Virus record (IMG/VR): IMGVR_UViG_3300047440_000809
Location: 1 to 64,000 of that record
Direction: 5' to 3' (one strand)
From: a virus
Length of the DNA stretch: 64,000 bases
Shown here: piece after piece, positions 1-64,000 of the stretch
Numbering within the stretch: the first letter of the stretch is position 1
Layout of the letters: every line of letters starts with the position of its first letter
Translations under genes and position numbers: made by a program
The notes under the pieces: generated by a model
The model's input: only the letters and a program-made list of their open reading frames with translations
Database searches by the model: none
What the model was told of the DNA's origin: nothing

Positions 1-42
1 GTTGGGGCCCATGAGAGGCCCGCAGACATAGACGAGCTTCAA
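1..42 (-). CDS. Partial ORF (runs off window), possibly DUF4406/nucleoside deoxyribosyltransferase-like
   Basis: TTG overlapping the tmk stop gives MKLVYVCGPLMGPN, similar to the VYIAGP N-terminus of that family; only 14 codons visible. Confidence 0.35.
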   Translation of the reverse strand, partial: MKLVYVCGPLMGPN

Positions 43-707
43 CCGAGCACCATGCTCACCGAGCACACCTCGCGCCAGATGCGCGCGTGCACCGTGGCTG
101 CATCGGGCCCCTCGCCGTCGATCGTCCTCCACCGCGCGTCGGTCACGCGCTCGCGCCAGAGCGCCTCGTACTCGGCGCGCACGACCTTCTGCTTCTCGCG
201 GTCCTTCTCGTACCGGTCACGCAGCACGGGCCTCCGGCGCAGCGTCTCCTCCTCCGACACGGTGAGGAGCAGGTAGAGGTCGGCCTCGGGCAGTGGCTCC
301 TGCACGCGCCGCAGCCAGTCGCGGCTGAGCCCGTCGGAGGCGCCGAAGGCTTGGGCGCTCGGCGTCCAGCGGTCGCAGATGATGTAGCGCCCGGCGCGCA
401 GGTGGGCTCTGATGTCGGTGGCGGCGTCCATCTTATCCGCGAGCATGACGGACTGGAACCAGAGGGGGTCTTCGTCGGCACGGATCAGCGGCAAGGTGTC
501 GACGTTTTGCCCGCGAATAAGCGATTGCACCACCGCCGTCTCCCCCATCAGGTGCCGCCGCAGTGTCTTGCCCACTTCCGTCTCGTAGCGCGGGAACGAG
601 TACACGACGGCCTCATGCCCGAGCCGGCTGATGCGCTCGGCGAGGAGCTTCGACTGCGTAGCCTTCCCCGCGGCGTCGGTGCCTTCGAGCGCGATGAGCG
701 TGCCCAT
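39..707 (-). CDS. tmk: Thymidylate (dTMP) kinase
   Basis: P-loop IALEGTDAAGKATQ, YSFPRY, ICDRW, PEADL motifs; ATG overlaps upstream TGA. Confidence 0.9.
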   Translation of the reverse strand: MGTLIALEGTDAAGKATQSKLLAERISRLGHEAVVYSFPRYETEVGKTLRRHLMGETAVVQSLIRGQNVDTLPLIRADEDPLWFQSVMLADKMDAATDIRAHLRAGRYIICDRWTPSAQAFGASDGLSRDWLRRVQEPLPEADLYLLLTVSEEETLRRRPVLRDRYEKDREKQKVVRAEYEALWRERVTDARWRTIDGEGPDAATVHARIWREVCSVSMVLG

Positions 708-973
708 CACTGAAGCTCGCCGGTCTGCACGTCGGGGGTCTTGAGCAGGTGCGGGTTCTCGCGGCGCCACTCGTCGACACGATCACGCATCGCGCGCACC
801 GCCTCGATCTGCGCCGGCTCGGCCCCGAGCCTCTCGCACTCCGCCTGGTAGAAGGCGAGCGTCGCCGGCACCGCGTTGTCCTTCGCCAGGAAGACCATCC
901 ACTGGTCCTGGGGGACGACCGAGCCGTCCTTGTTCTTGACCACTACACCATGGAACTTTCCGTCGAGCTTCAT
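707..973 (-). CDS. Hypothetical phage protein
   Basis: 88 aa, translationally coupled, FLAKDNAVPATLAFY motif. Confidence 0.7.
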   Translation of the reverse strand: MKLDGKFHGVVVKNKDGSVVPQDQWMVFLAKDNAVPATLAFYQAECERLGAEPAQIEAVRAMRDRVDEWRRENPHLLKTPDVQTGELQ

Positions 974-975
974 CG

Positions 976-1653
976 TCAGTCTCCTTTTCGGCCTATGACC
1001 GAATCGAACGTCCCGTCTGCTTCGTCCTCTTCCTCTTCACGCTCGAACCCCGGCGGCAGCTCGTACCCGCTGAGCGCGTCCACCGTGTCCGCCAACCGCC
1101 CGTCGAGCCGCTCCCCGCGAATGCGCCGCGACGCCTCCATGAGCTTGACCGTTCCGCGCTCCGTGGCATTCAGCTCACGCGAGATGTCGTTGACCACCTC
1201 CGTGAAATACGGCTTCTGTCCCTCTTGAAGGCCGCCGATCGTCTTGTGCACGAGGCAGTAGCGGCTTGGTGGCACGAAGCACGGAAGTCCTACGCCGCTA
1301 CCGGCGAGGTCGAGGATGAGCGCGCTCGCGGCGTCGCGGGAGAGCCCGTGCTTGACTGCGCCGGTACACCCGAGCGTGTTGATGTCGCCAGCTTTGCTGA
1401 TGCCGCATACGCGAAGCACCGCGCGCACCGCAGTCCGCGCCTCATCGTGGAGGCCGTTCCACATCTCGATGATCTCGGCGTCCGGGATGTCGGGGTACTG
1501 GGCCTTCAAGTCGCCGCACGTGGGCTTGCGCTCGCCGCAGAAGACCATCGTTTCGATCAGGCGATCTTCGGGCTGGATGAGCGGCGCGCGGGGGATTGGC
1601 TGTGGCGGTGGCGTGCGGCGGAACAGACGGCGGAAGAAGTCGAACAGACTCAT
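976..1653 (-). CDS. Hypothetical protein
   Basis: 225 aa in operon, typical codon use, acidic C-terminus. Confidence 0.7.
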   Translation of the reverse strand: MSLFDFFRRLFRRTPPPQPIPRAPLIQPEDRLIETMVFCGERKPTCGDLKAQYPDIPDAEIIEMWNGLHDEARTAVRAVLRVCGISKAGDINTLGCTGAVKHGLSRDAASALILDLAGSGVGLPCFVPPSRYCLVHKTIGGLQEGQKPYFTEVVNDISRELNATERGTVKLMEASRRIRGERLDGRLADTVDALSGYELPPGFEREEEEDEADGTFDSVIGRKGD

Positions 1654-2423
1654 GACGGGCTCCCTTTCATGTACGCGATGACCTTCTCTAGCTCTTCGAC
1701 CGTGCCGTCGCGCTTGAGTGCATTCGCCCGATGGCTAATCACACAGATGTTGTTGGGCACGTAGCCCTTGCCGATAACGACCTGATCAATAGACGGGCTG
1801 TTCGGCCCCAGGGTGCCTACTCCTCTAAAAAGCGGGATACCCAATACAGGACACGTTTCCGGGATGACAATATCAGCAGGTTTCAAGTCGAACGGGATAC
1901 CGCGTCTCTTCGCGCGCTGACGTGCGGAGTGCCACAGCGACAGTGTGTGCGACCTCCCGCCGTCAGGAAGGCTCAACCCGTGCTTGAACATGAGCGCACG
2001 TGTAACTTCGCGCCTCCGACAGCCACAGCTTGTCGACGCGCGTTTTCGCAAGGCGGTGCTGGAAACGTTGCGCGTGGTTCCACACGCACAGCGACACAGA
2101 TACATAGCGACAGACTTTATTTGGCCGCGGTGATCTCGTGGTCGCTCAGCGGCACGGGACAAAACCGTCCACCGATCGAACACCTTTCCGACTAGGTCAA
2201 AACGCTTGAGAAGACACTTGCGTCGGTAGCAACCACACGACGTACTCTTGCGATGAATGATATTCGACGCCAGCATTCGAACCGTGCTGCCACAGTCGCA
2301 GCGAAACAAGTACGTCATAGCGCCGCGCTCGCGCTTCGGTGCACCTAGACAAACCAGCCACCCGGAGCGCTCGCCCAAGCGAAATGGAGCCGGTGCTTCA
2401 GTGCTTATCGTCTCGTGTACCAT
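1650..2423 (-). CDS. HNH-type homing endonuclease
   Basis: Two CxCG...SCGC modules, ARQRAKRRGIPFDL, CPVLG, SIDQ...GYVPNNICVISHRANALK; lower GC than flanks. Confidence 0.8.
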   Translation of the reverse strand: MVHETISTEAPAPFRLGERSGWLVCLGAPKRERGAMTYLFRCDCGSTVRMLASNIIHRKSTSCGCYRRKCLLKRFDLVGKVFDRWTVLSRAAERPRDHRGQIKSVAMYLCRCACGTTRNVSSTALRKRASTSCGCRRREVTRALMFKHGLSLPDGGRSHTLSLWHSARQRAKRRGIPFDLKPADIVIPETCPVLGIPLFRGVGTLGPNSPSIDQVVIGKGYVPNNICVISHRANALKRDGTVEELEKVIAYMKGSPS

Positions 2424-3421
2424 GCCTGGCCACTTTCACCACTCCCACCTCTGTACGAACGCGGTTGGTCACGTGGGCGTATCGGCGCGTGGTCTATTCT
2501 CTCTGCCGTAGCGCGCCGTGCGCTTTCGATCGTCTTGTTTAGATAGCGCGGTCCTGCCTCCCTGTATTTCATGTTCGCGACGGGTTGCGTCTCGTATACC
2601 CAGTGCACCATGGAATCCGGCACACCCGCACGCACGAGCGCGCACACGACGACCCAGTCGGCCTCGGACCGCGTGACCTGCTTCTCCGAGTAGGCGTTCT
2701 TCTCACCCGTGTCGATGATGTCGAGCACGCCCGCGTCGAGCCGCCCGCGCAGCTCGAACCAGTCGACGGGCGGATCGACAGGGACCGGGATGCCGTCGAT
2801 CGGCTTGCGGGCGGGACCAGCACCCAGCTTGTCGAGCACGTCGTCGATCTGCTCGATGGTGTAGGCGCAGTCGGGGCGGGTCACCGCCGTTAGGTAGCAC
2901 CACCGCGGCGCCATCGCGTTCTTCCAGTTCAGTGACCCCGGCATCCGCGCAATGCGATTCAGGGAGTGCACGGCATCCGACTTCGTGAACTTGCACAGGC
3001 GCTCCCACACGAGCTTGGCCTTCTGCGGCTCGGTGGGCTCCGACAGCCGGATGTAGCGATGCTCGCCGCCACCCGACACTGCCGTCGCAGCCGCGTAGAT
3101 TCCTCGCATCGCCAGCACGCGGTCGACCTCAGCGGGATTCGTGCGCTCGTACTGGAGGTCGAGGAACAGCGCCGTCACGAATGGCACGTCGCGCTCGAAC
3201 GCGCTTGCGCAGCTCCGTGGGTTCACGTTCACGAAGACGTTCAGCCCGTTGAGCGCGGCGTCGATACCGCACTCGACCGCGACGTCGGCGCGCGTGAAGT
3301 ATTGCTTCATGATCTGACGGCCGCGCATCCCGGTCACCTCGATCAGCGCGCTCGCGCTCGGTGACGGGTGGAGCACAGCCATCAGCGGAGCGGCGTGGGC
3401 TCGTTGTTCGTCGAGCAGCAT
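2405..3421 (-). CDS. RepB-like (AEP) DNA primase with C-terminal helical domain
   Basis: FVNVNPR, LFLDL, SGGGEHRY, RIARMPGSLNWK, RSEADW motifs. Confidence 0.8.
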   Translation of the reverse strand: MLLDEQRAHAAPLMAVLHPSPSASALIEVTGMRGRQIMKQYFTRADVAVECGIDAALNGLNVFVNVNPRSCASAFERDVPFVTALFLDLQYERTNPAEVDRVLAMRGIYAAATAVSGGGEHRYIRLSEPTEPQKAKLVWERLCKFTKSDAVHSLNRIARMPGSLNWKNAMAPRWCYLTAVTRPDCAYTIEQIDDVLDKLGAGPARKPIDGIPVPVDPPVDWFELRGRLDAGVLDIIDTGEKNAYSEKQVTRSEADWVVVCALVRAGVPDSMVHWVYETQPVANMKYREAGPRYLNKTIESARRATAERIDHAPIRPRDQPRSYRGGSGESGQAWYTRR

Positions 3422-5055
3422 CAGACGTTCCCCTGGTAGACGGCCGTCATCGCGGAGCTTCGAGTGACTGCCGTGTATAGCCACCGCCGCCCGTCCTCCT
3501 CGTTCAGGCGAACCGACGGCTCCAAGATCACCAACACGAACGGCCACTGCCCGCCCTGTCCGGCGTGCGCCGTGTAGCAGTAGCCCCACTGCGCGTGCAC
3601 GTGCGGGCTGACGCTGTCTCCGGTGTAGAGCCTCTCAAGCCGCGCCCACTGCTGCGCCGCGATCTCGATGGCCTTCGGTCCGGACTCTAGCCGGCCGTGC
3701 AACTCTTCGATTGCCATCGTCGCGAGCGCCTTGCCACCGACCCGCACAGCGCCGAAGCGAGCAGTCTCACGGATGTCCTTGTAGTGGTCCCGGACCTGCT
3801 CCGGTTGTTCCGGCGGCACCGCCCATCCCTCGAAGTTGAACGTCTCGCCGTTCATCAGCCCGACGATGTAGTTGTTCTTCCGGCACAGCAGCGGCTCCCC
3901 GAGCTGCGGCATCTCGTCGTAGATGCCGAGCGCCTGCCGGATGCCGGCGTTCACGCGGAACCGCGTGACGTTCCGGTGGCAGATGGTGATGCCGCCCTGC
4001 TTGTAGACCGCGACGCACACCTCCGCGAGCTGCGTAGGATGGATCTGCGGCAGCTCGTTCAGTGCACGCCGACCCGCGCCGTTACGGATGGCCATCGACA
4101 CGCGAATGACCGGCGAGTCCTGCGCCTGCCGGAGCACCTCGGTCATCTCGATGCGCTCGGCGCCGAGCTGCTGCGCGAACGCCGGCGTCAGGATGGAGAA
4201 GGGCGGGGCGTTCGGCGCCTGGACGGGCGGGAGCTGGAAGCCGTCGCCGATGCAGACGAGCTTGACCTCGTGGTGCTCGGCGATCGACCGCACGTCCTCC
4301 CAGATGTCGGGCCCCACCATCGAGGCTTCGTCGAGCACGATGAGGCGTGACCGCGGCAGCTGCGCCTCGATCTCATCGGCGCTCTTCCGCACGAACTCGG
4401 TCAGGCCCGTCTTCTGGTCCTCGACCACCTTATATATGAGGCGGTGAATGGTCATCGCGTCGAGCCCGGTCAGCTCACGCACGCGCATCGCGGCGCGGCC
4501 TGTAGGCGTGATGACGATGGGCGGCCCGAACTCGTGCGCGAGGAAGAGGATACCGGCCGACTTGCCCACGCCGGCGAAGCCCACCCAGACCGTGACGGCG
4601 TACCCGCGCTTCTTCATCATGCGGCGCACGGCATCGATCGCCCGGTGCTGGTCGTCGGTGGGTTGGAAGGGCAGGGGCCGCACGGTGTCCGACGACATGA
4701 CCAGCGACAGCTGCGCCTCGGTGGGCGGGGGAGGCGGCTCCGGCGGCGGTGGCACGTCGACGGCAGCTGCACCCACCCGGCGCTCGATGCGCTTCGCGAG
4801 GTCGACGAATCCCAGCTCGTAGACGCGCGTGATGGCCGTCCGCAGCGCCTCGCCGCGGAGAGCCTCCTGGGCGATGGCGTGGATGTACTTGGCGGCCTCG
4901 ACGCGCTCGTCGGCGGTGAGCGTAGAGATCTTGCGGTAGCCATACTGCCCACGGCACGAGCTATCGAGCCCTGTCTGCGCGTCGGTGAGATCGCGTAGGC
5001 CCATCCCGCAGGCCGCACAGTTGGTCGAGGTGTTGGTGATGAGGGGGGCGGTCAT
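3421..5055 (-). CDS. RecD/Dda-like SF1B helicase with N-terminal Zn-finger
   Basis: GFAGVGKS, TPTGRAA, TIHRLIY, DEASMV, GDGFQLPPV, YTAVTRS; N-terminal CAACG...C. Confidence 0.9.
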   Translation of the reverse strand: MTAPLITNTSTNCAACGMGLRDLTDAQTGLDSSCRGQYGYRKISTLTADERVEAAKYIHAIAQEALRGEALRTAITRVYELGFVDLAKRIERRVGAAAVDVPPPPEPPPPPTEAQLSLVMSSDTVRPLPFQPTDDQHRAIDAVRRMMKKRGYAVTVWVGFAGVGKSAGILFLAHEFGPPIVITPTGRAAMRVRELTGLDAMTIHRLIYKVVEDQKTGLTEFVRKSADEIEAQLPRSRLIVLDEASMVGPDIWEDVRSIAEHHEVKLVCIGDGFQLPPVQAPNAPPFSILTPAFAQQLGAERIEMTEVLRQAQDSPVIRVSMAIRNGAGRRALNELPQIHPTQLAEVCVAVYKQGGITICHRNVTRFRVNAGIRQALGIYDEMPQLGEPLLCRKNNYIVGLMNGETFNFEGWAVPPEQPEQVRDHYKDIRETARFGAVRVGGKALATMAIEELHGRLESGPKAIEIAAQQWARLERLYTGDSVSPHVHAQWGYCYTAHAGQGGQWPFVLVILEPSVRLNEEDGRRWLYTAVTRSSAMTAVYQGNV

Positions 5056-5702
5056 GTCCTCCTCCACACCCGCGTCAGTGCCACGACGGCATGCTCCAGC
5101 GGCAACGCCCACGCCGACGGGGGCAGCGGTTCGGCGAACGCGTGCACGACGGGCGCACCGTACGGGGCGAGGATACGTGCGGGCACGTCCTCCTGGTTCG
5201 ACTTCGACACGACCGTGACCGCGAGTCCATCGACGTACGTGCCGTGGAAGACCCGCTTCGGGAAGAAGTATCCCCGCCCTTCGACGATCGTCTTCACCTG
5301 GCGCGTGAGGGTGTACCTCGTCGGGAGCGCCGTGACGTTGCCGTCGTTCATGCCGTGCCGATCGGCCGCGCGTGCATGAACGACCTCGTGGAGCTGCCAG
5401 TCACCCGTGCCGTCGGAGTGCGTGACAAGCTCGAACTCGGCCTGCTTGATCGTCCCCACCAGCACGCGGCTATAGAGGTCGAACCGGTGGTCGTGGAGGA
5501 GCCCGCTCTCCTCGATGCCGGCCCGGCGCAGCGACGGATGCCACACGTGCACGCGCAGCTCTTCGGTATCACCCTCGTGCAGGTAGGCTTGCAGCATCCC
5601 GAGGCCCGAGTGGCGCCAGTCGAGGTGAGGGATGAGCCGCGCGAGCGTGCCGGCCAAGACTCGATTGTCCGGGTGGCTGTGGAAGCCAATCTCGGTTCTC
5701 AC
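5052..5702 (-). CDS. Cupin-fold protein
   Basis: RVHVW...LHDHRFDLYSRVLVG...FHGT; GTG overlaps polymerase stop. Confidence 0.6.
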   Translation of the reverse strand: MRTEIGFHSHPDNRVLAGTLARLIPHLDWRHSGLGMLQAYLHEGDTEELRVHVWHPSLRRAGIEESGLLHDHRFDLYSRVLVGTIKQAEFELVTHSDGTGDWQLHEVVHARAADRHGMNDGNVTALPTRYTLTRQVKTIVEGRGYFFPKRVFHGTYVDGLAVTVVSKSNQEDVPARILAPYGAPVVHAFAEPLPPSAWALPLEHAVVALTRVWRRT

Positions 5703-8185
5703 GAGACGGCCTTCCACGACTCCGCCGCCTTCGCCTGCGCGGGGAACAACATCTTTCCGATCTTCTTCTGCATGACGGTCTCCACGATCCTCTTCACGTC
5801 TTCGGCCTCGCCGGCCGCGCACTCCACCACGAGCTGGTCGTGGCCGTTCACCACCAGCCCGCGGTGCCGCTCGAAGTCGAACGGGTAGGCGCGCACCAGC
5901 CCCTGGATGGCACCGTTCTGGAGATCGGCCGCCGCCCCCTGGATGGGGAAGTTCGCCATTTCCGTCGGGGACTCGCCCCCGATGAAGAAGCGCTTCCGCT
6001 TGTGGTACTCGGTCTCCATGTACCCACGGGCGCGCCAGCCGTAGATGCACTTCTTCTTCCACTCGACGATGGCCGGGTGCTGCTGCCACCAGATCGCGTA
6101 GACCCGCTCGACCATCTGGAGCGTGATGCCCGGGAAGAGCGGCTGGAGGTTGTCGTCGCGCATGAGCGACAACGTCTGGTAGATCTTGGGCGGCTCCGCG
6201 CCGTAGTTGAGCGCGTAGACGAACCGCTTGATGAAGTTGCGGACCTCGTCCGTCACCTGCTCGGGGGTGCAGCGGAACACGCCGCACGCGTTCGCCACGT
6301 GCACGTCGGGGCCCGTCTTGGCATCGAACGCGGCGAACGCGGCGATGAGCGGCTCGTCCCCGGCAAGGAGCGCGATCATCCGAAGCTCGACGGCGCTCAT
6401 GTCGGCCGCGACGAACACGTTGCCGGGCGCCGGGATGAACATCGCGCGCAGCTTCTTGGGGATGTTCTGGAGGTTGACTGGCGAGTTCGAGCCCCAGCGG
6501 CCGGCGGTCTTGCCTGGGCGCCACGTCGTGCGTAGCCGGCCATCCCAGTGCACAGGCGGCCCACCCTCGATGCGACCATCCTTGGCGTGCCCGGTGTTGG
6601 TGCCGAGGATCTTCTCCGCCTCGCGGTAGCCGATGAGCGCGTGGATAACCCTCTCGGCGCGCTCGTCCACGCCCAGGCTGAGGAGATCGAGCAGCGTGTT
6701 CTCGTCCGTGCTCGGCTCGTCCGAGTCGGTCATGTGCATTTCGAGCGGCGAGAGCCCGAGGTCTTCGTAGAGCAGCTTGCGCATCTGCGGGTACGACGCC
6801 GGGTTGACCGGGCGGCCTGCGACTTCGATGAACTCGGCGAGCAGCCGGTCGCTCTTCTGCTGATACTCCTCGGCGAACGCCAGCCGCTTGACGGGGTCGA
6901 TGTAGATGCCGAGCGTCGACATCGCCCGACCGATGCGGAACAGCTCAGCGTCTAGCGTGTAGATGTGCTGCTGGCTGGTGTTGATGAGGTTCTGCTCGGT
7001 GTAGGCCGTCGAGACGTGTGTGACCGCGATGTCGTAGGAGAGGTAGCGGTCGAGGATCGCGTCGTCCGGCACGTTCGAGTGCTTGACGTCGTCCTTCCAG
7101 TGCGGTGCGTCCGTGTACATCGAGCCGCAGAAGTCGAGCCCATGGGGCAGCTCGCTCGTCACGCCGACTTGATGCGCCACCATGCCGTCGTAGTGGACGG
7201 CGTCCGGGATGGTCATGCCGAAGCGGTGCAGGATGATCGAGTCGAACGCGATGCCGTTGTGCGTGTCGATGCGCGGCGCTCGCATGAAGTAGTCGCCAAT
7301 CACGCGCGCCTGGGCCTGCGCCTCGTCGGGGTGTAGCAGCGCATGACCCTTCACCGACAGCGGCGAGAAGATCATCACCTCCTTGTCGTCACCGACACCC
7401 ACGCGCCGCAGGTTGCACACCCAGCGGTCGATGCCGTCGGTCTCGACGTCGACCGCTACGCGCGGCCGCTGGACGGCAAGGAAGTTGGCCACCTCCACGG
7501 CGCTCTTCGGCACGAAGTACCGAGGGTCCTTCCACGTGTTGCCGCCGTAGGCGAGCCGCACCGCCTTGGTCACGTCGGCGTGGAACACCGGCCGGTACCG
7601 AGCGCCCTCGTCTCGAAGGACGAACGCCGCGTGGGGCGTGGCGAGCGCGCGCGGGCCGTTGGGGATCTGGAGCGGCGTACCCCGCACCTTCATGACGGTC
7701 TGGTTGATGCCGGCGGCGGTCACGCTCGCTCCGCCCATCAGGATCACGAAGCTCGCGCGAGCTATCTCCTGGCGCAGCCGCCCTGAGCAGCAGTCGATAG
7801 GCGAGGGCAGCCCCTTCTTCTTGCACTGCTGGAGGTACTTCTTCATATCGCCGCCGTCGGGCATGCAGGCGGACGCGTTCGTGAGTCCCACCCGCTCCAT
7901 CGGTGCGTGCGCTTGCTGTAGAGACTTCCGCAGCTCACGGCCGCTCGCGCCGATGAGCACCTTGCCCTCGCGCACCTCGTTGATGCCCGGCGCCTCGGCG
8001 ACGACCAGGATGTCGATGGGCCCAGGCGGGAGCGTCGGCGGCACGGGGCCCCGCTTGCAGCCGAGTAGCGGGCACCGCCAACACTCGGCCCCGCGGCTGA
8101 TGGCGTCGGCGTGGATTTGGACGTCGGGCGGGGCGACGCGGCCCGTGTAGGCTTCGATGCTGCCGGCGACGTCGCTGAGAGCCAC
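5699..8185 (-). CDS. polA: Family A DNA polymerase with N-terminal family-4 uracil-DNA glycosylase domain
   Basis: CWRCPL, VAEAPG, TNASAC, PHAAFVLR (UDG4); VDVETDG (exo); DMSAVELR, KRFVYALNYG, HDQLVVE (pol motifs A/B/C). Start uncertain; frame open to 8275. Confidence 0.92.
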   Translation of the reverse strand: MALSDVAGSIEAYTGRVAPPDVQIHADAISRGAECWRCPLLGCKRGPVPPTLPPGPIDILVVAEAPGINEVREGKVLIGASGRELRKSLQQAHAPMERVGLTNASACMPDGGDMKKYLQQCKKKGLPSPIDCCSGRLRQEIARASFVILMGGASVTAAGINQTVMKVRGTPLQIPNGPRALATPHAAFVLRDEGARYRPVFHADVTKAVRLAYGGNTWKDPRYFVPKSAVEVANFLAVQRPRVAVDVETDGIDRWVCNLRRVGVGDDKEVMIFSPLSVKGHALLHPDEAQAQARVIGDYFMRAPRIDTHNGIAFDSIILHRFGMTIPDAVHYDGMVAHQVGVTSELPHGLDFCGSMYTDAPHWKDDVKHSNVPDDAILDRYLSYDIAVTHVSTAYTEQNLINTSQQHIYTLDAELFRIGRAMSTLGIYIDPVKRLAFAEEYQQKSDRLLAEFIEVAGRPVNPASYPQMRKLLYEDLGLSPLEMHMTDSDEPSTDENTLLDLLSLGVDERAERVIHALIGYREAEKILGTNTGHAKDGRIEGGPPVHWDGRLRTTWRPGKTAGRWGSNSPVNLQNIPKKLRAMFIPAPGNVFVAADMSAVELRMIALLAGDEPLIAAFAAFDAKTGPDVHVANACGVFRCTPEQVTDEVRNFIKRFVYALNYGAEPPKIYQTLSLMRDDNLQPLFPGITLQMVERVYAIWWQQHPAIVEWKKKCIYGWRARGYMETEYHKRKRFFIGGESPTEMANFPIQGAAADLQNGAIQGLVRAYPFDFERHRGLVVNGHDQLVVECAAGEAEDVKRIVETVMQKKIGKMLFPAQAKAAESWKAVS

Positions 8186-8210
8186 GGCTGCGCGGAAGGC
8201 GTCATGGGAG

Positions 8211-8405
8211 TCAGGTTCCACTGTGGTCGGTCTCGATACGGTCGACGCTCGACGACGGCCAGAACACCGTTTCACCGTTTGTGAGTTCGACTACGAAGAT
8301 AGAACCAACGATCTTCACCTGCGTCACGAGCGCGTGCACGACCGGTGGCAGTTGAGCTTCGTCGCCCATGCTCTCCCACTGGGGCCTGTAGACCTTGACC
8401 TTCAT
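8211..8405 (-). CDS. Small hypothetical protein
   Basis: 64 aa in operon with RBS. Confidence 0.6.
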   Translation of the reverse strand: MKVKVYRPQWESMGDEAQLPPVVHALVTQVKIVGSIFVVELTNGETVFWPSSSVDRIETDHSGT

Positions 8406-9128
8406 TCACCCCTCCGTGAGCAACAACCGCTTCTGGTCGGCGGCGAATGTGACTCCGGTGAGCCCCAGATCGGTGCAGCGCGTGAACAGGTTCTTCGCCG
8501 CCGCCTGGTACTGTTCCCGCGAGATGCGCCCGCGCATCAGCAGGTAGCGGAAGAACAAGAACGCCTGCCGGGCGAGGTCGCACCCGCAGTAGCCTTTGAT
8601 CTTCTCGATCTCGCCCTTCGCGTAGAGCCCCGCGACCATCGATCCGTCGATGCCGTTCTTGCCGGCGAGCCCGATGACCTGCGTGAGGGCATCGAGGTTG
8701 TAGCCCGTCTTGCCGAGATACCCGTACTCGGTGAGCACGTCGAAGAGGTCGATATGCCGCGCCTCCGTGTACCTCTTGCGGTGCTCTTGCGTGTTGAAGT
8801 CCTGGGCCACGCCGTGCCTCAGCGCGCGCAGCGCCAGCAGGGGCAGGTCGAACGTGCGGCCGTTGAACGTCACGAGCGCGGCGTCCTGCGAAGCAAGCCA
8901 CTGTGACATGGACTGGATCAGCCCTGCCTCGTTGGGATCGGCCAGCACGCTCAGCCCCACGAGGTTGAGTGTGTCGTCGAACAGCGCCACGCCGATGACG
9001 ATGACCTTGCACGCGTAGAGCGGCGGCATCTGGTCTTCTGGCTTCTTCCTCGACCGGGGGTTCGCCTTCTCGACGCTCCACAGCTCCGGGTCAGGAACGG
9101 TCTCGATGTCCATCACGATGTAAGGCAC
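8406..9128 (-). CDS. PolB-like 3'-5' exonuclease (DnaQ fold)
   Basis: DIETVPD, TFNGRTFDLP, HIDL, YCGCD; AAGGAG RBS. Confidence 0.85.
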   Translation of the reverse strand: MPYIVMDIETVPDPELWSVEKANPRSRKKPEDQMPPLYACKVIVIGVALFDDTLNLVGLSVLADPNEAGLIQSMSQWLASQDAALVTFNGRTFDLPLLALRALRHGVAQDFNTQEHRKRYTEARHIDLFDVLTEYGYLGKTGYNLDALTQVIGLAGKNGIDGSMVAGLYAKGEIEKIKGYCGCDLARQAFLFFRYLLMRGRISREQYQAAAKNLFTRCTDLGLTGVTFAADQKRLLLTEG

Positions 9129-9145
9129 GGGGTCTCCTTAGTCGA

Positions 9146-9208
9146 CCCGAGAGCAGGCGCAGTGGCACAACGAGGTTGTACGCTTCGCGGCGTACGCCTG
9201 CCCTCGGG
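9146..9208 (-). other. Intergenic RNA secondary structure (16-bp stem enclosing two hairpins)
   Basis: CCCGAGGGCAGGCGTA pairs with TGCGCCTGCTCTCGGG on the minus strand. Confidence 0.55.
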
Positions 9209-9220
9209 ACGTTCAGTTGG

Positions 9221-10159
9221 TTAGCGCGGCTGACCCGGCAAGCCCGGGAAGGCCGCCGCGAGACCCGCCGCGGTGGGCGGCGGCTGGGGGACACCGTTGC
9301 CGGCAGCGGCGGCGAACGGGTTGGGCGGAGGCAACTGCGGAGCGGCCGCGGGAGCGAACGCCGGAGCGGTCGGCGCGACCGGAGCGAACGCGGGAGGCGC
9401 GAATCCCGGCGGGGGAGCTGTCACGGTCGCTGGTGCCGCAGGCGGGGGCGCCGCCTGCATCGGCACTCCCGTCGGTTGCGGCACCGCGCCGCCCGGCGCA
9501 CCAGGCAGGCCCGGGAACGCCGGCTGACCCGGCATTCCCCCCGCCGCACCCGGCAGCCCCGGCATCCCGCCGCCGAAGCCCGGCACACCACCCGGCAGCG
9601 CACCCGCACCACCCATCTGCACCGGCATCTTCGAGGCCCACCGGTGCCGGTTGCTGCGCACGGCCTCCTCGTACTCGTCCTTCGTCACCCAGTCGGCGAC
9701 GCTGGTGTTGACCGAGCCGTCCTTGCCCGCGTACGGCTCCGTCTTGAAGTAGGCGGTGTAGTTCTTGAACGCGCCGAGCGTGTACTGGAACTGCGCCTGG
9801 CCCGACTTTCCACCGCCGATCGAGCGCATCAGCCCGCGCCACAAGAACCACGTGTTCTTCTGCGTGGAGGCGGCATCTGGCATGAACTTCGACAAGATCT
9901 TGCCGGCGGCGTCGGCGTCGAGGATCTCCAGCGTCATGATGACCTGGTTCTTCCCATCGTCGCTGCGCACCTTCTCGTCGATGATCCTGCCGCTGTAGTA
10001 GCCGTCCTTCTCCAACGTGTCCGACATCCGCATCGGCTCCCACGTCGGGTCTGCCGGGATGTTGAGCACGAATCCCTGTGTCGGCGCCTGCTGCTGCATC
10101 GGGGCTCCACCAAATCCCCCGGGCATGCCGCCGGGGAAACCTGCTCCTGGTACTGTCAT
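9221..10159 (-). CDS. Putative ssDNA-binding protein (DUF669-like) with Pro/Gly/Ala-rich tail
   Basis: DGYYSGRI-type beta-rich core, position after Sak4-like ATPase, low-complexity tail. Confidence 0.6.
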   Translation of the reverse strand: MTVPGAGFPGGMPGGFGGAPMQQQAPTQGFVLNIPADPTWEPMRMSDTLEKDGYYSGRIIDEKVRSDDGKNQVIMTLEILDADAAGKILSKFMPDAASTQKNTWFLWRGLMRSIGGGKSGQAQFQYTLGAFKNYTAYFKTEPYAGKDGSVNTSVADWVTKDEYEEAVRSNRHRWASKMPVQMGGAGALPGGVPGFGGGMPGLPGAAGGMPGQPAFPGLPGAPGGAVPQPTGVPMQAAPPPAAPATVTAPPPGFAPPAFAPVAPTAPAFAPAAAPQLPPPNPFAAAAGNGVPQPPPTAAGLAAAFPGLPGQPR

Positions 10160-10187
10160 GTGCGTTCTCCTGTTTTTGTTTTGTTGC

Positions 10188-10958
10188 TCAAAGCCCTACG
10201 TACGGCGGTCCAGACCGCCCTCGCAGGAACCCACCGAGGTCCGCCGGCATGATCGCCTGGGCGTACCCTTCACGATTCTTCGTGCGCCACATGCGCCAGT
10301 CGCCCTGCGGCGTCGATGCCAGCTCCGCCGGCCAGTCGGTGCCGCCCGTGTAGTAAACGCGCACGGGGGCTTGCCCGAGAGCGAGCTGGAGATGATCAAC
10401 CCGCAGCACGGTGTCGGTCTGTCCGAAGAAGTCCCCCACGAGCGTCTTCGGCGACATCGAGAACCCGCCTGGATAGAAGACGCCCTCCTGCACAACGGGC
10501 GGCAGGGGGTGTGCGACCAACACGCAGTGGAGCCCCAGCGCTCGAATCCACTCGCGCATCGTGAGCAGGCACGTGCGCACGTGCATCGGGATGGCGTACT
10601 TGTTCCGCGTGCCCTTGAAGCCTTCCTCGGCCTCCTTGTAGATGTACGACGTGAACGGGGTGAACCCGTCGATGACGAGCGCGGTGAAGTGCTGACGGTA
10701 CTGGGCGAGCCAGGCGAACGCCTCGCACATCTGCCCCCACGACTTCACGGTCTGCTTGACGTGGGCGGGGACGACCATTCCTCGCGCCGCGATGATCTTG
10801 AGCGCGTTGTCCTCGCACGGAATCACGAACGGGCGCGAGAAGGCTCCGACGGCGTCGGTGGTCTTGAGCGTGCCCGGCGGCCCGTAGAGCATCAGGTTGA
10901 CGGGCTGGCCCGCGACGTTCGCGGCGGCGGCATCGCCGGTGACGATCTCGATCGGCAT
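10188..10958 (-). CDS. Sak4-like/AAA_24 ATPase
   Basis: LYGPPGTLKT, LVIDGFT, LVAH. Confidence 0.75.
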   Translation of the reverse strand: MPIEIVTGDAAAANVAGQPVNLMLYGPPGTLKTTDAVGAFSRPFVIPCEDNALKIIAARGMVVPAHVKQTVKSWGQMCEAFAWLAQYRQHFTALVIDGFTPFTSYIYKEAEEGFKGTRNKYAIPMHVRTCLLTMREWIRALGLHCVLVAHPLPPVVQEGVFYPGGFSMSPKTLVGDFFGQTDTVLRVDHLQLALGQAPVRVYYTGGTDWPAELASTPQGDWRMWRTKNREGYAQAIMPADLGGFLRGRSGPPYVGL

Positions 10959-11248
10959 CAGCCGACGCACCCGTAGATGCGCTCGCCCTCGCACGCCGTG
11001 CACGCCCAGACGAGATGCTGGGCCGACATCGAGGCGCCTGTCGCCGCCATGTGGCGCGAGAACCGATGCCGCGTTGGCGTCTTGCACGCGCCTGCACAGA
11101 CGATGATGGGCAACCCGTTGGGCTCGGTCTCGTGCATCACGTGCGGCTCGCTTCGGCACGAGACGCAGTCGTCGTAGTGGCTTGGTATCGGCGGGCGCAC
11201 CTTGACTGGACGATCGATATCCTCGATCAGCACGCGCAGATGTGGCAT
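10958..11248 (-). CDS. Cys-rich Zn-finger protein
   Basis: CVSC, CAGAC, CTAC; coupled starts and stops. Confidence 0.6.
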   Translation of the reverse strand: MPHLRVLIEDIDRPVKVRPPIPSHYDDCVSCRSEPHVMHETEPNGLPIIVCAGACKTPTRHRFSRHMAATGASMSAQHLVWACTACEGERIYGCVG

Positions 11249-11511
11249 CAGTTCGGGTCCTCTCCCCACAGGTCGGCGGGTTCCGGGTTGTACTTGGCGC
11301 CCTGCAAGTCCTTCAAGAATTCCGTCAGCCACGCGATGAGGCGCTTGCGCCGCGCGGGCTTGCTCCAGAAGAGAACACCTGTGTAGGCGCGCAGGGTCTC
11401 GTCGAACGTCATGCCTTCTTTCCTAATGAGCCGGAGCAGCGCCGTGCCGTGCTTCTCGGCGCGGACCGATTCGGCGGCGCGCTTGTTCTTCGGCAACAGT
11501 GGAATCGCCAT
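11248..11511 (-). CDS. Hypothetical protein
   Basis: Coupled ORF in operon. Confidence 0.6.
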   Translation of the reverse strand: MAIPLLPKNKRAAESVRAEKHGTALLRLIRKEGMTFDETLRAYTGVLFWSKPARRKRLIAWLTEFLKDLQGAKYNPEPADLWGEDPN

Positions 11512-12392
11512 CAGTCCCTCCTCACGAAATCGACCAGTTTGTCGGGCCCCTCGGTGCACAGCGAAACGAAGTCACAGGGGCCGTAGACGCGGAGGCACGA
11601 CTCGTACACGCGCGGCCGGCTCATCGGGTCCGGGTATGCAGCGCGCACCGCCTTCATGTTCCGCAGCGCCCACACGGTGTCCTCCCACAGCCGCCCGTAC
11701 GCGATTGCTGATATCGGGACCGGGAACCGGGCGAACTTCGGCGTGAAGTTCTGGAGGTCGTAGAAGCCGAGCTTGTTCGCCTTCGGCCGCGTCATCGCGT
11801 TGATGATGACCCGCTTGATGTCGTAGCCGTAGAAGCGCGCGAGCGCGAGCTGCGTGAGCATCTGCCGGTCGGCGCGGTACTCGTAGCCGGTCTCGCGCTT
11901 GATGTACCCCTTGGACTTGTGGTCGACTAACACGTAGCCACCCTCGGCGTGGTCCCACGCCAGGAGATCGAGGCGGGCGGTGTACGGCTCCCCTTCGAGC
12001 GCGATCTCGAACTGGTGCTCGACCAGCACGGGCACCCAGAGCGGCTGCCCCCAGTGGGCCACGTAGGCGTCGAAGATGTAGAGCGCCACCTCACGCAGCT
12101 CCGGCCGGTCTTGGCCGCACGTCCAGATTGCGGTGCGCCCGTCCGCGTAGACCAGCCAGTCCGGTTTCTGCTGAAGCAAGGCTGCGTACCGGTAGGCGAG
12201 ACCCACGTGCACGAGCGTGCCGATCTTCGTGTGGTCCTTCTCGATGATGGGGCGCAGGTACATCTCCTGCGAGAAGGCTTCAAGCTGAGGGCAGGTGCAG
12301 AACGAGCCGATGCGGTGGGGACCTTGCTTGCTCGCGCCGCCGGGCCACACCGGGCCGCCGGTGTTGCGGTTGCCTGAGTGGGTATCAGGCAT
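11511..12392 (-). CDS. PD-(D/E)XK exonuclease (AddB/Cas4-like)
   Basis: GTLVH, VEHQF, ARLDLL, VDHKS, QxxxY-like, C-terminal CxxxxxxCxxxxxC. Confidence 0.8.
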   Translation of the reverse strand: MPDTHSGNRNTGGPVWPGGASKQGPHRIGSFCTCPQLEAFSQEMYLRPIIEKDHTKIGTLVHVGLAYRYAALLQQKPDWLVYADGRTAIWTCGQDRPELREVALYIFDAYVAHWGQPLWVPVLVEHQFEIALEGEPYTARLDLLAWDHAEGGYVLVDHKSKGYIKRETGYEYRADRQMLTQLALARFYGYDIKRVIINAMTRPKANKLGFYDLQNFTPKFARFPVPISAIAYGRLWEDTVWALRNMKAVRAAYPDPMSRPRVYESCLRVYGPCDFVSLCTEGPDKLVDFVRRD

Positions 12393-12720
12393 CGGCGTTC
12401 ACCTCATAGAACAGATACATCTGCTCGTGCAGATCGCCGAAAAAGTCCGAGGACACCGCACAGACGAATTGCACCCGCTCTTCGGTAACAGCGTGACCGC
12501 GCCCGGCCACGAGCAGCACCGCGTGATGAGGCTCGCCCGTCTTGCCTGTATCAACCAACACGTCGCAGGCGATGCTTGAGCCACGTGTCGATACGTTGAC
12601 CCTTCCGCCGACAATCTTTGCTCCGACAGGAATGTCGGCGCGAAAGCGCAACACACTGATCGTGTCCTCAGAGGAGAACACCATCTCGACAATCTTCTTC
12701 TCACCCATCGAAGCCCCCAT
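12385..12720 (-). CDS. Hypothetical protein
   Basis: About 110 aa filling operon gap, lower GC. Confidence 0.55.
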   Translation of the reverse strand: MGASMGEKKIVEMVFSSEDTISVLRFRADIPVGAKIVGGRVNVSTRGSSIACDVLVDTGKTGEPHHAVLLVAGRGHAVTEERVQFVCAVSSDFFGDLHEQMYLFYEVNADA

Positions 12721-14392
12721 GGCTCAGCGACTGCAACTTCGCGAAGAGCCCGTCCACGATCTCCTCGTTGGACTTCCCGCCGAGCATCGTCGCCAGGTCC
12801 GCATTGCCCTCCTGCTGGCCCATCGTGGACTCCAACACCGCCAGCTTCTCCACCACGGTCTCAGCGTGGCCCTCGTCGATCGTGCCCGCGGCGATGATGT
12901 AGCGGACCATCACGGCGTTCTTCGAGTCGAACCGGTGGCAGCGCTTCTCGGCTTGCAGCAGCTTCCAGGGCTCCGCGATGAGGTCCCCGAAGATGACGAG
13001 GTCGGCGCCCACGAGCGAGATCGCCACGCCGACGCTGTCGATGGTCGCCACGAAGCAGCACGGCGCGCTCGCGTCGCGGAACGTCGTCGCCATCTTGTCG
13101 CGCCCCTCGGGGCTCATCTCTCCGTGCACGATGAGCACCGTCGCGTTGTCGACCTTGTCGTGGATCGCCTTGCCCACGGCGTCGCACTGCTCGCGCATGT
13201 ACAAGAACACGACGACCTTCTGCCGCGCGTTCAAGGCGTCGATCGCCTGCTCGATGACCGCCGGGCGCTTGGCACGCGCTGTGTGGCGGAACGCGGCCGC
13301 GACAGCGTTGCCCTTGTCCAGCGCCTTGCGCCCTTCGTAGCGGGTCGGCGCCGTCAGCTCCACGTCGACCTTGTAGACCTCGCGCTGGAACGGCGGGAGT
13401 TGGAGACCCACAGACGCCTTCGTGCGCATCAGTAAGAAGAAGCTGAGGCGCTTCCCCAGCTCCTCTGTTCGGCTCGCGCCCTTGTCATCCATCCCGTAGG
13501 GGCCTGCTACTCCACCGCCGTACGCCTTAATCCAGGGCCAATACTTCCCCGCTAGACCGCCCGTGATGATGTCTAGGAGCGCCCACAGGTCCCGCACGAA
13601 GTTGGGCATCGGCGTGCCGGTCAAGCCCCACACCACCGGGACCTTCGCGCACAGGTTGCGCACTGCCGTACCTTTCTGCGAGCTACGCCCACGGAGGATG
13701 TGCGCCTCGTCATTGATGACGATCAAGAACTGATTCGTCAGCGTCTTCCCCCAGCCTGGGGTCTCCACGCTTTCGTGCATGACCCCCAGTGCGTCGGCGC
13801 GGCGGTCGCCGATGATGATGTCGTAGTTGGCGACGATGTACCGGGTCTGGGGAATCTCCTCGGGGCGCCGGCCGTCGAGAATCGCGGCGTCGCATCCCGC
13901 CCACTTCTTGATTTCGCGCTGCCACTGCCGCTTCGCGAGCGCGGGGCACAGCACAAGAACGACGGGCGTCGTGGCGCTCGGGATCGCACCGAACGATAGC
14001 CGGGCCTCCGCCGCGATGATCGCCTCGGGCGTCTTGCCGAGCCCCATCTCGTCGGCCAGCAGCCCGTAGTCGCGACACGCCAAGAACGCTGAGCCCTCGC
14101 CCTGGTAGTCGCGCAGGCCGGCCATCTTGGCGTACTCCAGCGCGCGTGCCGCGACCATCGGCAGCCCCGGGAATGCGTCGGGCTTCTTGTACGGCGCCCC
14201 CATCACGTTCGCCACCAGCCACGCCGCGTCGGCCGCGCATCGGCTGTCCATCTTCGTCAGCTGGACGCCCGGTGCATGCCAGTCGTCGACGCGCCCGTGG
14301 AAGCGGTAGCCGCGAACCCCGCGTCCGTGGATGGACGGCTGGAGCATCGGGCGCGCGGGCGCGATTGGAAACTGGAGGACTTGACCGTTCAT
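12701..14392 (-). CDS. SNF2-family helicase
   Basis: LRDYQ, LLADEMGLGKT, DEAH, LTGTP, QAEKRCHR. Confidence 0.9.
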   Translation of the reverse strand: MNGQVLQFPIAPARPMLQPSIHGRGVRGYRFHGRVDDWHAPGVQLTKMDSRCAADAAWLVANVMGAPYKKPDAFPGLPMVAARALEYAKMAGLRDYQGEGSAFLACRDYGLLADEMGLGKTPEAIIAAEARLSFGAIPSATTPVVLVLCPALAKRQWQREIKKWAGCDAAILDGRRPEEIPQTRYIVANYDIIIGDRRADALGVMHESVETPGWGKTLTNQFLIVINDEAHILRGRSSQKGTAVRNLCAKVPVVWGLTGTPMPNFVRDLWALLDIITGGLAGKYWPWIKAYGGGVAGPYGMDDKGASRTEELGKRLSFFLLMRTKASVGLQLPPFQREVYKVDVELTAPTRYEGRKALDKGNAVAAAFRHTARAKRPAVIEQAIDALNARQKVVVFLYMREQCDAVGKAIHDKVDNATVLIVHGEMSPEGRDKMATTFRDASAPCCFVATIDSVGVAISLVGADLVIFGDLIAEPWKLLQAEKRCHRFDSKNAVMVRYIIAAGTIDEGHAETVVEKLAVLESTMGQQEGNADLATMLGGKSNEEIVDGLFAKLQSLSHGGFDG

Positions 14393-14536
14393 GCCAACAA
14401 CACAGCGAAGCGTACGGCGGTCGAGACTACACCTACCGGTCGAGCTGTCCAGGATTTTTCTTCTCACCCGGTGAAAATTCTAACCACCCCCAATCCCTAG
14501 TGGTCGTCGATGTCTTCTCTCACAAGATGAAAAAAG

Positions 14537-15829
14537 TTGACCGCAGACTCTGCACGAGCTTACAACCACTACCCCGCTGTGCTGTCAGACCGGATAGACG
14601 CAGTCTTACCCGTGAACTCGTCGTTCCTACGACCGTACGCGGAATACGCAGGGCAATGCTGCGACGCGCCCGACCTGTTCCACGTCGGCGTCGGCCTCAC
14701 GATGCTCGCCGGCACGATCGCGAAGAGCTTGGCGTGCCCCTTCATGGCCGGGCGCGTGTTGGTGCCGAACCTCTACACGCTGCTCGTCGGGCCATCGCGC
14801 TCGGCGCGCAAGACGGCATCGATGGACATGGGCATCGAGATTTTGCAGAAGGCCACGCCCGACACGGTCATACCGATCCCGGGATCGTACGAGGAGATGG
14901 TCGCGCAGATCCGCGCCACGCCGAGCGGCCTGCTCACGTACCGCGAGTTCGGGCACTTCTTGAAGACCACCGCCCGCGGCTACGGTGAGCCGATCAGGAC
15001 CGTGTTGATGGACCTCTACGACTGGCCGCCCACACGCAGCTACACGCGTAGCCTGCGCAAAGGCAAGACCGTCATCGAGCCGCCCATCTGCCTGTCGATG
15101 ATCGGCGCCATCTCGACAGACCTGCTGTTCGCCTACTGCGATTCCGAGGAGTGGACCGGCGGTTTCTTCGCCCGGATGATCTTGCTCTACGGCGAGCGCG
15201 GCGACTTCCGCATGCCCCGCACGTGGCCCGAGGCCGAGGCGCACCTCGCGAACGTCCTCTACCAGTGGGGACACGCCGCCATCCCGGCGTGCGGTGGCTT
15301 TGCCCCAGACGCGTGGTCGCTGTTCGAGCGGTGGGCGCAGTTTCGCGACGGGCAGACGCACACGGCTCCCGACCGCGTGCAGAACCACTGGGCGGGGGCG
15401 ACCACGCTGGCTGCGAAGGTGGCCTTGCTCTACGGCGCCGATGCCGGCGAGCCCCACGCAGGGCACGGCTGGTTGGTCTCGCTCGACACGATGTCCCGAG
15501 CGATTCTGTTCGTCGACCACCTGTACCTGCCGAGCGTGCAGCACCTCGGGGAGCGCCTCGCGATCGGGCCGTGGGAGAAGGACCGTCGGCGCGTGCTCGA
15601 CGGCATTATCCGGGCAGGCACGCGCGGCATCCTGCGCCAGGACTTGCTCAAGCGCGTGAAGATGAGCAGCGACTACATGGACACGGTGGTCAACACCCTG
15701 CGCGACGAGGGCACGATCATCTCGATCAAGGAGGCCCAGGGCGCGCGGTTCAAGCTCGCCCCCGAGGGAACGGTCATCCAGTTCCCAGGCGGCGGGGCGA
15801 GCGGCGCGATGGGAGGACAGCAGGGGTGA
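14537..15829 (+). CDS. DUF3987/YfjI-like NTPase (putative replicative helicase)
   Basis: NLYTLLVGPSRSARKT, REFG, GFFARM, C-terminal wHTH-like; true start may be GTG 14579. Confidence 0.75.
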   Translation: MTADSARAYNHYPAVLSDRIDAVLPVNSSFLRPYAEYAGQCCDAPDLFHVGVGLTMLAGTIAKSLACPFMAGRVLVPNLYTLLVGPSRSARKTASMDMGIEILQKATPDTVIPIPGSYEEMVAQIRATPSGLLTYREFGHFLKTTARGYGEPIRTVLMDLYDWPPTRSYTRSLRKGKTVIEPPICLSMIGAISTDLLFAYCDSEEWTGGFFARMILLYGERGDFRMPRTWPEAEAHLANVLYQWGHAAIPACGGFAPDAWSLFERWAQFRDGQTHTAPDRVQNHWAGATTLAAKVALLYGADAGEPHAGHGWLVSLDTMSRAILFVDHLYLPSVQHLGERLAIGPWEKDRRRVLDGIIRAGTRGILRQDLLKRVKMSSDYMDTVVNTLRDEGTIISIKEAQGARFKLAPEGTVIQFPGGGASGAMGGQQG

Positions 15830-16326
15830 GGCTCCTCCGCCGCCGTCAACGCCGCTTCTTGGTCGCCCTCGCGCTGGTCGACACGGTCATCGCGGTGGTG
15901 GCGCAGCGGTACGGCATCAAGCGGGAGGTCATGTGCGGTCCGCGGCGGGACCGCTGGGTCGTCCACCCACGGATGCTCGCGATGTACACGATTCGGTTCG
16001 CCACTGACCTGTCCTACCCCGAGATCGGTCGGCTGTTCGGCGGGCGCGACCACACCACCGTCATGCACGCGATGAAGACGGTCGAGGCATGGCTGGAGGA
16101 AGACCCAGGGCTCCGGATGGAGCTGCTAGCCATCGCTTGTGCGGTGATTGAGCGCAGCCCGTCGGAGCAGCTCGCGTCGCCACAGCAAGAATCGCCCCGC
16201 CTGCTTCCGGTCGTTCCACAAGGCTCGAAGCAGCTCCCTGAGTGGCCGGGGCGCGCCAGTGCTGTCGAAGCTGCCGTAGAGCGTGCCGAGCCTCCAGTGG
16301 ATGTAGCCGCGAGACGCGCGTCGTAG
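15826..16326 (+). CDS. DnaA C-terminal HTH domain protein
   Basis: RMLAMY...LSYPEIGRLFGGRDHTTVMHA; no AAA+ domain. Confidence 0.85.
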   Translation: MRLLRRRQRRFLVALALVDTVIAVVAQRYGIKREVMCGPRRDRWVVHPRMLAMYTIRFATDLSYPEIGRLFGGRDHTTVMHAMKTVEAWLEEDPGLRMELLAIACAVIERSPSEQLASPQQESPRLLPVVPQGSKQLPEWPGRASAVEAAVERAEPPVDVAARRAS

Positions 16327-16386
16327 CGACCACAGGAACCGCAGCCCTTCAAGCAGGACCGCGAGCGGACGTGTCAGCCGTCCCAC
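16126..16386 (-). CDS. Hypothetical protein
   Basis: Continues minus-strand operon; overlaps the DnaA-C tail. Confidence 0.45.
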   Translation of the reverse strand: MGRLTRPLAVLLEGLRFLWSLRRASRGYIHWRLGTLYGSFDSTGAPRPLRELLRALWNDRKQAGRFLLWRRELLRRAALNHRTSDG

Positions 16387-16616
16387 CCGGTCTCACCGCC
16401 GTCGAAGAGCCCGAACTTCTCCGCGACGATCCCGCGTAGCCCCTGGATGACTTCGGGCGCGCCATAGACCTTCGCGCGGCGCGTGCTCGGGTCCACGCCG
16501 GCGATGACGAGCGCCGGCACGCCGAACTTCACTGCGAGCTTGCCGATCTCCACCACGAGCTGGTCGAGGCGTGGTGTGGGGACGGGCGGGGCCGCTGCCG
16601 TTCTGTCGGTGGGCAT
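16374..16616 (-). CDS. Hypothetical protein
   Basis: 80 aa, good codon usage. Confidence 0.6.
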   Translation of the reverse strand: MPTDRTAAAPPVPTPRLDQLVVEIGKLAVKFGVPALVIAGVDPSTRRAKVYGAPEVIQGLRGIVAEKFGLFDGGETGWDG

Positions 16617-16636
16617 GCCGCGATAATACTACAGCA

Positions 16637-17092
16637 TCAGGTCGGCTTGACGATCTGTGACGCTTCCTTCGCGGGTTGGTGCGCCACGGCCGCCGCGATG
16701 GCGACCTTCGCGGCCAGCCGATGTGCCTCGCGGATCGGCTCCGGCAGCTCGTCCCACGGCACGGCGTTGCCGCCGCCCACGGACAGCTCGTGCCCGGCAC
16801 ATAGGACGATCGAACAGAGCCCCGCGGGGTTATCGACGTTCTCGCTCGCGGTCTTCTCGGGCACCATCCGCCAGGCGTGGAGCGCAATGGCCGCGACTTC
16901 GAGGGCGCCGTCCTTGACTGCGAAGTAGGTACGCGCCATCGCCTCGGCCGTCGACTTGTTCGTGGCGACGGCCTGCTTGCCGCTGTACTGGAAGACCACT
17001 GCCGCCTCGGCTTGGTTCTTCGCCATGGCGCTCAAGAAGCTCGTCACGAGCACCGGGACAGGTACCGCCTTCACGTCGATCATGTGGCCCAT
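16637..17092 (-). CDS. Hypothetical protein
   Basis: 151 aa, GGAGG RBS. Confidence 0.65.
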   Translation of the reverse strand: MGHMIDVKAVPVPVLVTSFLSAMAKNQAEAAVVFQYSGKQAVATNKSTAEAMARTYFAVKDGALEVAAIALHAWRMVPEKTASENVDNPAGLCSIVLCAGHELSVGGGNAVPWDELPEPIREAHRLAAKVAIAAAVAHQPAKEASQIVKPT

Positions 17093-17101
17093 ACGTGCCT
17101 C

Positions 17102-17629
17102 CTATTCCGCGTCGAAGAAGAACACCCAGAACAGCCGCCCGTTCTCGATCGTGTGACCGAAGTAGCTGCTCGGCGCGTGCGTGCGCTGCGACTCCCACAG
17201 CACGAGCCGGTTGTAGACGTTGCCCACGCGGTCCACGGTCTGCCACTGCGTGGAGTCGAAGAAGTTGGATGGCTGCGGCGGGGCGCCCTCGCGGTTGCGC
17301 ACGATCGAGAGCCCGGCCTCCGGCGGCGCGTCGGGCGTGAGGAAGATCGTCGCGGCGTACCGCTGCGTGTCCGAGTGGAACACGATCGGGTCCTCGGCCG
17401 TACAGATCTGGAACCGCCCGTTGATGGGCTCCTTGTCCCACGACGGGATCTTCACGCCGAGGAGCGCCTCGAAGATCGTCGGGTCCATCAGCTCGTGGTA
17501 GCGGTGCACGGAGCGCTTACCGGCCGATCCCTCCTTGATGAACTGCTGCCTGAGCGCGAGCGATCGGATGTCGTCCGGATTCGAGAGGAAGTCGTCGACG
17601 ATGACGAGACTGGGACGGCTGGTTTCCAT
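17102..17629 (-). CDS. DUF6445-like 2OG-Fe(II) oxygenase
   Basis: IVDDF, HSD, FLTPDAP, NVYNRLVLW, HA, GRLFWVFFF. Confidence 0.75.
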   Translation of the reverse strand: METSRPSLVIVDDFLSNPDDIRSLALRQQFIKEGSAGKRSVHRYHELMDPTIFEALLGVKIPSWDKEPINGRFQICTAEDPIVFHSDTQRYAATIFLTPDAPPEAGLSIVRNREGAPPQPSNFFDSTQWQTVDRVGNVYNRLVLWESQRTHAPSSYFGHTIENGRLFWVFFFDAE

Positions 17630-17925
17630 TAGAGTCTCCTTGGCGCCAGGCGATCTGGCCAAGCATCGTTGCTACCACCTGCACAGAGAAGAACGCCTGA
17701 GCAAGAACGTACGATCTTGTCGCCGTCGTCGGGCAGTGCCGCGACATACCAGCTGTCGTAAGGCTCGGTGCGATCCGGTGACGCCTCGATGAGCCTGAGC
17801 AATTTAGCCCGTCCGAATCGAATGTCGTCGGCTTCTATGGGAGAGATGTTGCCCTCGTATTCACTGAACACCTCGGCGTCAGGTGGGGCGTTTTTGAGCG
17901 TCTCGATCAACTCGGATACTTTCAC
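17629..17925 (-). CDS. Hypothetical phage protein
   Basis: MKVSELIETLKNAPPDAEV N-terminus, common in phage small proteins. Confidence 0.6.
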   Translation of the reverse strand: MKVSELIETLKNAPPDAEVFSEYEGNISPIEADDIRFGRAKLLRLIEASPDRTEPYDSWYVAALPDDGDKIVRSCSGVLLCAGGSNDAWPDRLAPRRL

Positions 17926-20051
17926 AGCTTCACGAGGTTTGCGCGCACGTACGGGAAGTTCACACCCTGGATGGAAATCTGCTGCGTGTCGAGATGGACC
18001 TCGCGAAACGTCGGCGGCTGCCTGATGTACTGCGACTGCTGAGCCCGCGTGAAGTACCAGAAGCTCGCGGGATTCCAGTAGGACACGTGCGTCGGGTCGG
18101 AGAATGCTCCCCACCCGTCCGTGCTCGGCGTCATCGACATGAGCCACCCGCCTGGCCGCAGGCAGCGGGTGATCTCGCTCATGGTCAACATCTTGTCGGG
18201 CAGGTGTTCGAGGAGGTCGCTCGCGCGGAACGCCCCGACCGAACCGTCCGCCCACGGCCACGGCGCCTTGGCTAGATCGGTGACGACAACCCCGACGCCG
18301 CTCGCCACGTTGTCCACCGGTGTCCACCCCGACCGCGGGTAGAGCCCACCGCCGAGGTCGAACGCCGGCACGTCCAACAGCGCGCACTCCCGCAGCACGA
18401 GGCGCTCCAGCCACTCCTCCTGGAGACGGTCGGTCGTCGACTTGATGAGCGGGATGTTCTGGGCCCACGTGTTCTCGCCCTGAATCCGATAGAGGTAGAG
18501 CGGCTTCGCGACGTGCTTGAACTTCGTCGCGAGGTACGTGCGCAGGATCAGTTCGTGGTCGTCCGCCACCGCGTAGCTCACGTCGTGCCCACCGGTCTTC
18601 TCGTAGACGCTCCGTCGCCACGCACGCACGTGGTTCGGCGCCGTGTAGATGTGCGAGACCGACAACGCCGTCAGGGGCAGCGCACGCACGCAGTCGTAGG
18701 TTCCTGGACGCACGCCGCCTACTGCCTCGTCGTAGAACGAGTAGCCGCTGATCATCCAGCCGCCGCGCAGCTCCGGCGCGCGGTAGGTCTGAGCCCCCTG
18801 GAGCGTATCGGCGCCCTCGACGAAGTCGGCCGAGTCCGAGTAGACGAAGCCGATCTCGGGGTCCATGAAGGCAGCCTCGACCTCTTCGAGCGCATTCGGC
18901 GCGAGGAGGTCGTCATGGTCGAGTTCGAGGAGCACATCGCCCTGGGCCGCGCTGAACGCGAAGAGCTTGCGGGCGCCAACGTGGGAGGAGGGCGCGTAGT
19001 CCTCGACGATGGTCACGCGCGGGTCGTCTCCCACGACGGCCTTGGCTTCCGCGGCGCGATCCTTGACGGGCTGCCGGCGGCCGCTCTTGTCGTTGACCGA
19101 GATCAGCCACACGAAGCGCTGATTGGTCTGGGACTTGAGCGACGCCCACGTCTGCGCGAGCCACTTCGTGTTGTGTGTCGGCGTGACGACAGTGATGAGC
19201 GGTCGATGCTCGTCGGCGAGCAAGACCTCTTGTTCCCCCGTGCGCATCGCGGGAAGGATGTTGGGCACGGGTGTTGGGCGCGGCTGCGGGTGCGGCGAGA
19301 AGCGATCACACGCGTCCGGTAGTTGATTCAAGTGGCGTTCGTACGTAACGCCGCAGACGCACAGGTCGGTCGCGCGCCGCTGCGGCTTGTCCTCGGGCCC
19401 TGTCCACACACGCGTGTGGAAGTCGGTGCCGTAGACGCTGCCGGGGATCACGCCGGGGGTGACGCCGAGTTTCCACAGCACGTAGGGCAGGGAGAGCTGG
19501 TCTTGGATGGAGCGCGTCTTGTTCTCGCCCCACCACATCTCGTCGAGCGGCTCTGTCTTCCCGATCCGCCGCACGACCACTCCGCCCGCGTAGAGCTGGT
19601 GGTTGTCAGGAAGCCCTTCAGCGCGATACGTCTCGACCTGAGCGACGAACGGTAGGTCAGCGTACTTGGGGAGCGCTGCGGACTCCCGCGCCTCGTCGTA
19701 GATGTTGTCGCGCTCAGGGTGCCTGAAGAAGGCGATGTCGTGGCCCTTGAGCGCTTCTAGGCATGCAGACACGAAGCGCTGCGGGTTGGTCACGGTGATG
19801 GAGGCGTCGATCCAGACGACGATGTCGCCGTCTGCAAGGTCGAGCATCCCCGGCGTCATCTTGTAGAACTTCGCCGCAAGCCGAGACGGGCGCGGATACG
19901 GATTGGCTGGTGGGTAGCGAAACTCGATCTTCCACGTCTTCGACGTCAGCGCCGGGTCGTCCGTGAACGCCACGAAGTCATACCCGCCCGTGTCGAACTC
20001 CTTGAGCGTGTCGGCGCCGCCGAATAGCGCTGTGTAGAAGACGACTTTCAC
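17922..20051 (-). CDS. Three-domain DUF616-like glycosyltransferase / GT2 / SAM methyltransferase
   Basis: YTALFG..D, WIDAS, HPER, QDQLS; VVTPTHN, ELDHDD, DDHEL; DLGGG, LEHL, LRPGG, DPTH. Confidence 0.85.
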   Translation of the reverse strand: MKVVFYTALFGGADTLKEFDTGGYDFVAFTDDPALTSKTWKIEFRYPPANPYPRPSRLAAKFYKMTPGMLDLADGDIVVWIDASITVTNPQRFVSACLEALKGHDIAFFRHPERDNIYDEARESAALPKYADLPFVAQVETYRAEGLPDNHQLYAGGVVVRRIGKTEPLDEMWWGENKTRSIQDQLSLPYVLWKLGVTPGVIPGSVYGTDFHTRVWTGPEDKPQRRATDLCVCGVTYERHLNQLPDACDRFSPHPQPRPTPVPNILPAMRTGEQEVLLADEHRPLITVVTPTHNTKWLAQTWASLKSQTNQRFVWLISVNDKSGRRQPVKDRAAEAKAVVGDDPRVTIVEDYAPSSHVGARKLFAFSAAQGDVLLELDHDDLLAPNALEEVEAAFMDPEIGFVYSDSADFVEGADTLQGAQTYRAPELRGGWMISGYSFYDEAVGGVRPGTYDCVRALPLTALSVSHIYTAPNHVRAWRRSVYEKTGGHDVSYAVADDHELILRTYLATKFKHVAKPLYLYRIQGENTWAQNIPLIKSTTDRLQEEWLERLVLRECALLDVPAFDLGGGLYPRSGWTPVDNVASGVGVVVTDLAKAPWPWADGSVGAFRASDLLEHLPDKMLTMSEITRCLRPGGWLMSMTPSTDGWGAFSDPTHVSYWNPASFWYFTRAQQSQYIRQPPTFREVHLDTQQISIQGVNFPYVRANLVKL

Positions 20052-20143
20052 GGGGGCTCACGCTACACCAACGGCACGGCACTGCCAATAGTTTAACGCC
20101 GCCGATTTGTGACCCGTCTACCACCGGGCGTAGGATGACAAGA

Positions 20144-20227
20144 ACATAGAGGAGCCCCCTCCTCACCCGTGACCGGAGTAACCGGCGCTGATTCTTCCTG
20201 GCAACCCCAGGTGGACAGCGCCTTTTT
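20144..20227 (+). ncRNA. Conserved structured leader RNA plus intrinsic terminator, copy A
   Basis: ACATAG, hairpin, GTGA-CCGG-AGTAA-CCGG-CGC, terminator ending TTTTT; homologous to 60018-60102; TAGGAT -10 at 20131. Confidence 0.7.
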
Positions 20228-20247
20228 GCGTTTCTGGAGGTTCCCCG

Positions 20248-23200
20248 ATGTCGACCGGCAACGTCACAGTCCAGCCACTCTTCAACCGTACGGGCTCGCG
20301 GATGGTTCAGGGCGAGCTGGTCCGGATCTCCGGCACGAACGGGATCTTGCTCGCGCAGGCCGATTCGCAGCCGCACGTGACAGGCTACATCGGCGTCGTG
20401 AACTCCGGCGTCGTGAATCCCGGCGGTCCTGTCGCTGTGGAGACGGTGGGTCTGCCACGCGTGCTGCTGGAGACGGGACTCACACCAGTCGCGGGTGATC
20501 CGCTCTACATCTCCGCGAGCGTCGCCGGCCGCGCGACGAACGTGGCCCCGGTGATCAAGGTCGTCATCGGCACGATCTCGGATGCGAGCAGCTACGCGCA
20601 CGACAACTCCGTCGAGTGCGTGATCGCCGGCGGTGGCGGTGGCAGCGGCGCTCAAGGAGCGCAGGGCTTTCAGGGCGGCGTGCAGGGTTCACAGGGCGCC
20701 ACGGGTGCACCCGGTGCGACAGGCGCGAGCGGTGCCACAGGCGCTCCGGGCGCGACAGGAGCGACGGGCGCGAGCGGTGCGGCGGGTGCGCAGGGCTCGC
20801 CGGGAACACCGGGCACGAACGGCGCGCAAGGATCGCAGGGTGCGCCTGGCGGCACGCAGGGCTTTCAAGGTCCGCAAGGCGCCGCCGGTGGATCGCAGGG
20901 TTTCCAAGGTGCGCAGGGCTTTCAAGGTGGTGGCTTTCAAGGTGCACAAGGCGGAACCGGAACGACGGGCGCTTCGGGGACGCCGGGCGCGACGGGAGCG
21001 ACAGGAGCCGCCGGTGCTGCTGGAGCAACAGGCGCGAGCGGCGCGACGGGCGCCACGGGCGCATCGGGAGCTGCTGGTGCACAAGGTACGGCGGGCACCG
21101 CAGGTGCGCAGGGCAACCAAGGAGCGCAGGGCAACCAGGGCTTCCAAGGCAACACCGGCACGGGGAATCAAGGATCCCAGGGTGCACCCGGCGGGTCACA
21201 GGGCTTTCAGGGACCGCAAGGTTCCCCCGGCGGCACGCAAGGATTCCAGGGCGGGAACGGCGCTCAGGGATCGACGGGTGCTCAAGGCGCAACGGGCACG
21301 ACGGGTTCGGTAGGACCGTCCGGGGCGACGGGCGCGACTGGCACGACGGGAGCGACAGGAGCGACTGGTGGTCCTGGTGCAACGGGCGCGAGCGGCGCCA
21401 CGGGAGCCACGGGCTCGACAGGCGGCACGGGGCCCGCTGGTGCGCAGGGCTTTACGGGAGCGCAGGGGTTCCAGGGAAATACGGGCGTCGGCACGCAAGG
21501 CCCGCAGGGCACGCCGGGTGGTTCGCAAGGCTTCCAAGGTCCACAAGGATCGCCGGGCGGCGTGCAAGGCTTTCAGGGCGGTAACGGCGCGCAAGGATCG
21601 ACCGGCGCGACCGGCACGACGGGATCTCAGGGATTCCAAGGCGCGACCGGCACGGCGGGTGTGCAAGGATCGACGGGCGCCACCGGCACGACTGGCGCCT
21701 CGGGCGCGACTGGCGGAACTGGCGCCACCGGCGCCACTGGTGCGCAGGGGTCGCAAGGCGCTATCGGCACGACGGGCGTGACGGGCGCCACCGGAGCGCA
21801 GGGCGCGACCGGTGTGCAGGGGTTCCAGGGCGGGAACGGCGCGCAGGGAACGACGGGCGCGCAAGGCAACACCGGCACGACAGGCGCGCAGGGCTTTCAG
21901 GGCAACACCGGCACGGGGAACCAGGGCGCTCAGGGCGCGCCGGGCGGGTCACAGGGGTTCCAAGGTCCGCAAGGATCGCCGGGTGGCTCGCAAGGCTTCC
22001 AAGGCGGACTCGGGCCGCAGGGTCCCGTCGGTGCCGCGGGCGCGCAGGGCACGGCGGGTGCGCAAGGATTCCAGGGCTCGACGGGCACGCAGGGGTTCCA
22101 AGGAAACACCGGCGCGGGCACGCAAGGAGCGACGGGCACGCAGGGGTTCCAGGGGACGGCGGGTGCGCAGGGCGCGAAGGGCAATCAGGGCTCGACAGGC
22201 ACGCAAGGTGCGATCGGCGCGCCGGGTGCTGCGGGTGCGACGGGAGCGACGGGCGCGCAAGGTGCCACTGGCACGAGTGGTGCGACGGGCGCCACCGGTG
22301 CGACAGGTGCGAGCGGAGCCACGGGCGCTCAGGGCGGTCTCGGATCACAAGGCTTTCAGGGCAACACGGGAATCGGGAATCAAGGTGCGCAGGGCGCACC
22401 CGGTGGATCGCAGGGCTTTCAAGGGCCACAGGGTTCTGCTGGTGGATCGCAGGGTTTCCAGGGCGGCGTGGGCGCTCAAGGCGCGACGGGCGCACAGGGC
22501 AACACGGGTACTGCTGGTCCTGCTGGCGCGACTGGCGCCACGGGCGCAAGCGGTGCCAGCGGTGCAACGGGAGCGACAGGTGCTTCAGGTGCCACAGGTG
22601 CGTCGGGCGCGACTGGCGCGACGGGCTCCGCCGGTGCACAGGGCTACCAGGGCGGTTCGGGCGCGGCAGGCACGAACAACGCGGCCAACTGGACGATCGG
22701 GACGGCGACGCGGCGCTACTTCATCGTCGACGCGATCAACGGCAACGACAGCAACGCGGGCTTCACCGATGTGCTCCCGGCCAACCCCACGACCACCGCG
22801 AAGCAGACGCTGTCGGCGCTGGCTGCGGTCATTCCGATCGCCGGCGCAGGGCGCACGATCGAGATCATCATCGGCGCCGGCACGTACGCCGACAGCGTCG
22901 ACGTCTTCAACGCGCTGAACGGCTACGCGACCAACAGCACCATCCGCGGTACCGGTACGAACACGAACGCTGGTGCCGTCGCCTTCGCGGGGGACACGAA
23001 CGACTGGACGTACCTCGGTGCGACGACGTCAACCGGGCTGTTCGCGGCCGGCTACAACCCCACGAGCGGTGGCACGAGCGCGACCATCACCTGCGTGCAG
23101 ACCGACACCGGCGCGCCGGGATTCGCAGCCGAACCTCTGAAGCCGCTCGGCTGCCGCGTACGCTTCGACATCAACACGCCGACCGTGGCGCTGCAAGGGA

Positions 23201-26200
23201 AGACGTTCTCGGTCATCGGCGTTCCGGCGAGCAACCAGCTCGTGCTCAGCTCGTCGATCACGGTCGCCACCGCGGACATCTTCTACATCGAGGACCCCGG
23301 TGTGGTTACGACAGGATCTGCCAGCTTCTACGACCACGAGATCGGTCCGACTGGTCTCCAGTTCGCGGGTATCTCGACGAATGGCGCCTGGTCGCTGCGT
23401 GATGGCCGGTACGCGCTGGCGTTCTGCCAGTCGGTGTCGTTCGCGTTCACGAACAACCGTCAGGTGACGCTCAACACGTTCTGGATCACGCGCTCGGCGT
23501 TGGTGCAGGTTGGGCCCAACCAGTCGACCGGAGCGCTGACGAGCACTCTCGACAGCCTGACTGTCTCTACTGCTTCGCTCTTCACCTACACCATTATGAC
23601 GATCACCAACCCCACGGCGCTCTCCTTCGTCGGGAAGAACGTGATCGGTGGAGACGTGACGATCGCGGGCGGCGCGCTGGCACCGGCCGAGACGCTGACC
23701 GGGTTCGGTGGCCCCGGGAATTCCGGTGTGACGGCAGACAAGGCGAACGCACTTCGCATCCTCGGCAAGATGACGCTGAACGGGACGCGGATGGCGTTCG
23801 ATGGCCTCTACTTCCCCTCGACGACACAGGCGACGGCGATTGTCATCGTGGGCACGTGCGACTTGATCTTCCGCCTCGGGACCTACGGCGGTCCCACGAC
23901 GGACGCAGCGGTGGACGTCGCACTGTCGGTCGGTTCGAGAATCACCGCAGTCAACCCGTCCTCGGGGGCCACGACCAGCTTTCAGATCACTGGTGCCAAC
24001 GGCGACGTCCGATTCGGCCGACAGAACCTCGGTGAAACCCTCGGCGTCGTATACGGCGACTTCGCGGGATTGTTGGGGCTGTACTACTCGACGCGCACGC
24101 CGAACGGCGACTTGTGGAACAGCTCGCAGGGGCCAAACGGCATCGCAGATCCGCTGGCCGCCTACTCGGTGCTCGGCAACGTCATCGATACCTTCGTCGC
24201 GTACAATCAGGGCGCAGACATCCCGATCAAGAGCGTCGTTCGCTACTTCAACCGCGGCGACTCGGTGTGGGCTGTGCAGCCTGCACAGGCGGGAACTGCC
24301 GCCGGAGCGTCCGGGTTCATCGGCGTCACGATAGGGAAGATCAAGAGCGGCAGCAACGGGTTAGTGGGCATCCGTGGCGTGCTCGACGTGCTGTACAGCG
24401 ACGGCACGGTCAACACGCCGGGTCTCCCTGTGTACGTCTCCGACGTCCTGGGGCAGGCACGCACGACGCCCCCCGCAGTGGGAGCACGACAGATCGGCTG
24501 GTCCGCCGCCGTCAACTCGGTTGCTCTCATGCAAGAGGCCAACGTCGAGACGAACAACGACCTCGCCTCGTGGCCGGTGGCCAACTTCCGCTACTACGCA
24601 GTCGACGGCGTGAACGGGAACGACGCGAATGTAGGGTATTCCGACACGTCGCTGGCAGACGCCGGCACCGGCACGAAAGCTCTCAAGACACTCGCGGCAC
24701 TGGCCGTAATATTTCCGCGTAACGGCGCGGGCCGCCAGGTCGAGATCGCCATTGCATCCGGCACGTACACCGGGAACCTCCAGGCGTTCTTGGCCGGCAC
24801 CACGGGGTACGCATTCGCGCTCGTGCGCGGCACCGGTACGAACGCCACGGCCAGCTCGGTGGCCTTCGCCGGCGACGCGAACGACTACATCTACGCGGGC
24901 GCGGTGACGGCCACGGGTGCGAACGGCGCCGGGTACAACCCGACCAGTTCCACTACCGGGATCACGCTGCCGACACAGAAGGTCGGTGGCGGTGCCTCGA
25001 CGTTCCCGGCGGAGCTTGCCACGAACTGCCCCTACGGCTGGCGCATCCGGTTCTCGGCGACCACGACGACGGTGGCGCTGCGAAACCACTGCTTCAACAT
25101 CATCGGCGTACCGACATCAGCGAACCTGTCGCTGGACACGTCGATCACCTGGGCTTCCACCGACGTCTTCTTCATCGAGAAGGCCGGCGTGGTCTTCAGT
25201 GACCCCAGCACGCTGTCGCTGGACTCCACCATCACTCTGGCCGGGCTCGATCTCGGTTTCGTGAACTTCTCGGTTGGCGTCTACAACAGCGCCTTCTGCT
25301 CCTACGGTGGCATCAGTGCGATGCTGCCGAAGAGCTTGAACTTCACCGACACGTACACGTCGCCCCTCGGGGGATTTCCAGTAGTCGGCGGCAACCGCAT
25401 CAGCGGGTCAGTCAGCCAGGATATGGGGTCGATGACAGCTCCAACAGGAACGGTCGTCATCGGAGCCTTGTCGGCCACTGCACCGAACGAGATCTACGTC
25501 ACCGACAACGTGGTTGTGGGAACTTTCATCAGTGTGAGTGGCGGATACACAGGCGCGCAGGAGTCTTCGTCTTCGGGCGCGGGTCAGATTGGCGGTGTCA
25601 ACACTCCAGTTCGAATCCTCGGTGGCACTGGCGGGGTGGGATCACTGGAGGCTGCGCTATTGCTGCGCGGGACTGCCGTACGCCTTGGGGTCATCGACGC
25701 TAACAGTACAAAGTTTGTCGTCGGCGTGAAGGTCTTCGGACAATGCGCCATCGACACGGCGGGTGGAACGGGCGGCAGCTTGACCGGGACCGTCGAGACA
25801 GTGGGTATGAGCCTCATCGACGCTCAAGGGAGCACAGTCGTGCTCGGATCTGCAAATGTCGGGGTGACCGGCGCCGCGGGCGACATCCAGCTCAACGACG
25901 GCAGCGCTGTAGTCGGAGGGAACGGCGTGTTCGTTTCCTGGAGCAGCGTGCAGAACATCACCGACTTCCGCGATGGCGCCGGCAACCACATCCTTGGTAT
26001 CAGCACTGATCGGAACGTCACCTTGGGGGTGGTGCAGTACCCGACCTCCGGACTGCTGGCGATTCCCGCGCGCACTGTCATGCGCATGAATAGCGACGGC
26101 ACTGTCGCTACAGCACTGGCGGGCAGCACCGGAACCGCCGCCGGTATCATCGGCGTCGCGCTCACAGCGCAACCTCACATCGGATCGGCTATCTTGGTCG

Positions 26201-26823
26201 TCGAGTCGGGACCTGCTTGGGTCACATTCGATTCGCCGCCAACCCGCGGTCAGGCAGCCTACCTGAGCGATATTTCCCCGGGGCAGGCGACGACAACACA
26301 GCCAGCCGTGGCGGTGTACCTGGGCGTCGTCGAGGTTGTAACCGGCTCGGCAGGACGAATCAACTTCGTCGCTCCCGTCGGTGACGAGGTCGGTGGCGGG
26401 TCCCAGACATACGTGTCCGACGAGGTGGACCTGGCGGCCATCGGACAGACCCACGTGAACCTGCCCTCGATGCCGACGAAGCAGTTGATGCTGACGGCTC
26501 CTCCGAGAGTCGTCATTACAGTCCACAACGGCAGCGGCTACACGGGGCCAGCCCAGGTGGGAGCTGGTGTGGCCGTCAGCGGCACCATCACTGTGCAGTA
26601 TTGTGCCCTGACGGATCTGAGCGCAGCGACGCTGAATGCGGCATCCGGCGCGGGGGTCCCGATCAACATGTTCACGCTCGACATCTCGACAGACACGGTC
26701 ATGGGCGCGTTGGACCTGAGCGCCCCAGGCAGCGACTTCGTGGTCGACGTCCAGACGCCGTTCGGGGGTCTGCAACCGGTCAAGTGCAAGGTCTACTTCA
26801 CCGGCGTGCTCATCGACGCGTAG
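20248..26823 (+). CDS. Giant collagen-like virion fibre/spike protein
   Basis: 2191 aa; about 680 aa Gly-X-Y (GAQ/GAT/GFQ); duplicated beta-rich modules; three cement-like domains; GGAGG RBS. Confidence 0.85.
20641..22670 (+). repeat. Collagen Gly-X-Y coding repeats
   Basis: 9-bp periodic GGN repeats with recurring higher-order unit [24 protein letters not shown]. Confidence 0.9.
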
Positions 26824-26835
26824 ACCGCGCGAGCG

Positions 26836-27192
26836 CTACTTCTTCGCTTTCTTGCGGCGCGCCTCGCGCCACTTGGCGACGGTCGCCTTGGGCGCGCCCT
26901 TGTGCTTCTTGCACACCATGCCGAACACCGGCGCAGCCCTTTCTTTGCAGCCCGGCGCGGGGCAGAGCTGGATGGGGCCCTTCTTGCGACGGGGCTTGGC
27001 GGATTGTGCGAAGGCCCGCAAGCGATGTGCGCCGTCCTTGTGCACGTCTTCCGTGGCGGTCACGAGCGCCTGGCCACCCATGTGCCTGAAGTGCTCGGCC
27101 AGCTCTTCCTGGATCTCCCTGCGGGCTTGTGTACGCGCCGCAGCCAAGATCTGCACCGCCGCGTCTTTCAGCATCTTCTCCAGATCACTCAT
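26836..27192 (-). CDS. Basic Cys/His protein resembling myxobacterial hypotheticals
   Basis: KGPIQLCPAPGCKERAAPVFGMVCKKH. Confidence 0.65.
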   Translation of the reverse strand: MSDLEKMLKDAAVQILAAARTQARREIQEELAEHFRHMGGQALVTATEDVHKDGAHRLRAFAQSAKPRRKKGPIQLCPAPGCKERAAPVFGMVCKKHKGAPKATVAKWREARRKKAKK

Positions 27193-27413
27193 TTCGTCTC
27201 CCGTTTCTTGAACTTCCCGTGGCCGAGGTCGATCACCGGCACCACCGCCGCGAACGCCTCTTCCCACGTCTTGCCCGCTCCGAACTTCACGAACTCGCCT
27301 CGCGCCTTCACGCCCACGAACATCGGAGCGTCTGGATACTGGTGGTTCACGCCAACGCTGGCCTGCTCGCCGTAGAGCCCCTGGGCCTTCGTAAAGGCTT
27401 CGTCGCGGGACAT
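27189..27413 (-). CDS. Hypothetical protein
   Basis: Coupled ORF, GKTWEEAF motif. Confidence 0.55.
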   Translation of the reverse strand: MSRDEAFTKAQGLYGEQASVGVNHQYPDAPMFVGVKARGEFVKFGAGKTWEEAFAAVVPVIDLGHGKFKKRETK

Positions 27414-27667
27414 CACGGGCTGGACGCCTCCACGCTGTCTGTCCCGCCTGTCCAGTTGCACGGTATGCACGGGCACACGCAGTAGGTCGTGACCTTCAGC
27501 GCGTGTCCGTTGGAGCACACCATCTGCTTGTGTGTGGCGCTCTGATTGTGCCGGTGCTCGCGGCCCGCATCGTCGAAGAACCTGTTGATGGCCAGCAGCG
27601 TCGTATGACTATCGAGCTGCTTGATCGTCGACGTCAGCCCGAGACGCTTACACTCGGGGCAGGTCAC
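27413..27667 (-). CDS. Cys-rich hypothetical protein
   Basis: CPEC, CSNGH, CxCxCxxC. Confidence 0.6.
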   Translation of the reverse strand: MTCPECKRLGLTSTIKQLDSHTTLLAINRFFDDAGREHRHNQSATHKQMVCSNGHALKVTTYCVCPCIPCNWTGGTDSVEASSP

Positions 27668-29466
27668 CGCTGGAACGCCTCCGCCGGCTCGTACGGTCCG
27701 GTCTTGCCGATGCGGTGCATGAGCCCGCGCCCGGTCAGCGCGCGCTTGTAGTTCGCGAACGTCCCGCTGCCGAGCTGCATGTCTGCGGCCTGGGCCAGAT
27801 CCTCATCCGTGGCGCTGCCGACCGTCACCACGAGATCGAGCATCTGGCACACCTTCTCCGTGCCGATCTCTTGCTTCCAGTAGTCGAGCAGGCCCTTCTT
27901 GTCGGTCGGGGGCATCTGGACGTCGATCGGGTAGCCGCGCCCGGCGTCGGTGATGGTCATGTTCGCACCGTCCGTCGTCGCGTAGCCCCCCTGTATGAGC
28001 GCGCGCTTGCGGTTGGCAGTCGTCCCCGACGTGGGGCTCACGCCGGCGATGTGCGCGACGTTCTTGAAGGGCATCGAGGGCAGCCCCATCGCCAGTCCTT
28101 GAAGGAGCGCCCCGAGCATACGCTGGGATTTCTCGGGGAGGGCGTGCTCGCCGTTGGACGCCACGATCGCCTTCGCCACACGCACGCCAGCTCCCACAAA
28201 CGGTTTCGGGAGCTTGATCGTGTCGCGACCCGGCTGCACCGTCTTGGTCGTCGTGGTGGTTACGACCTTCGGCGGGACTGGCGTGAGGGCCTGCCTGCCG
28301 AGCGCCACGAGGTTGCCGATCGACGACACGACGACCTGCTGCGCCTGCGCGACACGGTCGACGGCCGCCTCGATCAGCGCCTTGAAGCCGTCTTCACGGT
28401 CGCCAAGCTTCTCCGCGAAGCGCTCGATGCGCTTCAGGTCGGCCTCACGGAATACCGGGACGGGTTTTGTCTTGCCGGTCTTCTGCACGATGGGCGCCGG
28501 CACGAGCTTCGCCGCGCGCTCCAACTCGGCGATACGGGCCTTCAAGTCCTTCTCCGTCATGAGCTTCTCCTCGGCCTCTTTCGGCAGGTCCGCAAGCTGC
28601 GGCAGCAGGTGCCGGATCTTGGCCGTCGGAGGCGGCGGAGCAGACTGCCGGCGTCCGGCCTCGGGGTGCTCGGTCTGCACGTCGCCGATCGTGACGAGCG
28701 TAGGTTCGAGCACGAACGCGCGACCGAGCGCAAAGAAGGCTCCCGGTTCGAGCGTCTTGACGTTGTTGAAGAACTCGGGCTTGTTCGCCCGCGCGATCCC
28801 GAGGTTGCCTGCGGCGCGCTCTCGGTCGATATCGATGAACGTCTGCCCAATGAGCACGTTCTTCAGCTCGGCGGCGAAGTCCTTCGACAGCTTGCCGAGG
28901 CGCTGGGTCGCCGCCACTACACCATACCCGCGCTTGCGCCCCTTCGCCGCGAAGTCGATAAGTGCATGCCGGCACGTCTTCTCGTCGCGGCTCTCCGTGA
29001 TGCCGTGGCCTGGCTCGGGCGCCAGCTCGTGTGCCTCGTCCACGTAGAGCAGCAGGTCGCGCCACAGCTTCTTCGGCGCGTCGACGAGCGCCTGGACGAA
29101 GGTCGCGACCCACAGCGGGCGCTGCGCCTTCGACATCTCGAAGAGGTCGATGACGGCGCTCGTGCCGAGTTGGAGTAGCCGGTGGGCAAGGAGCTTGGCA
29201 GAGCGGATGTCGGCGGGCGTGTCGCCGCCCTTCCCCACCAGCACCACGTCGAACTTCTCACGGAGCGTAGAGAACTCGCCTTCGGGGTCGATGATGATCT
29301 GAGGCACGCGCCCGAACGACTGCTCGATCATCCGGCGCAGGAGCCAGCTCTTGCCGCCGCCGCTATTTGCCTGCACGAGCAGATTCGAGCGCAGGATGAT
29401 ATCGAGGTCGGCGCGGAACGGCTTGTTCGTCCCTGTGAAGACGCCGAGGTCTACACGGCGGGTCAT
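27664..29466 (-). CDS. HerA/DUF87-family ATPase with C-terminal winged-helix-like regions
   Basis: QANSGGGKS, IDPEGEF, VDEAHEL, KGRKRG, ATQR. Confidence 0.85.
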   Translation of the reverse strand: MTRRVDLGVFTGTNKPFRADLDIILRSNLLVQANSGGGKSWLLRRMIEQSFGRVPQIIIDPEGEFSTLREKFDVVLVGKGGDTPADIRSAKLLAHRLLQLGTSAVIDLFEMSKAQRPLWVATFVQALVDAPKKLWRDLLLYVDEAHELAPEPGHGITESRDEKTCRHALIDFAAKGRKRGYGVVAATQRLGKLSKDFAAELKNVLIGQTFIDIDRERAAGNLGIARANKPEFFNNVKTLEPGAFFALGRAFVLEPTLVTIGDVQTEHPEAGRRQSAPPPPTAKIRHLLPQLADLPKEAEEKLMTEKDLKARIAELERAAKLVPAPIVQKTGKTKPVPVFREADLKRIERFAEKLGDREDGFKALIEAAVDRVAQAQQVVVSSIGNLVALGRQALTPVPPKVVTTTTTKTVQPGRDTIKLPKPFVGAGVRVAKAIVASNGEHALPEKSQRMLGALLQGLAMGLPSMPFKNVAHIAGVSPTSGTTANRKRALIQGGYATTDGANMTITDAGRGYPIDVQMPPTDKKGLLDYWKQEIGTEKVCQMLDLVVTVGSATDEDLAQAADMQLGSGTFANYKRALTGRGLMHRIGKTGPYEPAEAFQR

Positions 29467-29551
29467 CGGCGCCACCAGACCTTCCCGAGAACTAAGCCGA
29501 CGATCACGCCGAAGACGTAGCCGGCGTTGAAGTCTCCATGCCAGAGGTGAC

Positions 29552-29839
29552 TCACGGGTGGGCCTTTCGCAGGTCGAGAATGGCGGACATAACTCGCGCA
29601 GGCTCGCTGTCTGCCCGGTATCCGTGGATCGCCAGCTCGTAGTCCTCGACTGGGCGAAGCGCCTTCTCCCGCGCCGCTTTGATCGCCTCGTCCTGAGCGT
29701 CCTCGTAGTAGTACCGCTCCGACTCACGCACGATCGCGATGATGTGGTCGCGCTCCAGAGTCCGAGGCTGCACCTCCAGCCAGACGATGTCCTCGGCGAT
29801 GAGCTGCCGGTAGGCGATGCGCGTGAGCTTGCCGCTCAC
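29552..29839 (-). CDS. Hypothetical protein
   Basis: Coupled ORF. Confidence 0.55.
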   Translation of the reverse strand: MSGKLTRIAYRQLIAEDIVWLEVQPRTLERDHIIAIVRESERYYYEDAQDEAIKAAREKALRPVEDYELAIHGYRADSEPARVMSAILDLRKAHP

Positions 29840-30123
29840 GACGGCGGCCCCTTCCAACGGTACCAGACGTTATCGATCTTGGCGCGCTTCTCGTCGCCCG
29901 GCGTGGTCTTCCGCTCGATGACACCGTCCGCGTGCAGGTCTCGAAGCGCCCGGTAGGATGCAAGTCCAAAGATGGTGCGCATATCGAACGAGCGGATCCA
30001 GTCCTGGTGCCGGGCGGACAGATACATCGCGACGCCGGCACGCGTGGCTGCGCGTGCGTCGGACTCGGCGTTCAGCGCGAGCAGCAGCGCAAGCACGATG
30101 GCGGCGTAGTCGTACCAGCTCAC
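29836..30123 (-). CDS. Hypothetical protein with N-terminal TM segment
   Basis: YAAIVLALLLAL. Confidence 0.5.
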   Translation of the reverse strand: MSWYDYAAIVLALLLALNAESDARAATRAGVAMYLSARHQDWIRSFDMRTIFGLASYRALRDLHADGVIERKTTPGDEKRAKIDNVWYRWKGPPS

Positions 30124-30243
30124 CGCGGGACCTCGTACGCGTTGAAGCCGTCGTACACGTGCATCATGTAGCTGCACCACACGAGCCGAACGACAAGGCG
30201 GTCGAAGGGCTTCAGCGTGGGTCCAAGCAGGATGGCGTCCATT

Positions 30244-30525
30244 TTATGGTCCCACCCAGGTGAAGCGTGGCACGTGCGAGTGGCCCACGCCGGTCTTCAG
30301 CGTCTCGGCGATCCCCTCGGGCGTCGTCCCCGCCGGGTTGACCAAGACCAGCTCATCGAACTCACTCAGGAGCCGCACCGACACGCGGCCGCTGTCGTTC
30401 AGCGACACGTAGACCGCCACGTCTTCGTCGGCCGTGGGCGAGTTGTTCGTCGAGTCCTTCGCCACGAAGAGCAGCCTATACAAACCCCCTTTGTAGTGTT
30501 TATAGACCCCCTGGGTGACTTTCAC
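30244..30525 (-). CDS. DUF1653-family protein
   Basis: GVYKHYKGGLYRLL...VAVYVSL...VRLLSEF. Confidence 0.8.
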   Translation of the reverse strand: MKVTQGVYKHYKGGLYRLLFVAKDSTNNSPTADEDVAVYVSLNDSGRVSVRLLSEFDELVLVNPAGTTPEGIAETLKTGVGHSHVPRFTWVGP

Positions 30526-30725
30526 TTCGAGCCTCCATCGAGCCGCCGCAGGGGCATCGGGAAGTCGCACTGACAACGGCACAGTGTCGCGCCGCTGAGA
30601 TTCGCATACACGTGCTCGACCGTGCACCCATACCCGATCGCTTCGCAGCGCTCGACACACCGGGCGGTATCGGTGTCGGTTGCGCACCCGCCGAGCGCAA
30701 GGAGAAGTAGCGCCGCCAGCCTCAC
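30522..30725 (-). CDS. Small Cys-rich lipoprotein
   Basis: MRLAALLLLALGGC lipobox-like. Confidence 0.55.
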   Translation of the reverse strand: MRLAALLLLALGGCATDTDTARCVERCEAIGYGCTVEHVYANLSGATLCRCQCDFPMPLRRLDGGSK

Positions 30726-30961
30726 GGAACCTCACGGTAGTTGCGCGCCGGAATCCATCGGCCGGGCGAGGTCTCGATCAAGCATCCACCCCACCAGTCG
30801 AACCGATGGCGCATACCGGAGGCGCTCCACTGCCGTGTGCAGTTGAAGCGGTCGATCGTGTTGTTGCACGTTATTGGAATCACGAACAGCAGCACTACGA
30901 TGCCCGTCAACACCAGGCGAACCGGTGAGCCGAGGAAGAAGCGCAGCGCGGTCTTCTTCAC
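30722..30961 (-). CDS. Small membrane protein
   Basis: One TM segment, GGCLIE...WIP. Confidence 0.6.
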   Translation of the reverse strand: MKKTALRFFLGSPVRLVLTGIVVLLFVIPITCNNTIDRFNCTRQWSASGMRHRFDWWGGCLIETSPGRWIPARNYREVP

Positions 30962-31173
30962 TCCATCTCCCGCGTCATCTCTTCGACCAGGAGCGCCGCC
31001 ACCTGCATCGGGAAGACGTAGAAGCCCACCTCGGTGGAGAGCGCCTTCGCCACGGTCGCCAGCTTCCTTCGCGTGTCCCGCGTCATCGCCACCAGCCGGC
31101 GGTCCCCCGCCATGCTGTGGTGGTTGTGGACGAGGCGCTTCTTGGCGATATCAGCAAGCTGCTTGAGCGTCAC
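30958..31173 (-). CDS. Hypothetical protein
   Basis: Follows a sigma70-like promoter. Confidence 0.55.
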   Translation of the reverse strand: MTLKQLADIAKKRLVHNHHSMAGDRRLVAMTRDTRRKLATVAKALSTEVGFYVFPMQVAALLVEEMTREME

Positions 31174-31574
31174 CCCTTCGTGATATCAACGGGGGTGGAG
31201 GGTGTCAAGCTATTATCACGAAGAGTGTAGCGCGCGACGAACTGAACGAGCCCGGCGGGCGAGACGCGGTCTAACGCTAACGCTCCCGGCTTGATGGCCT
31301 CGACAGCGCGCTTGGTACTCACCACCACACGCTCCGTTAGCTGCGTGAGCGTCACGATGTCAGTCTTAAGCACGGATGCAATCGCCGCCAGGTCGGACAT
31401 GCCAATCGAACGTACGCCGCGCTCAACACGAGAGACCCACGCTTGTGAGATCCCACTGGCCTTAGCGAGTTCGCCCTGTAAAAGCCCCGCCTTCAGTCGC
31501 AGTATCTCGATGATGGCACCGAGAGCGTAGTCGAACAAACCCTTCTCTCGTACCACTAGGCGTTGGCTAGGCAT
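31170..31574 (-). CDS. XRE-family HTH regulator
   Basis: LRLKAGLLQGELAKASGISQAWVSRVERG. Confidence 0.85.
   Translation of the reverse strand: MPSQRLVVREKGLFDYALGAIIEILRLKAGLLQGELAKASGISQAWVSRVERGVRSIGMSDLAAIASVLKTDIVTLTQLTERVVVSTKRAVEAIKPGALALDRVSPAGLVQFVARYTLRDNSLTPSTPVDITKG
31180..31208 (-). promoter_or_regulatory. sigma70-like promoter overlapping a TGATATCA box
   Basis: Minus strand TTGACA-N17-TATCAC with extended TG. Confidence 0.5.
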
Positions 31575-32190
31575 ATTCCACCCCGACCGTCGCGTACTCG
31601 AACGGCTTCCAGGTTTCCCCGCAGTGCTCACACAGGTGCGTCCGGTGGACACGCGTGCTCGACCAGACGCCGCGGTCGATGTGCTGGCCGCCGCACTTCG
31701 GGCAGTTGAGGACCATCGGCACGGGCGTGCCCAGCTTGAGCACGATTCCCCGGTGGAAGGTTCCGCGGTCGGCGGCCTTCGTCACCTTTATCGCGTCGAA
31801 CAGCTTCGCGCCGAGCAGCTCCCGAATCGTGTCGACGACCTCCCACAGGTCCACCGCCTCACCGATCACGAGCGCCTTCACCCCCGAGTCGATCGCCTCG
31901 CACAGCTCCTCGGTCTCCTCGACGAGCTTGGCGCGCAGGAGCCCGAGCATCTCCTTCGAGTCAGCCACGCGCGTCTCGCACTTCTCGCCATGCGCCTCGA
32001 ACCACTGCGGCACGCGATGCCGAACAAGCTTCTCGGTCTGGGGACGTACCGGATGCTCGATTGGAACTTCGCGCTCGACCACGTCGAGGATGGAACGAGC
32101 AAGCGCGTTCGGACCGGCCTCATCCCCGTAGTTGCGGATGACGTCGCCGATCAACACCATCAAGCGCGTGTCGTCACGCAGGTGCTTCAC
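31567..32190 (-). CDS. MazG-like NTP pyrophosphohydrolase with C-terminal Zn ribbon
   Basis: KLVR, KLVEETEEL, EAVDLWEV, KxxxRGTF; CPKC...HxD...HRTHLCEHC. Confidence 0.7.
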   Translation of the reverse strand: MKHLRDDTRLMVLIGDVIRNYGDEAGPNALARSILDVVEREVPIEHPVRPQTEKLVRHRVPQWFEAHGEKCETRVADSKEMLGLLRAKLVEETEELCEAIDSGVKALVIGEAVDLWEVVDTIRELLGAKLFDAIKVTKAADRGTFHRGIVLKLGTPVPMVLNCPKCGGQHIDRGVWSSTRVHRTHLCEHCGETWKPFEYATVGVEYA

Positions 32191-33101
32191 GCTCCACCTC
32201 CCCACGCCGATGCCACGGCGTCGAGCACGTTCACGAGCTGCGCGCCGCACGCCGTCTTCGACAAGTAGACGCCGTTCGCTCCCTCCATGAGGCGCGCGAC
32301 GAACCCATCTACGTCTCGCGCCACGGCGGCACCGATCCGCGCCAGCTCGTCCCCCGTCACGCCGACCGTGGCGAGCGCCGCGATCTTCTCGCCCTTGTCC
32401 TTCACGACCTCGCTCGACGCCACCGCCGGGGACTCGCCGAACATGAAGGCGTCGCGCGGGACCTTGTTGATATCACGGTGTCCCCACGCCCCTTCGAACG
32501 CCACCGCCAGCACTTCGAGGTCTTTGTCCGCCAGCTCGATCGTGTGGCAGGTGTCGCACGGATCGGTGTGCGCAGGCACGAGCTTGTCCGGCACGTGCAA
32601 CGTCCAGGTGTGTGACGGCTGGAGGGTCACAACCATCTCCTGCACGGGGACGGCGATTCGAGCGCGGACCTTCTCCCATGCCGCGGGGTCGGGCGGCGCC
32701 GGCGTACGAGTCGCCGTCGTCTTGCCCTCGAAGGGGGGCACGAGCGCGTGCACGCGGAGCCAGCGGACGGCGGTCTTGTTGGGGAGGCGCGACGCGAACG
32801 CGTGGGCGATCGGCGCGACCCGCGCGTCGTAGGTCTCGGCGTGCCAGCGCAGGTAGGCGTTGGCGGCGGTCCGCTCGACCCGGTGGTTGAGCAGCGAGAG
32901 ATCGGCCAGCCTCCCGCCTCGCCGGAGCCGGGCGACCGTCTGCACGTAGATCTTGGCCACGTGGGAGGCGACGCGGCCGCGGGCGATGAGCCCGACGAGG
33001 AAGGCGGCGGCGTCCGGGAAGTCGTCGATCGTCCGCGGGGGGAAGGTGTACGTCTGGCCGTTGGCGACCACGATAGAGGGGGATCCTGAGTACCTGGGCA
33101 T
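32187..33101 (-). CDS. Hypothetical protein
   Basis: About 300 aa, first gene left of the AT-rich inverted repeat. Confidence 0.65.
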   Translation of the reverse strand: MPRYSGSPSIVVANGQTYTFPPRTIDDFPDAAAFLVGLIARGRVASHVAKIYVQTVARLRRGGRLADLSLLNHRVERTAANAYLRWHAETYDARVAPIAHAFASRLPNKTAVRWLRVHALVPPFEGKTTATRTPAPPDPAAWEKVRARIAVPVQEMVVTLQPSHTWTLHVPDKLVPAHTDPCDTCHTIELADKDLEVLAVAFEGAWGHRDINKVPRDAFMFGESPAVASSEVVKDKGEKIAALATVGVTGDELARIGAAVARDVDGFVARLMEGANGVYLSKTACGAQLVNVLDAVASAWGGGA

Positions 33102-33150
33102 GGGGGAAAGAATAGTACGGCTGAGCGGCGTATGTAAATAGGTACTACGT

Positions 33151-33250
33151 GCCTCCCGCGCGCGCAGGATCCAAGAATTCTTATCCATTTTATTACACAC
33201 ACGTATTATATCGGATAAGAATACTTACATCGTGCGCGCGCGCGAGGGGC
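33151..33250. repeat. AT-rich imperfect inverted repeat (candidate origin or cruciform)
   Basis: Arms 33151-33186 and 33213-33250 (CGCGCGCGCA..GAT..AAG.ATTCTTATCC) around an AT-rich spacer, at the strand switch. Confidence 0.75.
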
Positions 33251-33255
33251 AAAGA

Positions 33256-33495
33256 GTGATACAGGCGGAGCCGGTGGCCGAAGGCGACAAGGTAGTGGTG
33301 GCGCTCGGCACGGGCATCGGTCGGCTGGTTTACCCCTGCGTCGTGTCGAACGACCCCGTGCCCCACCCTGCCGGTGCCTTCTTCCGCGTGTCCCTCGACA
33401 TGTGCCCTCCGCGCCTGGAGGGGATCACCTGGGCTCGTGGATGGGAGGGTCTCGACGCGGACGCGTTCGTCGTCGCGGTGGCGCTCGGGTCGTGA
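33256..33495 (+). CDS. WARGW-family cassette protein 1
   Basis: EGITWARGWEGLDADAFVVAVALGS*. Confidence 0.8.
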   Translation: MIQAEPVAEGDKVVVALGTGIGRLVYPCVVSNDPVPHPAGAFFRVSLDMCPPRLEGITWARGWEGLDADAFVVAVALGS

Positions 33496-33902
33496 AGGTC
33501 AGTGTCAGCACCGCGACCATCACGAGGCCGTCGTCGCCGGCGATGTCCCCGCGCGCCCGGCTCAAGGACGGCGACCACGTCGTGCTGTTGTTTCTCGGGA
33601 GCGTCGTGGAGATCATCATCTCGACCACGCGCAGCGGTACGCGGGACGACGGGCGCTACTGGGCGTCGCCGGCGATGTCCCCACGCGCCCAGCTCAAGGA
33701 CGGCGACCACGTCGTGCTGGCGTTCCTCGGGAGCGTCATGGAGATCATCGTCTCGACCGAGCGCAGCGGTACGCGGGACGACGGGCGCTTCTGGGCGAAG
33801 CCAATCGTGTTCGCGGCGAACGAAGAGGGGATCGCGTGGGCTCGCGGGTGGCGGACGCCAGCGGCACGTGCGTTGAGGGCCTTCGTGGGGCTGACGACGT
33901 GA
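33492..33902 (+). CDS. WARGW-family protein 2 (internal duplication)
   Basis: EEGIAWARGWRTPAARALRAFVGLTT*. Confidence 0.8.
   Translation: MKVSVSTATITRPSSPAMSPRARLKDGDHVVLLFLGSVVEIIISTTRSGTRDDGRYWASPAMSPRAQLKDGDHVVLAFLGSVMEIIVSTERSGTRDDGRFWAKPIVFAANEEGIAWARGWRTPAARALRAFVGLTT
33532..33797 (+). repeat. 132-bp tandem duplication
   Basis: PAMSPRAxLKDGDHVVLxFLGSVxEIIxSTxRSGTRDDGRxWA twice. Confidence 0.9.
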
Positions 33903-33938
33903 TGGACGTGCGCGAGACCTCGTGATATCAGTAGAGTC

Positions 33939-34247
33939 GTGATATCGGCAATCGTGTGGGGCACTGCCGTCGTTGGCGTCGTAGAGGCGGCCTGGATCGT
34001 CCTGATGGCCCTGGCAGTGGTGCCGTTCAAGGTGTCCGTCGTGTTCAACGAGAAGGTGTGCCTGGGGCGAGTCTCCTCACGAGCCTGGCTACAGCCCAAG
34101 ACCGTGTTCATCAGGATCGTAAGCCCCGTGGTTGCGAACGATCGAGTCATCGGCGTGACTCGCGGCGCCTACGGCGTCACGTGGTGCTACGGATGGGAGG
34201 GGCGCGCGTCGCAGGCACTTCGAGCGTTGGTGGCGCTCACGTCGTGA
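33939..34247 (+). CDS. WARGW-family protein 3 (N-terminal TM)
   Basis: YGVTWCYGWEGRASQALRALVALTS*. Confidence 0.75.
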   Translation: MISAIVWGTAVVGVVEAAWIVLMALAVVPFKVSVVFNEKVCLGRVSSRAWLQPKTVFIRIVSPVVANDRVIGVTRGAYGVTWCYGWEGRASQALRALVALTS

Positions 34248-34531
34248 GGAGCGTGATGGCAAGCCTCCGGCAGACCTGGCGCGAGTGGCGCTGGAACCGC
34301 CGCTTCAGTGGAGCACCTGTGCTGTTTCGACACTCGTGTAGCGTGTGCAAAGCCGGTGCATACGTGGGCTTCATCCACAAGATGATTGACGGACAGGTAC
34401 TGCTCTCCGTCACGGTGGTGCCTGCGCAGACCTTCGACGTAGCTCTTGAAGATGAGGGCATATCGTGGACGCGCGCGATCGAAGGAGAAGCAGCTGACGC
34501 GTTTCGAGCGGCAGCGGTGTTGACGACGTGA
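34244..34531 (+). CDS. WARGW-family protein 4
   Basis: DEGISWTRAIEGEAADAFRAAAVLTT*. Confidence 0.75.
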   Translation: MRSVMASLRQTWREWRWNRRFSGAPVLFRHSCSVCKAGAYVGFIHKMIDGQVLLSVTVVPAQTFDVALEDEGISWTRAIEGEAADAFRAAAVLTT

Positions 34532-34773
34532 GCGCCACCAACAAGAAGCTCCCGGTGAAGGCACTGGCGATCGTCGGCGACGCAGTCGTCAAGGGATGGC
34601 TGATCAGCCGCAACGGTGATGAATGGTACTGGCGCGACACCGATGGCGGTAACCTGTGGACGCGGAGCGAACGCGCCAAAATGTTAAACAGCGATCGTGG
34701 CATCTACTGGGCGCTAGGCTGGGACGGCGAAGAGGCCGACGCGTTCCGTGCGATGCGAGGGCTCGTGTCGTGA
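34528..34773 (+). CDS. WARGW-family protein 5
   Basis: DRGIYWALGWDGEEADAFRAMRGLVS*. Confidence 0.8.
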   Translation: MSATNKKLPVKALAIVGDAVVKGWLISRNGDEWYWRDTDGGNLWTRSERAKMLNSDRGIYWALGWDGEEADAFRAMRGLVS

Positions 34774-34991
34774 CAGCCGGCGACAAGATCACCGCAGCGC
34801 TGGACGGGCGACTCGTTGCCGACGTCGCTTGGATTGTAGATGGTCACAAGTTCACGGGGCAGCTGCGTTATGCTGGTGAGATACGTGTGTTCGACGAAGC
34901 GGATGAAGGCATCACCTGGCTGCGCGGTTGGCGCATGGAGGATGAAGATGCAGTAAAAGCATTCCTCGCAGCGCAGGCGTTGACGTCATGA
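34770..34991 (+). CDS. WARGW-family protein 6
   Basis: DEGITWLRGWRMEDEDAVKAFLAAQALTS*. Confidence 0.8.
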   Translation: MTAGDKITAALDGRLVADVAWIVDGHKFTGQLRYAGEIRVFDEADEGITWLRGWRMEDEDAVKAFLAAQALTS

Positions 34992-35479
34992 AGAAGCCGA
35001 CGAAGGGCAACAAGGTCACCGTGCTGATCCGAAGTCGCAGCCGCCTCCGTAAGGGCACGCTCGCGACACCGCTCGGTCATGACGGCTTCACCGCAAGTCT
35101 ACAGGGAGGCGGGTGGGCCACGTGCCTGGCGAAAGATGAAGGCTCGACGTGGGTGCGTGGTTGGCACGGGAATGAGAGCGTCGATGGAAAGGCGCTCCTT
35201 GCAGCGGCTGCGCTCACCGAGGTGAAGGCGCCAACCGGTGTGCGCTACTACGCTGTCGATGGCGTGCACGGCGACGACCCCAGCGCCGGGTTCTCCGATG
35301 TCTCGCCCGCCGAGGCGTCCACCCGAGCGTTCAAGACTTTGGGGGAGTTGAGGGCCGCCCTCCCAGCAGCTGGCGGCAGCCGCAAAATCGAGATCACGAT
35401 ATCGCGTGGTGGTGGCGTTGTGGACGGCGTCAAGCTTCACTGGCCTGACCGGGTCGTTGTGGTCCGAGGCGCCAAATGA
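34988..35479 (+). CDS. WARGW-family protein 7 fused to a fibre-derived domain
   Basis: DEGSTWVRGWHG...ALLAAAALT followed by [12 protein letters not shown]... Confidence 0.8.
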   Translation: MKKPTKGNKVTVLIRSRSRLRKGTLATPLGHDGFTASLQGGGWATCLAKDEGSTWVRGWHGNESVDGKALLAAAALTEVKAPTGVRYYAVDGVHGDDPSAGFSDVSPAEASTRAFKTLGELRAALPAAGGSRKIEITISRGGGVVDGVKLHWPDRVVVVRGAK

Positions 35480-35892
35480 AGAAGCTCAAGGTCGGGCAGC
35501 GCGTGACGGTGGTCGGCAAAGCCTCGGGCAAGATCGTGCACGCCACGTTTTACGGCGTGAGGCCGGCGCCGGACGGCGGCATGCGGATGGAGGTGCTGGT
35601 ACAGGTACTCGGCACGGTCGAAGTCCGTCGCGAATTCGAAAGCGAAGAGGGCATCACCTGGGCCCGCGGCTGGCGTGGCAAAGCGGTCGACGCCCTGCGC
35701 GCCTACATCGCGCTCAACGAGGTCCAATCTCCGCCTGACCTTGGCCTCTTCAGTGCCGGCGTCATCGGAAGCTTCATGCGCAAAACCTACGACAGATTCG
35801 TGGCGCTCTCGCCCGAGCAGCAGGCCGCGGTGGCAGCAGCCGGCGTCGCCGCGATCTCCGCGCTTGCCAAGCCCTTAGCTCGGAAGACTTGA
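35476..35892 (+). CDS. WARGW-family protein 8
   Basis: EEGITWARGWRGKAVDALRAYIAL plus C-terminal extension. Confidence 0.8.
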   Translation: MKKLKVGQRVTVVGKASGKIVHATFYGVRPAPDGGMRMEVLVQVLGTVEVRREFESEEGITWARGWRGKAVDALRAYIALNEVQSPPDLGLFSAGVIGSFMRKTYDRFVALSPEQQAAVAAAGVAAISALAKPLARKT

Positions 35893-35926
35893 CATCCGTA
35901 ACGCGAGAACACACCATCTACCCACC

Positions 35927-36160
35927 GTGTCAAGCACCACCCACATCGGCACCGAGATTCGTCGGGTCCGACTGAGCCTCGACATGACGCTGGAGGAGTT
36001 CGGCGAGCGCGTCGGGATCGCGTGGCAGACGATCGCCGCGTACGAGACCGGACGTGCGACGCCTCCGTCCGATCGGCTGTTGCGCATCCTGCACGCGACT
36101 CGAAAGGCCAAGGAGCCGTTCCGGGTCGAGCGGATCGCGCGAGCGCTGGCTGCGGCGTGA
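35927..36160 (+). CDS. XRE/Cro-like HTH regulator
   Basis: IRRVRLSLDMTLEEFGERVGIAWQTIAAYETG; upstream CTTGACA...TGTCAAG inverted pair. Confidence 0.85.
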   Translation: MSSTTHIGTEIRRVRLSLDMTLEEFGERVGIAWQTIAAYETGRATPPSDRLLRILHATRKAKEPFRVERIARALAAA

Positions 36161-36420
36161 ACGAGGTCTGGAGCCACACCTCCTACGCGACCGGTGACGG
36201 CGTCGATGTTCCTGCGCTGGCGTTGCGCATCACGGTCAGACACGACGGCGTGCTTCTGCGAGCTGTGCTGACGTCCGCCACGGCGACCTCCTACCAACTT
36301 TGTGGGCGCCCGGCGGTCGTGTTCGCGCAGGCGCGCGCCGACGAAGGGATCACCTGGGCCCGCGGGTGGGATGGACCGGCCGTGGATGCGCTCGCCGCCT
36401 ACAGGGCGCTCGCGTCGTGA
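36157..36420 (+). CDS. WARGW-family protein 9
   Basis: DEGITWARGWDGPAVDALAAYRALAS*. Confidence 0.8.
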   Translation: MNEVWSHTSYATGDGVDVPALALRITVRHDGVLLRAVLTSATATSYQLCGRPAVVFAQARADEGITWARGWDGPAVDALAAYRALAS

Positions 36421-36606
36421 GCCCGAAACCCCGCCGCAGCCGTGCCAAGCCACGCCGGCACCGGCTGCGCGCCCCCTACTACCGCCCGCGCCGGCCGCTC
36501 TTCTCGGTCACGACCATCGCGCGCACGCTCGACAAGGGGTTCGTGTACCTGACGGTCGCCCTGGAGCGTCTGCTGGCGTCCACAGGCACGTGATAGACTA
36601 GTCTGC

Positions 36607-36888
36607 GTGGCGGTCTGCGAGTTCCTGCGCTGCCCAGGCTGCGGGCACGACAAGAAGGCCGAGCAATTCGGGCTCACACCGAGGGGCAATTTCGACCCCG
36701 ACAACGCCTACCCGAACGAGCTGTCGCTGCGGCGCACCACAATCGGCGGACGCGGCCGCTGTTCGGTCGAGCGCTTCCCTGCGCCGCTCCCCTTCGCGCT
36801 CGGGATGCGCCAGATGCTCAAGTACCGACTCGCCCAGCTCGAAGCTGACATCCGCGCTGCGGGTGTTGAGCTGCCGGACGACGAGTGA
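36607..36888 (+). CDS. Hypothetical Zn-ribbon protein
   Basis: CPGCGH. Confidence 0.6.
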   Translation: MAVCEFLRCPGCGHDKKAEQFGLTPRGNFDPDNAYPNELSLRRTTIGGRGRCSVERFPAPLPFALGMRQMLKYRLAQLEADIRAAGVELPDDE

Positions 36889-36901
36889 TAATTTATTGGC
36901 G

Positions 36902-37135
36902 GTGAAGAACTTCCCCTCGGGGCAGCCCATCGTAGTCGCTGTGCACGGCAGGGTGCTCCAGGCGAAGACGACGCGCGGCGGGCGAAGGCGTGTGCGCTAC
37001 AAGATCGTCAAGGGCCCTCCGGGGTTCTTCGGTCCGAAGTTCCTGACGCTGCGCGAAGAGGGCATCATCTGGGCGCGTGGGTGGGAAGGCGAAGCCGCCG
37101 ACGCCCTTCGAGTTGCTGTTGCGTTATCGACATGA
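36902..37135 (+). CDS. WARGW-family protein 10
   Basis: EEGIIWARGWEGEAADALRVAVALST*. Confidence 0.8.
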   Translation: MKNFPSGQPIVVAVHGRVLQAKTTRGGRRRVRYKIVKGPPGFFGPKFLTLREEGIIWARGWEGEAADALRVAVALST

Positions 37136-37431
37136 GGCTGCACATCGACCGCAACGCGCGTGTGACCGTCGTGCTGCGCGACACCGGCGAGATCGTGCAC
37201 GCATACGTGAAGAAGCCAGGCAAGGAGCTGAGGATCGTGTACGTGCGGGAGGGGACGATCACGTGGGCGCTGAATGTAAAGACCCAGCACTGGAATCCTG
37301 CGCGCCTGACCCCACGCGCCCTCGTTAACTACAACGTCCGACATCGCGACGAAGGCGTCGTCTGGGCGCGCGGCTGGGACGGGCCCGACGTGGATGCGCT
37401 GCGGGCGACCGTGGCGCTCACGACGCGCTGA
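37132..37431 (+). CDS. WARGW-family protein 11
   Basis: DEGVVWARGWDGPDVDALRATVALTTR*. Confidence 0.8.
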   Translation: MRLHIDRNARVTVVLRDTGEIVHAYVKKPGKELRIVYVREGTITWALNVKTQHWNPARLTPRALVNYNVRHRDEGVVWARGWDGPDVDALRATVALTTR

Positions 37432-37438
37432 GCGGAAG

Positions 37439-37490
37439 CCGCCGCCGGGACAGGGCTAGGTCGCCGAACCCCACCTGCCCTCGGCGGCGG
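37439..37490. terminator. GC-rich hairpin between convergent genes
   Basis: CCGCCGCCG...CGGCGGCGG stem; no U-tract. Confidence 0.45.
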
Positions 37491-37494
37491 ATCC

Positions 37495-37833
37495 CTAATT
37501 CTTCGCCGGTGGTTCCTCGCGCTCTTCGATCGCCGACTGATCTAACCCCCAGAGCAGGACGGCTTCGAACACCGGCGTGAGGAACACGGCGAGCGCCTGC
37601 GTCGGGAAGAGCGACGGGATGTGATGGACGGTGAAGTTCACCGGGTTGAGCCCGAGCACCGCCAGGCCACTACCGATCCAGAACCCCGAGCACGCAGGGC
37701 AGCGCAGCAGCCGATCGAACCATCCACGCGCGCGGCTCCACAGCGGTTGCATGATGCTCGATCGAGCGACGAGCCAGTGGATGGACGCGCAGAGAATGCC
37801 GAGCACGAAGACCTGCACCGGATCGACCGTCAC
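37495..37833 (-). CDS. DUF1360-like membrane protein
   Basis: TM segments with LLRCPACSGFWIG. Confidence 0.6.
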   Translation of the reverse strand: MTVDPVQVFVLGILCASIHWLVARSSIMQPLWSRARGWFDRLLRCPACSGFWIGSGLAVLGLNPVNFTVHHIPSLFPTQALAVFLTPVFEAVLLWGLDQSAIEEREEPPAKN

Positions 37834-37990
37834 GACAGCCGCTCCGGCTCGACGTAGAACAGCCGCAACACAATCACCAGCGGCACGAACGGCGCGATGG
37901 CGAGCGTGTAGGCGACCCACTCCCTGCGGGGCATCGCGGGGTCGCGGCGCAGCCAGTCGTCGAGCGTGACGGTGATGGCCTTGCGGAGCT

Positions 37991-38356
37991 TCACGCTCGC
38001 CATTCTCCGCCGCGAAGCACGACATAAGCAGTGCGCATCGCCATTTCTGCCGCGACCATTGCTTCTTGCCGCGTCGAACACGTTCCAACGGCAGGCACAG
38101 GCCGCTTGTCTCCGTAGGAGGCGCCATGGCCGTACTTGTCCGTGATGTCCCACGACCAGTCGCCGGTCTCGCCAGCAGCAACGTGCGCGCGCAGATCGGC
38201 CACCTCGGCTACGTTACCGACCCACTTGCGGTGAACGCGGCCGTGGCCGCCACACTTTGGACAGCGCGCCTCGTCGTCGAACGGTGACGCATAGATGTGT
38301 GGTGGGTTGACTGCGTAGTCGTTGCCGCACGTGACGCATGTGACGTCGAATTTCAT
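37991..38356 (-). CDS. Zn-ribbon hypothetical protein
   Basis: CVTC...CPKCGG. Confidence 0.55.
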   Translation of the reverse strand: MKFDVTCVTCGNDYAVNPPHIYASPFDDEARCPKCGGHGRVHRKWVGNVAEVADLRAHVAAGETGDWSWDITDKYGHGASYGDKRPVPAVGTCSTRQEAMVAAEMAMRTAYVVLRGGEWRA

Positions 38357-38573
38357 GACCGCGCACACGACTCGATGACGGGGAGCATCTCGCGCTCGGT
38401 GCCCATGCCGCCGCCGTATGCCCAGCTGTACCACGACGCCCAACGCAGCGCCGGGCGCCAGCCTCGCGCTCGGCTGCGCCAGCCCACGTTCGAATCGAGT
38501 GCGACAGTGCTGCGGATGTACCGGTGGCACAAGCGCAGCGCGCGCACGTCCTTCTTCGGTGTCGGCCCTCGCT

Positions 38574-38888
38574 TCACGGCTCGATTTCCTCACACGCGCA
38601 CGCGTCCATCTTCGTGGCCTTGAAGCCTTTCAGCCACGCCCGCCCGAAGCTCTCGCCGGCGGCCAGCGCCTCGGTCAGTGATTTGTACTTGCCGACGATC
38701 TTGTGCGCGTGGTCTTCGAGAATGTCAGCGCCGAGGGGGCTCTCTACGGCGCCAACAAACCATTCAGTGTCCGCGTCGGTGTACTTCAAGACCGTGACGA
38801 TGACGCGGCTGGTAGGACCCGTCACGACCACCGCGAGCTGGATGCCGGCTCTCCACTCAAACGGCTCGTCGAGGATAGGCGCGCTCAC
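38574..38888 (-). CDS. Hypothetical protein
   Basis: Coupled ORF. Confidence 0.55.
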   Translation of the reverse strand: MSAPILDEPFEWRAGIQLAVVVTGPTSRVIVTVLKYTDADTEWFVGAVESPLGADILEDHAHKIVGKYKSLTEALAAGESFGRAWLKGFKATKMDACACEEIEP

Positions 38889-39310
38889 GGCTTGATCCTG
38901 GACTCGAACTCGCTCGACGTGCGCACCGGCGTCCACTGCTCGCAGGTCGCCAGCATGTCCACCGGGATTCCCTGCGCCCGGCAGAACCCGTAGGAGCGCG
39001 GGTCGATCTTCAGGCTCTTGCGGCCCGCGAACTCGCGTGCGATCGGCGTCTCGAAGCACCCCGCGGCATCGGCCGTGAGCCCCTTCGCGAGGAGGTGGTT
39101 GCGCAGCTTCTTCTCGTCCTTCTCGAACGCGACGCAATGCAAGCACGGCCGTGCCTCCATCCCCGTGGCCAGCTCGATCGTGCCTGCGGCCGCACGGTCA
39201 CCGTCGCCACCCACGATGTCGATGCCCGTGAAGCAGGTCGTGTTGGCGAGCGCGCAGGCGATGCAGGGCTTCGGTGCGTGGTCGTCGTGACCGCAGGAAG
39301 GGCAGCTCAC
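38885..39310 (-). CDS. Cys-rich hypothetical protein
   Basis: CPSCGH..H, CIAC, CLHC; C-terminal part of the 902-aa track ORF. Confidence 0.6.
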   Translation of the reverse strand: MSCPSCGHDDHAPKPCIACALANTTCFTGIDIVGGDGDRAAAGTIELATGMEARPCLHCVAFEKDEKKLRNHLLAKGLTADAAGCFETPIAREFAGRKSLKIDPRSYGFCRAQGIPVDMLATCEQWTPVRTSSEFESRIKP

Positions 39311-39394
39311 GACCGGGAATCTACCACCGGTCGACGCCAATGACTTAACAAAATGGATTGACGACGGGGCGGTCGTGCTTGAAGCTCTTCGTCC

Positions 39395-41596
39395 ATGGCC
39401 GTCGCACCACCGATGCTCAAAGCCCATCCGGACATGGCGAAGCTGAACAGCTTCTCCATGCCCTTCTTGGTTACGATCACGAAGCACCTTGTCCCACGCG
39501 GCGGCGAAGGGGTATCGGCGGTGGCAACGCAGCTGATGACCCGCGATCAGTTGCTCGACTACCAGGGCGTGAAGCTGCTGACGACCTTCGGCCCCGGCTA
39601 CTACCACTTCACCGTCGTGGACCCGGGCGGGCAGGGCGAGGACGAGTGGAAGGTGAAGCTCGGTACGGAAGCAGCAGCACAGGAGGGTCAGATGCCAGGT
39701 CCATTCGGTTCTCCAGCAGCGATGCCCACGGGCTCGGCGATGCCCAGTACACCGCTCGACTCCGACGTCAGGCAGATCGGCCCCGGCTGGTACTACAACG
39801 AGTCGATGGGGCTCCTCTACACGCCGTGGCGCGCGATGGTTCCGTGGAAGACCGGCGATCCGCTGCCGCAGCAGCCGACCTCGAACACGACGGCCACCGC
39901 GCCCGGCGGAGCGACGTGGGCCTACCCGGGGTGGAACGGCGGCGGGCCTTCGACTCCGTGGATGCCGGGCTGGGGCAACTTCCCCGCGGCCGAGGACTCC
40001 AAGATCGAAACGCTCAAGATGCAGCTCGAAGAGCAGAAGCGTCAGCTCGAAGCCGAGCAGCGTCGACGCGACGAGGACAAGCGTGATCGTGAGGCCGAGG
40101 CGATCCGCACCGAGATGCGCCGGCAGCAGGAGGAGACCAACAAGCGAATCGAGACGCTCATCGAGAAGCTCATGTCGAAGCCCGAGGGGCCATCGGCGCG
40201 CGAGCTGGCCTTGGAGCGGGAGGCCGCGGATGAGCGGCGCCGGCGCGAGGACATGGAGCGCGAGGAGCGTCGGGAGACGCAGCGCCGTGAAGAGGCGCGG
40301 CTCGCCGACGAGCGTCACCGCGAGGAGATGCGCGTGTTCCGCGAGGCGGCGGCCAACAAGCCGGACCCCATGATGAACTTGCTCACGCAGTTCTTGACCA
40401 CGTCGCAGGTCACGCAGGGCGAGAACGTGCGCATGATCCGCGAGTCGAGCCAGCAGGCCACCGCGGCGGCCGAGCGCGGCGCGACGCAGGTCTTGGAGCT
40501 GGCGCGCACCCAGCGCGATGGTGCGATCGATGGTGCCAAGCTGACCCTGGACATGATGAAGGACAACATGGGAGTCCAGAAGGACTTCTTCATGCAGATG
40601 ATCGAGATGAAGGGCAGCGACAACACGCCCTGGTGGGGTAGCATGATCCAGGAAGGGTTGAACCGGGTTGGCGCGGTCGGGGAGATGATGGCCGCTCGGC
40701 AACAGCAGCAACAGCAAGAGCCGCAGTACGTGCCGCCCCCGCCGCGCCAACAGCAACAGCAGTCGCGCGCGCAGACGGTGCCCGGCATCCCGGTCGCGCC
40801 CGCGATCCCGTCCGTCGGGCGCCCCGGCTTCATCGACACGGGGCTGCGCCCGCCGGGCGCCGAGCACGACGTCGAGAACGACGAGTGGCTGCTCCCGGGC
40901 GGGCACCGCGTGAAGAACTCGCTCGTGCAGCAGCGTGGGTGGAAGTTCGCCCTCGACGACCTGGCGAGGCGCGTGTCGCACGCGGCGCCGGTGATGGTGG
41001 TCCCTGCGCCGGCTCCCGCGGCCGACGTGCCGATGAACGGCGCCGGCAATGGCGTGGGTCATGCCCCTCCCGCGGCGGCAGCTCCACCAGCGGCAGCTCC
41101 GCGCGGGCGGCGAGCAGCGACAGCGAGTGCCAGGAAGCCCCCCAGGCGGCGAGCGCCCGCAGCTCCCCCGATGGCGCCGCCGGCAGACCCCAAGGGATAC
41201 ACCGGGGCGGAGGTCGCGGCAGCATCCATCCACGACGTGTTCGAGGCGACCAAGGTATCGCCCGACCCGCAGTTCTTCGGCGAGGTCTGGAACTACGTGC
41301 AGCAGATGCGCGCGAATCCGCCAACACCGGAGGCAGCAGTCAGCTACATCATGCAGGCGCGGTCGTACGTGCGCTCGCGGGGGAAGAACTCGCCGGCGAT
41401 GGAACTGCTCGACGCCGAGCACTTCGAGGTGCTCGTGATGCGGCTCTTCCCCGAGCTGCCCGAGGACTACCAGCACGCCGTCGTGGAGGGGCTGCGTGCG
41501 CAGTTGTCGGGCGGCGGCGGCGAGGAAGGTGGTGGCGAAGGCGGCGGGGAGGGTGAGGGCGAAGATGACGACGAAGGCGAGGAGGCACAACAATGA
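39395..41596 (+). CDS. Large coiled-coil, low-complexity protein
   Basis: 733 aa; E/R coiled coil, Q/P-rich, acidic tail. Confidence 0.8.
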   Translation: MAVAPPMLKAHPDMAKLNSFSMPFLVTITKHLVPRGGEGVSAVATQLMTRDQLLDYQGVKLLTTFGPGYYHFTVVDPGGQGEDEWKVKLGTEAAAQEGQMPGPFGSPAAMPTGSAMPSTPLDSDVRQIGPGWYYNESMGLLYTPWRAMVPWKTGDPLPQQPTSNTTATAPGGATWAYPGWNGGGPSTPWMPGWGNFPAAEDSKIETLKMQLEEQKRQLEAEQRRRDEDKRDREAEAIRTEMRRQQEETNKRIETLIEKLMSKPEGPSARELALEREAADERRRREDMEREERRETQRREEARLADERHREEMRVFREAAANKPDPMMNLLTQFLTTSQVTQGENVRMIRESSQQATAAAERGATQVLELARTQRDGAIDGAKLTLDMMKDNMGVQKDFFMQMIEMKGSDNTPWWGSMIQEGLNRVGAVGEMMAARQQQQQQEPQYVPPPPRQQQQQSRAQTVPGIPVAPAIPSVGRPGFIDTGLRPPGAEHDVENDEWLLPGGHRVKNSLVQQRGWKFALDDLARRVSHAAPVMVVPAPAPAADVPMNGAGNGVGHAPPAAAAPPAAAPRGRRAATASARKPPRRRAPAAPPMAPPADPKGYTGAEVAAASIHDVFEATKVSPDPQFFGEVWNYVQQMRANPPTPEAAVSYIMQARSYVRSRGKNSPAMELLDAEHFEVLVMRLFPELPEDYQHAVVEGLRAQLSGGGGEEGGGEGGGEGEGEDDDEGEEAQQ

Positions 41597-42147
41597 GCTT
41601 CGGCACGACGTTCATGGGTGAGGCGATTGCACACGAGAGTACGGATGCGGTCGACGACAGCGAAGAGTTGTTCAACGAGATGGAGTGGGTGCGCGAGATG
41701 TTCGCCGAGCACCCCGACGAGCTGACCACGGGACTGCACGTCAAAGCGCTGCTGGACAAGGTTCGCGCCGGCGCGGTTACCGTGACGGACGAAGACCGCG
41801 CGTGGCTGGAAGCGCTGGCGCCTGCGTACGACGCGCTGACGCAGGCGTGGGCCAGCGGTCAGTCTTTCCCGAAGCTGCGACTACCGGGAGGGCTGTTCGC
41901 CGGTCCTGATATCAGAGACGCCGGCCCGCTCTCGGGGTTTCCGAAGCCACCCTACCGTACGCGGCGTGATCCTCGGATCGAAGCCCATGCGGTGAACCAG
42001 GCGCGTGCAGCCGCGCGCTCCGTGCTACCAGGCATCGACATGCAGGTCGTGCTCAGTGGCATGGACGCCCTGCGCGTCACGGCCTACCGCGGGCTGCACG
42101 CGCTGTCGCAGAAGATCAGCGACCTCGCCAATCGCTTCGGCCCCTGA
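41593..42147 (+). CDS. Hypothetical protein
   Basis: 184 aa, coupled. Confidence 0.65.
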   Translation: MSFGTTFMGEAIAHESTDAVDDSEELFNEMEWVREMFAEHPDELTTGLHVKALLDKVRAGAVTVTDEDRAWLEALAPAYDALTQAWASGQSFPKLRLPGGLFAGPDIRDAGPLSGFPKPPYRTRRDPRIEAHAVNQARAAARSVLPGIDMQVVLSGMDALRVTAYRGLHALSQKISDLANRFGP

Positions 42148-42686
42148 TGTTCGAGAACCCGAAAGTCGTAGCGCGCGGGTCGATCATCGGCGGCCTCGTC
42201 AACACCGCTCTCGCCGCCCGCTGCTTCTTCGTGCACGAGTACGTCGTCGGAGGCTGGCTTGCGCTCCTGTCGCTGGCGATGGTCGGGCAGTTCTATCTGG
42301 CGGGGAGCCAGGAGAAGTGAGCGACGTCTGCGCGTGCGGCCCCGAGCGCGACACGAAGGACAAGGAGCTGGTCAGCAGGGGCGTGCCAGCCATGATGCTC
42401 TGGTTCTGTTGCGACTGCGGGAAGCCCCGGCCCGGGACGCCCGTCGCGCCCGGCGGCGAGATGTACAAGCCGGTCGATGGAAGCGCCACTCGAACGCCCT
42501 GACGCCGACGACATCCTCGTCGTGTGCGCGAACTGCGGCCACATCGAGGACTTCCACGCGGAGGAGAAGGAAGGGCAGGACCGCTGGTGCCTCGCGCTGA
42601 ACTGTCACGGCTGTCCCGGCTGGGCGCCGAAGTCGACGCGCGCCGCGATTTGACGACCAGCGGCGCCTGGGCGTACGCTCGTCTGC

Positions 42687-42896
42687 ATGGCACGACTCAG
42701 GCACCGTGGTCTCCGTAGGTTCATCTTCGGCGCCCCCAAGCGTCGCAAGCGGCGCGCCTCGGGCGTCGCTTCTCGCGCCAAGAACGCCCCCAAGCACTGC
42801 AAGGTGTCACTCGGCTCGTGCATGCGCGGGTCGGGCGGCCGGGCCAAGGCCAGCAAGTGCATGAAGGGCTACTGGCGCTGCATCAAGGGCGGCTGA
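42687..42896 (+). CDS. Small Arg/Lys-rich protein
   Basis: MARLRHRGLRRFIFGAPKRRKRR; upstream TTGACG-N18-TACGCT. Confidence 0.6.
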   Translation: MARLRHRGLRRFIFGAPKRRKRRASGVASRAKNAPKHCKVSLGSCMRGSGGRAKASKCMKGYWRCIKGG

Positions 42897-42900
42897 CCGC

Positions 42901-43200
42901 GTGGCACGACGGCGGCGCGGCCTCGGCTCCGCAGGCGGTGACTGCGCCGTCTACGTGGGCACCAAGAACGACACGAACGGCAACCCGCGCCGCGGGTGGC
43001 TCGTCGATGTCGGCAGCACCACCGTGTTTGTGAACGAGGGCTACGTCGGGCGCGCCGCGCTCAAGAAGGCGTGCCCGAACGCCGTCGAGCGCTTCAGCCG
43101 CATCGAGATCACGCCGGGCGAGTACCGTTCGCTGCGGAAGCTGCCGAACGCGTGCTCGGGTGGGCAGGCACTGGACGGTGCTCGTCGTCGGAGGCGCTGA
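42901..43200 (+). CDS. Small protein with Arg-rich termini
   Basis: MARRRRGLG...LDGARRRRR. Confidence 0.65.
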   Translation: MARRRRGLGSAGGDCAVYVGTKNDTNGNPRRGWLVDVGSTTVFVNEGYVGRAALKKACPNAVERFSRIEITPGEYRSLRKLPNACSGGQALDGARRRRR

Positions 43201-43505
43201 TGCGCGTCCAGAAGCACGGCAGGATCGTAGACATCCCGGTGCGCGCCGGCACCGTGGTCAAGCTGCGCGAGAACCGATCCGGCAACGTGACGGGGCAGAA
43301 GGCGATCGTCGTCGGCGCGATGAAGCCGAACGACTTTTCGCGGGCCTACGGCAAGCAGATCTACGTCTGCACGGTCTACCGAGACGGCCCGAGCATCAGC
43401 GAGAAGGGCGCGGGCGACGTGTACCCTGTCGGACGCGCGAAGCGTGTTCCGAAGATGTGCAAGGAAGCGCTCGTGGACTACAAGAAGTCCTACGGGGATC
43501 GCTGA
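43200..43505 (+). CDS. Small basic hypothetical protein
   Basis: TGATG-coupled. Confidence 0.6.
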   Translation: MRVQKHGRIVDIPVRAGTVVKLRENRSGNVTGQKAIVVGAMKPNDFSRAYGKQIYVCTVYRDGPSISEKGAGDVYPVGRAKRVPKMCKEALVDYKKSYGDR

Positions 43506-43732
43506 TGGCGAAGAAGAGCTACAACGCAATGGCACAAGTCGTGTGCGCCATCCGTGGTGGCTCGCGAACATCGATCGGCTTGTCGACCATCCTCGACATC
43601 AAGGCGAAGACGAAGGCCGGCGCGGAGCGCATCGCGAAGAGGACATGGCGGTCGCGCGGCGAGCTTCCTGTGCCTGGCATGAAGTACAAGGCGAAGTGCG
43701 TGCTGCATCCGTCGGTCGAGGAAGCGTACTGA
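43505..43732 (+). CDS. Small basic hypothetical protein
   Basis: TGATG-coupled. Confidence 0.55.
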   Translation: MAKKSYNAMAQVVCAIRGGSRTSIGLSTILDIKAKTKAGAERIAKRTWRSRGELPVPGMKYKAKCVLHPSVEEAY

Positions 43733-43953
43733 TGGCCCGCCGCACCTACCGTCCGGGCTCGGGTATGCGTGAGATCGCCGCGCATCAGGTCCGGCGAGTT
43801 CGTCAGGCACTCGCGGCGGGGTTGTGCAAAGAAGCGGAGCTTCGTCTCGACAGCCTCGTGCACAGCCGAGCCAACCGCGAGCGTGTGGTCCGCTCGGGGA
43901 CGATCGCGCGGCTGCACGCGGCGGTTCGTCGTTGCCCTGTGGGGGGACGCTGA
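43732..43953 (+). CDS. Small Arg-rich protein
   Basis: TGATG-coupled. Confidence 0.55.
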   Translation: MARRTYRPGSGMREIAAHQVRRVRQALAAGLCKEAELRLDSLVHSRANRERVVRSGTIARLHAAVRRCPVGGR

Positions 43954-44294
43954 TGGCACGCAAGTGTGACTGGCACTACGCCCCGAAGACGATCCTGACG
44001 ATGAAGGACGGCACGCGTCCCGTCGTGAGCGCACGCGTCTACCCTCCCGGGCAGCATCCGGCTGCATCGCCGATCGTGAAGACGGTGACGGCCGTGCAGC
44101 TCACTAACGATCGGGGCAATTCGCGCTGGTACGGCTTCGACGATGCGCGCATCGCGGCCAACCTGCGGCTCGTCGCGTGCGGGGGTTTCATCAACCCCCG
44201 GAACGAGATCGCGAAGGACTGGAAGCGCTGTGGGAAGATTTGCAACAACCTGTCTGGATCTCTCGCGGGGTCTCGACGCCGCCGCCGTCGATGA
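43953..44294 (+). CDS. Small protein with Arg-rich C-terminus
   Basis: LSGSLAGSRRRRRR*. Confidence 0.6.
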   Translation: MARKCDWHYAPKTILTMKDGTRPVVSARVYPPGQHPAASPIVKTVTAVQLTNDRGNSRWYGFDDARIAANLRLVACGGFINPRNEIAKDWKRCGKICNNLSGSLAGSRRRRRR

Positions 44295-44557
44295 GCCGCA
44301 AGCGCTACTGCCACGCCGGCTACGACGACGAGGGCCGGGCGCTCTTCACCGAGCACGGCTCTGACGGCACCGAGATGCGCACCATCGTCGGGTCCCCCGA
44401 ATCCGGCAAGCCCATACCACCGGGGCGCGGGCTCGCGCTCGTCACGGCGGAGGCGGATGGCAGGCACGTGACCATGGAAGACGTCGTCATGCCGGGGCCG
44501 GCGCAGGTGGCGACCGAGAGCTACCGGCGCGGCTGGGACGCGACGTTCAAGAACTGA
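44291..44557 (+). CDS. Hypothetical protein
   Basis: GPAQVATESYRRGWDATF. Confidence 0.6.
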   Translation: MSRKRYCHAGYDDEGRALFTEHGSDGTEMRTIVGSPESGKPIPPGRGLALVTAEADGRHVTMEDVVMPGPAQVATESYRRGWDATFKN

Positions 44558-44687
44558 TGAGCGCCGCGTAGGCGAGGAGAGCGTCGACGTCGGGGCCCGA
44601 CCAGCCGCGTGCCCACACGATGCCCTCTTCGTGGACGAAGTCCCCGCTGGCCTGCCCGGTCGAGGCACTCCACCAAAACGTTCCGCC
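44547..44687 (-). pseudogene. Start-less WARGW-family fragment (12)
   Basis: Manual translation ...FVHEEGIVWARGWSGPDVDALLAYAALISS*; in-frame TGA upstream and no start; flanked by 11-bp direct repeat TCAAGAACTGA. Confidence 0.7.
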
Positions 44688-44692
44688 TCAAG

Positions 44693-44806
44693 TCAAGAAC
44701 TGAGTATCCAGAGCCAGCGGACCAGCACGCAGAAGCAGTACCCGAGCACGAGCACCAAGAAGACGATGAGCCCGCCCCACCCGATCTTCTCTTTGTCCGG
44801 GTTCAT
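44693..44806 (-). CDS. Small membrane peptide
   Basis: MNPDKEKIGWGGLIVFLVLVLGYCFCVLVRWLWILSS*. Confidence 0.55.
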   Translation of the reverse strand: MNPDKEKIGWGGLIVFLVLVLGYCFCVLVRWLWILSS

Positions 44807-45306
44807 CAGTTGCTCGCCGCGTGAAGTTGTTTGACGACGAGGCTGCCTAGCGCATGTACGGCCCGTAGTTCCGCGCGAGGCAGAACTCGAACGCCGTCTT
44901 GCGTAGCTCGCGGGGGAGCTTCGCGGCCGTGACGATCCGCCCGGCCTCCTGCAAGCGCTTGATGGTCTGATAATTGGCCCCGCGTTCGCGCTTCGCCTCG
45001 GCGCGCTCGCGCTCGATCTTCTGCTTGCGCTCTTCGGCGGCCTTCGCGCGGACGGCCTTCTTGATCGCGTTCACGGCCGCACCGGTCCACCCGCGGCACC
45101 ACCCGTTGCTGTGGCCCTCGGCCGACAGGTAGTGCGATCCACCCGTACCGGCGGGTTTACCGTCCGTCCAGTCGAACGTGTGGCTGTCGATGTTCGTGAC
45201 GGTCGCGCGGATCGTGTTGATGGCGATCAAGACCTTGTCGCCCTTCTTGAGTGCTACCTTCGCTATCGTCTCCATCTCAGTTGCTCCCGGCGTGAAGTTG
45301 TTTGAC
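44806..45306. repeat. 30-bp direct repeat (28/30 identical) flanking ORF 44847-45275
   Basis: TCAGTTGCTC(GCCG/CCGG)CGTGAAGTTGTTTGAC at 44806-44835 and 45277-45306. Confidence 0.85.
44847..45275 (-). CDS. WARGW-family protein 13 (divergent)
   Basis: LKKGDKVLIAI...AEGHSNGWCRGWTGAAVNAIKKAV. Confidence 0.7.
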   Translation of the reverse strand: METIAKVALKKGDKVLIAINTIRATVTNIDSHTFDWTDGKPAGTGGSHYLSAEGHSNGWCRGWTGAAVNAIKKAVRAKAAEERKQKIERERAEAKRERGANYQTIKRLQEAGRIVTAAKLPRELRKTAFEFCLARNYGPYMR

Positions 45307-45798
45307 AGCGTCGCGTACCAGCAGCTCCTCCGACAGCGTGGGGTCGAGACCCGACACGACCGGCTCGAACTCGTACTTCTTGTAGCCCAGCTCCTTGAGC
45401 GCCCCGCGCACGGCATCGAGCTTCATGCGCTGCGCGGGGGCGACCTTGGGCTCGGCAGCGTCCTCCTCCAGCTTCTCCATGAAGTGCCGCTGGACAGTGC
45501 GCCGGCGCTCGGCCACGTGCATCTCGTCGACTACCCTCCCGACGCGTGCCTCGCGCCCGTGCCAGACCCACGAGAAGAACCCGCGGACCGCGCCGTGCGG
45601 GATCACGAGCATCAGCCCGACCCCGAGCATCACGAGCGCCACGAGCGTGGAGCCGGTCTGCCCGAGCAGCGTGGCCGAGGCGCGGGAGATGAGCTGCCCG
45701 ATGAGACCGCACGTGCCGGCGAAGGCGTAGAAGAACGTGGCGGCGAGCAGCAAGAAGCCGATGAGGAGGCGCTTACGGGCGGGGTGGAGGTTCTTCAT
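45277..45798 (-). CDS. Membrane protein with RuvA C-terminal-like domain
   Basis: Two TM helices; LDAVRGALKELGYKKYE...LSEELLVRDAVKQL. Confidence 0.6.
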   Translation of the reverse strand: MKNLHPARKRLLIGFLLLAATFFYAFAGTCGLIGQLISRASATLLGQTGSTLVALVMLGVGLMLVIPHGAVRGFFSWVWHGREARVGRVVDEMHVAERRRTVQRHFMEKLEEDAAEPKVAPAQRMKLDAVRGALKELGYKKYEFEPVVSGLDPTLSEELLVRDAVKQLHAGSN

Positions 45799-45803
45799 GG
45801 GGG

Positions 45804-45998
45804 TTACTCCTCGCAGTCTTGGTTGCAGTCTTCGCAGTTGGCGCGTTCCTGGTCACGATGGTCAGGACACACCTCGGCTACGTGGGCGGTAGTGTCATCG
45901 GTGCAGTTAGCAGCCATCCACGCTTGTGCCGTCTCGGGCGAGTAGAACTCGTCGGCGACGACCCCCTCCTCGTCCGTGAAAACACCGTATTCAGTCAC
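45804..45998 (-). CDS. Small acidic Cys-containing protein
   Basis: CPDH...CEDC. Confidence 0.55.
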   Translation of the reverse strand: MTEYGVFTDEEGVVADEFYSPETAQAWMAANCTDDTTAHVAEVCPDHRDQERANCEDCNQDCEE

Positions 45999-46264
45999 GT
46001 GCCAACACTATATCAACATCCGTGCCAACCCTCTTGATATCAGCAGCCGCAGCTTCCTGGGCCACCGTGACGGCAATCGTGCTCCCACAGATGATGCAAT
46101 CCCGCCACACGAACAAGACTGTGCCCTTTTCGCCCCACTGGGCTCGGGGGTTGGAGGTCAGCGCGGCCAGCATCTTGGGGTTGCCGGCAATCACCTCGTG
46201 GTCTTCGGTCAGGTGCATGGTCGTGATATCGACAGGTCGTGTTATGTCTTTAGCAGCGCCCGCT

Positions 46265-46609
46265 TCATGGCTTCTTGTCCGTCGTGAGCGCGTGCGCGGC
46301 GATAGCAGCTCGGAAGGACTCCACGGCACCATTGACGACGTCGAGGGTAGGAGCGAGCTTGGCGTGCGGCAAAGACGTAACCGCGAGAGCACACGACGAA
46401 CAGATGGCCACCAAGGACCCCGCGGCGATGACCGTGCCCTGGGGTTCAACACGCAACTGCTGGGTAATCGACTGTCTGAAGTGGTCCTTGCACCGGTCCT
46501 GTTGGCAGAACGGACACACCGCAAAGAACGCCCGGTCGCACCGTGTTGAAGGCTCGCTGTGCGATCCCGGAATCTCCTCGTCACACACGCGCATCGTCCG
46601 TGTCGACAT
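46265..46609 (-). CDS. Zn-finger hypothetical protein
   Basis: CPFC...CKDH, CSSC. Confidence 0.55.
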   Translation of the reverse strand: MSTRTMRVCDEEIPGSHSEPSTRCDRAFFAVCPFCQQDRCKDHFRQSITQQLRVEPQGTVIAAGSLVAICSSCALAVTSLPHAKLAPTLDVVNGAVESFRAAIAAHALTTDKKP

Positions 46610-46950
46610 CACTTCACCCCCAACAGCGCTCGGGCCGCCAAGAACGCCGCGCGAGCTTCGGGTCCGTGGCCGCGCGTCCAGGTGACCATCTCGTCGTTCT
46701 CCCAGACGCCGCCGGTACGTGCACCGCACTTCCAGTAGATGCGGTTACCGCGATCCGTGTGCCACTGCGCCTCGTCGTTCGCGGTGACGGTAGCGCGCAA
46801 CAGCCGCAACGGGCGGTCGAGAACCCATCGACGCGGTTGCTTCTTGCGCGGCTTCGTGAACCCGTTGCGCCCGCGCTCGAACACCTGCGTCGCATCGGAG
46901 CCCGAGTCCACCACCGTGATGCCGAAGCCGATGCAGGGCAGCTCGCTCAT
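46609..46950 (-). CDS. WARGW-family protein 14
   Basis: NDEMVTWTRGHGPEARAAFLAARALLG. Confidence 0.7.
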   Translation of the reverse strand: MSELPCIGFGITVVDSGSDATQVFERGRNGFTKPRKKQPRRWVLDRPLRLLRATVTANDEAQWHTDRGNRIYWKCGARTGGVWENDEMVTWTRGHGPEARAAFLAARALLGVK

Positions 46951-47372
46951 CGCCTGATGGCCTCGCGGATCATCAAGCTCACGGCGTTGGCGGGCGTGCC
47001 GAGAGCGATTGCAGCTCGGATGGCGGGGAGGTGCTTGCTTAGCCTCGCAGCGAGCTTTTCAACGCGCATGCAGCTGTAATCGGGGTACGTGTAGTCGATT
47101 GCCCCGATCAGGTATTTGTCTTCGTGACGTACGTACCAGGAGAAGTCGCTGGACCTCTCGTAACGCACGAGTGGCATGCCAAGGGCCTCAGCAAGATCCT
47201 TGTGCTCGCCACCGATCTCAACAGCGTTGTCCCTGCCGCCGAGCACGTCGAACGCACGTTCTCGCGCCTCGGTGTACGCCTTACCAGCCGCTTGCTCAGC
47301 ATTCCACCGCGCGCGTGTCTCCGGCGATGCTGGATGCTTCGGGCGAAACCGCGGGCCTCCTCCAGTCTTCAC
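46947..47372 (-). CDS. Hypothetical protein
   Basis: Coupled ORF. Confidence 0.55.
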   Translation of the reverse strand: MKTGGGPRFRPKHPASPETRARWNAEQAAGKAYTEARERAFDVLGGRDNAVEIGGEHKDLAEALGMPLVRYERSSDFSWYVRHEDKYLIGAIDYTYPDYSCMRVEKLAARLSKHLPAIRAAIALGTPANAVSLMIREAIRR

Positions 47373-47589
47373 CGCCGCACCACTCTCCAGCCCCCGGCGC
47401 CCACGTCGAGCACCACGGCGAGCCGGTGCATCCGGAGCGCGTACTGGAGCATCACCGCGAACTCCGCGACCAGCTCCTCCACGGCGGGCGTGAAGATGAA
47501 GCCGACGTGGCACACCCTCCCCACGAATGCCAGCGCGCGGAACTGCGTGCTCGGGGTGATCTCGATCGTCGGGTCGGTGGGGTTCGTGC

Positions 47590-47751
47590 TCACGTTCTCC
47601 TCCTCGCTGGTGGTTTCCACTGCTCGAACGCCGCGCTGACGTACTCGCGCAGGGTCATCCCCTGCCAGCTCGCGCGGCGGACCATCGCCATGTACTCCGG
47701 ACCGGAGAGCCGCACGATGAGGTAGCGCATGAGGCCGTCGAGCGTCTTCAT
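47590..47751 (-). CDS. Ribbon-helix-helix-like small protein
   Basis: YLIVRLSGPEYMAMVRRASWQGMTLREYV. Confidence 0.55.
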   Translation of the reverse strand: MKTLDGLMRYLIVRLSGPEYMAMVRRASWQGMTLREYVSAAFEQWKPPARRRT

Positions 47752-48002
47752 GACGACACCAGCGCCATCGCGACGCGGAGCGCACGAACCGTTGTCGAGT
47801 TCTTGTGGTGCCACCCGTGGACCCACGTGACGCCCTCGGCTGCAAGAGCGGCGTACGCACTCGCACCGTACTTCCAGGTGGCGCCAGACAGACGCGCGGT
47901 GTAGTAGCGGAAGTTGGGACCCCCATCGTTGATTGCGTCGACGACACCGTAGAGGACGCGGCCGTCCGTGCTCAGGCTCGTGATCTTGTCGCCGACCTTC
48001 AC
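47748..48002 (-). CDS. WARGW-family protein 15
   Basis: VKVGDKITSL...AEGVTWVHGWHHKNSTTVRALRVAMALVSS*. Confidence 0.75.
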   Translation of the reverse strand: MKVGDKITSLSTDGRVLYGVVDAINDGGPNFRYYTARLSGATWKYGASAYAALAAEGVTWVHGWHHKNSTTVRALRVAMALVSS

Positions 48003-48316
48003 GTCCCCCACCCCTCTACGTGCAGCGGCACCCGCCATGGGATCTCGGCTACCATCCGGTCGCGCGCTTCGTATCGCACCATCACCGCGTCGTACCCGCG
48101 GTCCATCGTGACCCGAGCGGCCCGCGCGCCGCAGCGCCGCCAGTTGCACGTGGGGCAGTGGCAGGGGTTGGTCAGCGAGGATGCGGCGTCGTGCTCGGGG
48201 AGGCGGTTGATGATTCGACGAGACGTGATGACGTCGAGAGCGGCCGTGCGGGCGTTCGCTAACCCGTGGGCGAGCTTGAGCGTGGCAGCGCGGTAGTAGA
48301 GGTCGTGGATGGTCAT
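47999..48316 (-). CDS. Hypothetical protein
   Basis: Coupled; CHCPTC. Confidence 0.5.
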   Translation of the reverse strand: MTIHDLYYRAATLKLAHGLANARTAALDVITSRRIINRLPEHDAASSLTNPCHCPTCNWRRCGARAARVTMDRGYDAVMVRYEARDRMVAEIPWRVPLHVEGWGT

Positions 48317-48666
48317 GTGGCACCTCGGCAGACTGGACAGGGATCCACGGCGTGCCCGCGGAACGTCAGGACACGAATCTTGCCGTCCGGCGTGGTGATG
48401 CGCTTCGTGACCTCGGGGCCTTTCGGCGGCAGACCGAACGTTGCATTCCACCACAGGCAACCGCCGAGTAGGCATGCGGCGTTGCGCTTAGCCTCGACCA
48501 CCGGCAGACGATCGAACGCCCCTCTGACGTGCAACACGTGCCCAACAACGTCTCTCCAGCCGTCAGGCCACTGCACGGCGACGATGCGCCCACGGGCGAG
48601 CGCGACGGCGAGCGCGGGCGACCCGAGGTGGGTGAACATCACGGAGTCTGCTACGCCGACGATCAC
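48313..48666 (-). CDS. Hypothetical protein
   Basis: Coupled ORF. Confidence 0.5.
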   Translation of the reverse strand: MIVGVADSVMFTHLGSPALAVALARGRIVAVQWPDGWRDVVGHVLHVRGAFDRLPVVEAKRNAACLLGGCLWWNATFGLPPKGPEVTKRITTPDGKIRVLTFRGHAVDPCPVCRGAT

Positions 48667-48959
48667 AGCGGCCTCACCGTCACGTAGGCGCTCGGCGGCG
48701 AGCGCAGCCCGGTGATGACATGCCAGCGGCCGTCCAGCTCGATGAGGTAACCGAACGGCGTCTCGGCTGGCAGCACCGTGTCGAGCTGGACGTGGACGTC
48801 CGGCCGGCGGCCGTTGTCGATATGGAGGACGACCCGGAGGATCTTCACGATGTGAATCCCGGGCAGCCGCACACGAACGTGCCAGATGGACCTGCGCTGT
48901 AGCGCGCGGTACAGCGCCGCCCACGATGGCGCGTCTTGAGGTGACGACACCGCAGACAC
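48663..48959 (-). CDS. Hypothetical protein
   Basis: Coupled ORF. Confidence 0.5.
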   Translation of the reverse strand: MSAVSSPQDAPSWAALYRALQRRSIWHVRVRLPGIHIVKILRVVLHIDNGRRPDVHVQLDTVLPAETPFGYLIELDGRWHVITGLRSPPSAYVTVRPL

Positions 48960-48975
48960 TTCTTCTCGCGCGGCT

Positions 48976-49332
48976 TCACGACTTGGCCTTCAAACGAAAT
49001 CCCGCCTGTGCAGCCAGCAAGCCGAAGCGCCAGCCGTGGGTCTTCGAACAGAACGTGCCATCGCCGTTCGGACCGGGCTGTGTGTAGCGGTGCTTGCGGC
49101 TCACCACCTGACGGCGCCCGGCGTGCCCCGCGCGGCAGTCGGGGTCAGCACAGCGCCAATCCTCGGGCTCCCCTTTGAACTTCGTCGACTTGCAGGAGAA
49201 GGGCAGGTTGACGCCCTCATCGTAGTTCGACCGGCGAGCACCACAGATGCGCGGAGGCCGAGTTGCGTCTACGAAGTACGTCGTGTCGCAGACCCAACCG
49301 AGCTTCTTCTTGCAGTAGAGACAGTGGGCCAT
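48976..49332 (-). CDS. Cys-rich hypothetical protein
   Basis: CLYC...FCSKTHG. Confidence 0.6.
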   Translation of the reverse strand: MAHCLYCKKKLGWVCDTTYFVDATRPPRICGARRSNYDEGVNLPFSCKSTKFKGEPEDWRCADPDCRAGHAGRRQVVSRKHRYTQPGPNGDGTFCSKTHGWRFGLLAAQAGFRLKAKS

Positions 49333-49655
49333 CAGACGCGCTCCAGTCGGCGGGCCCACCGCCGTGCGAACCGCCGGCGCTCTTCTGCGTTGACGTGTGT
49401 TCCTGGGTCAGTCGAAAGCCGTCGCAGCGACGTCGCGAGACACCCGCGGCGGCGGTAGCTGTAGCAGAGCGCCAACAGATTGCTAGCGGCCAACTCGGCC
49501 GCAGTGTGCCGCACGCCAGCGTGCGCGTTGACGCAAGCGTCGATCGGATCGACCGAGTTCTCGTACTTGCGTCGTGCACTGACAAGCTTCTGCGCCCAGG
49601 CGGGCCTTGGCTGCTTGGACTCCCAGAAGTCCAGATGCACTTGAGAAATCGTCAT
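49332..49655 (-). CDS. Hypothetical protein
   Basis: First gene after the sigma54-like promoter. Confidence 0.55.
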   Translation of the reverse strand: MTISQVHLDFWESKQPRPAWAQKLVSARRKYENSVDPIDACVNAHAGVRHTAAELAASNLLALCYSYRRRGCLATSLRRLSTDPGTHVNAEERRRFARRWARRLERV

Positions 49656-49668
49656 GCGCCAACAATAC

Positions 49669-49684
49669 AGCAACCTCCATGCCA
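49669..49684 (-). promoter_or_regulatory. sigma54-like -24/-12 promoter
   Basis: TGGCATGGAGGTTGCT (GG-N10-GC). Confidence 0.6.
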
Positions 49685-49814
49685 CGCAAGCTTATCCTAT
49701 ATCAGCATCGCCACACACCCTCCTGATATCACTTCGCCACACCCTCTCCGCCACACCCGTGCTGATATCGCCACAGCAATCCCGAGTTCTCACCACACAA
49801 AAAGAACTTGGCGA

Positions 49815-49830
49815 TGGCCCGCGCCTTGCT
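49815..49830 (+). promoter_or_regulatory. sigma54-like -24/-12 promoter
   Basis: TGGCCCGCGCCTTGCT. Confidence 0.55.
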
Positions 49831-49879
49831 GTACTGTTGGCTCGTCGGGCGGCAGCAAACTTCAACCAGGGAGATAGAG

Positions 49880-51034
49880 ATGAACAACAGGATCATTCAC
49901 GCGGCGCTTTTCACCCCCACCCCCGAAGGCTTCTGGGGCCTCCCCACCCTGGGCTGGGGCAAGCCGGGCACCGGCAAGACCAAAGGCATCGGCGCCGCCG
50001 CCGCTGCGGCCAACCTCCCCTTCTACCGGCTGTCACCGGCCGAGGCAGGCGAGGGACAGTTCGGCGTGGTCCCGGTCCCGGGCGCGGACGGCTTCCTCCA
50101 CTACCCGGCGCCCGAGTGGGTGCAGAAGTTCAACACGGGCCGAGGCGGCGTGCTCTTCGTGGACGAGATCTCCACCGCCCCGCCGGCGCTCCAGGCGCCG
50201 CTTCTCGGGCTCGTGCAGCTCCGCGTGATCGGGGCGTACACCTTCGGGCCGCGGGTGCGCATCATCGCCGCCGCCAACGAGACCCAGGACGCCGCGGGCG
50301 GCTGGGACCTCGCTCCCGCGCTCGCCAACCGCTTCGGGCACTTCGACTTCGAGGGGCTCTCTTCCACCGACTGGGTCACGGGGCTCCTGGGGGGCTTCGC
50401 CAACACGGACGACACCCAGCACGTTGACGCCGAGGCCGAAGAGGCCCGCGTCATGCGCGAATGGCCGAGCGCCATCGCGATGGCCCGGGGGCTCGTCGCC
50501 GCGTTCATCAAGGTCCGCCCCGAGCTGCTGCACAAGCAGCCGTCGCGCGCCAGCAACAACACGAGTCGTGCGTGGCCGTCACACCGGTCGGTCGAGTACG
50601 CCACCCACGCCCTGGCGAGTGCCCGCGTGCACGGGCTCAACGAGGTCGACGCGGACGAGTTCGTGGGGGGCTTCGTGGGCCTCGCCTGGGTGACCGAGTT
50701 CGCCACCTTCCGCCAGAACCTCGACCTGCCCGACCCCGCCGAGCTGCTGGACGGCAAGGTGACGTTCGAGCACAAGTCCCGCCGCCTCGACCGCACGATG
50801 GCCGTGCTGTCCTCGATCGCCGCCCTGGTGGTGCCCGAGAACGCCACGAAGCGCAAGGAGCGGGGCAACGCCGCCTGGCGGATCATCGAGACCGTGGTCA
50901 AGGACTCGGCGGACGTGGCGATGCCTGCCGCCACCGCCCTGGCGCGGGCCCGGATGGTCGGCCCCGACTTCCCCGCCCACAAGGGGCCCCTGTCGAAGCT
51001 GTTCCCCACCATGAAAGAGGCGAAGGTCGCGTAG
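49880..51034 (+). CDS. MoxR-like AAA+ ATPase
   Basis: WGKPGTGKT, LFVDEISTAPP, AAAN, PALANRF. Confidence 0.88.
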   Translation: MNNRIIHAALFTPTPEGFWGLPTLGWGKPGTGKTKGIGAAAAAANLPFYRLSPAEAGEGQFGVVPVPGADGFLHYPAPEWVQKFNTGRGGVLFVDEISTAPPALQAPLLGLVQLRVIGAYTFGPRVRIIAAANETQDAAGGWDLAPALANRFGHFDFEGLSSTDWVTGLLGGFANTDDTQHVDAEAEEARVMREWPSAIAMARGLVAAFIKVRPELLHKQPSRASNNTSRAWPSHRSVEYATHALASARVHGLNEVDADEFVGGFVGLAWVTEFATFRQNLDLPDPAELLDGKVTFEHKSRRLDRTMAVLSSIAALVVPENATKRKERGNAAWRIIETVVKDSADVAMPAATALARARMVGPDFPAHKGPLSKLFPTMKEAKVA

Positions 51035-51039
51035 GCGGC

Positions 51040-51070
51040 TCCTGATATCAGGACTGGCATCAGACCTGCA
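51040..51070 (+). promoter_or_regulatory. TCCTGATATCAGGA palindrome followed by sigma54-like promoter
   Basis: Perfect 14-bp palindrome then TGGCATCAGACCTGCA. Confidence 0.6.
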
Positions 51071-51083
51071 AAGGATGGGGACC

Positions 51084-52457
51084 ATGGCACTCGACGCACG
51101 AAGCAAGCTGGCAGCTGCAATCATCCGGGTGGTGGGCGTGGACCCCTACAACACCGACGCCAACAAGCGCGGGCTGGCTCCGTACTTCGGGGCCATCCTG
51201 CGCGGGTTGGTACGGCGCGAGGCCCCCGGGCTCGGCACCATCGGCGTGTCCAAGGTCGGGGTGCTCTACTGGGACCCCGCCTTCGTGGACAAGACCACCA
51301 CCGAGGAGCTGTCCGCGGGGCTCATCCACGAGGTCATGCACGTGGCGCTCAAGCACTGCCAGCGCTTCGAGGACATGGGCGTGGTCGCGGAGGCGACCTC
51401 GGACCAGGGTGCCAAGGCGTTCATCGCGAACATGGCGGCCGACCTCGCAATCAACCCGGACGTCGAGAAGATGGCGGCGCTGCCGAAGGGCGGTCTGTTC
51501 CCCAAGGACTTCGACCTGCCGGACGGGCTCGTGATGGAGGAGTATTACCGGCTGCTGCTCAAGCAGGCCGAGGAGCAACAGCAGCAGGATGGCGGCGGGG
51601 GACAGGGCGAAGAGGACGGTGAGGGCGAGGACGGTGAGGGACAAGGGCAAGGCAACAAGCAGGGCAAGCCCGCGGTCGGGAAGGGCTGGTGCGGATCGTG
51701 CGCCGGCCACCCGCTGCCCCAGGAGCCCGCGGCGCAGGGCAAGAAGGACGAGGAGGGACGCAGCGAGGCCGACATGGAGCGCTTCCGCAAGCAGAGCGCG
51801 GAGGCCGTGCGGGAGGCGGCGCAGAAGAACCGGGGGTTCGTGCCGGACTCGCTCAAGGTCTGGGCCGACCAGATCCTCTCGCCCCCGAAGATCCCGTGGC
51901 GGGAGAAGCTGGCGCGCATCGTGCGCGGGGCGGTCGCCTACAAGAGCGGCGCGGTGGACCTCACCTGGAAGCGCCCGAGCCGGCGGCAGGCAGGCGTGGG
52001 CTACGGCATCGGGCGGCCCATCGTGCCGGCGATGCACGCGCCCGTGCCGGACGTGGCGGTGGTCGTGGACACGAGCGGGAGTATGGGCGACAGCGACCTC
52101 GCGGCGGCCGCGTCCGAGCTGGGCGGCGTGCTCGACGCGGTAGGCGCCAAGGTCACGGTGGTCGCCTGTGACGCCGAGGTACACGGGCTCCGCGAGTGCA
52201 AGACCATCCACGAGGCGGTGGAGCTGTTCGTGGGCGGGGGCGGCACCTCGATGGAGCCGGCGATGCAGGCGCTCCTGGAGAAGCGGCCTCAGCCGAGCGT
52301 CGTCATCATCTGCACGGACGGACACATCGGGGACGGGTACTTGAAGCACGAGCCGCCCTACAAGGTGATCTGGTGCGTGGTCGGGGCGGGCGGCAACACG
52401 GAGCCGTGCCCCTACGGGGACGTGGTGGTCGTGGACGACAGCGCGGTGCAGTCATGA
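51084..52457 (+). CDS. DUF2201-like metallopeptidase plus VWA-domain protein
   Basis: HEVMH, ADLAIN, VDTSGSM, GGGGT, TDG. Confidence 0.88.
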   Translation: MALDARSKLAAAIIRVVGVDPYNTDANKRGLAPYFGAILRGLVRREAPGLGTIGVSKVGVLYWDPAFVDKTTTEELSAGLIHEVMHVALKHCQRFEDMGVVAEATSDQGAKAFIANMAADLAINPDVEKMAALPKGGLFPKDFDLPDGLVMEEYYRLLLKQAEEQQQQDGGGGQGEEDGEGEDGEGQGQGNKQGKPAVGKGWCGSCAGHPLPQEPAAQGKKDEEGRSEADMERFRKQSAEAVREAAQKNRGFVPDSLKVWADQILSPPKIPWREKLARIVRGAVAYKSGAVDLTWKRPSRRQAGVGYGIGRPIVPAMHAPVPDVAVVVDTSGSMGDSDLAAAASELGGVLDAVGAKVTVVACDAEVHGLRECKTIHEAVELFVGGGGTSMEPAMQALLEKRPQPSVVIICTDGHIGDGYLKHEPPYKVIWCVVGAGGNTEPCPYGDVVVVDDSAVQS

Positions 52458-52948
52458 TCCGCGACGTCAACAACTCCGACCTCGACAAGGCACTCCGCCG
52501 CCTGCGGAATCGCCTGACGAAGCTGCCCGCCACCACCGACCGTCCCATTGCTCGCCGCAACGCCCGGCGCTCGGTGCTCTCGGCCATGAGCCTGCTGAGG
52601 GCGGCAGTCGATCGGCTCTACCCGGCCATCGTCGAGCGCAAGGAGGTCGTGCGGCTCAAGACCACGAAGGGCCGGCTCGACCGCATCCGGAAGGCGGGCT
52701 GGCGGGACGTCCCAGGCGACCCCGAGGATATCGCGCAGTACGCGGCGGCCGGGGTGCGCGTGCGGCGCATCGTCATCAAGGATCCGGTTGGTCCGCTTCA
52801 GCCCCGCGATTACGTAACTCGTACCTTCTGGTTCGTGCCCGGTTGGGCGGCGGCCATTGGGTCCGACAAGCATCGCGAGCTGGCCGAGGCCAAGCGGTCG
52901 CGGACGGCACAGCGTGCCGCCCTTGCGGCGGAGGCGCTCACCACGTAG
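52454..52948 (+). CDS. Hypothetical basic protein
   Basis: Coupled ORF. Confidence 0.65.
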   Translation: MIRDVNNSDLDKALRRLRNRLTKLPATTDRPIARRNARRSVLSAMSLLRAAVDRLYPAIVERKEVVRLKTTKGRLDRIRKAGWRDVPGDPEDIAQYAAAGVRVRRIVIKDPVGPLQPRDYVTRTFWFVPGWAAAIGSDKHRELAEAKRSRTAQRAALAAEALTT

Positions 52949-52952
52949 CTCG

Positions 52953-52987
52953 TGATATCAGGACTTGTACCTGGCATTCAGTTTGCT
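52953..52987 (+). promoter_or_regulatory. TGATATCA box followed by sigma54-like promoter
   Basis: TGATATCAGGA...TGGCATTCAGTTTGCT. Confidence 0.6.
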
Positions 52988-53014
52988 AATCTGTTGGCAC
53001 GGAGGGAGATAGAG

Positions 53015-53932
53015 ATGAGCACAGCAAGAGTAACCGATTACGTCATCACCCCGGAGGCGGTCGAGACCGCCGGGTGCGTCACCTACTGGCGCGTGTCGGG
53101 CGACGTCAACATCGATGCGTTCACCAAGGCGTGGATCGACGCGGGCCTGGACGCGAAGTTCCTGCGCAAGGCGCCGGAGCCTGCGACCGCGCTGCGCCGT
53201 GCGGTCCTGGGCCTCGCTGATCGGAAGGCGGTCGGCGAGACGAAGGAAATCCGCACGCTCGTGCGTCCGCAGCAGGAGCCCCACTCCTGGGCGGTCGTCA
53301 CCGAGGTCGTGGAGAAGGGCGAGGCGCCACGGTACAGCACGCAAGTCATCGTCAGCTTCGTGGATGGTCACCCCCAGTTCGAGACGCTCACCCACAGCGA
53401 GGAGGACGCGTCGAACATCAGCGCTCGCGTCCTCCTCGCCTACAACAGCCAGCAGGGCTCGTTCGCCACGGAGGACATCACGGGCTGGCTGGTCAAGCTG
53501 GCGCGCCTCCAGGGCGCCATCACCCTGCGCGAGTCGGGCGGCGTCTACTTCATCCCCCGTCCGTCGATGGACTTCTGGACGAAGGCCGCCGACGTGGTCG
53601 AGGCGGTATCGGGCAAGGGCCATCAGGTCTTCCGCATCCCGGCCATGAAGAACTCAGAGGCCGTGGCCGCCATCGTGGACGCGATCCAGGCCGAGGCCGC
53701 CAAGGTCGCCGAGACGATGGAGGAGGAGCTGCTCGCGACCGGCGACGACCAGCTCGGCAAGCGCGCCGTCAAGACCCGGCAGACGGACGTCGAGGCGCTG
53801 CTCGGCAAGCTCGCCGACTACGAGACCCTGCTCGGTCTCCAGCTCGACGTGCGGGCGCGGGTCGAGGCGCTCCAGGCCAACCTCGCGGCGGCGGCCATGT
53901 TGGCGCTGCCGGGAGAGGCGGTGTCGTCGTGA
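53015..53932 (+). CDS. DUF6744/DUF3150-like protein
   Basis: GCVTYW, TLRESGGVYFIP, YETLLG; same leader GGGAGATAGAGATGA as the MoxR gene. Confidence 0.65.
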   Translation: MSTARVTDYVITPEAVETAGCVTYWRVSGDVNIDAFTKAWIDAGLDAKFLRKAPEPATALRRAVLGLADRKAVGETKEIRTLVRPQQEPHSWAVVTEVVEKGEAPRYSTQVIVSFVDGHPQFETLTHSEEDASNISARVLLAYNSQQGSFATEDITGWLVKLARLQGAITLRESGGVYFIPRPSMDFWTKAADVVEAVSGKGHQVFRIPAMKNSEAVAAIVDAIQAEAAKVAETMEEELLATGDDQLGKRAVKTRQTDVEALLGKLADYETLLGLQLDVRARVEALQANLAAAAMLALPGEAVSS

Positions 53933-54393
53933 CCATCACCGCCGATACGACGACAGGCGAGCTGGAGAGAGTGTTTGCATACCTCCGGTGCCCCTTCCGC
54001 GTCATCCCGCGCCGTCTGAGCGGAGGCGGCTTCACCTTCATCATCCAGGTGCAGGTGCCGGGCGGTAGCGCCACGTTCTCCAACGCCTCGTTCGCGGCGG
54101 CGCTCGACAGCTCCATCGCTTTCATGACGTTGCAGAAGCACGAGCGGGTCGCCACAGCCACCGCTGACCCGGAGGGCGCGCGCGTCGGCCCGGCGCCGAT
54201 GCCCGATCCCACACGGGTTGGCTACGCGACCGCCCCCGCCCACTGCGCGGCGTGCGGGCACGGGGAGGACTCGGGCACGAGCTACAACCCGCTCGAACCG
54301 TGCATCAACTGCGGCGCCTCCACGCCGTGCACGTTGCCGAACGGCCACGAGGACGGCCAGCACAGGGTGCATGAGGAAGAGGCCGTACAGTGA
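53929..54393 (+). CDS. Hypothetical protein with Cys/His C-terminus
   Basis: CAAC, CINC, CTLPNGHEDGQH. Confidence 0.55.
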   Translation: MTITADTTTGELERVFAYLRCPFRVIPRRLSGGGFTFIIQVQVPGGSATFSNASFAAALDSSIAFMTLQKHERVATATADPEGARVGPAPMPDPTRVGYATAPAHCAACGHGEDSGTSYNPLEPCINCGASTPCTLPNGHEDGQHRVHEEEAVQ

Positions 54394-54584
54394 CCTTCAC
54401 CGGCGTCAAGACCTTCACGGGGACGACCTCGGGCGCGCGGGAGACACTCGGGGACAAGTTCAACCTCTGGCTGCGTCAGCACCGCGAGGTCGAGGTGGTC
54501 GAGACGCGCGTTCTCCAGTCGTCAGATAACGCGTACCATTGCTTGACGATCATATGCTTCTACAACACCAAGGAGTCGTCATGA
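54390..54584 (+). CDS. Conserved small protein of a myxobacterial-type family
   Basis: FTGVKTF...LGD...WL...QSSDNAYHCLTIICFY. Confidence 0.75.
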   Translation: MTFTGVKTFTGTTSGARETLGDKFNLWLRQHREVEVVETRVLQSSDNAYHCLTIICFYNTKESS

Positions 54585-55246
54585 ACTTCTTCAGGGACAC
54601 CTCGATCGGGTTCGGCGTCATGTTCACGCTCGTGCTCCTCTGCATGCTCGGCTGCGGGTCCGTGGATGCGCTGGCAGTGCCAGACGGCGGGGGCGAGGCA
54701 GCGGCGGGCAGCGGTGGCGCAGGCGGAGCGGCAGGGACGATGGGCATGGGCGGCTCGACGGGCGGCAGCATGGCCGGAGCCGGCGGGGGCGCCGCGGGCG
54801 CAAGTGGCGGAGCTACCGGTGCGGCAGGATCGGCCGGGCTGCCGCTCGGGGCTGCGTGCACGGCGAACAGCGCATGCAGCGCGCCGCACATCTGCGCGGC
54901 CGACGTCAACGGTGGGATGGCCTGCTGCGACGGGCACCCCGATGCCTGCAACGCGTGCGTGCAGGGCCACCTCCAGCCGGTAGCGGACGGCACGCTGTGC
55001 GGATCGGCGCCGCCGCCGGGGACCATCATCTGCACCGGCACGTACACGATGGCGCCGGGCAACATCGAAGTCTACCCGTCGATCAGCGCCAACGCGTGCA
55101 CGGGCGGAACGTGCGGCCCCGCGGTCCTGTCGTGCGCCAGCCAGGTCACGTGCCCGTCCGGACTGCACCCTGGATGCCGCGTGGACATCCTCTCCAGCGG
55201 CCCGGCCAAGATGGAAGGGGCGGGCTGCGGCTGCGCGATGTACTGA
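54581..55246 (+). CDS. Cys-rich lipoprotein with Gly/Ala linker
   Basis: Signal peptide with LGC lipobox, GGAGG linker, many Cys. Confidence 0.75.
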   Translation: MNFFRDTSIGFGVMFTLVLLCMLGCGSVDALAVPDGGGEAAAGSGGAGGAAGTMGMGGSTGGSMAGAGGGAAGASGGATGAAGSAGLPLGAACTANSACSAPHICAADVNGGMACCDGHPDACNACVQGHLQPVADGTLCGSAPPPGTIICTGTYTMAPGNIEVYPSISANACTGGTCGPAVLSCASQVTCPSGLHPGCRVDILSSGPAKMEGAGCGCAMY

Positions 55247-55455
55247 AATGGGTCTTGGCAAGGACGATCAAGGGCGCCGGCGCCCGTGGCGCGAAGTCGT
55301 GCACATCGATGACCGTGACACACGCGGTGGTGGATCGTGCTGGTTCTTGACGCTCGCGTGTGGCCACTACAAGACGGTGTCGGTGCCGCTGGCGAGCAAT
55401 CCGTTCAGAGGGATACTGTGCCGGCCGCCTCGTGCCCCCTTCCGCGTCCGCTGTA

Positions 55456-56355
55456 TTAGCTGCCCGTCCGAAGCCGATACGCCAGCTCCACCGCCGGCCG
55501 CGCGTCCTCGATCCCATGGCCGCGCCCGGCGAGCGTCTCGCGGTATACGGTCGAGTGGAGATTCTCGAAGCCAATGAGCTGCGTGCGGTATCCGTCCATG
55601 TCGATGTAGCGTTCCGCCTCGCCGTTCGCTGCATCCTGCCCATCGATCGAGAGTAGCCACTCTACGTTTGCGCGTTCGAGCCGCAATACTCCCCTAGCGC
55701 GCGTTGCGGATCGCTGGACGTTCGCGATGGACTCGCCGGGGCCGAACAGCCACAGCAGAAGGTCGAGCATATGGATGCCGATGTTCGTGATGAGCCCACC
55801 GCTCTTCTCCTCAGCACCCTTCCAGCTTCGCGCGTACCAGCGGCCGCGCGGCGTGACGTAGTGGAGCTTCACCTGATCCGCACGGCGTGTACCAGGAAGA
55901 CGAAGGGACTGACGTAGCGCTTTTAGCTTCTCTGCATGTCGGAGCTGCAAGACAGTGAAGACGCGCCGCTGGTCTTCTGCGCCGAGCCCGAACGCTGTCT
56001 CCACGTCGCTGAGCGCATCCAGGTTCTTCGGGTCGAGCACGAGCGGCTTCTCGCAGATCACCCGAGCACCAGCGCGCAGCCCGAGGCGCACGTGCGTGTC
56101 GTGCAGGTGATTCGGTGAGCACACCGAAAGCCAGTCGATGCCGTTGCCCTCGCGCCGCAGCTTCTCCAGGTGACGCTCGAACCGCTCGGGCTCAGTGAAG
56201 AACTCCGTGTCGCGATCGAACCTGTCTAGCACCCCCACCGCATCGTGGAGGTCGAGCGCGGCCACGAGCTTGCCGCCGACGTCCTTGATGGCCTGTAGGT
56301 GGCGGGGGGCGACGAAGCCGGCGGCGCCGATGAGCGCGAAGCGCGGGGGGGTCAC
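55456..56355 (-). CDS. Gfo/Idh/MocA oxidoreductase, WbpB/WlbA-like UDP-GlcNAcA 3-dehydrogenase
   Basis: FALIGAAGFVAPRHLQAI, CSPNHLH, CEKPL, KSGGLITNIGIH. Confidence 0.85.
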   Translation of the reverse strand: MTPPRFALIGAAGFVAPRHLQAIKDVGGKLVAALDLHDAVGVLDRFDRDTEFFTEPERFERHLEKLRREGNGIDWLSVCSPNHLHDTHVRLGLRAGARVICEKPLVLDPKNLDALSDVETAFGLGAEDQRRVFTVLQLRHAEKLKALRQSLRLPGTRRADQVKLHYVTPRGRWYARSWKGAEEKSGGLITNIGIHMLDLLLWLFGPGESIANVQRSATRARGVLRLERANVEWLLSIDGQDAANGEAERYIDMDGYRTQLIGFENLHSTVYRETLAGRGHGIEDARPAVELAYRLRTGS

Positions 56356-56744
56356 GCCGGCACCGGAGGCGCCAGGAGCGCCTGCTCGCCCTTGAGCGCC
56401 AACGATGTCTCCTCGATCAGGTCGTCCTTGGCGCGAATGACCTCATCGGCTACCCCGGGGCGCCTCACGACGATGAACAGCTCGCGCCAGATGATCGTGA
56501 CCATCTCCGGGTCAGCGCACTTGGCGTACTCCCCGAGCCACCATGCCCCGTTACCGGTCGAGCGGCTGTACGGCTCGTGCCGCCTCCAGACCTTGCCGAT
56601 AACGGTGCCTGACGGGACGGTGCAGGAGTAGTCGTCGAGGTCTTCGAGGTGTTCGAGCGGGATCGTGGCTGTCTTCTCGTCCAGCTTGAGCCCGAGATCG
56701 ACGAGCTTCTGCTTCCACTTCTCCTCTTCCTTCGTCCAGTCCAT
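56352..56744 (-). CDS. Hypothetical protein
   Basis: DYSCTVPSGTVIGKVWRR. Confidence 0.6.
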   Translation of the reverse strand: MDWTKEEEKWKQKLVDLGLKLDEKTATIPLEHLEDLDDYSCTVPSGTVIGKVWRRHEPYSRSTGNGAWWLGEYAKCADPEMVTIIWRELFIVVRRPGVADEVIRAKDDLIEETSLALKGEQALLAPPVPA

Positions 56745-56802
56745 GGCGCTCAGCCTATCCCATTGACGCTGTGCCAACAATACAGCATCATCGGTGACTG
56801 GC

Positions 56803-56952
56803 ATGGAGAAAAAGACGACGACGATCACCATTCGCCTCACCGTGGAGCTGAAGACTCAGATCTACGAGGCGATGGCACGCGAGCGTCGCAGCCTGACCAA
56901 CTTCGTCGTGTGTGCGCTAGAAGATCGAATCGCGGCCAAGAAGGACAGCTAG
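56803..56952 (+). CDS. Ribbon-helix-helix regulator (absent from ORF track)
   Basis: MEKKTTTITIRLTVELKTQIYEAMARERRSLTNFVVCALEDRI; upstream TTGACG-N17-CATCAT. Confidence 0.8.
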   Translation: MEKKTTTITIRLTVELKTQIYEAMARERRSLTNFVVCALEDRIAAKKDS

Positions 56953-58334
56953 TGAAGATCGTCGTCCTCGACTCCACCTCGATCCCTGGCGTCACACACG
57001 GCCCCGGGATGCCCGCCTACTTCAGCCGCCCTGCTATCGACTACCTCACGCAGCAACTCAAACACGAGGTCGTCATCGCCGACAGCTTCGACCCAGCGCT
57101 GTGCGCAGCCGCCGACGTGGTCTGGGCCGAGTGGATAACCGAGCCGGCGTACCAGGCGGCGGCCTCGGGTGTGTGCAAGCGGCTCGTGCTCCGCTGCAAG
57201 GGGTTCGACGCGCACGGCCCCCTCGACCAGCTCCGGTGGAACAACGTAGACGCGCTCGTGTACGAGAGCCCGCACGTGCGCCGGTTGGCCGAGGTGCGCT
57301 TCCCTGCGCTCGCCGACTTCAAGCCGGTGTTTGTCTTCCCGAGCGGCCTCGACCTCACGGCCATCCCGTTCAAGGAGCGCCAAGCGGGACCGGTCATCGC
57401 GTTCGTCGGACGCGCGGTGGCGGACAAGGGCTACCAGCTCGCGTACGAGTGGGCGCGCGAAAAGCCGCTGTTTCAGTTCCACATGACGTGCTCACTCGCC
57501 GAAGCGAACCCGCGCTTCATGGGCTACCTCGAACACGCGCGCCCACCGAACGTGACCTTGCACGGCACCGTGGACGATCCGGTGAAGTGGCTCCAGCAGA
57601 TTGACGCAAACTACTTCCTGTCGGCGTCCATCCAGGAGGCGCCGGGGTATGCGATTGCCGAGGCGATGGCGCTCGGGATCAAGCCGCTCATCCACGATGG
57701 CCCTGGGATCTCCGACCACTGGCCGCTCTACCTCACATGGCGGAGCTTCGACGATCTGAATCGGATGATGGCGCTACCCCACGACTCGGCGCTCTATCGG
57801 CAGATCGTCGATAACCAGTTCGACGCCTTCCAGCGCTCGAAGGAATTCGCGTCGGTGCTGCTCGATGCTCCTGCTCGCGACACCACCGCGGCCGTGAAGG
57901 TGGCGACGCAGCAGGCAGAGACCGTTACCACAGCGACAATCGAGCACGTGTTCGGCGCGATCCGCCGTGCGGTCGACAATCCCAACTATCCCATGGACGT
58001 GCTCGACGCCGGCGTCACCAGCTTCCGTGCACAGACCGAGTTGCACGGCGAATACGCGGAGCTGCGCTACGGCGCGGCACTCGGTGCGGCCATCGCGTTC
58101 TACAACCACAGCGATCTCGCCCGCGCTGAAGTGTGGGCGTGCCGTGCCCTCCTCGACTTCGCGCGGCCGGACGTGCTCGTCCTACTCGGGGAGATCGCGC
58201 TCGGCCGCGGAGATCGCCAGGGCGCCACCCAGTGGTTCAAGGCTGCGTGCGCAGTGGACGACGTGCCACATCCACATCGGAACGTGGGGCTGACCGAGCG
58301 CCGGCGGGAACGTCTGAAGGAAGCGCTGCGGTGA
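56952..58334 (+). CDS. GT4-like glycosyltransferase with TPR-like C-terminus
   Basis: ADVVWAEW, FVGR..DKG, SIQEAPGYAIAEAMALG. Confidence 0.8.
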   Translation: MKIVVLDSTSIPGVTHGPGMPAYFSRPAIDYLTQQLKHEVVIADSFDPALCAAADVVWAEWITEPAYQAAASGVCKRLVLRCKGFDAHGPLDQLRWNNVDALVYESPHVRRLAEVRFPALADFKPVFVFPSGLDLTAIPFKERQAGPVIAFVGRAVADKGYQLAYEWAREKPLFQFHMTCSLAEANPRFMGYLEHARPPNVTLHGTVDDPVKWLQQIDANYFLSASIQEAPGYAIAEAMALGIKPLIHDGPGISDHWPLYLTWRSFDDLNRMMALPHDSALYRQIVDNQFDAFQRSKEFASVLLDAPARDTTAAVKVATQQAETVTTATIEHVFGAIRRAVDNPNYPMDVLDAGVTSFRAQTELHGEYAELRYGAALGAAIAFYNHSDLARAEVWACRALLDFARPDVLVLLGEIALGRGDRQGATQWFKAACAVDDVPHPHRNVGLTERRRERLKEALR

Positions 58335-58990
58335 ACCCCGCCATCCCCAAGGTCTTCCACCAGATCTGGATCGGGCCCAACCCGCTCCCCGACGAGTTCA
58401 GGCGCTACGCGCGCACGTGGCTCGAAAGCCATCCAGGCTGGGAGCTGGAGCTGCACACCGAAGCCACACTCAAGACGCGCTACCGACACATCATCTCGCA
58501 GTGTCGCGAGTACCGGCACGCCGCCAACATCTTCCGCTACGAGCTGATGCTCGAAACCGGCGGTGTCTATATCGACACGGACTTAGAGTGCCTGCGGAAC
58601 ATCGAAGAGCTGCTCGACGCCGACTTCGTGACGGCCGCTCAGCGAGACATCCTGTTCGGCCCTGATGCCATCAACAATGCCTTCTTCGCGTGCATCCCAC
58701 GGCATCCCGTCCTGCAACGGCTAGTCGCGGCGATTCCGGTGACCTACGAAGAGAACCTGCACGCGGGTGCCTTCGGAAAATCCCACTTCGGCCCGGCGCT
58801 ATTCACGCAGCATGTGATGCTCGGGTACGCGCGCAGCGTGGAAGACGTAATCATCCTCGACCGCAAGCTCTTCTACCCGTACGGCCCGCACGAGCTTGCT
58901 CGGCGCGACGAAGCCTTCCCCTATGCCTATGCCGTGCACCACTGGGCGTCGTCGAAGGGTCTCACCGGTAAGGGCATCCTCTCGCTGTGA
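58331..58990 (+). CDS. GT32 (DXD) glycosyltransferase
   Basis: IPKVFHQIW, GGVYIDTD, NNAFF, GP, YAVHHW. Confidence 0.88.
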   Translation: MNPAIPKVFHQIWIGPNPLPDEFRRYARTWLESHPGWELELHTEATLKTRYRHIISQCREYRHAANIFRYELMLETGGVYIDTDLECLRNIEELLDADFVTAAQRDILFGPDAINNAFFACIPRHPVLQRLVAAIPVTYEENLHAGAFGKSHFGPALFTQHVMLGYARSVEDVIILDRKLFYPYGPHELARRDEAFPYAYAVHHWASSKGLTGKGILSL

Positions 58991-59985
58991 CCCTGCGCGT
59001 CCTCTACGTGTCAGCCTATCCCCTCCCCTATTCGGAGTCGTACACGCACACCGAGATTCGTTGGATGCAGGCGCAAGGAGTCGACGTGCGACTGTGGGCG
59101 AAGAGCAGGGCCAACGCCCCCGGGTATCCACTCGCCGCGCACGAGACAATCGGCGGTTCGGTCAGCACCGTCATCAACGAGTTCAAGCCCCACGTGATCC
59201 ACAGCCATCGCGTGGACTCGGCGCTTGCTGTCTGGCCCACCGCCGACATGCGCGGCATCCCGCTGACGATCCGCGGGCACAGCGTGGACTTCGCCGAGCG
59301 TGACTACCGAAAGCTCACCGGTGCGGCGCGCATCTGGCTCTTCCCCCACATGGCGGTGCTCTTCCCCGACCAGCCAAACGTCGAGGCGATGCCCGTGGCC
59401 TACGACTCCACCTTGTTCTACCCCGAAGAGCCGGACCCGCGGCGCTACGTGGTGCGCGCTGGGTTCTGCAACACGAACAAGGACGTCTCGGGGTTCATGG
59501 CTGTCGCGCAGCTGTGCCCGACGTTAGCGTTCGAGCTGATCGTGACCGGTCCATACCGCGAGTTCATCGAGGAGGTCGAGGCAGCGGCACCACCGAACGT
59601 GCGCATGCACAAGACCAAGACGAACGAGGAGGCGGCCGCGATCGTGCGCAAGGCGTGGGTCTGCCTCCGGAGCCACGACACGGGCGCGCACGCCTACGGG
59701 ATGCCCGTGTCGATCGCCGAGGCGATGGGCGCCGGACTGCCAGTCGTCGTGCGAGCGCGAGATCCCTACGGTACGGCGCGCTTCGGTCCGGAGGACTACG
59801 TGGGAACCGCGGGATGCCTCTACCAGACCCACGTCGAGGGGGCAAGGTTCGTACACGAGGCGGTCGGGTGGGCGCGTGCCCGGTGGGAAAAGGTCCGGAC
59901 GGAGACGGTCATGCAGGCCGCCCGGTACCGCGCAGACGTCGTGCTCCCCCGCATGCTCGATACCTGGCTCGACCTCGCAACTTGA
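58987..59985 (+). CDS. GT4-like glycosyltransferase
   Basis: YP..SESY..TEI, GMPVSIAEAMGAGLPVV. Confidence 0.8.
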   Translation: MTLRVLYVSAYPLPYSESYTHTEIRWMQAQGVDVRLWAKSRANAPGYPLAAHETIGGSVSTVINEFKPHVIHSHRVDSALAVWPTADMRGIPLTIRGHSVDFAERDYRKLTGAARIWLFPHMAVLFPDQPNVEAMPVAYDSTLFYPEEPDPRRYVVRAGFCNTNKDVSGFMAVAQLCPTLAFELIVTGPYREFIEEVEAAAPPNVRMHKTKTNEEAAAIVRKAWVCLRSHDTGAHAYGMPVSIAEAMGAGLPVVVRARDPYGTARFGPEDYVGTAGCLYQTHVEGARFVHEAVGWARARWEKVRTETVMQAARYRADVVLPRMLDTWLDLAT

Positions 59986-60017
59986 CGGACGGTCGCCCTT
60001 CGGTTTCAATCGATCTC

Positions 60018-60102
60018 ACATAGGGGGGAGCAATCCCCTCGCCGCGACCTGAGTAACAGGCGCCTATCGCTGGGGATGGTCCCCGGTGACGGGCGCCTTT
60101 TT
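60018..60102 (+). ncRNA. Conserved structured leader RNA plus intrinsic terminator, copy B
   Basis: Promoter TTGACG-N17-TTCAAT (59982-60010); ACATAG, hairpin, GCGA-CCTG-AGTAA-CAGG-CGC, terminator TTTTT. Confidence 0.7.
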
Positions 60103-60176
60103 GTTTTGGTCGTGGTCTCTGCTGCGATCGGGTCGCGGCCGAGCACGGGGGGCCCGCTCCCGAGGAGAACACACCA

Positions 60177-60674
60177 ATGGGAACCGCACAGAATTTCGGT
60201 CAGACGCACAAGAAGCTCTACTTCGACGTGACCTGGGGAACGACGGTGGGCGCGCAGGCGTTCGCCTGTACGGCATTCCGCACCGGCCTGACAGGCGACC
60301 GCTTCGGCGCGCTCATGAAGGCGATGCAGGCGTGCACGGGGGGCACACCGCAGTCGGTCATGGCGGAGAGCGAGTGCTCGGCCTGGTTCCAGTGTCTCCG
60401 CACCGCCACGGTCTCGGGCGGTGTCCACATCGGGTTCAACGTCTACTTCGCGGCTCCCACGGTCGGGAAGATCACCACCGGGCAGCTCCCGGCGACGGGA
60501 CACTTCGCGGCGCTGCCGGCGGATCTCGTCGGGATGGTCGCGGGCCAGAGCGCCGTGTTCGGGACGGTGGGGACCGCGCGGAACTTCTCGGTCGTCGTCG
60601 CGAAGCAGCAGGCGACGACCGCGGCCGTCTCGGGCGTGCTCTACGTCCAGCGGCAGCACTCGATCGAGGTCTGA
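60177..60674 (+). CDS. Beta-rich protein, probably structural
   Basis: 165 aa, Thr/Gly/Ala-rich beta pattern, GAGGAG RBS. Confidence 0.65.
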   Translation: MGTAQNFGQTHKKLYFDVTWGTTVGAQAFACTAFRTGLTGDRFGALMKAMQACTGGTPQSVMAESECSAWFQCLRTATVSGGVHIGFNVYFAAPTVGKITTGQLPATGHFAALPADLVGMVAGQSAVFGTVGTARNFSVVVAKQQATTAAVSGVLYVQRQHSIEV

Positions 60675-60705
60675 TCCAGCATAAAGCTGGTAGACTCCGG
60701 GGCGG

Positions 60706-62031
60706 ATGACACATCCGATTCTCGAAGTCGTCGACCTCGACAAGCTCCGTCCGTTAGACCTTCCAGCGCCGATCCGCCTCGTCTTTCTGTCCCCAAAGCG
60801 AGGCGGACCGGCGCTGAGTGCTATCCGCGAGGCCCTCTCCAAGAAGGGACAACTGCGGTTCTCCGCGACGGCAACGCGGACATTCGTCGATGTCACGTCC
60901 GAAGAGCCAGAAGCGCCGCTGATCGCCCTGGACACGATCGTGCGCGACGACGCCGCGGGCTTGGAGCGCATGCTGTTCAGCGTGATCCCGCACGTCGACG
61001 AGATCGTGCTTGGCGTGGATGGCCGCAGCGACAAGGAGACGCTGAAGGTCGCCCAGCAGTATGCGGACTGCGTGTACGTGTTCGAGGCCATCGACATCGG
61101 CATGAGGCCCGAAGACTGGGCGCCGACCGCCGCGAACCCCCGGGGGAAGATCGACTTCGCCGCTGCACGGAACATCGGGCGGAGCCGCGTGCAAGCCCCG
61201 TGGGCGCTCGTGCTCGATAGCGACGAGTACCTGATCGCCGAGGACTTCCGGGACGCCGTCAAGAACGCCAGGCCATCGCAGGGGGCGTTCTTCATCAACG
61301 TGGTCATGGCGGACACCGGCGTTCGGCAGTTCGTGAGCCGTGACCACCAGAGGCTCGCGCGGACGGGCTACGTGTGGTCGGGCGCGAAGGACAATCAGCT
61401 AGACTGCAAGGGCAGCGAATCACCCGCAGCGCTTCCGGTAGAGATCCTGCACGACACACGGCTCCGCGCCGACCAGGACCAACGAGACGCGCAGCGCGAG
61501 GCGGCCACGGAGGACTTGGTTGCGCGGGCCGAGCGTGGCGACCTCAACGCGCTCTTTCACCTTGCGAAGCACCGCATCGGCGGCTCGACGGCCATCGAAG
61601 AGGCCGTGCGTCTGACGGAGGATTTTCGGCTGCGTGTGGAGCCGAACTCGCCAATCGCGTTTCAGCGCCAGTGGGTCGCGCTCGGCCTCGCCTTCCGGTT
61701 CTACAACGAGGACAACCACCACGAGGCGAATCGCTGGGCGTGCCGCGTTCTGCTTGATGGTCCGTCGATCGCCGCCTTCTGCCTTCTCGGCGACGTGGCC
61801 GAATGCGAAGGGGACCTCGAACGAGCGTGCAACTGGTACGAGGCGGCGTGCGCCGTGATCGACACGCGCGGCATCACGTGGCCTGGCTTCTCAGAGCTGC
61901 GGTGGGGTCGCCTGGTCGCTCTTCGGTTCGTCCTTGCCGAGGGCAAGAAGCTCGCGCTCAACGCCGCGGGGCCGGACAGTCCTCACGGCGCTTCAACATC
62001 CACAGGCCCGACAGCAGAAACTTCAGGCTGA
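60706..62031 (+). CDS. GT2 glycosyltransferase with TPR-like C-terminus (protein O-glycosyltransferase type)
   Basis: IVRDDA..LERML, VDGRSD, DFAAARN, LVLDSDE. Confidence 0.8.
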   Translation: MTHPILEVVDLDKLRPLDLPAPIRLVFLSPKRGGPALSAIREALSKKGQLRFSATATRTFVDVTSEEPEAPLIALDTIVRDDAAGLERMLFSVIPHVDEIVLGVDGRSDKETLKVAQQYADCVYVFEAIDIGMRPEDWAPTAANPRGKIDFAAARNIGRSRVQAPWALVLDSDEYLIAEDFRDAVKNARPSQGAFFINVVMADTGVRQFVSRDHQRLARTGYVWSGAKDNQLDCKGSESPAALPVEILHDTRLRADQDQRDAQREAATEDLVARAERGDLNALFHLAKHRIGGSTAIEEAVRLTEDFRLRVEPNSPIAFQRQWVALGLAFRFYNEDNHHEANRWACRVLLDGPSIAAFCLLGDVAECEGDLERACNWYEAACAVIDTRGITWPGFSELRWGRLVALRFVLAEGKKLALNAAGPDSPHGASTSTGPTAETSG

Positions 62032-62191
62032 GCAGGAAGCCGCCCAGCCAGATCGTGTCGACACCGATCACCGCTGCCGCATCGTCGATAGGCGCGTCGT
62101 AGATGTCTACGAAGTCGCTTGCGTAGCCCTTTACGCGTTCCCAGTTCGATGGTGCCGGCGCGGGGGGCGCCACAGGCGTCTGGCCGATCAT
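61958..62191 (-). CDS. Small membrane protein
   Basis: C-terminal TM followed by KRR. Confidence 0.55.
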   Translation of the reverse strand: MIGQTPVAPPAPAPSNWERVKGYASDFVDIYDAPIDDAAAVIGVDTIWLGGFLLSLKFLLSGLWMLKRREDCPAPRR

Positions 62192-62946
62192 GCGGCCTTT
62201 TTCTTGTCGCCACCCTTGAGCATCACGACGAGCACGAGACCGAGCGCGACGGCGCCACCGATCATCAGGTACGACTGCTTCACGCGGCCCACGCCGGGGA
62301 GCTTGACGGACTTGCCACCGCCGCGGACCTTGTCAGCCACGTTCTGGACGGCATCGGCGGCCGCGTCCTGTGCCGGTTGCAGGTCGGTCACACCGGGTGG
62401 CGGTCCTTGATCGGCGGCAGCGGCCTGCGCGTCAGCGCCAGGGTCCGCGGGGGCCTCGCCGGACTTGCTGAACCGGGAGAGCAGGTTCTGCATCACCGCC
62501 ATGAAAACGGGGATGGCTGCTGCCACGACCGCCGGGGCGATGCCGAGCTGCACGTTCTCGTAGTAGCCGAGCATCGCCGCGTCCGAGCCGGCGAAGAGTG
62601 CCAAGATCGGCCCGTGCGGGAGCTGATGGTTGAGCGTGTGCTTCGTCCAGGACTTCGCCTCGGCAAGCTCCTGGGCGTTGGGCGTCTTCGACTTGCGCTT
62701 GTCCCACGCGAGCTTCACCGCGCGGCGGTGTTCGAGCCTGAGCACGAGACCTTTAATCGGTCGTGCTGCCTGGTGCGCTAGCCACTGCGTGGGCTTGATG
62801 AGCGTCCACTCGACAGGGAAGTAGGCCGCCTTCCCGACGACCTTCGCGCCCTTCTTGATGCCGTGGCCGGTGGCCTGTACGCCGCTCTTGATCCCTCGCC
62901 CGACAGACCGGATCGAGAACCCGAGCGGCGAGTTCGAGACGATCAC
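62188..62946 (-). CDS. Putative virion membrane protein with N-terminal amphipathic helix
   Basis: MIVSNSPLGFSIRSVGRGIKSG...; C-terminal TM then KKK. Confidence 0.7.
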   Translation of the reverse strand: MIVSNSPLGFSIRSVGRGIKSGVQATGHGIKKGAKVVGKAAYFPVEWTLIKPTQWLAHQAARPIKGLVLRLEHRRAVKLAWDKRKSKTPNAQELAEAKSWTKHTLNHQLPHGPILALFAGSDAAMLGYYENVQLGIAPAVVAAAIPVFMAVMQNLLSRFSKSGEAPADPGADAQAAAADQGPPPGVTDLQPAQDAAADAVQNVADKVRGGGKSVKLPGVGRVKQSYLMIGGAVALGLVLVVMLKGGDKKKAA

Positions 62947-62949
62947 CGG

Positions 62950-63030
62950 TTACCGCAGCTTGAAGCCGATGAAGATGCTCGCGCCCGCGAGGAGCGCGCC
63001 GAACAGAATCTTGCCGTAGTCGCCTTGCAT
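62950..63030 (-). CDS. 26-aa membrane peptide
   Basis: MQGDYGKILFGALLAGASIFIGFKLR*. Confidence 0.5.
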   Translation of the reverse strand: MQGDYGKILFGALLAGASIFIGFKLR

Positions 63031-63044
63031 GGGTCGGAACCTTT

Positions 63045-63644
63045 CTAGTCGCCCGAGGACGACTTCTTCTTTTTCTTGTGCAGGAGGACGTACCCGCCGA
63101 TCCCGGCCGCCGCGACGATGCCGCCGATCAGCAGCCAGTGCTGCTTCTTCGGGCCCGGGACTTCCTGCCCCTCGGAGGCCGCCGACGCGTCCTGCGTGGG
63201 GCCGAGGTCGGCCGCGGGCGAGCCGGGCGCCACGGACGCCTGGGGGATCTGCGAGGGCATCGGGTTCAGGATTGCCTGTTGCTGCGTCAGCTGCGCTTGC
63301 GCCTGCGCGGCCTGCGCTGCCGCTGCCGCCTGCTGCGACGCCATGAGCTGTTGCTGAAGCATCTGGAGACGCGCCGCCGCCCGAGCGTCGTGTCCTGCGC
63401 GCCGCTGGAGGTCGAAGCGCTCGCGATCGTAGGCGCGCTGTGCGTCCCGCGCGCGGTTGATCGCGGCGAAGTCGATGACCGGACGGTAGATGGTGCGGAC
63501 CGGGCCGGGCGTGTAGACCGTCCGCGGCTGCGCGTAGACCGGACGGGGAGGTGCGAAGGCGGGGCGCATGGGAATTGGTGCGCGATAGGCCGGGGGGCGA
63601 TACGCCGAGCGCCAGGGTTGTGGTTGCGGGGTGGCTCCAATCAT
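63045..63644 (-). CDS. Putative virion membrane protein
   Basis: P/Q-rich; C-terminal TM then HKKKKK. Confidence 0.7.
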   Translation of the reverse strand: MIGATPQPQPWRSAYRPPAYRAPIPMRPAFAPPRPVYAQPRTVYTPGPVRTIYRPVIDFAAINRARDAQRAYDRERFDLQRRAGHDARAAARLQMLQQQLMASQQAAAAAQAAQAQAQLTQQQAILNPMPSQIPQASVAPGSPAADLGPTQDASAASEGQEVPGPKKQHWLLIGGIVAAAGIGGYVLLHKKKKKSSSGD

Positions 63645-63655
63645 CGGAAGGTCTC

Positions 63656-64000
63656 CTACTTTTTGAGCATGAAGAGGACGACGAGCGCCGCGCCGCCGAT
63701 CAGCGCGAGGGGAAGCAGGTTGCCCTTCTTGACGGGGGCCATCGTCGCGGTGCCGTCGTCGTTCGCGACCTCATCACCCGTGGCGGGCGGTCCGGGCGGC
63801 ATCTGGCCCGGCTGAGGCTGCGTGAACTGCTGGGCGTAATTGGCGTACGAGCCTGCACGGCCGCCGTATGCCTGACCAGCGGCAATCGCAGCCTGCTGCA
63901 CCCTCGGATTCTGGATCGCCTTCGCGATGGCCCGGGTGCCGACGACGTGGGCGTGCACGATCGCGCGGAACGGGTTGAAGCCGAGCGACGAATTGACGAT
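63656..64000 (-). CDS. Putative virion membrane protein (5' partial)
   Basis: Frame open to window end: IVNSSLGFNPF...; C-terminal LLPLALIGGAALVVLFMLKK. Confidence 0.7.
   Translation of the reverse strand: MVNSSLGFNPFRAIVHAHVVGTRAIAKAIQNPRVQQAAIAAGQAYGGRAGSYANYAQQFTQPQPGQMPPGPPATGDEVANDDGTATMAPVKKGNLLPLALIGGAALVVLFMLKK

Follow-up and report, generated by a model that had tools for sequence, protein, structure and literature searches.

A hairpin-terminator leader RNA, a candidate termination switch, ahead of virion operons in a family of soil viruses

A short RNA element, in which a small hairpin (hairpin 2) shares bases with the foot of an intrinsic terminator, heads late-type operons in a family of soil viruses. 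We read it as a cis-acting leader that may gate virion operons at the step of termination, with a virus-encoded factor that would clamp hairpin 2 and so block completion of the terminator in the manner of the bacterial RAT; we put this reading forward tentatively, at slightly short of an even chance.

The window, that is the whole stretch of DNA analyzed, is the first 64 kb of the 104,563-bp IMG/VR virus record IMGVR_UViG_3300047440_000809 (G+C 66%). A sequence-only reading of the window had noticed two copies of the element, here called A and B, and both are present as it described them, feature for feature and position for position. Its remark that ACATA starts 8 nt past the last base of a -10-like hexamer was borne out in both copies by reading the sequence. 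A third copy, C, lies just outside the window. The features of the three copies and of the genes behind A and B are as follows.

20105-20227, + strand: copy A, whole element
20107-20136, + strand: copy A promoter-like site, with -35-like TTGTGA (20107-20112), an 18-nt spacer and -10-like TAGGAT (20131-20136)
20144-20149, + strand: copy A ACATAG, where the transcript is predicted to start, with 7 nt between the -10-like hexamer and ACATAG
20149-20164, + strand: copy A hairpin 1, GAGGAG cccc CTCCTC
20169-20188, + strand: copy A hairpin 2, the putative antiterminator or factor-binding hairpin, GUG-A-CCGG-AGUAA-CCGG-CGC
20184-20227, + strand: copy A intrinsic terminator, GGCGCTG...CAGCGCC (20184-20222) and T5 (20223-20227)
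20236-20240, + strand: RBS GGAGG downstream of copy A, with the fibre-gene ATG at 20248
20248-26823, + strand: gene for a collagen-repeat fibre of 2191 aa (PHROG tail-fibre families, E 2e-93; Pfam Collagen, E 2e-55)
59982-60102, + strand: copy B, whole element
59982-60010, + strand: copy B promoter-like site, with TTGACG (59982-59987), a 17-nt spacer and TTCAAT (60005-60010)
60018-60040, + strand: copy B ACATAG (60018-60023, 7 nt after TTCAAT) and hairpin 1 (60023-60040)
60044-60063, + strand: copy B hairpin 2, GCG-A-CCUG-AGUAA-CAGG-CGC
60058-60102, + strand: copy B intrinsic terminator, stem 60058-60097 and T5 60098-60102, overlapping hairpin 2
60177-62031, + strand: two-gene unit behind copy B, encoding a 165-aa protein (60177-60674) and a GT2-like 441-aa protein (60706-62031)
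67531-67660 of the genome, + strand: copy C, with promoter TTGACA-18-CATACT

In copy A the first five bases of the terminator are the 3' side of hairpin 2. An 18-nt core pattern occurs at only two sites in the window, which are copies A and B. Both leaders fold far better than shuffled sequences (z of -4.8 and -4.0, respectively), and when their RNA is cut before the 3' arm of the terminator the minimum-energy fold consists of hairpins 1 and 2. Hairpin 2 of copy C reads CCAG-AGCAA-CUGG. The promoters of copies A and B are weak by consensus: a simple sigma-70 consensus scan called that of copy C alone (10/12) and left A and B uncalled (8-9/12). The difference between GTG/CGC and GCG/CGC in the lower stems of A and B had been counted among the compensatory changes; it is instead one-sided, U-G to C-G. 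The only clear intrinsic terminators on the + strand are those of copies A, B and C, a plain terminator behind the gene for a 262-aa protein (U-tract at genome position 70064) and one with a T4 tract at about 69097.

Each of the three copies in the genome heads a rightward late-type unit, namely the fibre gene, the 165-aa/GT2-like unit and a capsid-type operon. Copy A occupies a divergent intergenic region. Since the upstream gene (17922-20051) lies on the opposite strand and only ~20 nt separate the T-run from the fibre ATG, read-through of the terminator is the sole visible route for transcription of the fibre gene. Copy C heads a run of ~15 rightward genes, among them that of the 262-aa protein, which is beta-rich and far better conserved than any other protein of these viruses: its identity is 85-88% in four relatives and 68% in G004, and that of the other proteins 30-70%. 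An AlphaFold model of it from 21 sequences reached a pLDDT of 46; that it is a capsid protein is our guess. The capsid-type operon contains an internal terminator (genome 69068-69099), and no convincing promoter was seen before the 262-aa gene. Replication genes (PolA, helicases, thymidylate kinase) are found elsewhere, mostly on the opposite strand, and none is preceded by the element. The target operons are conserved among relatives: fibre homologues in G001 and G003, and homologues of the 165-aa protein in G001 and G002, stand directly behind a copy of the element, and G005-like genomes have a fresh copy behind the terminator of the 262-aa gene. Searches with the 165-aa protein, by tblastn against named phages and among related loci, gave no match.

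The 262-aa protein, encoded in the copy C operon, served as the probe for relatives. It retrieved five related viral contigs (G001-G005, 89-121 kb), all of them analyzed whole, 36 loci from metagenomes, another viral contig (G127) and a contig of 108 kb that is part of a Vicinamibacterales MAG (G006). Searches with R1, a covariance model of hairpin 2 and the terminator, gave the following results.

Six whole viral genomes: 15 copies, 1-3 per genome
Metagenome loci: ~26 further distinct copies
The 7.9-Mb MAG, G006: 3 copies, all on the viral contig and none elsewhere in the MAG
Unrelated viral DNA, 633 kb: 0 matches
120 other Vicinamibacterales genomes: 3 weak matches of 25-27 bits, without U-tract or promoter
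G004 and G127, a divergent clade: the capsid-operon copy only

The total is ~43 distinct copies on ~25 related viral contigs, and the element is restricted to one virus family. A model built on the relatives recovers copies A and B at E ~1e-14; as there were no matches in the unrelated viral DNA, A and B are beyond chance. A loose pattern, ACATAG-N18-34-GAGTAACNGG, matched 120 chance loci when run against viral contigs, and these were reused as a negative control. For the 10-kb stretch that spans copies B and C, the matching sequencing runs were all DNA metagenomes of soil or rhizosphere, none of them RNA. The sequence-only reading had put the motif forward as a candidate new one. Rfam gave no matches at the gathering score over the whole 64-kb window, and permissive scans of copies A, B and C returned sub-threshold chance hairpins only (12-23 bits with miRNA models whose cut-offs are 70-98), so the element is absent from Rfam. 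A covariance-model search, of the kind that the same reading had proposed, yielded homologues, and the aligned copies show covariation in hairpin 2 as well as in the terminator.

Covariation was counted on an alignment of 27 distinct sequences (A9). All 27 sequences have the upper stem of hairpin 2 paired. Pair 3 is A-U in 11 sequences, U-A in 8, C-G in 4 and G-C in 4, and pair 4 is G-C in 24, U-A in 2 and A-U in 1. Pairs 1 and 2 vary only from C-G to U-G, which is expected because their 3' GG doubles as the base of the terminator. Cells of hairpin 2 changed on both sides number 19, against 4.7 in shuffles (0/500), and when the 3' partners are slid by 1-3 columns 34-49% of the cells pair, compared with 89% in the true register. 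Judged by these substitutions, hairpin 2 is a real RNA structure. Support for the lower stem, GYG/CGC, is only one-sided (C or U opposite G), and one of its pairs is lost in the GCUA class; the overlap of hairpin 2 with the terminator that is guaranteed may for this reason be 2 bp. In the 27 sequences the foot of the terminator stem is 99.5% paired and hardly departs from GGCGC/GCGCC (one G-U in 27); terminator pairs 6 and 7 covary. In every copy examined, ~43 in all, the same five bases (GG + CGC) belong to both structures. Because the terminator stem is always founded on the 3' GG(CGC) of hairpin 2, only one of the two folds can form at a time; the mutual exclusion proposed for A and B thus extends across the family, where evolution has kept both folds.

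The competition is unequal. Median predicted energies are -6.8 kcal/mol for hairpin 2 and -29 for the terminator region, and in 35/36 copies hairpin 2 is lost from the minimum-energy fold. When hairpin 2, or even its upper stem alone, is forced to form, at least 2 nt before the U-tract stay unpaired in 29/36. Given this predicted dominance of the terminator, the default state would be termination, and hairpin 2 would need help to persist. The dominance also bears on the idea that the ~85-nt terminated transcripts are themselves the product, small regulatory RNAs like StxS, the short PR'-tR' transcript of Stx phages, with hairpin 2 or its loop acting as a seed or a protein-binding site. Such RNAs would account for a separate promoter and strong terminator at each copy and for three paralogues per genome, and a functional sRNA from a late-promoter leader has a precedent (PMC7547250). 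However, hairpin 2 is predicted to be unfolded in the terminated RNA, every copy stands immediately ahead of an operon that runs in its own direction, and the fibre gene has no possible promoter other than that of copy A. An sRNA would in any case be compatible with a switch, of which it could be a by-product, and as the primary function we judge it very improbable.

The sequence of events that we favor for the leader as a RAT-like gate runs as follows. A host-type, sigma-70-like promoter would start the RNA at ACAUAG, and a 5' hairpin of arbitrary sequence, probably a stabilizer of the 5' end, would be made next. Hairpin 2 would come after it, with a 4-bp stem and an A-rich pentaloop, usually extended by GYG/CGC and a bulged A, to be followed by a strong intrinsic terminator that takes the 3' side of hairpin 2 as its basal GGCGC. 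Unaided, the terminator would displace hairpin 2 and a transcript of ~85 nt would be released. A virus-encoded factor, specific to each genome, would recognize the loop and bulge of hairpin 2 and keep it closed; the base of the terminator could then not form, and RNA polymerase would enter the fibre, capsid-type or 165-aa/GT operon. Termination itself, the existence of the factor, its binding and its action by occlusion are all inferred from the sequences. Occlusion is favored mainly by the invariant overlap between hairpin 2 and the terminator. Counting against it are the weak promoters of A and B, the possibly shorter guaranteed overlap and the internal terminator of the capsid operon, behind which there is no strong promoter and which a processive mechanism would handle more easily.

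The 5' part of the leader is less constant. ACATA[AG] is found in 29/41 copies, and ACATAG together with hairpin 1 is absent from the other 12. The two-hairpin leader described in the sequence-only reading is therefore not the universal unit; what is universal is hairpin 2 plus the terminator, which the copies without the ACATAG and hairpin 1 modules retain. In 20 copies with a recognizable TTGAC-type -35, the first T lies 35-41 nt (mostly 36-37) before ACATA[AG], a spacing that places ACATA[AG] at about +1. A hairpin 1 of 4-9 bp and unrelated sequence was present in 26/26 foldable copies with ACATA[AG], starting between +4 and +9 (at +6 or +7 in 23/26) and with a median of -11 kcal/mol; it is probably a stabilizer of the 5' end. 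A third hairpin, of at least 4 bp and lying upstream, sequesters the 5' arm of hairpin 2 in 19/37 copies, against 7.6 +/- 2.4 in the control, in which 0/500 reach 19. It was found in copy C and not in A or B, and its partner base tracks the variable pair 3 of hairpin 2. This hairpin would represent an anti-antiterminator-like state and fits a tight, default-off attenuator.

Several other readings of the conserved bases were rejected. Pause elements of the Q type require a T at -7; as a sigma-dependent pause element, ACATAG has the A at position 2 but never a T at position 6. As the core of a promoter for a T7/SP6-like single-subunit polymerase it is flanked by 17 nt of unconserved upstream sequence, the copies have clear -35 and -10 hexamers, and no polymerase gene was seen. 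As a start codon on the reverse strand (CTATGT), which the divergent gene at copy C might suggest, it was rejected as a general cause, since A and B have no such gene and the gene at copy C probably starts further in. Pairing of the A-rich loop with the U-tract, and of ACAUAG with post-terminator or start-codon sequences, is not conserved.

The loop of hairpin 2 varies from genome to genome. A conserved AGTAA loop had been claimed from copies A and B; this stands for the present genome and a few relatives and fails elsewhere, where AAAAU, ACACA, AUCAC, ACGAA and others are found, as these examples show.

G001: AAAAU, AAGAU, AAAAA
G002: AGCAA, three copies
G005: ACAA, ACACA, AACA
L165: AUCAC, two copies
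L166: AAUAA, two copies
G004: ACGAA

Loops from the same contig have a mean edit distance of 0.67, against 1.85 when shuffled (0/20000), and the 5' arm of the hairpin 2 stem behaves likewise (0.28 against 1.05). The interior of the terminator and the 20 nt upstream are about equally different within and between contigs. Copies in syntenic capsid operons resemble the paralogues of their own genome, not their orthologues. The loop is thus homogenized genome by genome, which suggests a genome-specific factor acting in trans; it would be expected if every site of a genome had to match a single partner encoded there, in the way that boxB matches N. Short-tract gene conversion could in principle also homogenize the copies within a genome.

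The sequence-only reading had left open whether a protein or a ligand would stabilize hairpin 2. The variation of the loop across genomes favors a genome-specific partner and argues against a shared small-molecule ligand or a conserved host surface. The same variation weighs against an RNA that needs no factor, whether put-like and acting on polymerase or a riboswitch for a small molecule. The two hairpins just past the promoter do recall HK022 put. However, the sequence of hairpin 1 is not conserved and 12/41 copies lack this hairpin, and the loop of hairpin 2 differs between close genomes, which would be unexpected for contact with a conserved polymerase surface or a shared metabolite. For a riboswitch there are too few conserved unpaired nucleotides to form a ligand pocket, and constitutive bypass of the put kind would leave the conserved terminator pointless. 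We regard this class of explanation as the least probable of those considered.

Known antiterminator families were sought as the protein partner of hairpin 2. CAT_RBD (PF03123) had no match in G000, G001, G002, G004 and G005, with the control positive in 4 known genomes; a CAT protein could instead be supplied by the host. Neither the Q protein families (PF06530/PF03589; controls positive) nor the NusG N-terminal domain (PF02357; control positive in 10 genomes) matched in five viral genomes. ANTAR (PF03861) gave one sub-threshold match of 13.6 bits, in G002, and its control genomes were also without a match. No N-like family appeared in the Pfam or PHROG scans, and among the conserved small proteins these scans showed no regulator beyond two Cro/CI-type HTH proteins. 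One small protein deserves mention as a candidate partner of hairpin 2. It has 42-69 aa, an Arg-rich N-terminus and four cysteines, and is conserved in five genomes (window 42687-42896 here). In the five genomes its gene has the promoter TTGACR-N17/18-TACGCT with the ATG 7-10 nt downstream, so that its mRNA would be leaderless. It has no homology to N and was not found in G001. Two further viral proteins that could be considered for the part are a basic one of 155 aa (genome 99720-100187) and a Zn-ribbon protein of 93 aa (window 36607-36888).

That the domain scans found no regulator is in keeping with another interpretation, in which the element is an unregulated attenuator or insulator: leaky terminators would set expression or block stray early transcription, and hairpin 2 would serve folding, stability or processing. 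Promoter-proximal terminators can insulate in mobile elements (Tn916 T1, PMC11658703), and hairpin 1 resembles a generic 5' stabilizer. Such an attenuator fails to explain why compensatory changes maintain a weak hairpin that loses to the terminator at equilibrium, why the loop is homogeneous within genomes and variable between them, and why there is a covarying third hairpin; we consider it improbable.

The loop pattern invites comparison with the nut sites of lambdoid phages, where the boxB loop is common to the nutL and nutR of one phage and differs between related phages. The boxB of lambda, P22 and phi21 also resembles hairpin 2 in its short stem, its purine-rich pentaloop, nearly identical within each phage, and its role, putative for hairpin 2, in control at terminators. 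The boxB loop is GNRA-like (GAAAA/GACAA) and sits on a 5-bp stem, whereas hairpin 2 has A-N-N-A-N on a 4-bp stem. The arginine-rich motif of N binds boxB (PMC11480772). Hairpin 2 could accordingly be a nut-like loading site, at which a small Arg-rich viral protein binds the pentaloop and rides RNA polymerase past the leader and past inner terminators. Agreeing with this are the short hairpin with an A-rich pentaloop whose sequence is genome-specific yet common to the sites of one genome, the terminator inside the capsid operon (69068-69099), where the 262-aa gene has no convincing promoter ahead of it, and the conserved leaderless gene for the 42-69-aa protein with its Arg-rich N-terminus in five genomes. 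However, a loading site need not touch the terminator, and boxB does not overlap one, yet the 5-base overlap is present in all ~43 copies. Nut sites include boxA, and the linker between hairpins 1 and 2 shows no boxA-like conservation; from hairpin 2 to the release site there are only ~40 nt. N acts processively and on early operons, whereas genomes of the G005 type place a fresh element behind the terminator of the 262-aa gene rather than rely on processivity. Nor is an N homologue recognizable here, and the candidate Arg-rich protein was not found in G001. A processive, N-like mechanism is the main rival to local occlusion, though on balance we think it unlikely, if less so than the unregulated attenuator.

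The local-occlusion reading has its closest parallel in BglG, SacY and LicT, where a protein-bound RAT hairpin overlaps the 5' arm of a terminator and occludes it (PMC3369931, PMC12591593). As at RAT, one small hairpin in the leader reaches into the 5' arm of an intrinsic terminator, here by five shared bases in all aligned copies. Unlike in those systems, no CAT domain was found in the five viral genomes. RAT measures 29-30 nt (PMC3369931), compared with 13 nt for hairpin 2 (20 with the lower stem), and has another consensus; the targets here are viral late operons rather than sugar operons, and the loop is genome-specific. The RNAs bound by ANTAR proteins (EutV, NasR, AmiR) similarly have two hairpins before a terminator, the second mutually exclusive with it, and both carry a hexaloop whose first base is A and whose fourth is G (PMC3369931). 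In contrast, hairpin 1 of the viral element has arbitrary loops of 3-10 nt, and the loops of hairpin 2 are of 4-5 nt, mostly pentaloops without the G at position 4.

Resemblances to phage and mobile-element systems are more partial. In the lambdoid late switch a host-type promoter, PR', is followed by a nearby terminator, tR', and a short RNA, the 6S/StxS transcript, is made until the antiterminator arrives (PMC7547250). The viral element likewise has a host-type promoter directly before late genes, closed by a nearby terminator. Q, however, binds DNA and needs no RNA hairpin, whereas the element has a covarying RNA structure; the viruses have no genes of the Q families, and both ACATAG and CATAGN are without the T of a -10-like pause element. 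The lambdoid Q switch has one site, as opposed to three or more copies of the element per genome. HK022 put, EAR, canT and conAn2 are promoter-proximal structured RNAs that suppress downstream terminators in mobile elements (PMC11658703). These are larger, conserved in sequence, processive and mostly without a specificity factor, whereas in the viral element only a hairpin of 13-20 nt is conserved, and it abuts the terminator. In particular, put consists of two stem-loops of conserved sequence, while hairpin 1 is unconserved and dispensable in 12/41 copies. Unlike with RfaH and LoaP, no protein with a NusG N-terminal domain was found in the five viral genomes.

The timing of phage late genes is known to depend on activators, on sigma factors and on the processive antiterminators N and Q. 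To our knowledge, a local antiterminator hairpin set against a terminator, as in bacterial sugar, nitrate and ethanolamine operons, is not part of the textbook picture of phages, and a 2025 review of RNA-binding antiterminators makes no mention of phages. The kind of mechanism is thus already known from bacteria; what is new is the RNA family, the viral late-gene setting, the allele-like specificity and the absence of a known antiterminator protein. It is possible, though we would not call it probable, that the viruses have an undescribed pair, a small virus-encoded RNA-binding antiterminator and its cognate hairpin of 13-20 nt, which would combine the allele specificity of N/boxB with the local occlusion of RAT at every virion operon and would often be tightened by the third, anti-antiterminator hairpin.

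The RNA side of a candidate switch is documented here by ~43 copies with compensatory changes in both competing folds, and the loop pattern is the signature of co-evolution with a genome-specific partner. The setting is a poorly known family of soil viruses of ~90-120 kb, of which the present virus, uncultured and of ~105 kb, is one. Cognate and non-cognate loop variants from such a family could yield orthogonal RNA-protein switches for use as tools.

A third copy of the leader element, copy C, was located 3.5 kb past the end of the window, and a small gene lies next to it in divergent orientation.

Genome 67531-67660 (L003:3531-3660, numbered from the window end): copy C, third copy of the element
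Genome 67282-67510 (L003:3282-3510), minus strand: small two-TM protein gene, divergent from the copy C promoter

Copy C consists, in order, of the promoter TTGACA-18-CATACT, ACATAG, hairpin 1, hairpin 2 (CCAG-AGCAA-CUGG) and the terminator; downstream is the operon with the highly conserved 262-aa protein. An additional hairpin in this copy, CUCUG-AGCGAAC-CAGAG, is predicted from the sequence to compete with hairpin 2. The divergent two-TM protein gene is kept in all 6 of 6 genomes. In most copies of the element, the T-run of the terminator continues as a bipartite U-tract, UUUUU-GCG-UUUC or near variants (for example, window 20223-20234), which is unusually conserved among paralogues and genomes. 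The only explanation that we offer is that it may be an extended U-tract.

Promoter-like sequences elsewhere stand almost directly before a start codon.

Window 42650-42896, plus strand: 69-aa protein, Arg-rich at its N-terminus and containing four cysteines (C-x6-C ... C-x6-C)
Genome 70097-70130 (L003:6097-6130): TTGCCT-18-TATCAT, immediately 3' of the plain terminator that follows the 262-aa gene

The 69-aa protein matched no family and has homologues of 42-60 aa in the related contigs G002-G005. In 5 of 5 genomes its gene is preceded by TTGAC(A/G)-N17/18-TACGCT; because the ATG lies only 7-10 nt further on, the mRNA is probably leaderless. This protein could be the hairpin 2 partner, the putative virus-encoded factor recognizing that hairpin, or else a DNA-condensing protein. 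At genome 70097-70130 an ATG follows after 6 nt, an arrangement suggestive of another leaderless unit. In G005 and the related metagenome sequences L167 and L165, the equivalent place is taken by a copy of the hairpin 2/terminator element that lacks hairpin 1.

Possible early regulators are encoded by a pair of genes.

Window 35927-36888, plus strand: HTH protein and 93-aa protein

The Cro/CI-type HTH protein (77 aa) is encoded about 450 nt upstream of the conserved 93-aa protein, whose N-terminus is zinc-ribbon-like (CxxC). Both are kept in three relatives (G002, G003, G005), and G004 is a further genome in which the 93-aa protein is conserved.

The complete record (G000), its relatives G001-G006 and the further contig G127 form one family of soil and rhizosphere viruses of approximately 90-120 kb, three of which have direct terminal repeats. 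Pfam scans of G000 and relatives listed domains of the DUF87/HerA type and of FtsK_4TM, PolA, Dam methylase, nucleotide-sugar enzymes and a conserved tyrosine recombinase carrying a DnaJ-type zinc finger; terminase, portal and HK97 capsid families were absent from those listed. One member was binned in a Vicinamibacterales (Acidobacteriota) MAG, the sole pointer to a host.

Follow-up and report, generated by a model that had tools for sequence, protein, structure and literature searches.

A probable lineage-specific multigene family of one small barrel domain in an uncultured soil virus

Viral gene families that change by gain and loss of genes include the MGF of African swine fever virus, the 'accordions' of poxviruses, the paralogue arrays of giant viruses and the host-takeover module of SPO1. 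Paralogue expansions as large as the one described here are uncommon in prokaryotic viruses, whose genomes have little room to spare. In the acr-aca operons of phages, small early genes are combined with an HTH autoregulator that acts on inverted repeats. At the level of protein fold, the closest known systems are the chromo-barrel/Tudor/PWWP 'Royal family' (MRG701, PDB entry 5in1; MRG15, 2f5k; PHF20L1 Tudor, 6l0x) and the bacterial Tudor/KOW-like modules of CarD (N-domain, 4l5g), UvrD/PcrA (C-terminal Tudor, 5dma, 7egs and 7egt) and NusG (KOW, 1m1g). The locus described here belongs to an uncultured soil virus with a genome of 104,563 bp (~105 kb); the window, i.e. the whole stretch of DNA that was analysed, comprises 64,000 nucleotides. 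The locus probably encodes a multigene family that is specific to one virus lineage and consists of a single small stand-alone domain, which has multiplied by duplication, with gain and loss of copies.

Organization of the array and its dispersed copies

A six-frame motif scan with the core W-x-[RYLH]-[GA]-[WHI] and its flanks identifies eleven ORFs on the + strand at positions 33256–37431, with gene models of 73–163 aa, in agreement with an earlier note, made by a model from the sequence alone, which had described a tandem array of eleven genes of about 75–165 aa. The eleven genes have the motif (D/E)EG-x-x-W-x-R-G-W...A-L in common, and a degenerate DNA pattern of the core has 6 matches in the window, against 0.00 expected from 100 shuffles. 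The note was also right in stating that the array starts at an AT-rich inverted repeat, that an XRE gene is embedded in it, and that the stop of one unit supplies the start of the next, 4-nt RTGA overlaps being present at 8 of the 12 junctions. The features of the array are:

33152..33247, no strand: AT-rich inverted repeat with 45-nt arms (80% complementary) and a 6-nt spacer, located between the divergent genes just upstream of the array (repeat search)
33256..33495, + strand: m01, member of 79 aa, with a GAGGGG Shine-Dalgarno-like site 5' of its GTG start (A4 profile, E 5e-15)
33492..33902, + strand: m02, member of 136 aa, with an in-frame 132-nt tandem duplication of the first strands (gene model)
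33939..34247, + strand: m03, member of 102 aa, WCYGW variant, with a hydrophobic N-terminal segment (max KD19 2.51; gene model, profile)
34244..34531, + strand: m04, member of 95 aa, with WTRAIEG as its degenerate motif and a perfect 20-nt inverted repeat flanking the gene (gene model, profile, AF2)
34528..34773, + strand: m05, member of 81 aa, WALGW (gene model, profile)
34770..34991, + strand: m06, member of 73 aa (gene model, profile)
34988..35479, + strand: m07, member of 163 aa, with a C-terminal extension of ~85 aa; orthologue P0016 (gene model, profile)
35476..35892, + strand: m08, member of 138 aa, with a C-terminal extension that has a hydrophobic end; orthologues P0020 and P0028 (gene model, profile)
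35927..36160, + strand: XRE-type HTH regulator, conserved anchor gene within the array (Pfam HTH_3, E 8e-10)
36157..36420, + strand: m09, member of 87 aa (gene model, profile)
36607..36888, + strand: Zn-ribbon-like, Cys-containing (CPGC) protein of 93 aa that lacks the motif, second conserved anchor gene within the array
36896..37135, + strand: m10, member of 79 aa, subject of an AF2 structure model (gene model, profile)
37132..37431, + strand: m11, member of 99 aa, final gene of the operon (gene model, profile)

The inverted repeat may serve as promoter/operator of the array operon; in the relative G001 the syntenic intergenic region is likewise AT-rich and has an inverted repeat of its own. 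The duplicated segments of m02 (33532–33663 and 33664–33795) are 92% identical, and the 77-aa orthologue P0114 lacks the duplication, an instance of duplication in action. The WCYGW variant of m03 is also present in its orthologue P0048. Four further copies lie on the - strand at 44.5–48 kb, where the note had placed them, and the same scan locates two more at 84–86 kb. Profile scans bring the count for the whole genome to 21 copies, and ~6 kb, roughly 6% of the genome, is taken up by this one family. The copies at 44.5–48 kb are:

44547..44687, - strand: m12, 3' fragment of a member (46 codons, no start codon); the 11-nt direct repeat flanking it duplicates the end (3') of a 37-aa membrane ORF that lies upstream (motif scan, gene model, profile)
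44847..45275, - strand: m13, WCRGW member of 142 aa whose extension is basic and helical; the flanking 30-nt direct repeats (28/30) duplicate the upstream gene's 3' end; orthologues P0010 and P0018 (gene model)
46609..46950, - strand: m14, member of 113 aa, WTRGH, with an N-terminal extension; well-conserved subfamily with nine external orthologue-like proteins (gene model)
47748..48038, - strand: m15, member of 96 aa, WVHGW (gene model, profile)

Fold and range of the family

The AF2 model of m10 (pLDDT 90) contains strands at residues 11–16, 19–28, 32–39, 48–51 and 59–61, and a helix at residues 66–78. The most deviant member, m04, is predicted (pLDDT 79) to have the same order of elements, with an extra helix at the N-terminus. 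As modelled, the family domain is a five-stranded SH3/Tudor/KOW-like β-barrel of ~80 aa, closed by a C-terminal helix. It shares with the Tudor/chromo-barrel fold class the five-stranded SH3-like barrel and the packed C-terminal helix, and the model and fold matches bear out the SH3/KOW-like barrel that had been suggested for the N-terminal part. In the models the 'constant WARGW module' is not a separate arm or tag, but consists of a turn, strand 5 and the C-terminal helix that clasps the barrel. The 'variable N-terminus' comprises strands 1–4 of the same barrel; strands 1 and 2 retain recognisable conservation, and the strand 2–4 region is free to vary in both sequence and length. In an alignment of 87 sequences, conserved positions are found in the N-terminal part (G9, V12-T-V-V15, A23, V25 and G29) as well as in the C-terminal part (E55, G56, W59, R61, G62, W63, A70, L71 and L77), and in 140 external members the tryptophan is located at a median distance of 23 residues from the C-terminus. 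An HMM of the N-terminal part, derived from 84 external members none of which closely matches a local member, recognises the N-terminal part of 12 of the 16 local members with scores higher than those of all shuffles. Since the motif is part of one domain and the N-terminal parts are homologous, the proposal of a shared tag or cassette arm on unrelated variable effectors is unsupported; the motif amounts essentially to no more than the structural core of a single domain, an outcome that the note itself had listed as refuting its proposal. A 'constant tag plus variable head' in small proteins can thus be mere uneven conservation within one domain.

Sequence searches of Pfam, PHROG, NCBIfam and the PDB reveal no relative of the family, consistent with the earlier statement that the motif has no named family. 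For ten local proteins, the motif-bearing members show no family at E≤1 save sub-threshold noise, and the NCBIfam search gave no family for members. When the 87 members were compared with Pfam, no family was matched by more than two of them (best E 0.006). The CarD and KOW models of Pfam gave no match among family members, and for KOW (PF00467) this holds for the local proteins as well as for the 87-member scan; the resemblance to KOW is only visual (G9-x-x-V-T-V-V...G), and a match to uL24 is non-significant (E 1.3). An exhaustive profile search at E≤1e-3 yields 535 clusters at 50% identity, which defines an unnamed protein family of at least that size. Among 185,579 prokaryote species genomes a single weak and doubtful match was observed, and the family is confined to a little-known lineage of 100–150 kb high-GC soil viruses. 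The motif occurs more than once in 14 of the 140 motif-bearing external members, which represent fused two-domain forms.

Inheritance of the copies among related viruses

The similarity of the constant part as DNA, to which the note had drawn attention, is real (62–74% identity over 78 nt), but it is no greater than protein conservation explains. The median identity is 0.60, identical runs shared by two modules reach 17 nt at most, and the fraction of identical codons is 0.47 versus 0.38–0.40 expected, synonymous sites being near random. No homogenisation of the constant-part DNA is seen, and the unit boundaries contain no recombination site conserved beyond coding needs. Among 40 external proteins whose N-terminal part has a clear local match, the best local match of the C-terminal part is the same as that of the N-terminal part in 21 cases, versus ~2.5 expected, and in 13 of 15 among the strongest matches; the global correlation of N- and C-terminal identities (r -0.02) is uninformative, the identities being saturated. 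Independent assortment of variable and constant modules is thus not observed. The genes neighbouring the array include no recombinase, invertase or reverse transcriptase, and a search of the genome revealed no resolvase/invertase and no reverse transcriptase. The sole recombinase gene in the genome encodes a tyrosine recombinase (91513–92145), lies ~54 kb from the array and is conserved in a relative.

Related soil-virus contigs of 100–150 kb share the frame of the locus, consisting of a divergent gene, an array with the XRE and Zn-ribbon anchors, and a convergent membrane gene. Orthologues of five frame genes (divergent 337-aa, XRE, Zn-ribbon-like, convergent 228-aa and 733-aa) flank or anchor the arrays. 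Those of the XRE gene (49–70% identical in full-length alignments) lie inside the arrays of 8 related contigs, and those of the Zn-ribbon-like gene (41–55% identical), for which family searches including NCBIfam gave no match, within the arrays of 12. The content of this frame differs among relatives, a variation that the note had proposed to look for, and the copy number at the locus ranges from 3 to at least 21. The numbers of members before XRE, from XRE to Zn-ribbon and after Zn-ribbon are:

G0 (this genome): 8/1/2
G001: 0/4/3
L033: 10/0/11
L039: 6/0/10
L047: 6/4/4

Close relatives show one-to-one collinear orthologues, whereas distant relatives differ in copy number. For each local member the best external protein outscores the best local paralogue (e.g., 98 vs 25, 164 vs 29 and 139 vs 15 bits). 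The family tree contains 68 changes of genome label versus 87 ± 2.8 when shuffled, and the sister pairs of L033 and L039 are collinear. In 17 arrays the best within-array pairs are at most ~49% identical in near-full-length alignments, and none of these arrays contains recent duplicates. The lack of any paralogue pair above ~49% identity points to long-term gain and loss of copies, not to cassette shuffling; the copies are old and diverged, in a birth-and-death pattern over long times. That they have been retained for so long, each with an orthologue of its own, implies a use for every copy. Within the conserved XRE/Zn-ribbon frame the content varies, which marks the region as one where copies have repeatedly been gained and lost, and as a natural place to seek host-interaction functions.

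Possible functions and comparison with known systems

In the proposed explanation, the family would have expanded by tandem duplication within one conserved operon. This operon, which includes an XRE-type regulator of its own and the small Cys-containing anchor gene, would be transcribed from the AT-rich divergent control region and translated largely via RTGA stop/start coupling, and copies would have been gained and lost over the long term. Each paralogue may be a small module that binds a specific target of its own, and together they would probably act at an early stage of infection, with host proteins or nucleic acids as targets, in host takeover or counter-defence. A few members may be tethered through added membrane or coiled-coil segments.

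An alternative, which we consider unlikely, is that the array is a germline-encoded library whose binders all use a single scaffold, in which the invariant E-G-x-x-W-x-R-G-W/helix face, including strand 5, docks all members on one viral or host machine and the hypervariable strands 2–4 select the targets, which might be, e.g., variable host defence or surface proteins. The C-terminal part is far more conserved than the remainder of the barrel (mean pairwise identity 0.51 vs 0.20), and its conserved residues include some of a charged or exposed type (E55, 92%; R61, 87%; D69; R72); length and sequence variation is concentrated at residues 30–50, and the copy-number differences and fused forms are consistent with such a library. 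However, A60, A70, L71, A74, A76, L77, W59 and W63 suit helix-on-sheet packing, so that the conservation may be purely structural, the common partner remains hypothetical, and excess recent diversification was looked for and not seen. If members do act as such adaptors, copy-number differences would track target changes in the hosts of each virus.

It is likewise improbable that the members are nucleic-acid binders (KOW, Sso7d or chromo-barrel-like) which coat the DNA or RNA of virus or host or regulate it, with paralogues differing in sequence preference or timing. Two thirds of the 87 members are basic (median pI 9.8, 41 of them above pI 10), the N-terminal G-D-x-V-T-V-V...G-x-V recalls a KOW hairpin, and the structural neighbours include a PWWP-ssDNA complex, NusG/Spt5 KOW and uL24. 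In contrast, 18 of the 87 members, m01 and m06 among them, are acidic (pI<6), the Arg content is inflated by high-GC genomes, and a consistent match to KOW, Hfq or other Pfam models is lacking.

A role as virion or assembly proteins of a large virus that contains a membrane, for example as minor capsid, cement or membrane-associated decoration proteins, seems more doubtful still. Capsids are often decorated by small β-barrels, two members have hydrophobic segments, and a HerA/FtsK-type ATPase and several membrane proteins are encoded nearby, but the operon has an XRE regulator and sits behind a divergent control region, and twenty divergent paralogues in variable copy number would be unusual for stoichiometric structural parts. 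Least probable, and largely refuted by the inheritance data, is the earlier reading in which the constant 3' DNA would act as a recombination arm for the shuffling of unrelated effector cassettes, even though copy number varies and the direct repeats bordering m13 and the m12 fragment indicate that members are insertable as units; neither recent duplicates nor chimeras are present.

The preferred reading, a multigene family of one small domain, can be compared with known systems at three levels. The CarD, UvrD/PcrA and NusG modules are domains of larger housekeeping proteins without the WxRGW-helix clasp, whereas the viral family is stand-alone. As in viral multigene families, tandem paralogues occupy a fixed genomic region and their number varies among related viruses; unlike those families, the array shows no recent amplification (paralogues ≤49% identical), its unit is a single 80-aa domain and the genome is only ~105 kb. 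The layout is that of acr-aca operons, with a run of small genes behind an inverted-repeat control region and an XRE-type HTH gene inside the operon, and it is kept in relatives. However, the small genes of acr-aca operons are mutually unrelated, whereas those of the present array are ~11 paralogues of one fold.

The array and its genomic setting

The window covers the first 64 kb of one 104,563-bp contig from an uncultured virus (~66% G+C). This genome, G0, is classified by IMG/VR as linear and about 86% complete. No tRNA genes were found within the window, and no nucleotide-level relative of G0 was found among GenBank phages, where a blastn search with the array gave no match.

A six-frame scan locates the W-x-R-G-W core and its flanks in eleven + strand ORFs at 33.2-37.4 kb, in four - strand copies at 44.5-48 kb and in two copies at 84-86 kb. 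With the weaker members that profile scans detect at 83.5, 86.0, 86.3 and 100.2 kb, the total in G0 comes to 21 copies, one of which is a start-less fragment. The window contains 6 matches to the degenerate DNA pattern of the core, where 0.00 are expected. Start-codon analysis defines one operon of 13 genes, in the order m01-m08, the XRE gene, m09, a 93-aa Cys-containing ('Zn-ribbon') gene, m10 and m11, with coupled translation signals in the form of 4-nt RTGA overlaps at 8 of the 12 junctions. The operon carries an embedded HTH regulator, the XRE gene (HTH_3, E 8e-10), and is preceded by an inverted repeat. All that had been noticed in the array from the sequence alone is real: the ORFs, the dispersed copies, the overlaps, the XRE gene and the inverted repeat are each recovered. 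A promoter/terminator consensus scan finds nothing promoter-like for the + strand operon, and its promoter is a putative one.

Features around the array
33152-33247, between the operon and the divergent 337-aa gene: AT-rich inverted repeat with 45-nt arms
27667-29835, 31567-32250 and 45277-45798, all - strand: HerA/FtsK-type ATPase and other neighbours of the array (family search)

The neighbourhood encodes a HerA/FtsK-type ATPase (DUF87, E 4e-7) and includes a weak, sub-threshold MazG/PRA-PH-like match; a small membrane protein near the array matches FtsK_4TM just over the cut-off, with sub-threshold RuvA_C-like matches. A third cluster, on the - strand at 83.5-87.0 kb of the genome, holds four or five family members with the variants WIRGF, WIRDH and WLRGH, and is interrupted by a 436-aa gene with an N-terminal region that reads GAGYVG.

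Within the array, m04 is bracketed by a perfect 20-nt inverted repeat (34226-34245 / 34523-34542), the 3' end of m03 being the exact reverse complement of the m04 stop/m05 start region. In the predicted RNA fold this repeat forms a long-range stem (MFE -154.4 kcal/mol, z -2.5), which would sequester both start codons. The repeat may control translation, or it may be a scar left by an inverted duplication.

Range and fold of the family

None of the Pfam, PHROG and NCBIfam models matches the family, and a profile search of PDB sequences returns noise only, including sialidase Asp-box-like strands. Searched exhaustively with the profile, 1.84 billion cluster representatives yield 535 proteins at E<=1e-3, most of them 70-110 aa long with a match spanning the whole domain, and some consisting of two tandem domains. 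Among prokaryotes (185,579 species, one genome per species) only one match appears, weak and partial, and the family is therefore essentially viral. Literature searches on the motif and on analogous arrays found nothing relevant. In IMG/VR the degenerate DNA pattern returned only a terminase large subunit (EGIKWVRGW) containing EGIKWVRGWDMAAT (L003:1000-2379), an unrelated phage protein that was rejected as a chance look-alike; simple motif-pattern searches will pick it up as a contaminant. The family protein P0114, from a JGI contig of 20,366 bp, bears the source name 'chloramphenicol 3-O-phosphotransferase'; its size and family make this name almost certainly a mis-annotation.

The family has one fold. 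AlphaFold2, run with a 25-sequence family alignment, predicts m10 as a confident single domain (pLDDT 90) with strands 11-16, 19-28, 32-39, 48-51 and 59-61 and one C-terminal helix, 66-78. In this model the 'constant module' (E55-G56-x-x-W59-x-R61-G62-W63 ... A70-L71 ... L77) corresponds to the turn, strand 5 and helix of the domain. The prediction for m04, guided by the family alignment, shows the same barrel behind one extra helix (pLDDT 79). The fold matches of the model to SH3-like barrels stand in the range of a common arrangement. Foldseek searches against PDB and BFVD return nothing at E<=0.001, and the closest ESM Atlas cluster, at 0.75 only, offers no named lead. The conserved residues probably serve mostly to clasp strand 5 onto the helix. 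From the hydrophobicity pattern, W59 and I57 would face the core and the small A60 the helix, whose face would consist of A70, L71, A74 and L77; E55 and R61 may form a salt bridge or a shared ligand site.

The constant segment and the N-terminal parts

The earlier note read the constant 3' segment as a recombination arm or as a tag on diversified effectors. Its barrel, the lack of a named family and the variability of the arrays hold good; the recombination arm and the unrelated effectors do not. In an alignment of 87 single-domain members, conservation extends into the N-terminal half (G9, 84%; the V12-T-V-V15 strand; A23; V25, 84%; G29, 96%), and residues 30-50 form a poorly conserved, length-variable stretch. 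An HMM of N-terminal parts, built from 84 external members none of which has a BLAST match (E<=1e-3) to a local N-terminal part, ranks 12 of the 16 local N-terminal parts above all 50 shuffles of each, failing for m03, m04, m05 and m14. In 140 external members the W stands, at the median, 23 residues before the C-terminus and 65 after the N-terminus, a placement that is the architecture of the whole family and not a tag on different heads. The conserved N-terminal strands, the HMM result and the W position argue against unrelated 'effectors'.

Nor is a recombination arm borne out at the DNA level. In pairwise comparisons of modules, nucleotide identity has a median of 0.60 and identical runs do not exceed 17 nt. 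Shared amino acids use the same codon in 47% of cases, against 38-40% expected from codon usage, so that synonymous sites are nearly randomised and show no sign of gene conversion. Because the N-terminal parts are saturated, the whole-set correlation of N-part and C-part identity carried no information and was replaced by a best-match concordance test on 40 external proteins with an N-terminal part clearly matching one local member. The best local match of the N-part is also that of the C-part in 21 of the 40 (about 2.5 expected), and in 13 of 15 among the strongest matches. Rare variants likewise stay with their own N-terminal parts, as in WCYGW (m03/P0048) and WARGWRT-AARALRAF (m02/P0114). 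The short identical runs, the near-random codons and this co-inheritance of N- and C-terminal parts all argue against an arm, as does the absence of a recombinase among the genes neighbouring the array. No resolvase or reverse transcriptase was found in G0. The sole tyrosine recombinase of G0 lies at 91513-92145 (+) (Phage_integrase, E 2e-25) and is 60% identical to its counterpart in the relative G001.

Evolution of the arrays and proposed function

The only complete relative in IMG/VR, G001, is 102,927 bp long with terminal repeats and 17 copies; its core proteins are conserved in order and 45-65% identical. A metagenome scan gives 25 loci of 58-67% G+C, several on contigs of 116-150 kb; the related-locus search used a tighter 16-sequence alignment as query. 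Up to 21 copies (L033) occur within the stretch examined, with 17 each in L039 and L047. The locus frame is conserved, i.e. the divergent 337-aa gene, the array, a convergent 228-aa membrane-type gene and a 733-aa gene. Two genes within the array serve as one-to-one anchors, namely the XRE gene (49-70% identity in full-length alignments) and the Cys-containing gene (41-55%). Around them the numbers of family genes differ widely between genomes. The frame is thus conserved with variable content: in the comparison of relatives that the earlier note had proposed, array copy number and content vary and are not fixed.

Family genes relative to the two anchors
Genome or locus: before XRE; XRE to Zn-ribbon; after Zn-ribbon
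G0: 8; 1; 2
G001: 0; 4; 3
L033: 10; 0; 11
L039: 6; 0; 10
L047: 6; 4; 4

The paralogues are old. Recent duplicates are absent from all the arrays, and the closest paralogues within an array reach 35-49% identity across most of their length. Each local member has an external match that beats its internal one (e.g. 98 vs 25, 164 vs 29, 123 vs 15 and 139 vs 15 bits). One contig of 20,366 bp carries the orthologues of m02, m03 and m07 (P0114, P0048 and P0016), and another, of 68,039 bp, carries those of m11 and m14; between G0 and the more distant arrays of G001 and the metagenomes, one-to-one orthology is no longer callable. When 126 domains of nine genomes are placed in a maximum-likelihood tree, the genome label changes 68 times, against 87 +/- 2.8 with shuffled labels. 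Most of the small clades with support pair collinear genes of two genomes (L033-L039, L047-L048); a few pair members within one genome. The pattern is one of birth and death over long times, with copies retained, rather than cassette shuffling or a recent 'accordion'.

Among all the arrays a single young duplication was seen. It lies inside m02 and is an in-frame tandem duplication of 132 nt, or 44 codons (33532-33795; copies 92% identical), that repeats the first strands of the barrel; since the orthologue P0114 (77 aa) is without it, it is recent. Outside the array, m13 is flanked by 30-nt direct repeats (28/30; 44806-44835 / 45277-45306), copies of the final codons and stop codon of the 173-aa membrane gene upstream. 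The m12 fragment, which has no start codon, sits between 11-nt repeats, TCAAGAACTGA (44547-44557 / 44693-44703), which duplicate the end of a 37-aa membrane ORF (44693-44806, - strand). In each case the repeat re-creates the stop/start coupling context of the gene that follows, and from these repeats family genes seem to have gone in as whole units behind stop codons.

The members may be stand-alone binding modules of differing specificities. Basic proteins make up two thirds (median pI 9.8) and acidic ones a fifth, which makes uniform nucleic-acid binding across the family unlikely; some carry added segments, namely membrane segments in m03 and m08 and a basic helical tail in m13. The operon, XRE-controlled and probably early, would supply diversified small binders with host or nucleic-acid targets. 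Our confidence in this functional part is low, and in the account of the family and its evolution it is high. The WARGW proteins form a family that is new and without a name, within a fold class already known, and are arranged as a viral multigene family.

Follow-up and report, generated by a model that had tools for sequence, protein, structure and literature searches.

The window analyzed here comprises 64,000 nucleotides, the first 64 kb of the 104,563-bp IMG/VR record IMGVR_UViG_3300047440_000809, a record of an uncultivated soil virus with a GC content of 66% and a CheckV completeness estimate of 86%. At the locus of interest, a block of minus-strand reading frames meets a convergent gene on the plus strand. 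The first of these frames in the direction of transcription, gene A (45277..45798, minus strand), encodes a 173-aa membrane protein that ends in VKQLHAGSN and carries a weak FtsK_4TM-like N terminus (Pfam E 2.7e-5) and a weak RuvA_C-like C terminus (E 3.9e-4). It is followed by gene X (44847..45275, minus strand), whose ATG lies 1 nt past the gene A stop (TGAGATG) and which ends in TAG. The 142-aa product of X, which bears the variant motif WCRGW, combines a WARGW-family barrel N terminus with a helical C-terminal extension (..AKLPRELR..AF..), matches the rebuilt family HMM with an E value of 1e-3, and is present in a single copy in this genome.

Beyond an 11-nt spacer (44836..44846; GCAGCCTCGTC on the minus strand) and a short repeated segment discussed below lies Y (44693..44806, minus strand), a 37-codon open reading frame for a single-pass membrane protein with one hydrophobic helix, which reads MNPDKEKIGWGGLIVFLVLVLGYCFCVLVRWLWILSS before its stop codon and has no Pfam match. 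At the DNA level, Y matches the 5′ end of gene A at 20 of 22 positions, with the two almost in register (codon-shuffle p ≈ 0.001); at the protein level the score does not exceed that of shuffles (p 0.50). Two nucleotides past the Y stop, a TGA at 44688-44690 immediately precedes a frame of 46 codons without a start codon (44547..44687, minus strand; E 3.4e-17). An earlier reading of the locus, made from the sequence only, had described this frame as a start-less piece of a WARGW gene, and the match to HMM positions 42-90 alone, together with the in-frame TGA directly upstream, bears this out and marks it as a gene remnant. The same TGA closes the fragment frame and rules out a frameshift fusion of Y with the fragment, and a recent copy of one of the array paralogs is ruled out by DNA identities of 71 to 76% over 73 to 74 nt. 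The C-terminal end of the fragment, ..AALISS before the stop, resembles a native family C terminus (compare ..MALVSS before the stop at 47748). Facing this block from the other side is gene P (44294..44557, plus strand), which spans 87 codons by its ORF coordinates (88 aa in the database copy) and ends in DATFKN.

The gene ends at this locus are repeated. The sequence-only reading had proposed that X lies between two 30-bp direct repeats derived from the end of the upstream gene, and we found precisely this arrangement, with copies at 44806-44835 and 45277-45306 that are identical at 28 of 30 positions and spaced 471 nt apart. The outer copy (45277..45306, minus strand) comprises the last nine codons and stop of gene A, GTC AAA CAA CTT CAC GCC GGG AGC AAC TGA on the minus strand, and places a GGGAG motif 8 nt before the ATG of X. 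The inner copy (44806..44835, minus strand), which would read VKQLHAASN followed by a stop, is a noncoding remnant of the gene A 3′ end that belongs to no supported gene and whose TGA overlaps the ATG of Y (TGATG). The outer copy thus completes gene A, in the manner of a direct repeat that rebuilds its target gene's 3′ end, and the inner copy is the remnant. Both differences sit in the codons GCC GGG versus GCG GCG and are G/C and C/G on the coding strand. In both copies the repeat ends at the last base of the TGA, and the sequences diverge immediately thereafter (GATGGAG versus TGAACCC). By direct reading, the 11-nt spacer bears no resemblance to the bases of gene A ahead of the 30-mer.

The 30-mer pair is far above chance level. 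Exactly two copies occur in the whole 104,563-bp record when both strands are searched with up to seven mismatches allowed, and apart from two collagen-like repeat genes and one 134-bp tandem duplication within a gene, this is the longest local direct repeat. The longest repeats in ten local shuffles reached only 14 to 19 nt.

The second duplication is shorter. The 11-mer TCAAGAACTGA occurs at 44547-44557 and 44693-44703 with 11 of 11 positions identical, and its inner copy (44693..44703, minus strand) forms the final 11 nt of Y (..SS and stop), so the claim that it copies the end of the gene upstream of the fragment also stood up. The outer copy (44547..44557) has two further properties that had gone unmentioned: it falls within the fragment's own frame, where its minus strand is again read as SS and stop and makes up the last 11 nt, and, read on the plus strand, it closes gene P with these same 11 nt (FKN and stop). 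The 11-mer therefore spans from stop to stop, beginning with TCA, the reverse of Y's TGA, and ending with the TGA of P. Equally new is that a single 143-bp unit (44693-44835) has the inner 30-mer at one end and the inner 11-mer at the other and contains only Y with its ribosome-binding region and stop. Both inner copies bound a gene that does not belong to the WARGW family, which makes Y, rather than the family members, an equally possible moved piece.

These repeats are not an artefact of assembly, because all four junctions recur with 0 differences in independent contigs of four other runs (X2 to X5, with a depth of 2-5x at the site); a contig of run X2 covers 44346-45553. In the contigs of these runs, which at this depth drop rare variants, we saw only the filled form, with no empty-site alleles lacking X or the fragment and, at the same 2-5x depth, no joints between repeats of the kind that deletion forms or mini-circles would produce.

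To place the locus among its relatives, we compared gene A with its 40 homologs other than itself. The closest are 69-75% identical and lie on contigs of 27,662, 38,953, 5,741, 1,724, and 955 bp. The C terminus of gene A is conserved among homologs, reading VKQLHAASN in P0002 and P0003, the residues of the inner copy here, and HAGSN in P0005. Scans of IMG/VR with gene A, the 733-aa neighbor, X, and the P homolog P0045 yielded no closer relatives; neither the gene A alignment nor the P homolog P0046 had a match in bacterial and archaeal genomes, and GenBank phages gave none. At the DNA level we compared one IMG/VR record (L006/G001) and four metagenome loci, in which gene A is 46-56% identical. 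The gene that follows A differs among them: it is X here, a Cys-rich gene in L002/G001 and L005, a mini-ORF with a small membrane ORF in L003, and another gene in L004. The homolog of the Cys-rich gene in the present genome lies at 46265-46609, upstream of A. The small ORF after A in L003 has no significant likeness to Y (shuffle p 0.45), and a remnant of the gene A end downstream of A occurs in this genome only (score 24, versus 8-9 in L002, L003, and L005). Since a different gene follows A in every relative compared, the rearrangement at this boundary is real. More generally, the order of small genes between conserved blocks varies among the relatives.

X itself is a conserved, single-copy ortholog and not a sporadic cassette. 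It has reciprocal-best full-length orthologs in L002/G001 and L005 (E ≈ 1e-16) and 15 further database representatives. In L002/G001 and L005 the ortholog lies directly after a gene that we call the AAIG gene, about 4.3 kb upstream of A, whose strand and block it shares, and this shows that X changed place during the evolution of the group; in L005 it adjoins a gene of the WARGW family. In the present genome the AAIG homolog maps to the opposite strand, at about 52.4-52.95 kb. Taking equal contig size and source as identity, homologs of X and A appear to share contigs of 3,994, 3,407, 38,953, 100,467, 126,921, and 150,623 bp, and on the 3,994- and 3,407-bp contigs the two genes would be closer together than the 5.3 kb that they span in G001.

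The homologs of P are informative at their ends. P0045, which is 87% identical to P, shows scattered differences and then a change of the last three residues (DATSSA versus DATFKN here) that begins exactly where the 11-mer starts; P0046 is 53% identical and ends in KAFN. By the same identification through size and source, the closest X ortholog, P0047 (50% identity, also with WCRGW), seems to lie on the same 13,047-bp contig as P0045, which hints at an old proximity of X and P.

We propose that both repeat pairs are scars left when old recombination, in one or two events, opened a compact three-gene junction, A-Y-P, and we give this reading a probability of roughly 60%. The ancestral arrangement would have existed in this genome or in a donor. 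What points to it is the combination of the exact ends of the Y unit, an 11-mer that runs from stop to stop, a 30-mer that ends at the stop of A over the start of Y, and the codons of the Y tail. Y is rich in GC3 (32 of 36 codons by hand count), and its last four codons are ATA CTC AGT TCT, three of which end in A or T; read on the plus strand, the bases of this tail are P's preferred codons TTC AAG AAC, so the tail looks borrowed from an overlap with P. In the earlier state, the final 30 nt of A would have contained the ribosome-binding region and start of Y, the stop of A and the start of Y sharing bases as TGATG, and Y and convergent P would have overlapped tail to tail by their final 11 nt. 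New DNA on either side of Y would then leave A, Y, and P intact only if the shared segment ended up on both sides. Related genomes replicating together, or misaligned sister copies, probably recombined illegitimately or through short homology, and products with intact genes would have been the ones retained. Duplication of shared segments would explain why the repeats end at stop codons, why their lengths are unequal (30 and 11 nt), and why the 143-bp Y unit begins and ends exactly with the inner copies. The inner 30-mer may help to start translation of Y, but Y's Shine-Dalgarno-like motif, GGCGAG, is weak. The DNA of the junction folds less well than shuffled sequence (181 to 189 of 200 shuffles fold at least as well), which would faintly agree with open translation start regions.

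Two histories could have produced such an opened A-Y-P junction, and we give them roughly equal weight. In one, X (with 11 nt) and the fragment would each have been inserted beside Y, each insertion duplicating a shared gene end. In the other, the Y unit of a relative's A-Y-P junction would have landed between X and a full WARGW gene in an A-X-WARGW-P arrangement, destroying the 5′ half of the WARGW gene. The native-like ..AALISS ending of the fragment favors insertion of Y over two insertions. Insertion of Y also requires one event instead of two and accounts for the fragment's ..ALISS ending (compare ..ALVSS at 47748) as well as for the HAASN of the inner copy, and its prior order of A, X, a full WARGW gene, and P echoes the adjacency of X and a family gene in L005. 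Two insertions account for the better Shine-Dalgarno motif (GGGAG) that the outer 30-mer places before X.

Several observations weigh against an opened A-Y-P junction. None of the relatives obtained has the three genes in an undisturbed A-Y-P order, and no homolog of Y could be demonstrated. If the position of X near P is old, the noncoding 30-mer should have decayed unless it was selected or the event was recent. Site-specific integration, moreover, also leaves direct repeats at gene 3′ ends as its classic footprint, and the virus encodes a tyrosine recombinase, 46 kb away.

In the Hendrix-Hatfull model, the junctions of mosaic phage genomes arise by illegitimate recombination at gene boundaries. 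The present locus resembles such junctions in that its joints lie exactly at gene ends, relatives have different neighbors, the shuffling affects small genes of unknown function that lie between conserved blocks, and no dedicated enzyme is needed. The breakpoints are at gene boundaries, and four different genes follow the stop of A (its own, that of L002 and L005, that of L003, and that of L004). It differs in that 30-nt and 11-nt duplications of neighboring gene ends are kept, which match segments that two genes share and are not a general feature of described joints. The locus is an instructive case of ordinary phage mosaic recombination and reveals no new mobility system.

An alternative is that the gene-end repeats serve as portable homology for the shuffling of cassettes, so that recombination between them could release X or the fragment as circles of 471 bp and 146 bp, respectively, which could re-insert at similar ends, with WARGW genes gained and lost as units. 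This would fit the direct repeats (28/30 and 11/11) that flank one family gene and one family fragment, the different locus of X in relatives, and the wealth of small genes in variable order between conserved blocks. A precedent would be the PeSLs of T4-type phages (Arbiol et al. 2010, PMC2839356; Comeau et al. 2014, PMC4122927), many-copy units of a promoter and a stem-loop terminator; for these phages, recombination between short repeated regulatory cassettes and the mini-circles that it produces are documented (PMC2839356). The likeness lies in short repeats that flank small nonessential genes in plastic regions and whose recombination could delete or circularize the enclosed gene, and the difference is that here the repeats are coding gene ends with no promoter or terminator and that each occurs in two copies. 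On the latter grounds a PeSL-type promoter-terminator cassette is rejected: between 44200 and 46100 we found no promoter-like sites (0.1 in shuffles) and a single terminator-like site, which lies inside Y and outside the repeats (0.9 in shuffles).

The wider WARGW family likewise speaks against cassette shuffling. The rebuilt profile recovers 21 ORFs in the record (E 4e-32 to 1e-3), located at 33.1-37.4 kb, 44.5-48.4 kb, 83.5-87.0 kb, and 100.2 kb. Only one of the 21, X, is flanked by a strong duplication; the fragment has the 11-mer, and the other 19 have no similar bounds. We also searched for the last 34 nt of each gene near the end of the next three same-strand ORFs. Among 264 such pairs in this genome, gene A and the 30-mer score 24, followed at 13 by paralogous family gene ends. 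The 121.5-kb relative G001 holds no comparable repeat, its maximum among 441 pairs being 14, between two paralogous Cys-rich genes. In addition, the 30-mer has only its two copies, the 30-mer and 11-mer pairs have unrelated sequences, the contigs of the four runs hold only the filled form without joints (a weak argument at low depth), and X is a conserved single-copy ortholog instead of sporadic cargo. The insertion scars claimed by the sequence-only reading are thus real in the sense of recombination junctions placed exactly at stop codons, whereas the gain and loss of family members as mobile cassettes is poorly supported, finding no backing in the 19 other members, in G001, or in the available run contigs. 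We regard cassette shuffling as unlikely.

A second alternative invokes tandem duplication followed by loss, in which a block from X to the end of A was doubled head to tail and the second copy was mostly deleted, leaving X and the last 30 nt of A before Y, with the 11-mer stemming from a similar second event or from chance. In its favor, X precedes A in relatives within a single block and on one strand, so that one duplication with deletions would put X just after A and leave a remnant of the A end. Tandem duplication is also active in this genome: the in-frame 134-bp duplication at 33532-33797, inside a family gene, has copies identical at 124 of 134 positions, a divergence similar to that of the 30-mer. 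Against it, the deletions would have to be very precise, X beginning 1 nt after the A stop and only 11 nt remaining after X; the fragment after Y goes unexplained; and we found neither other remnants of the second block copy nor a trace of X at the expected upstream position of the first copy. Such a course of events seems to us improbable.

The 30-mer might also be the only scar, with the 11-mer a coincidence in which Y and the fragment share their SS and stop codons by chance. As a pair, the 11-mer is indeed unremarkable, since shuffled genomes yield 71 to 99 pairs with a common 11-mer within 1.5 kb, and a third, unrelated copy lies at 13723; the fragment is furthermore not a gene, which leaves some freedom in defining its end. 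Placement tells otherwise. Among 9,045 pairs of gene 3′ ends, drawn from 135 gene ends of this genome, none shares at least 11 terminal nucleotides and one pair shares 10. A stop codon marks each boundary of the repeat exactly, a third reading frame, that of P, also ends with it, and it is AT-rich (4 of 11 positions G or C) in a genome of 66% GC. The sequence-only reading had itself allowed that an 11-bp match might fall within chance expectation; this holds for the existence of a close pair and fails for its position at the ends of two frames. The 11-mer pair is unusual by position, as the final 11 nt of two successive reading frames, and not by existence, and chance is in our judgment a poor explanation.

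Integrating phages restore the 3′ ends of tRNA or protein genes through a copy that the element carries, so that attL and attR become direct repeats at the 3′ end of a gene. In the same way, X and a 30-bp att-like copy might form a miniature integrative element or integron-like cassette, inserted at the end of gene A by the virus's own tyrosine recombinase, with the element-borne copy restoring A. A functional copy and a remnant with few mismatches are the standard attL/attR picture, and as in integrative elements and integron cassettes, the inserted DNA is bordered by a direct repeat of a gene 3′ end while the gene upstream stays whole. The genome does encode a 239-aa protein of the Phage_integrase family (91,477-92,196; Pfam E 9.6e-25), and integron parts have been reported in phages (PMC9892861).

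Several features expected of such an element are missing at this site. The recombinase, the only tyrosine recombinase identified, lies 46 kb away and falls far below every NCBIfam cutoff, reaching 51.8 bits versus 265 and 37.1 versus 435 with the integron-integrase models. The 30-mer has no dyad symmetry by direct reading, and an inverted-repeat scan gave no match inside it. The 41 nt from the X stop to the Y start are too short for an attC site, and as single-stranded DNA neither strand folds better than its shuffles (z +1.2 and +1.4). There is no adjacent recombinase, dyad core, or attC-like fold, the cassette would be a single one instead of part of an array with a common core site, and the second duplication is unrelated. 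One site-specific enzyme cannot explain both duplications because the 11-mer differs in sequence from the 30-mer, and the differing lengths and sequences likewise leave no single site or fixed stagger. Site-specific integration is in our view very unlikely, and an integron cassette proper is rejected for want of an integron-type integrase, an attC of sufficient length or fold, and a core-site array.

Other classes of mobile DNA were rejected as well. MPMEs of mycobacteriophages are ultra-small mobile elements of about 440 bp with 11-bp inverted repeats and one small ORF, and the 441 bp between the two 30-mers, which likewise hold one small ORF (X), are strikingly similar in size. Unlike an MPME, the segment has no terminal inverted repeats, occurs once in the genome, and carries a conserved ORF whose orthologs have a fixed role in relatives. 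Among the 25 longest of 27 inverted-repeat pairs between 44000 and 46500, none has arms at 44836/45276 or at 44558/44692. A Pfam survey of 85 of the 112 GC3-supported ORFs revealed no transposase, HNH nuclease, or reverse transcriptase, and the 10 ORFs around the site, scanned in addition, contained no transposase. With no terminal inverted repeats among those 25 pairs, no transposase among the scanned ORFs, and no target duplication of fixed length (30 versus 11 nt), a transposable element, whether IS, MITE, or MPME-like, is rejected. So is a diversity-generating retroelement (DGR), given that the 85 scanned ORFs include no reverse transcriptase and that both mismatches are G/C and C/G and not at template adenines, and so is a group I or II intron, as Rfam gave no intron or RNA match of note.

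The locus is a clean, dated-looking footprint of gene-order change in a very compact virus genome, although a single scar. A broader possibility, which we consider quite doubtful, is that shared segments such as buried start regions and tail-to-tail stop overlaps act as portable joints, copies of which move with small genes, and so do for translation what the PeSL cassettes of T4-type phages do for transcription; if true, this would account both for the roughly 20 copies of the WARGW family and for the way in which small genes change order from relative to relative. In compact genomes, a rearrangement at shared gene ends would survive only if the shared piece is duplicated. The lengths of the duplications would then reveal former overlaps, and this rule could recover ancestral gene adjacency in other compact genomes.

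One repeat in the WARGW family, a set of 21 ORFs for small proteins in this genome, is an in-frame tandem duplication with a 132-nt period at 33532–33797 of the window, within the WARGW-family ORF 33219–33902. The two units are identical at 124 of 134 aligned nucleotides and encode the repeated peptide ...DGDHVVL.FLGSV.EII.ST.RSGTRDDGR.WA. The duplication shows the family array to be subject to active, recent tandem duplication. A 24-nt repeat (22/24; genome positions 86104–86127 and 86337–86360) encodes the DEG.xW motif of two neighboring minus-strand family members; it reflects paralog homology and is no scar.

At both TGA/ATG junctions of the 30-mer, the direct repeat of the 3′ end of gene A, the surrounding DNA (window 44790–44870 and 45260–45330) forms less stable folds than dinucleotide shuffles, 181 to 189 of 200 of which folded equally well or better. 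GC content is 40% over the 30-mer's first 15 nt, compared with 66% for the genome. Elsewhere, a plus-strand catalytic-domain tyrosine recombinase of 239 residues (genome 91,477–92,196; L016, a segment of the same genome, 7477–8196) matches Pfam Phage_integrase with an E-value of 9.6e-25, falls under all NCBIfam cutoffs, and is the sole recombinase among the 85 ORFs scanned.

The 37-codon membrane ORF Y (44693–44806, minus strand) shares 20 of 22 nt (44749–44770; CTCATCG.CTTCTTG.TGCTCG) with the 5′ end of gene A (45744–45765), at a nearly equal distance from the respective start codons (codon-shuffle p about 0.001). Protein similarity between Y and gene A is not above that of shuffles (p 0.50). 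Y could derive from gene A's first helix as a copy that has since decayed, or the match could reflect convergence between membrane helices.

On the other side of Y, the convergent gene P (44294–44557, plus strand) has a 53%-identical homolog, P0046, annotated at NCBI as a hypothetical protein from a Candidatus Eremiobacteraeota metagenome-assembled genome (MAG); P0046 had no match among species-representative genomes. This occurrence could hint at the host or reflect a virus contig binned into the MAG.

In this genome, a Cys-rich gene (46265–46609; motif M..RT.R.CD...C..C..D.C..H) is located upstream of gene A; in two distantly related metagenome loci it is directly downstream and tandemly duplicated, with similar C-termini (..KL.ESK..; L002, 5570–5990; L005, 5598–6481). 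Gene A itself (45277–45798, minus strand), which encodes a 173-residue membrane protein, is conserved across 40 relatives from metagenomes, whose contigs reach up to 150 kb. Its N-terminal membrane region is invariant (..FFYAFA..CG..LLGQTGS..), and its tail is weakly RuvA_C-like. The gene could be of use as a marker for this group of viruses.
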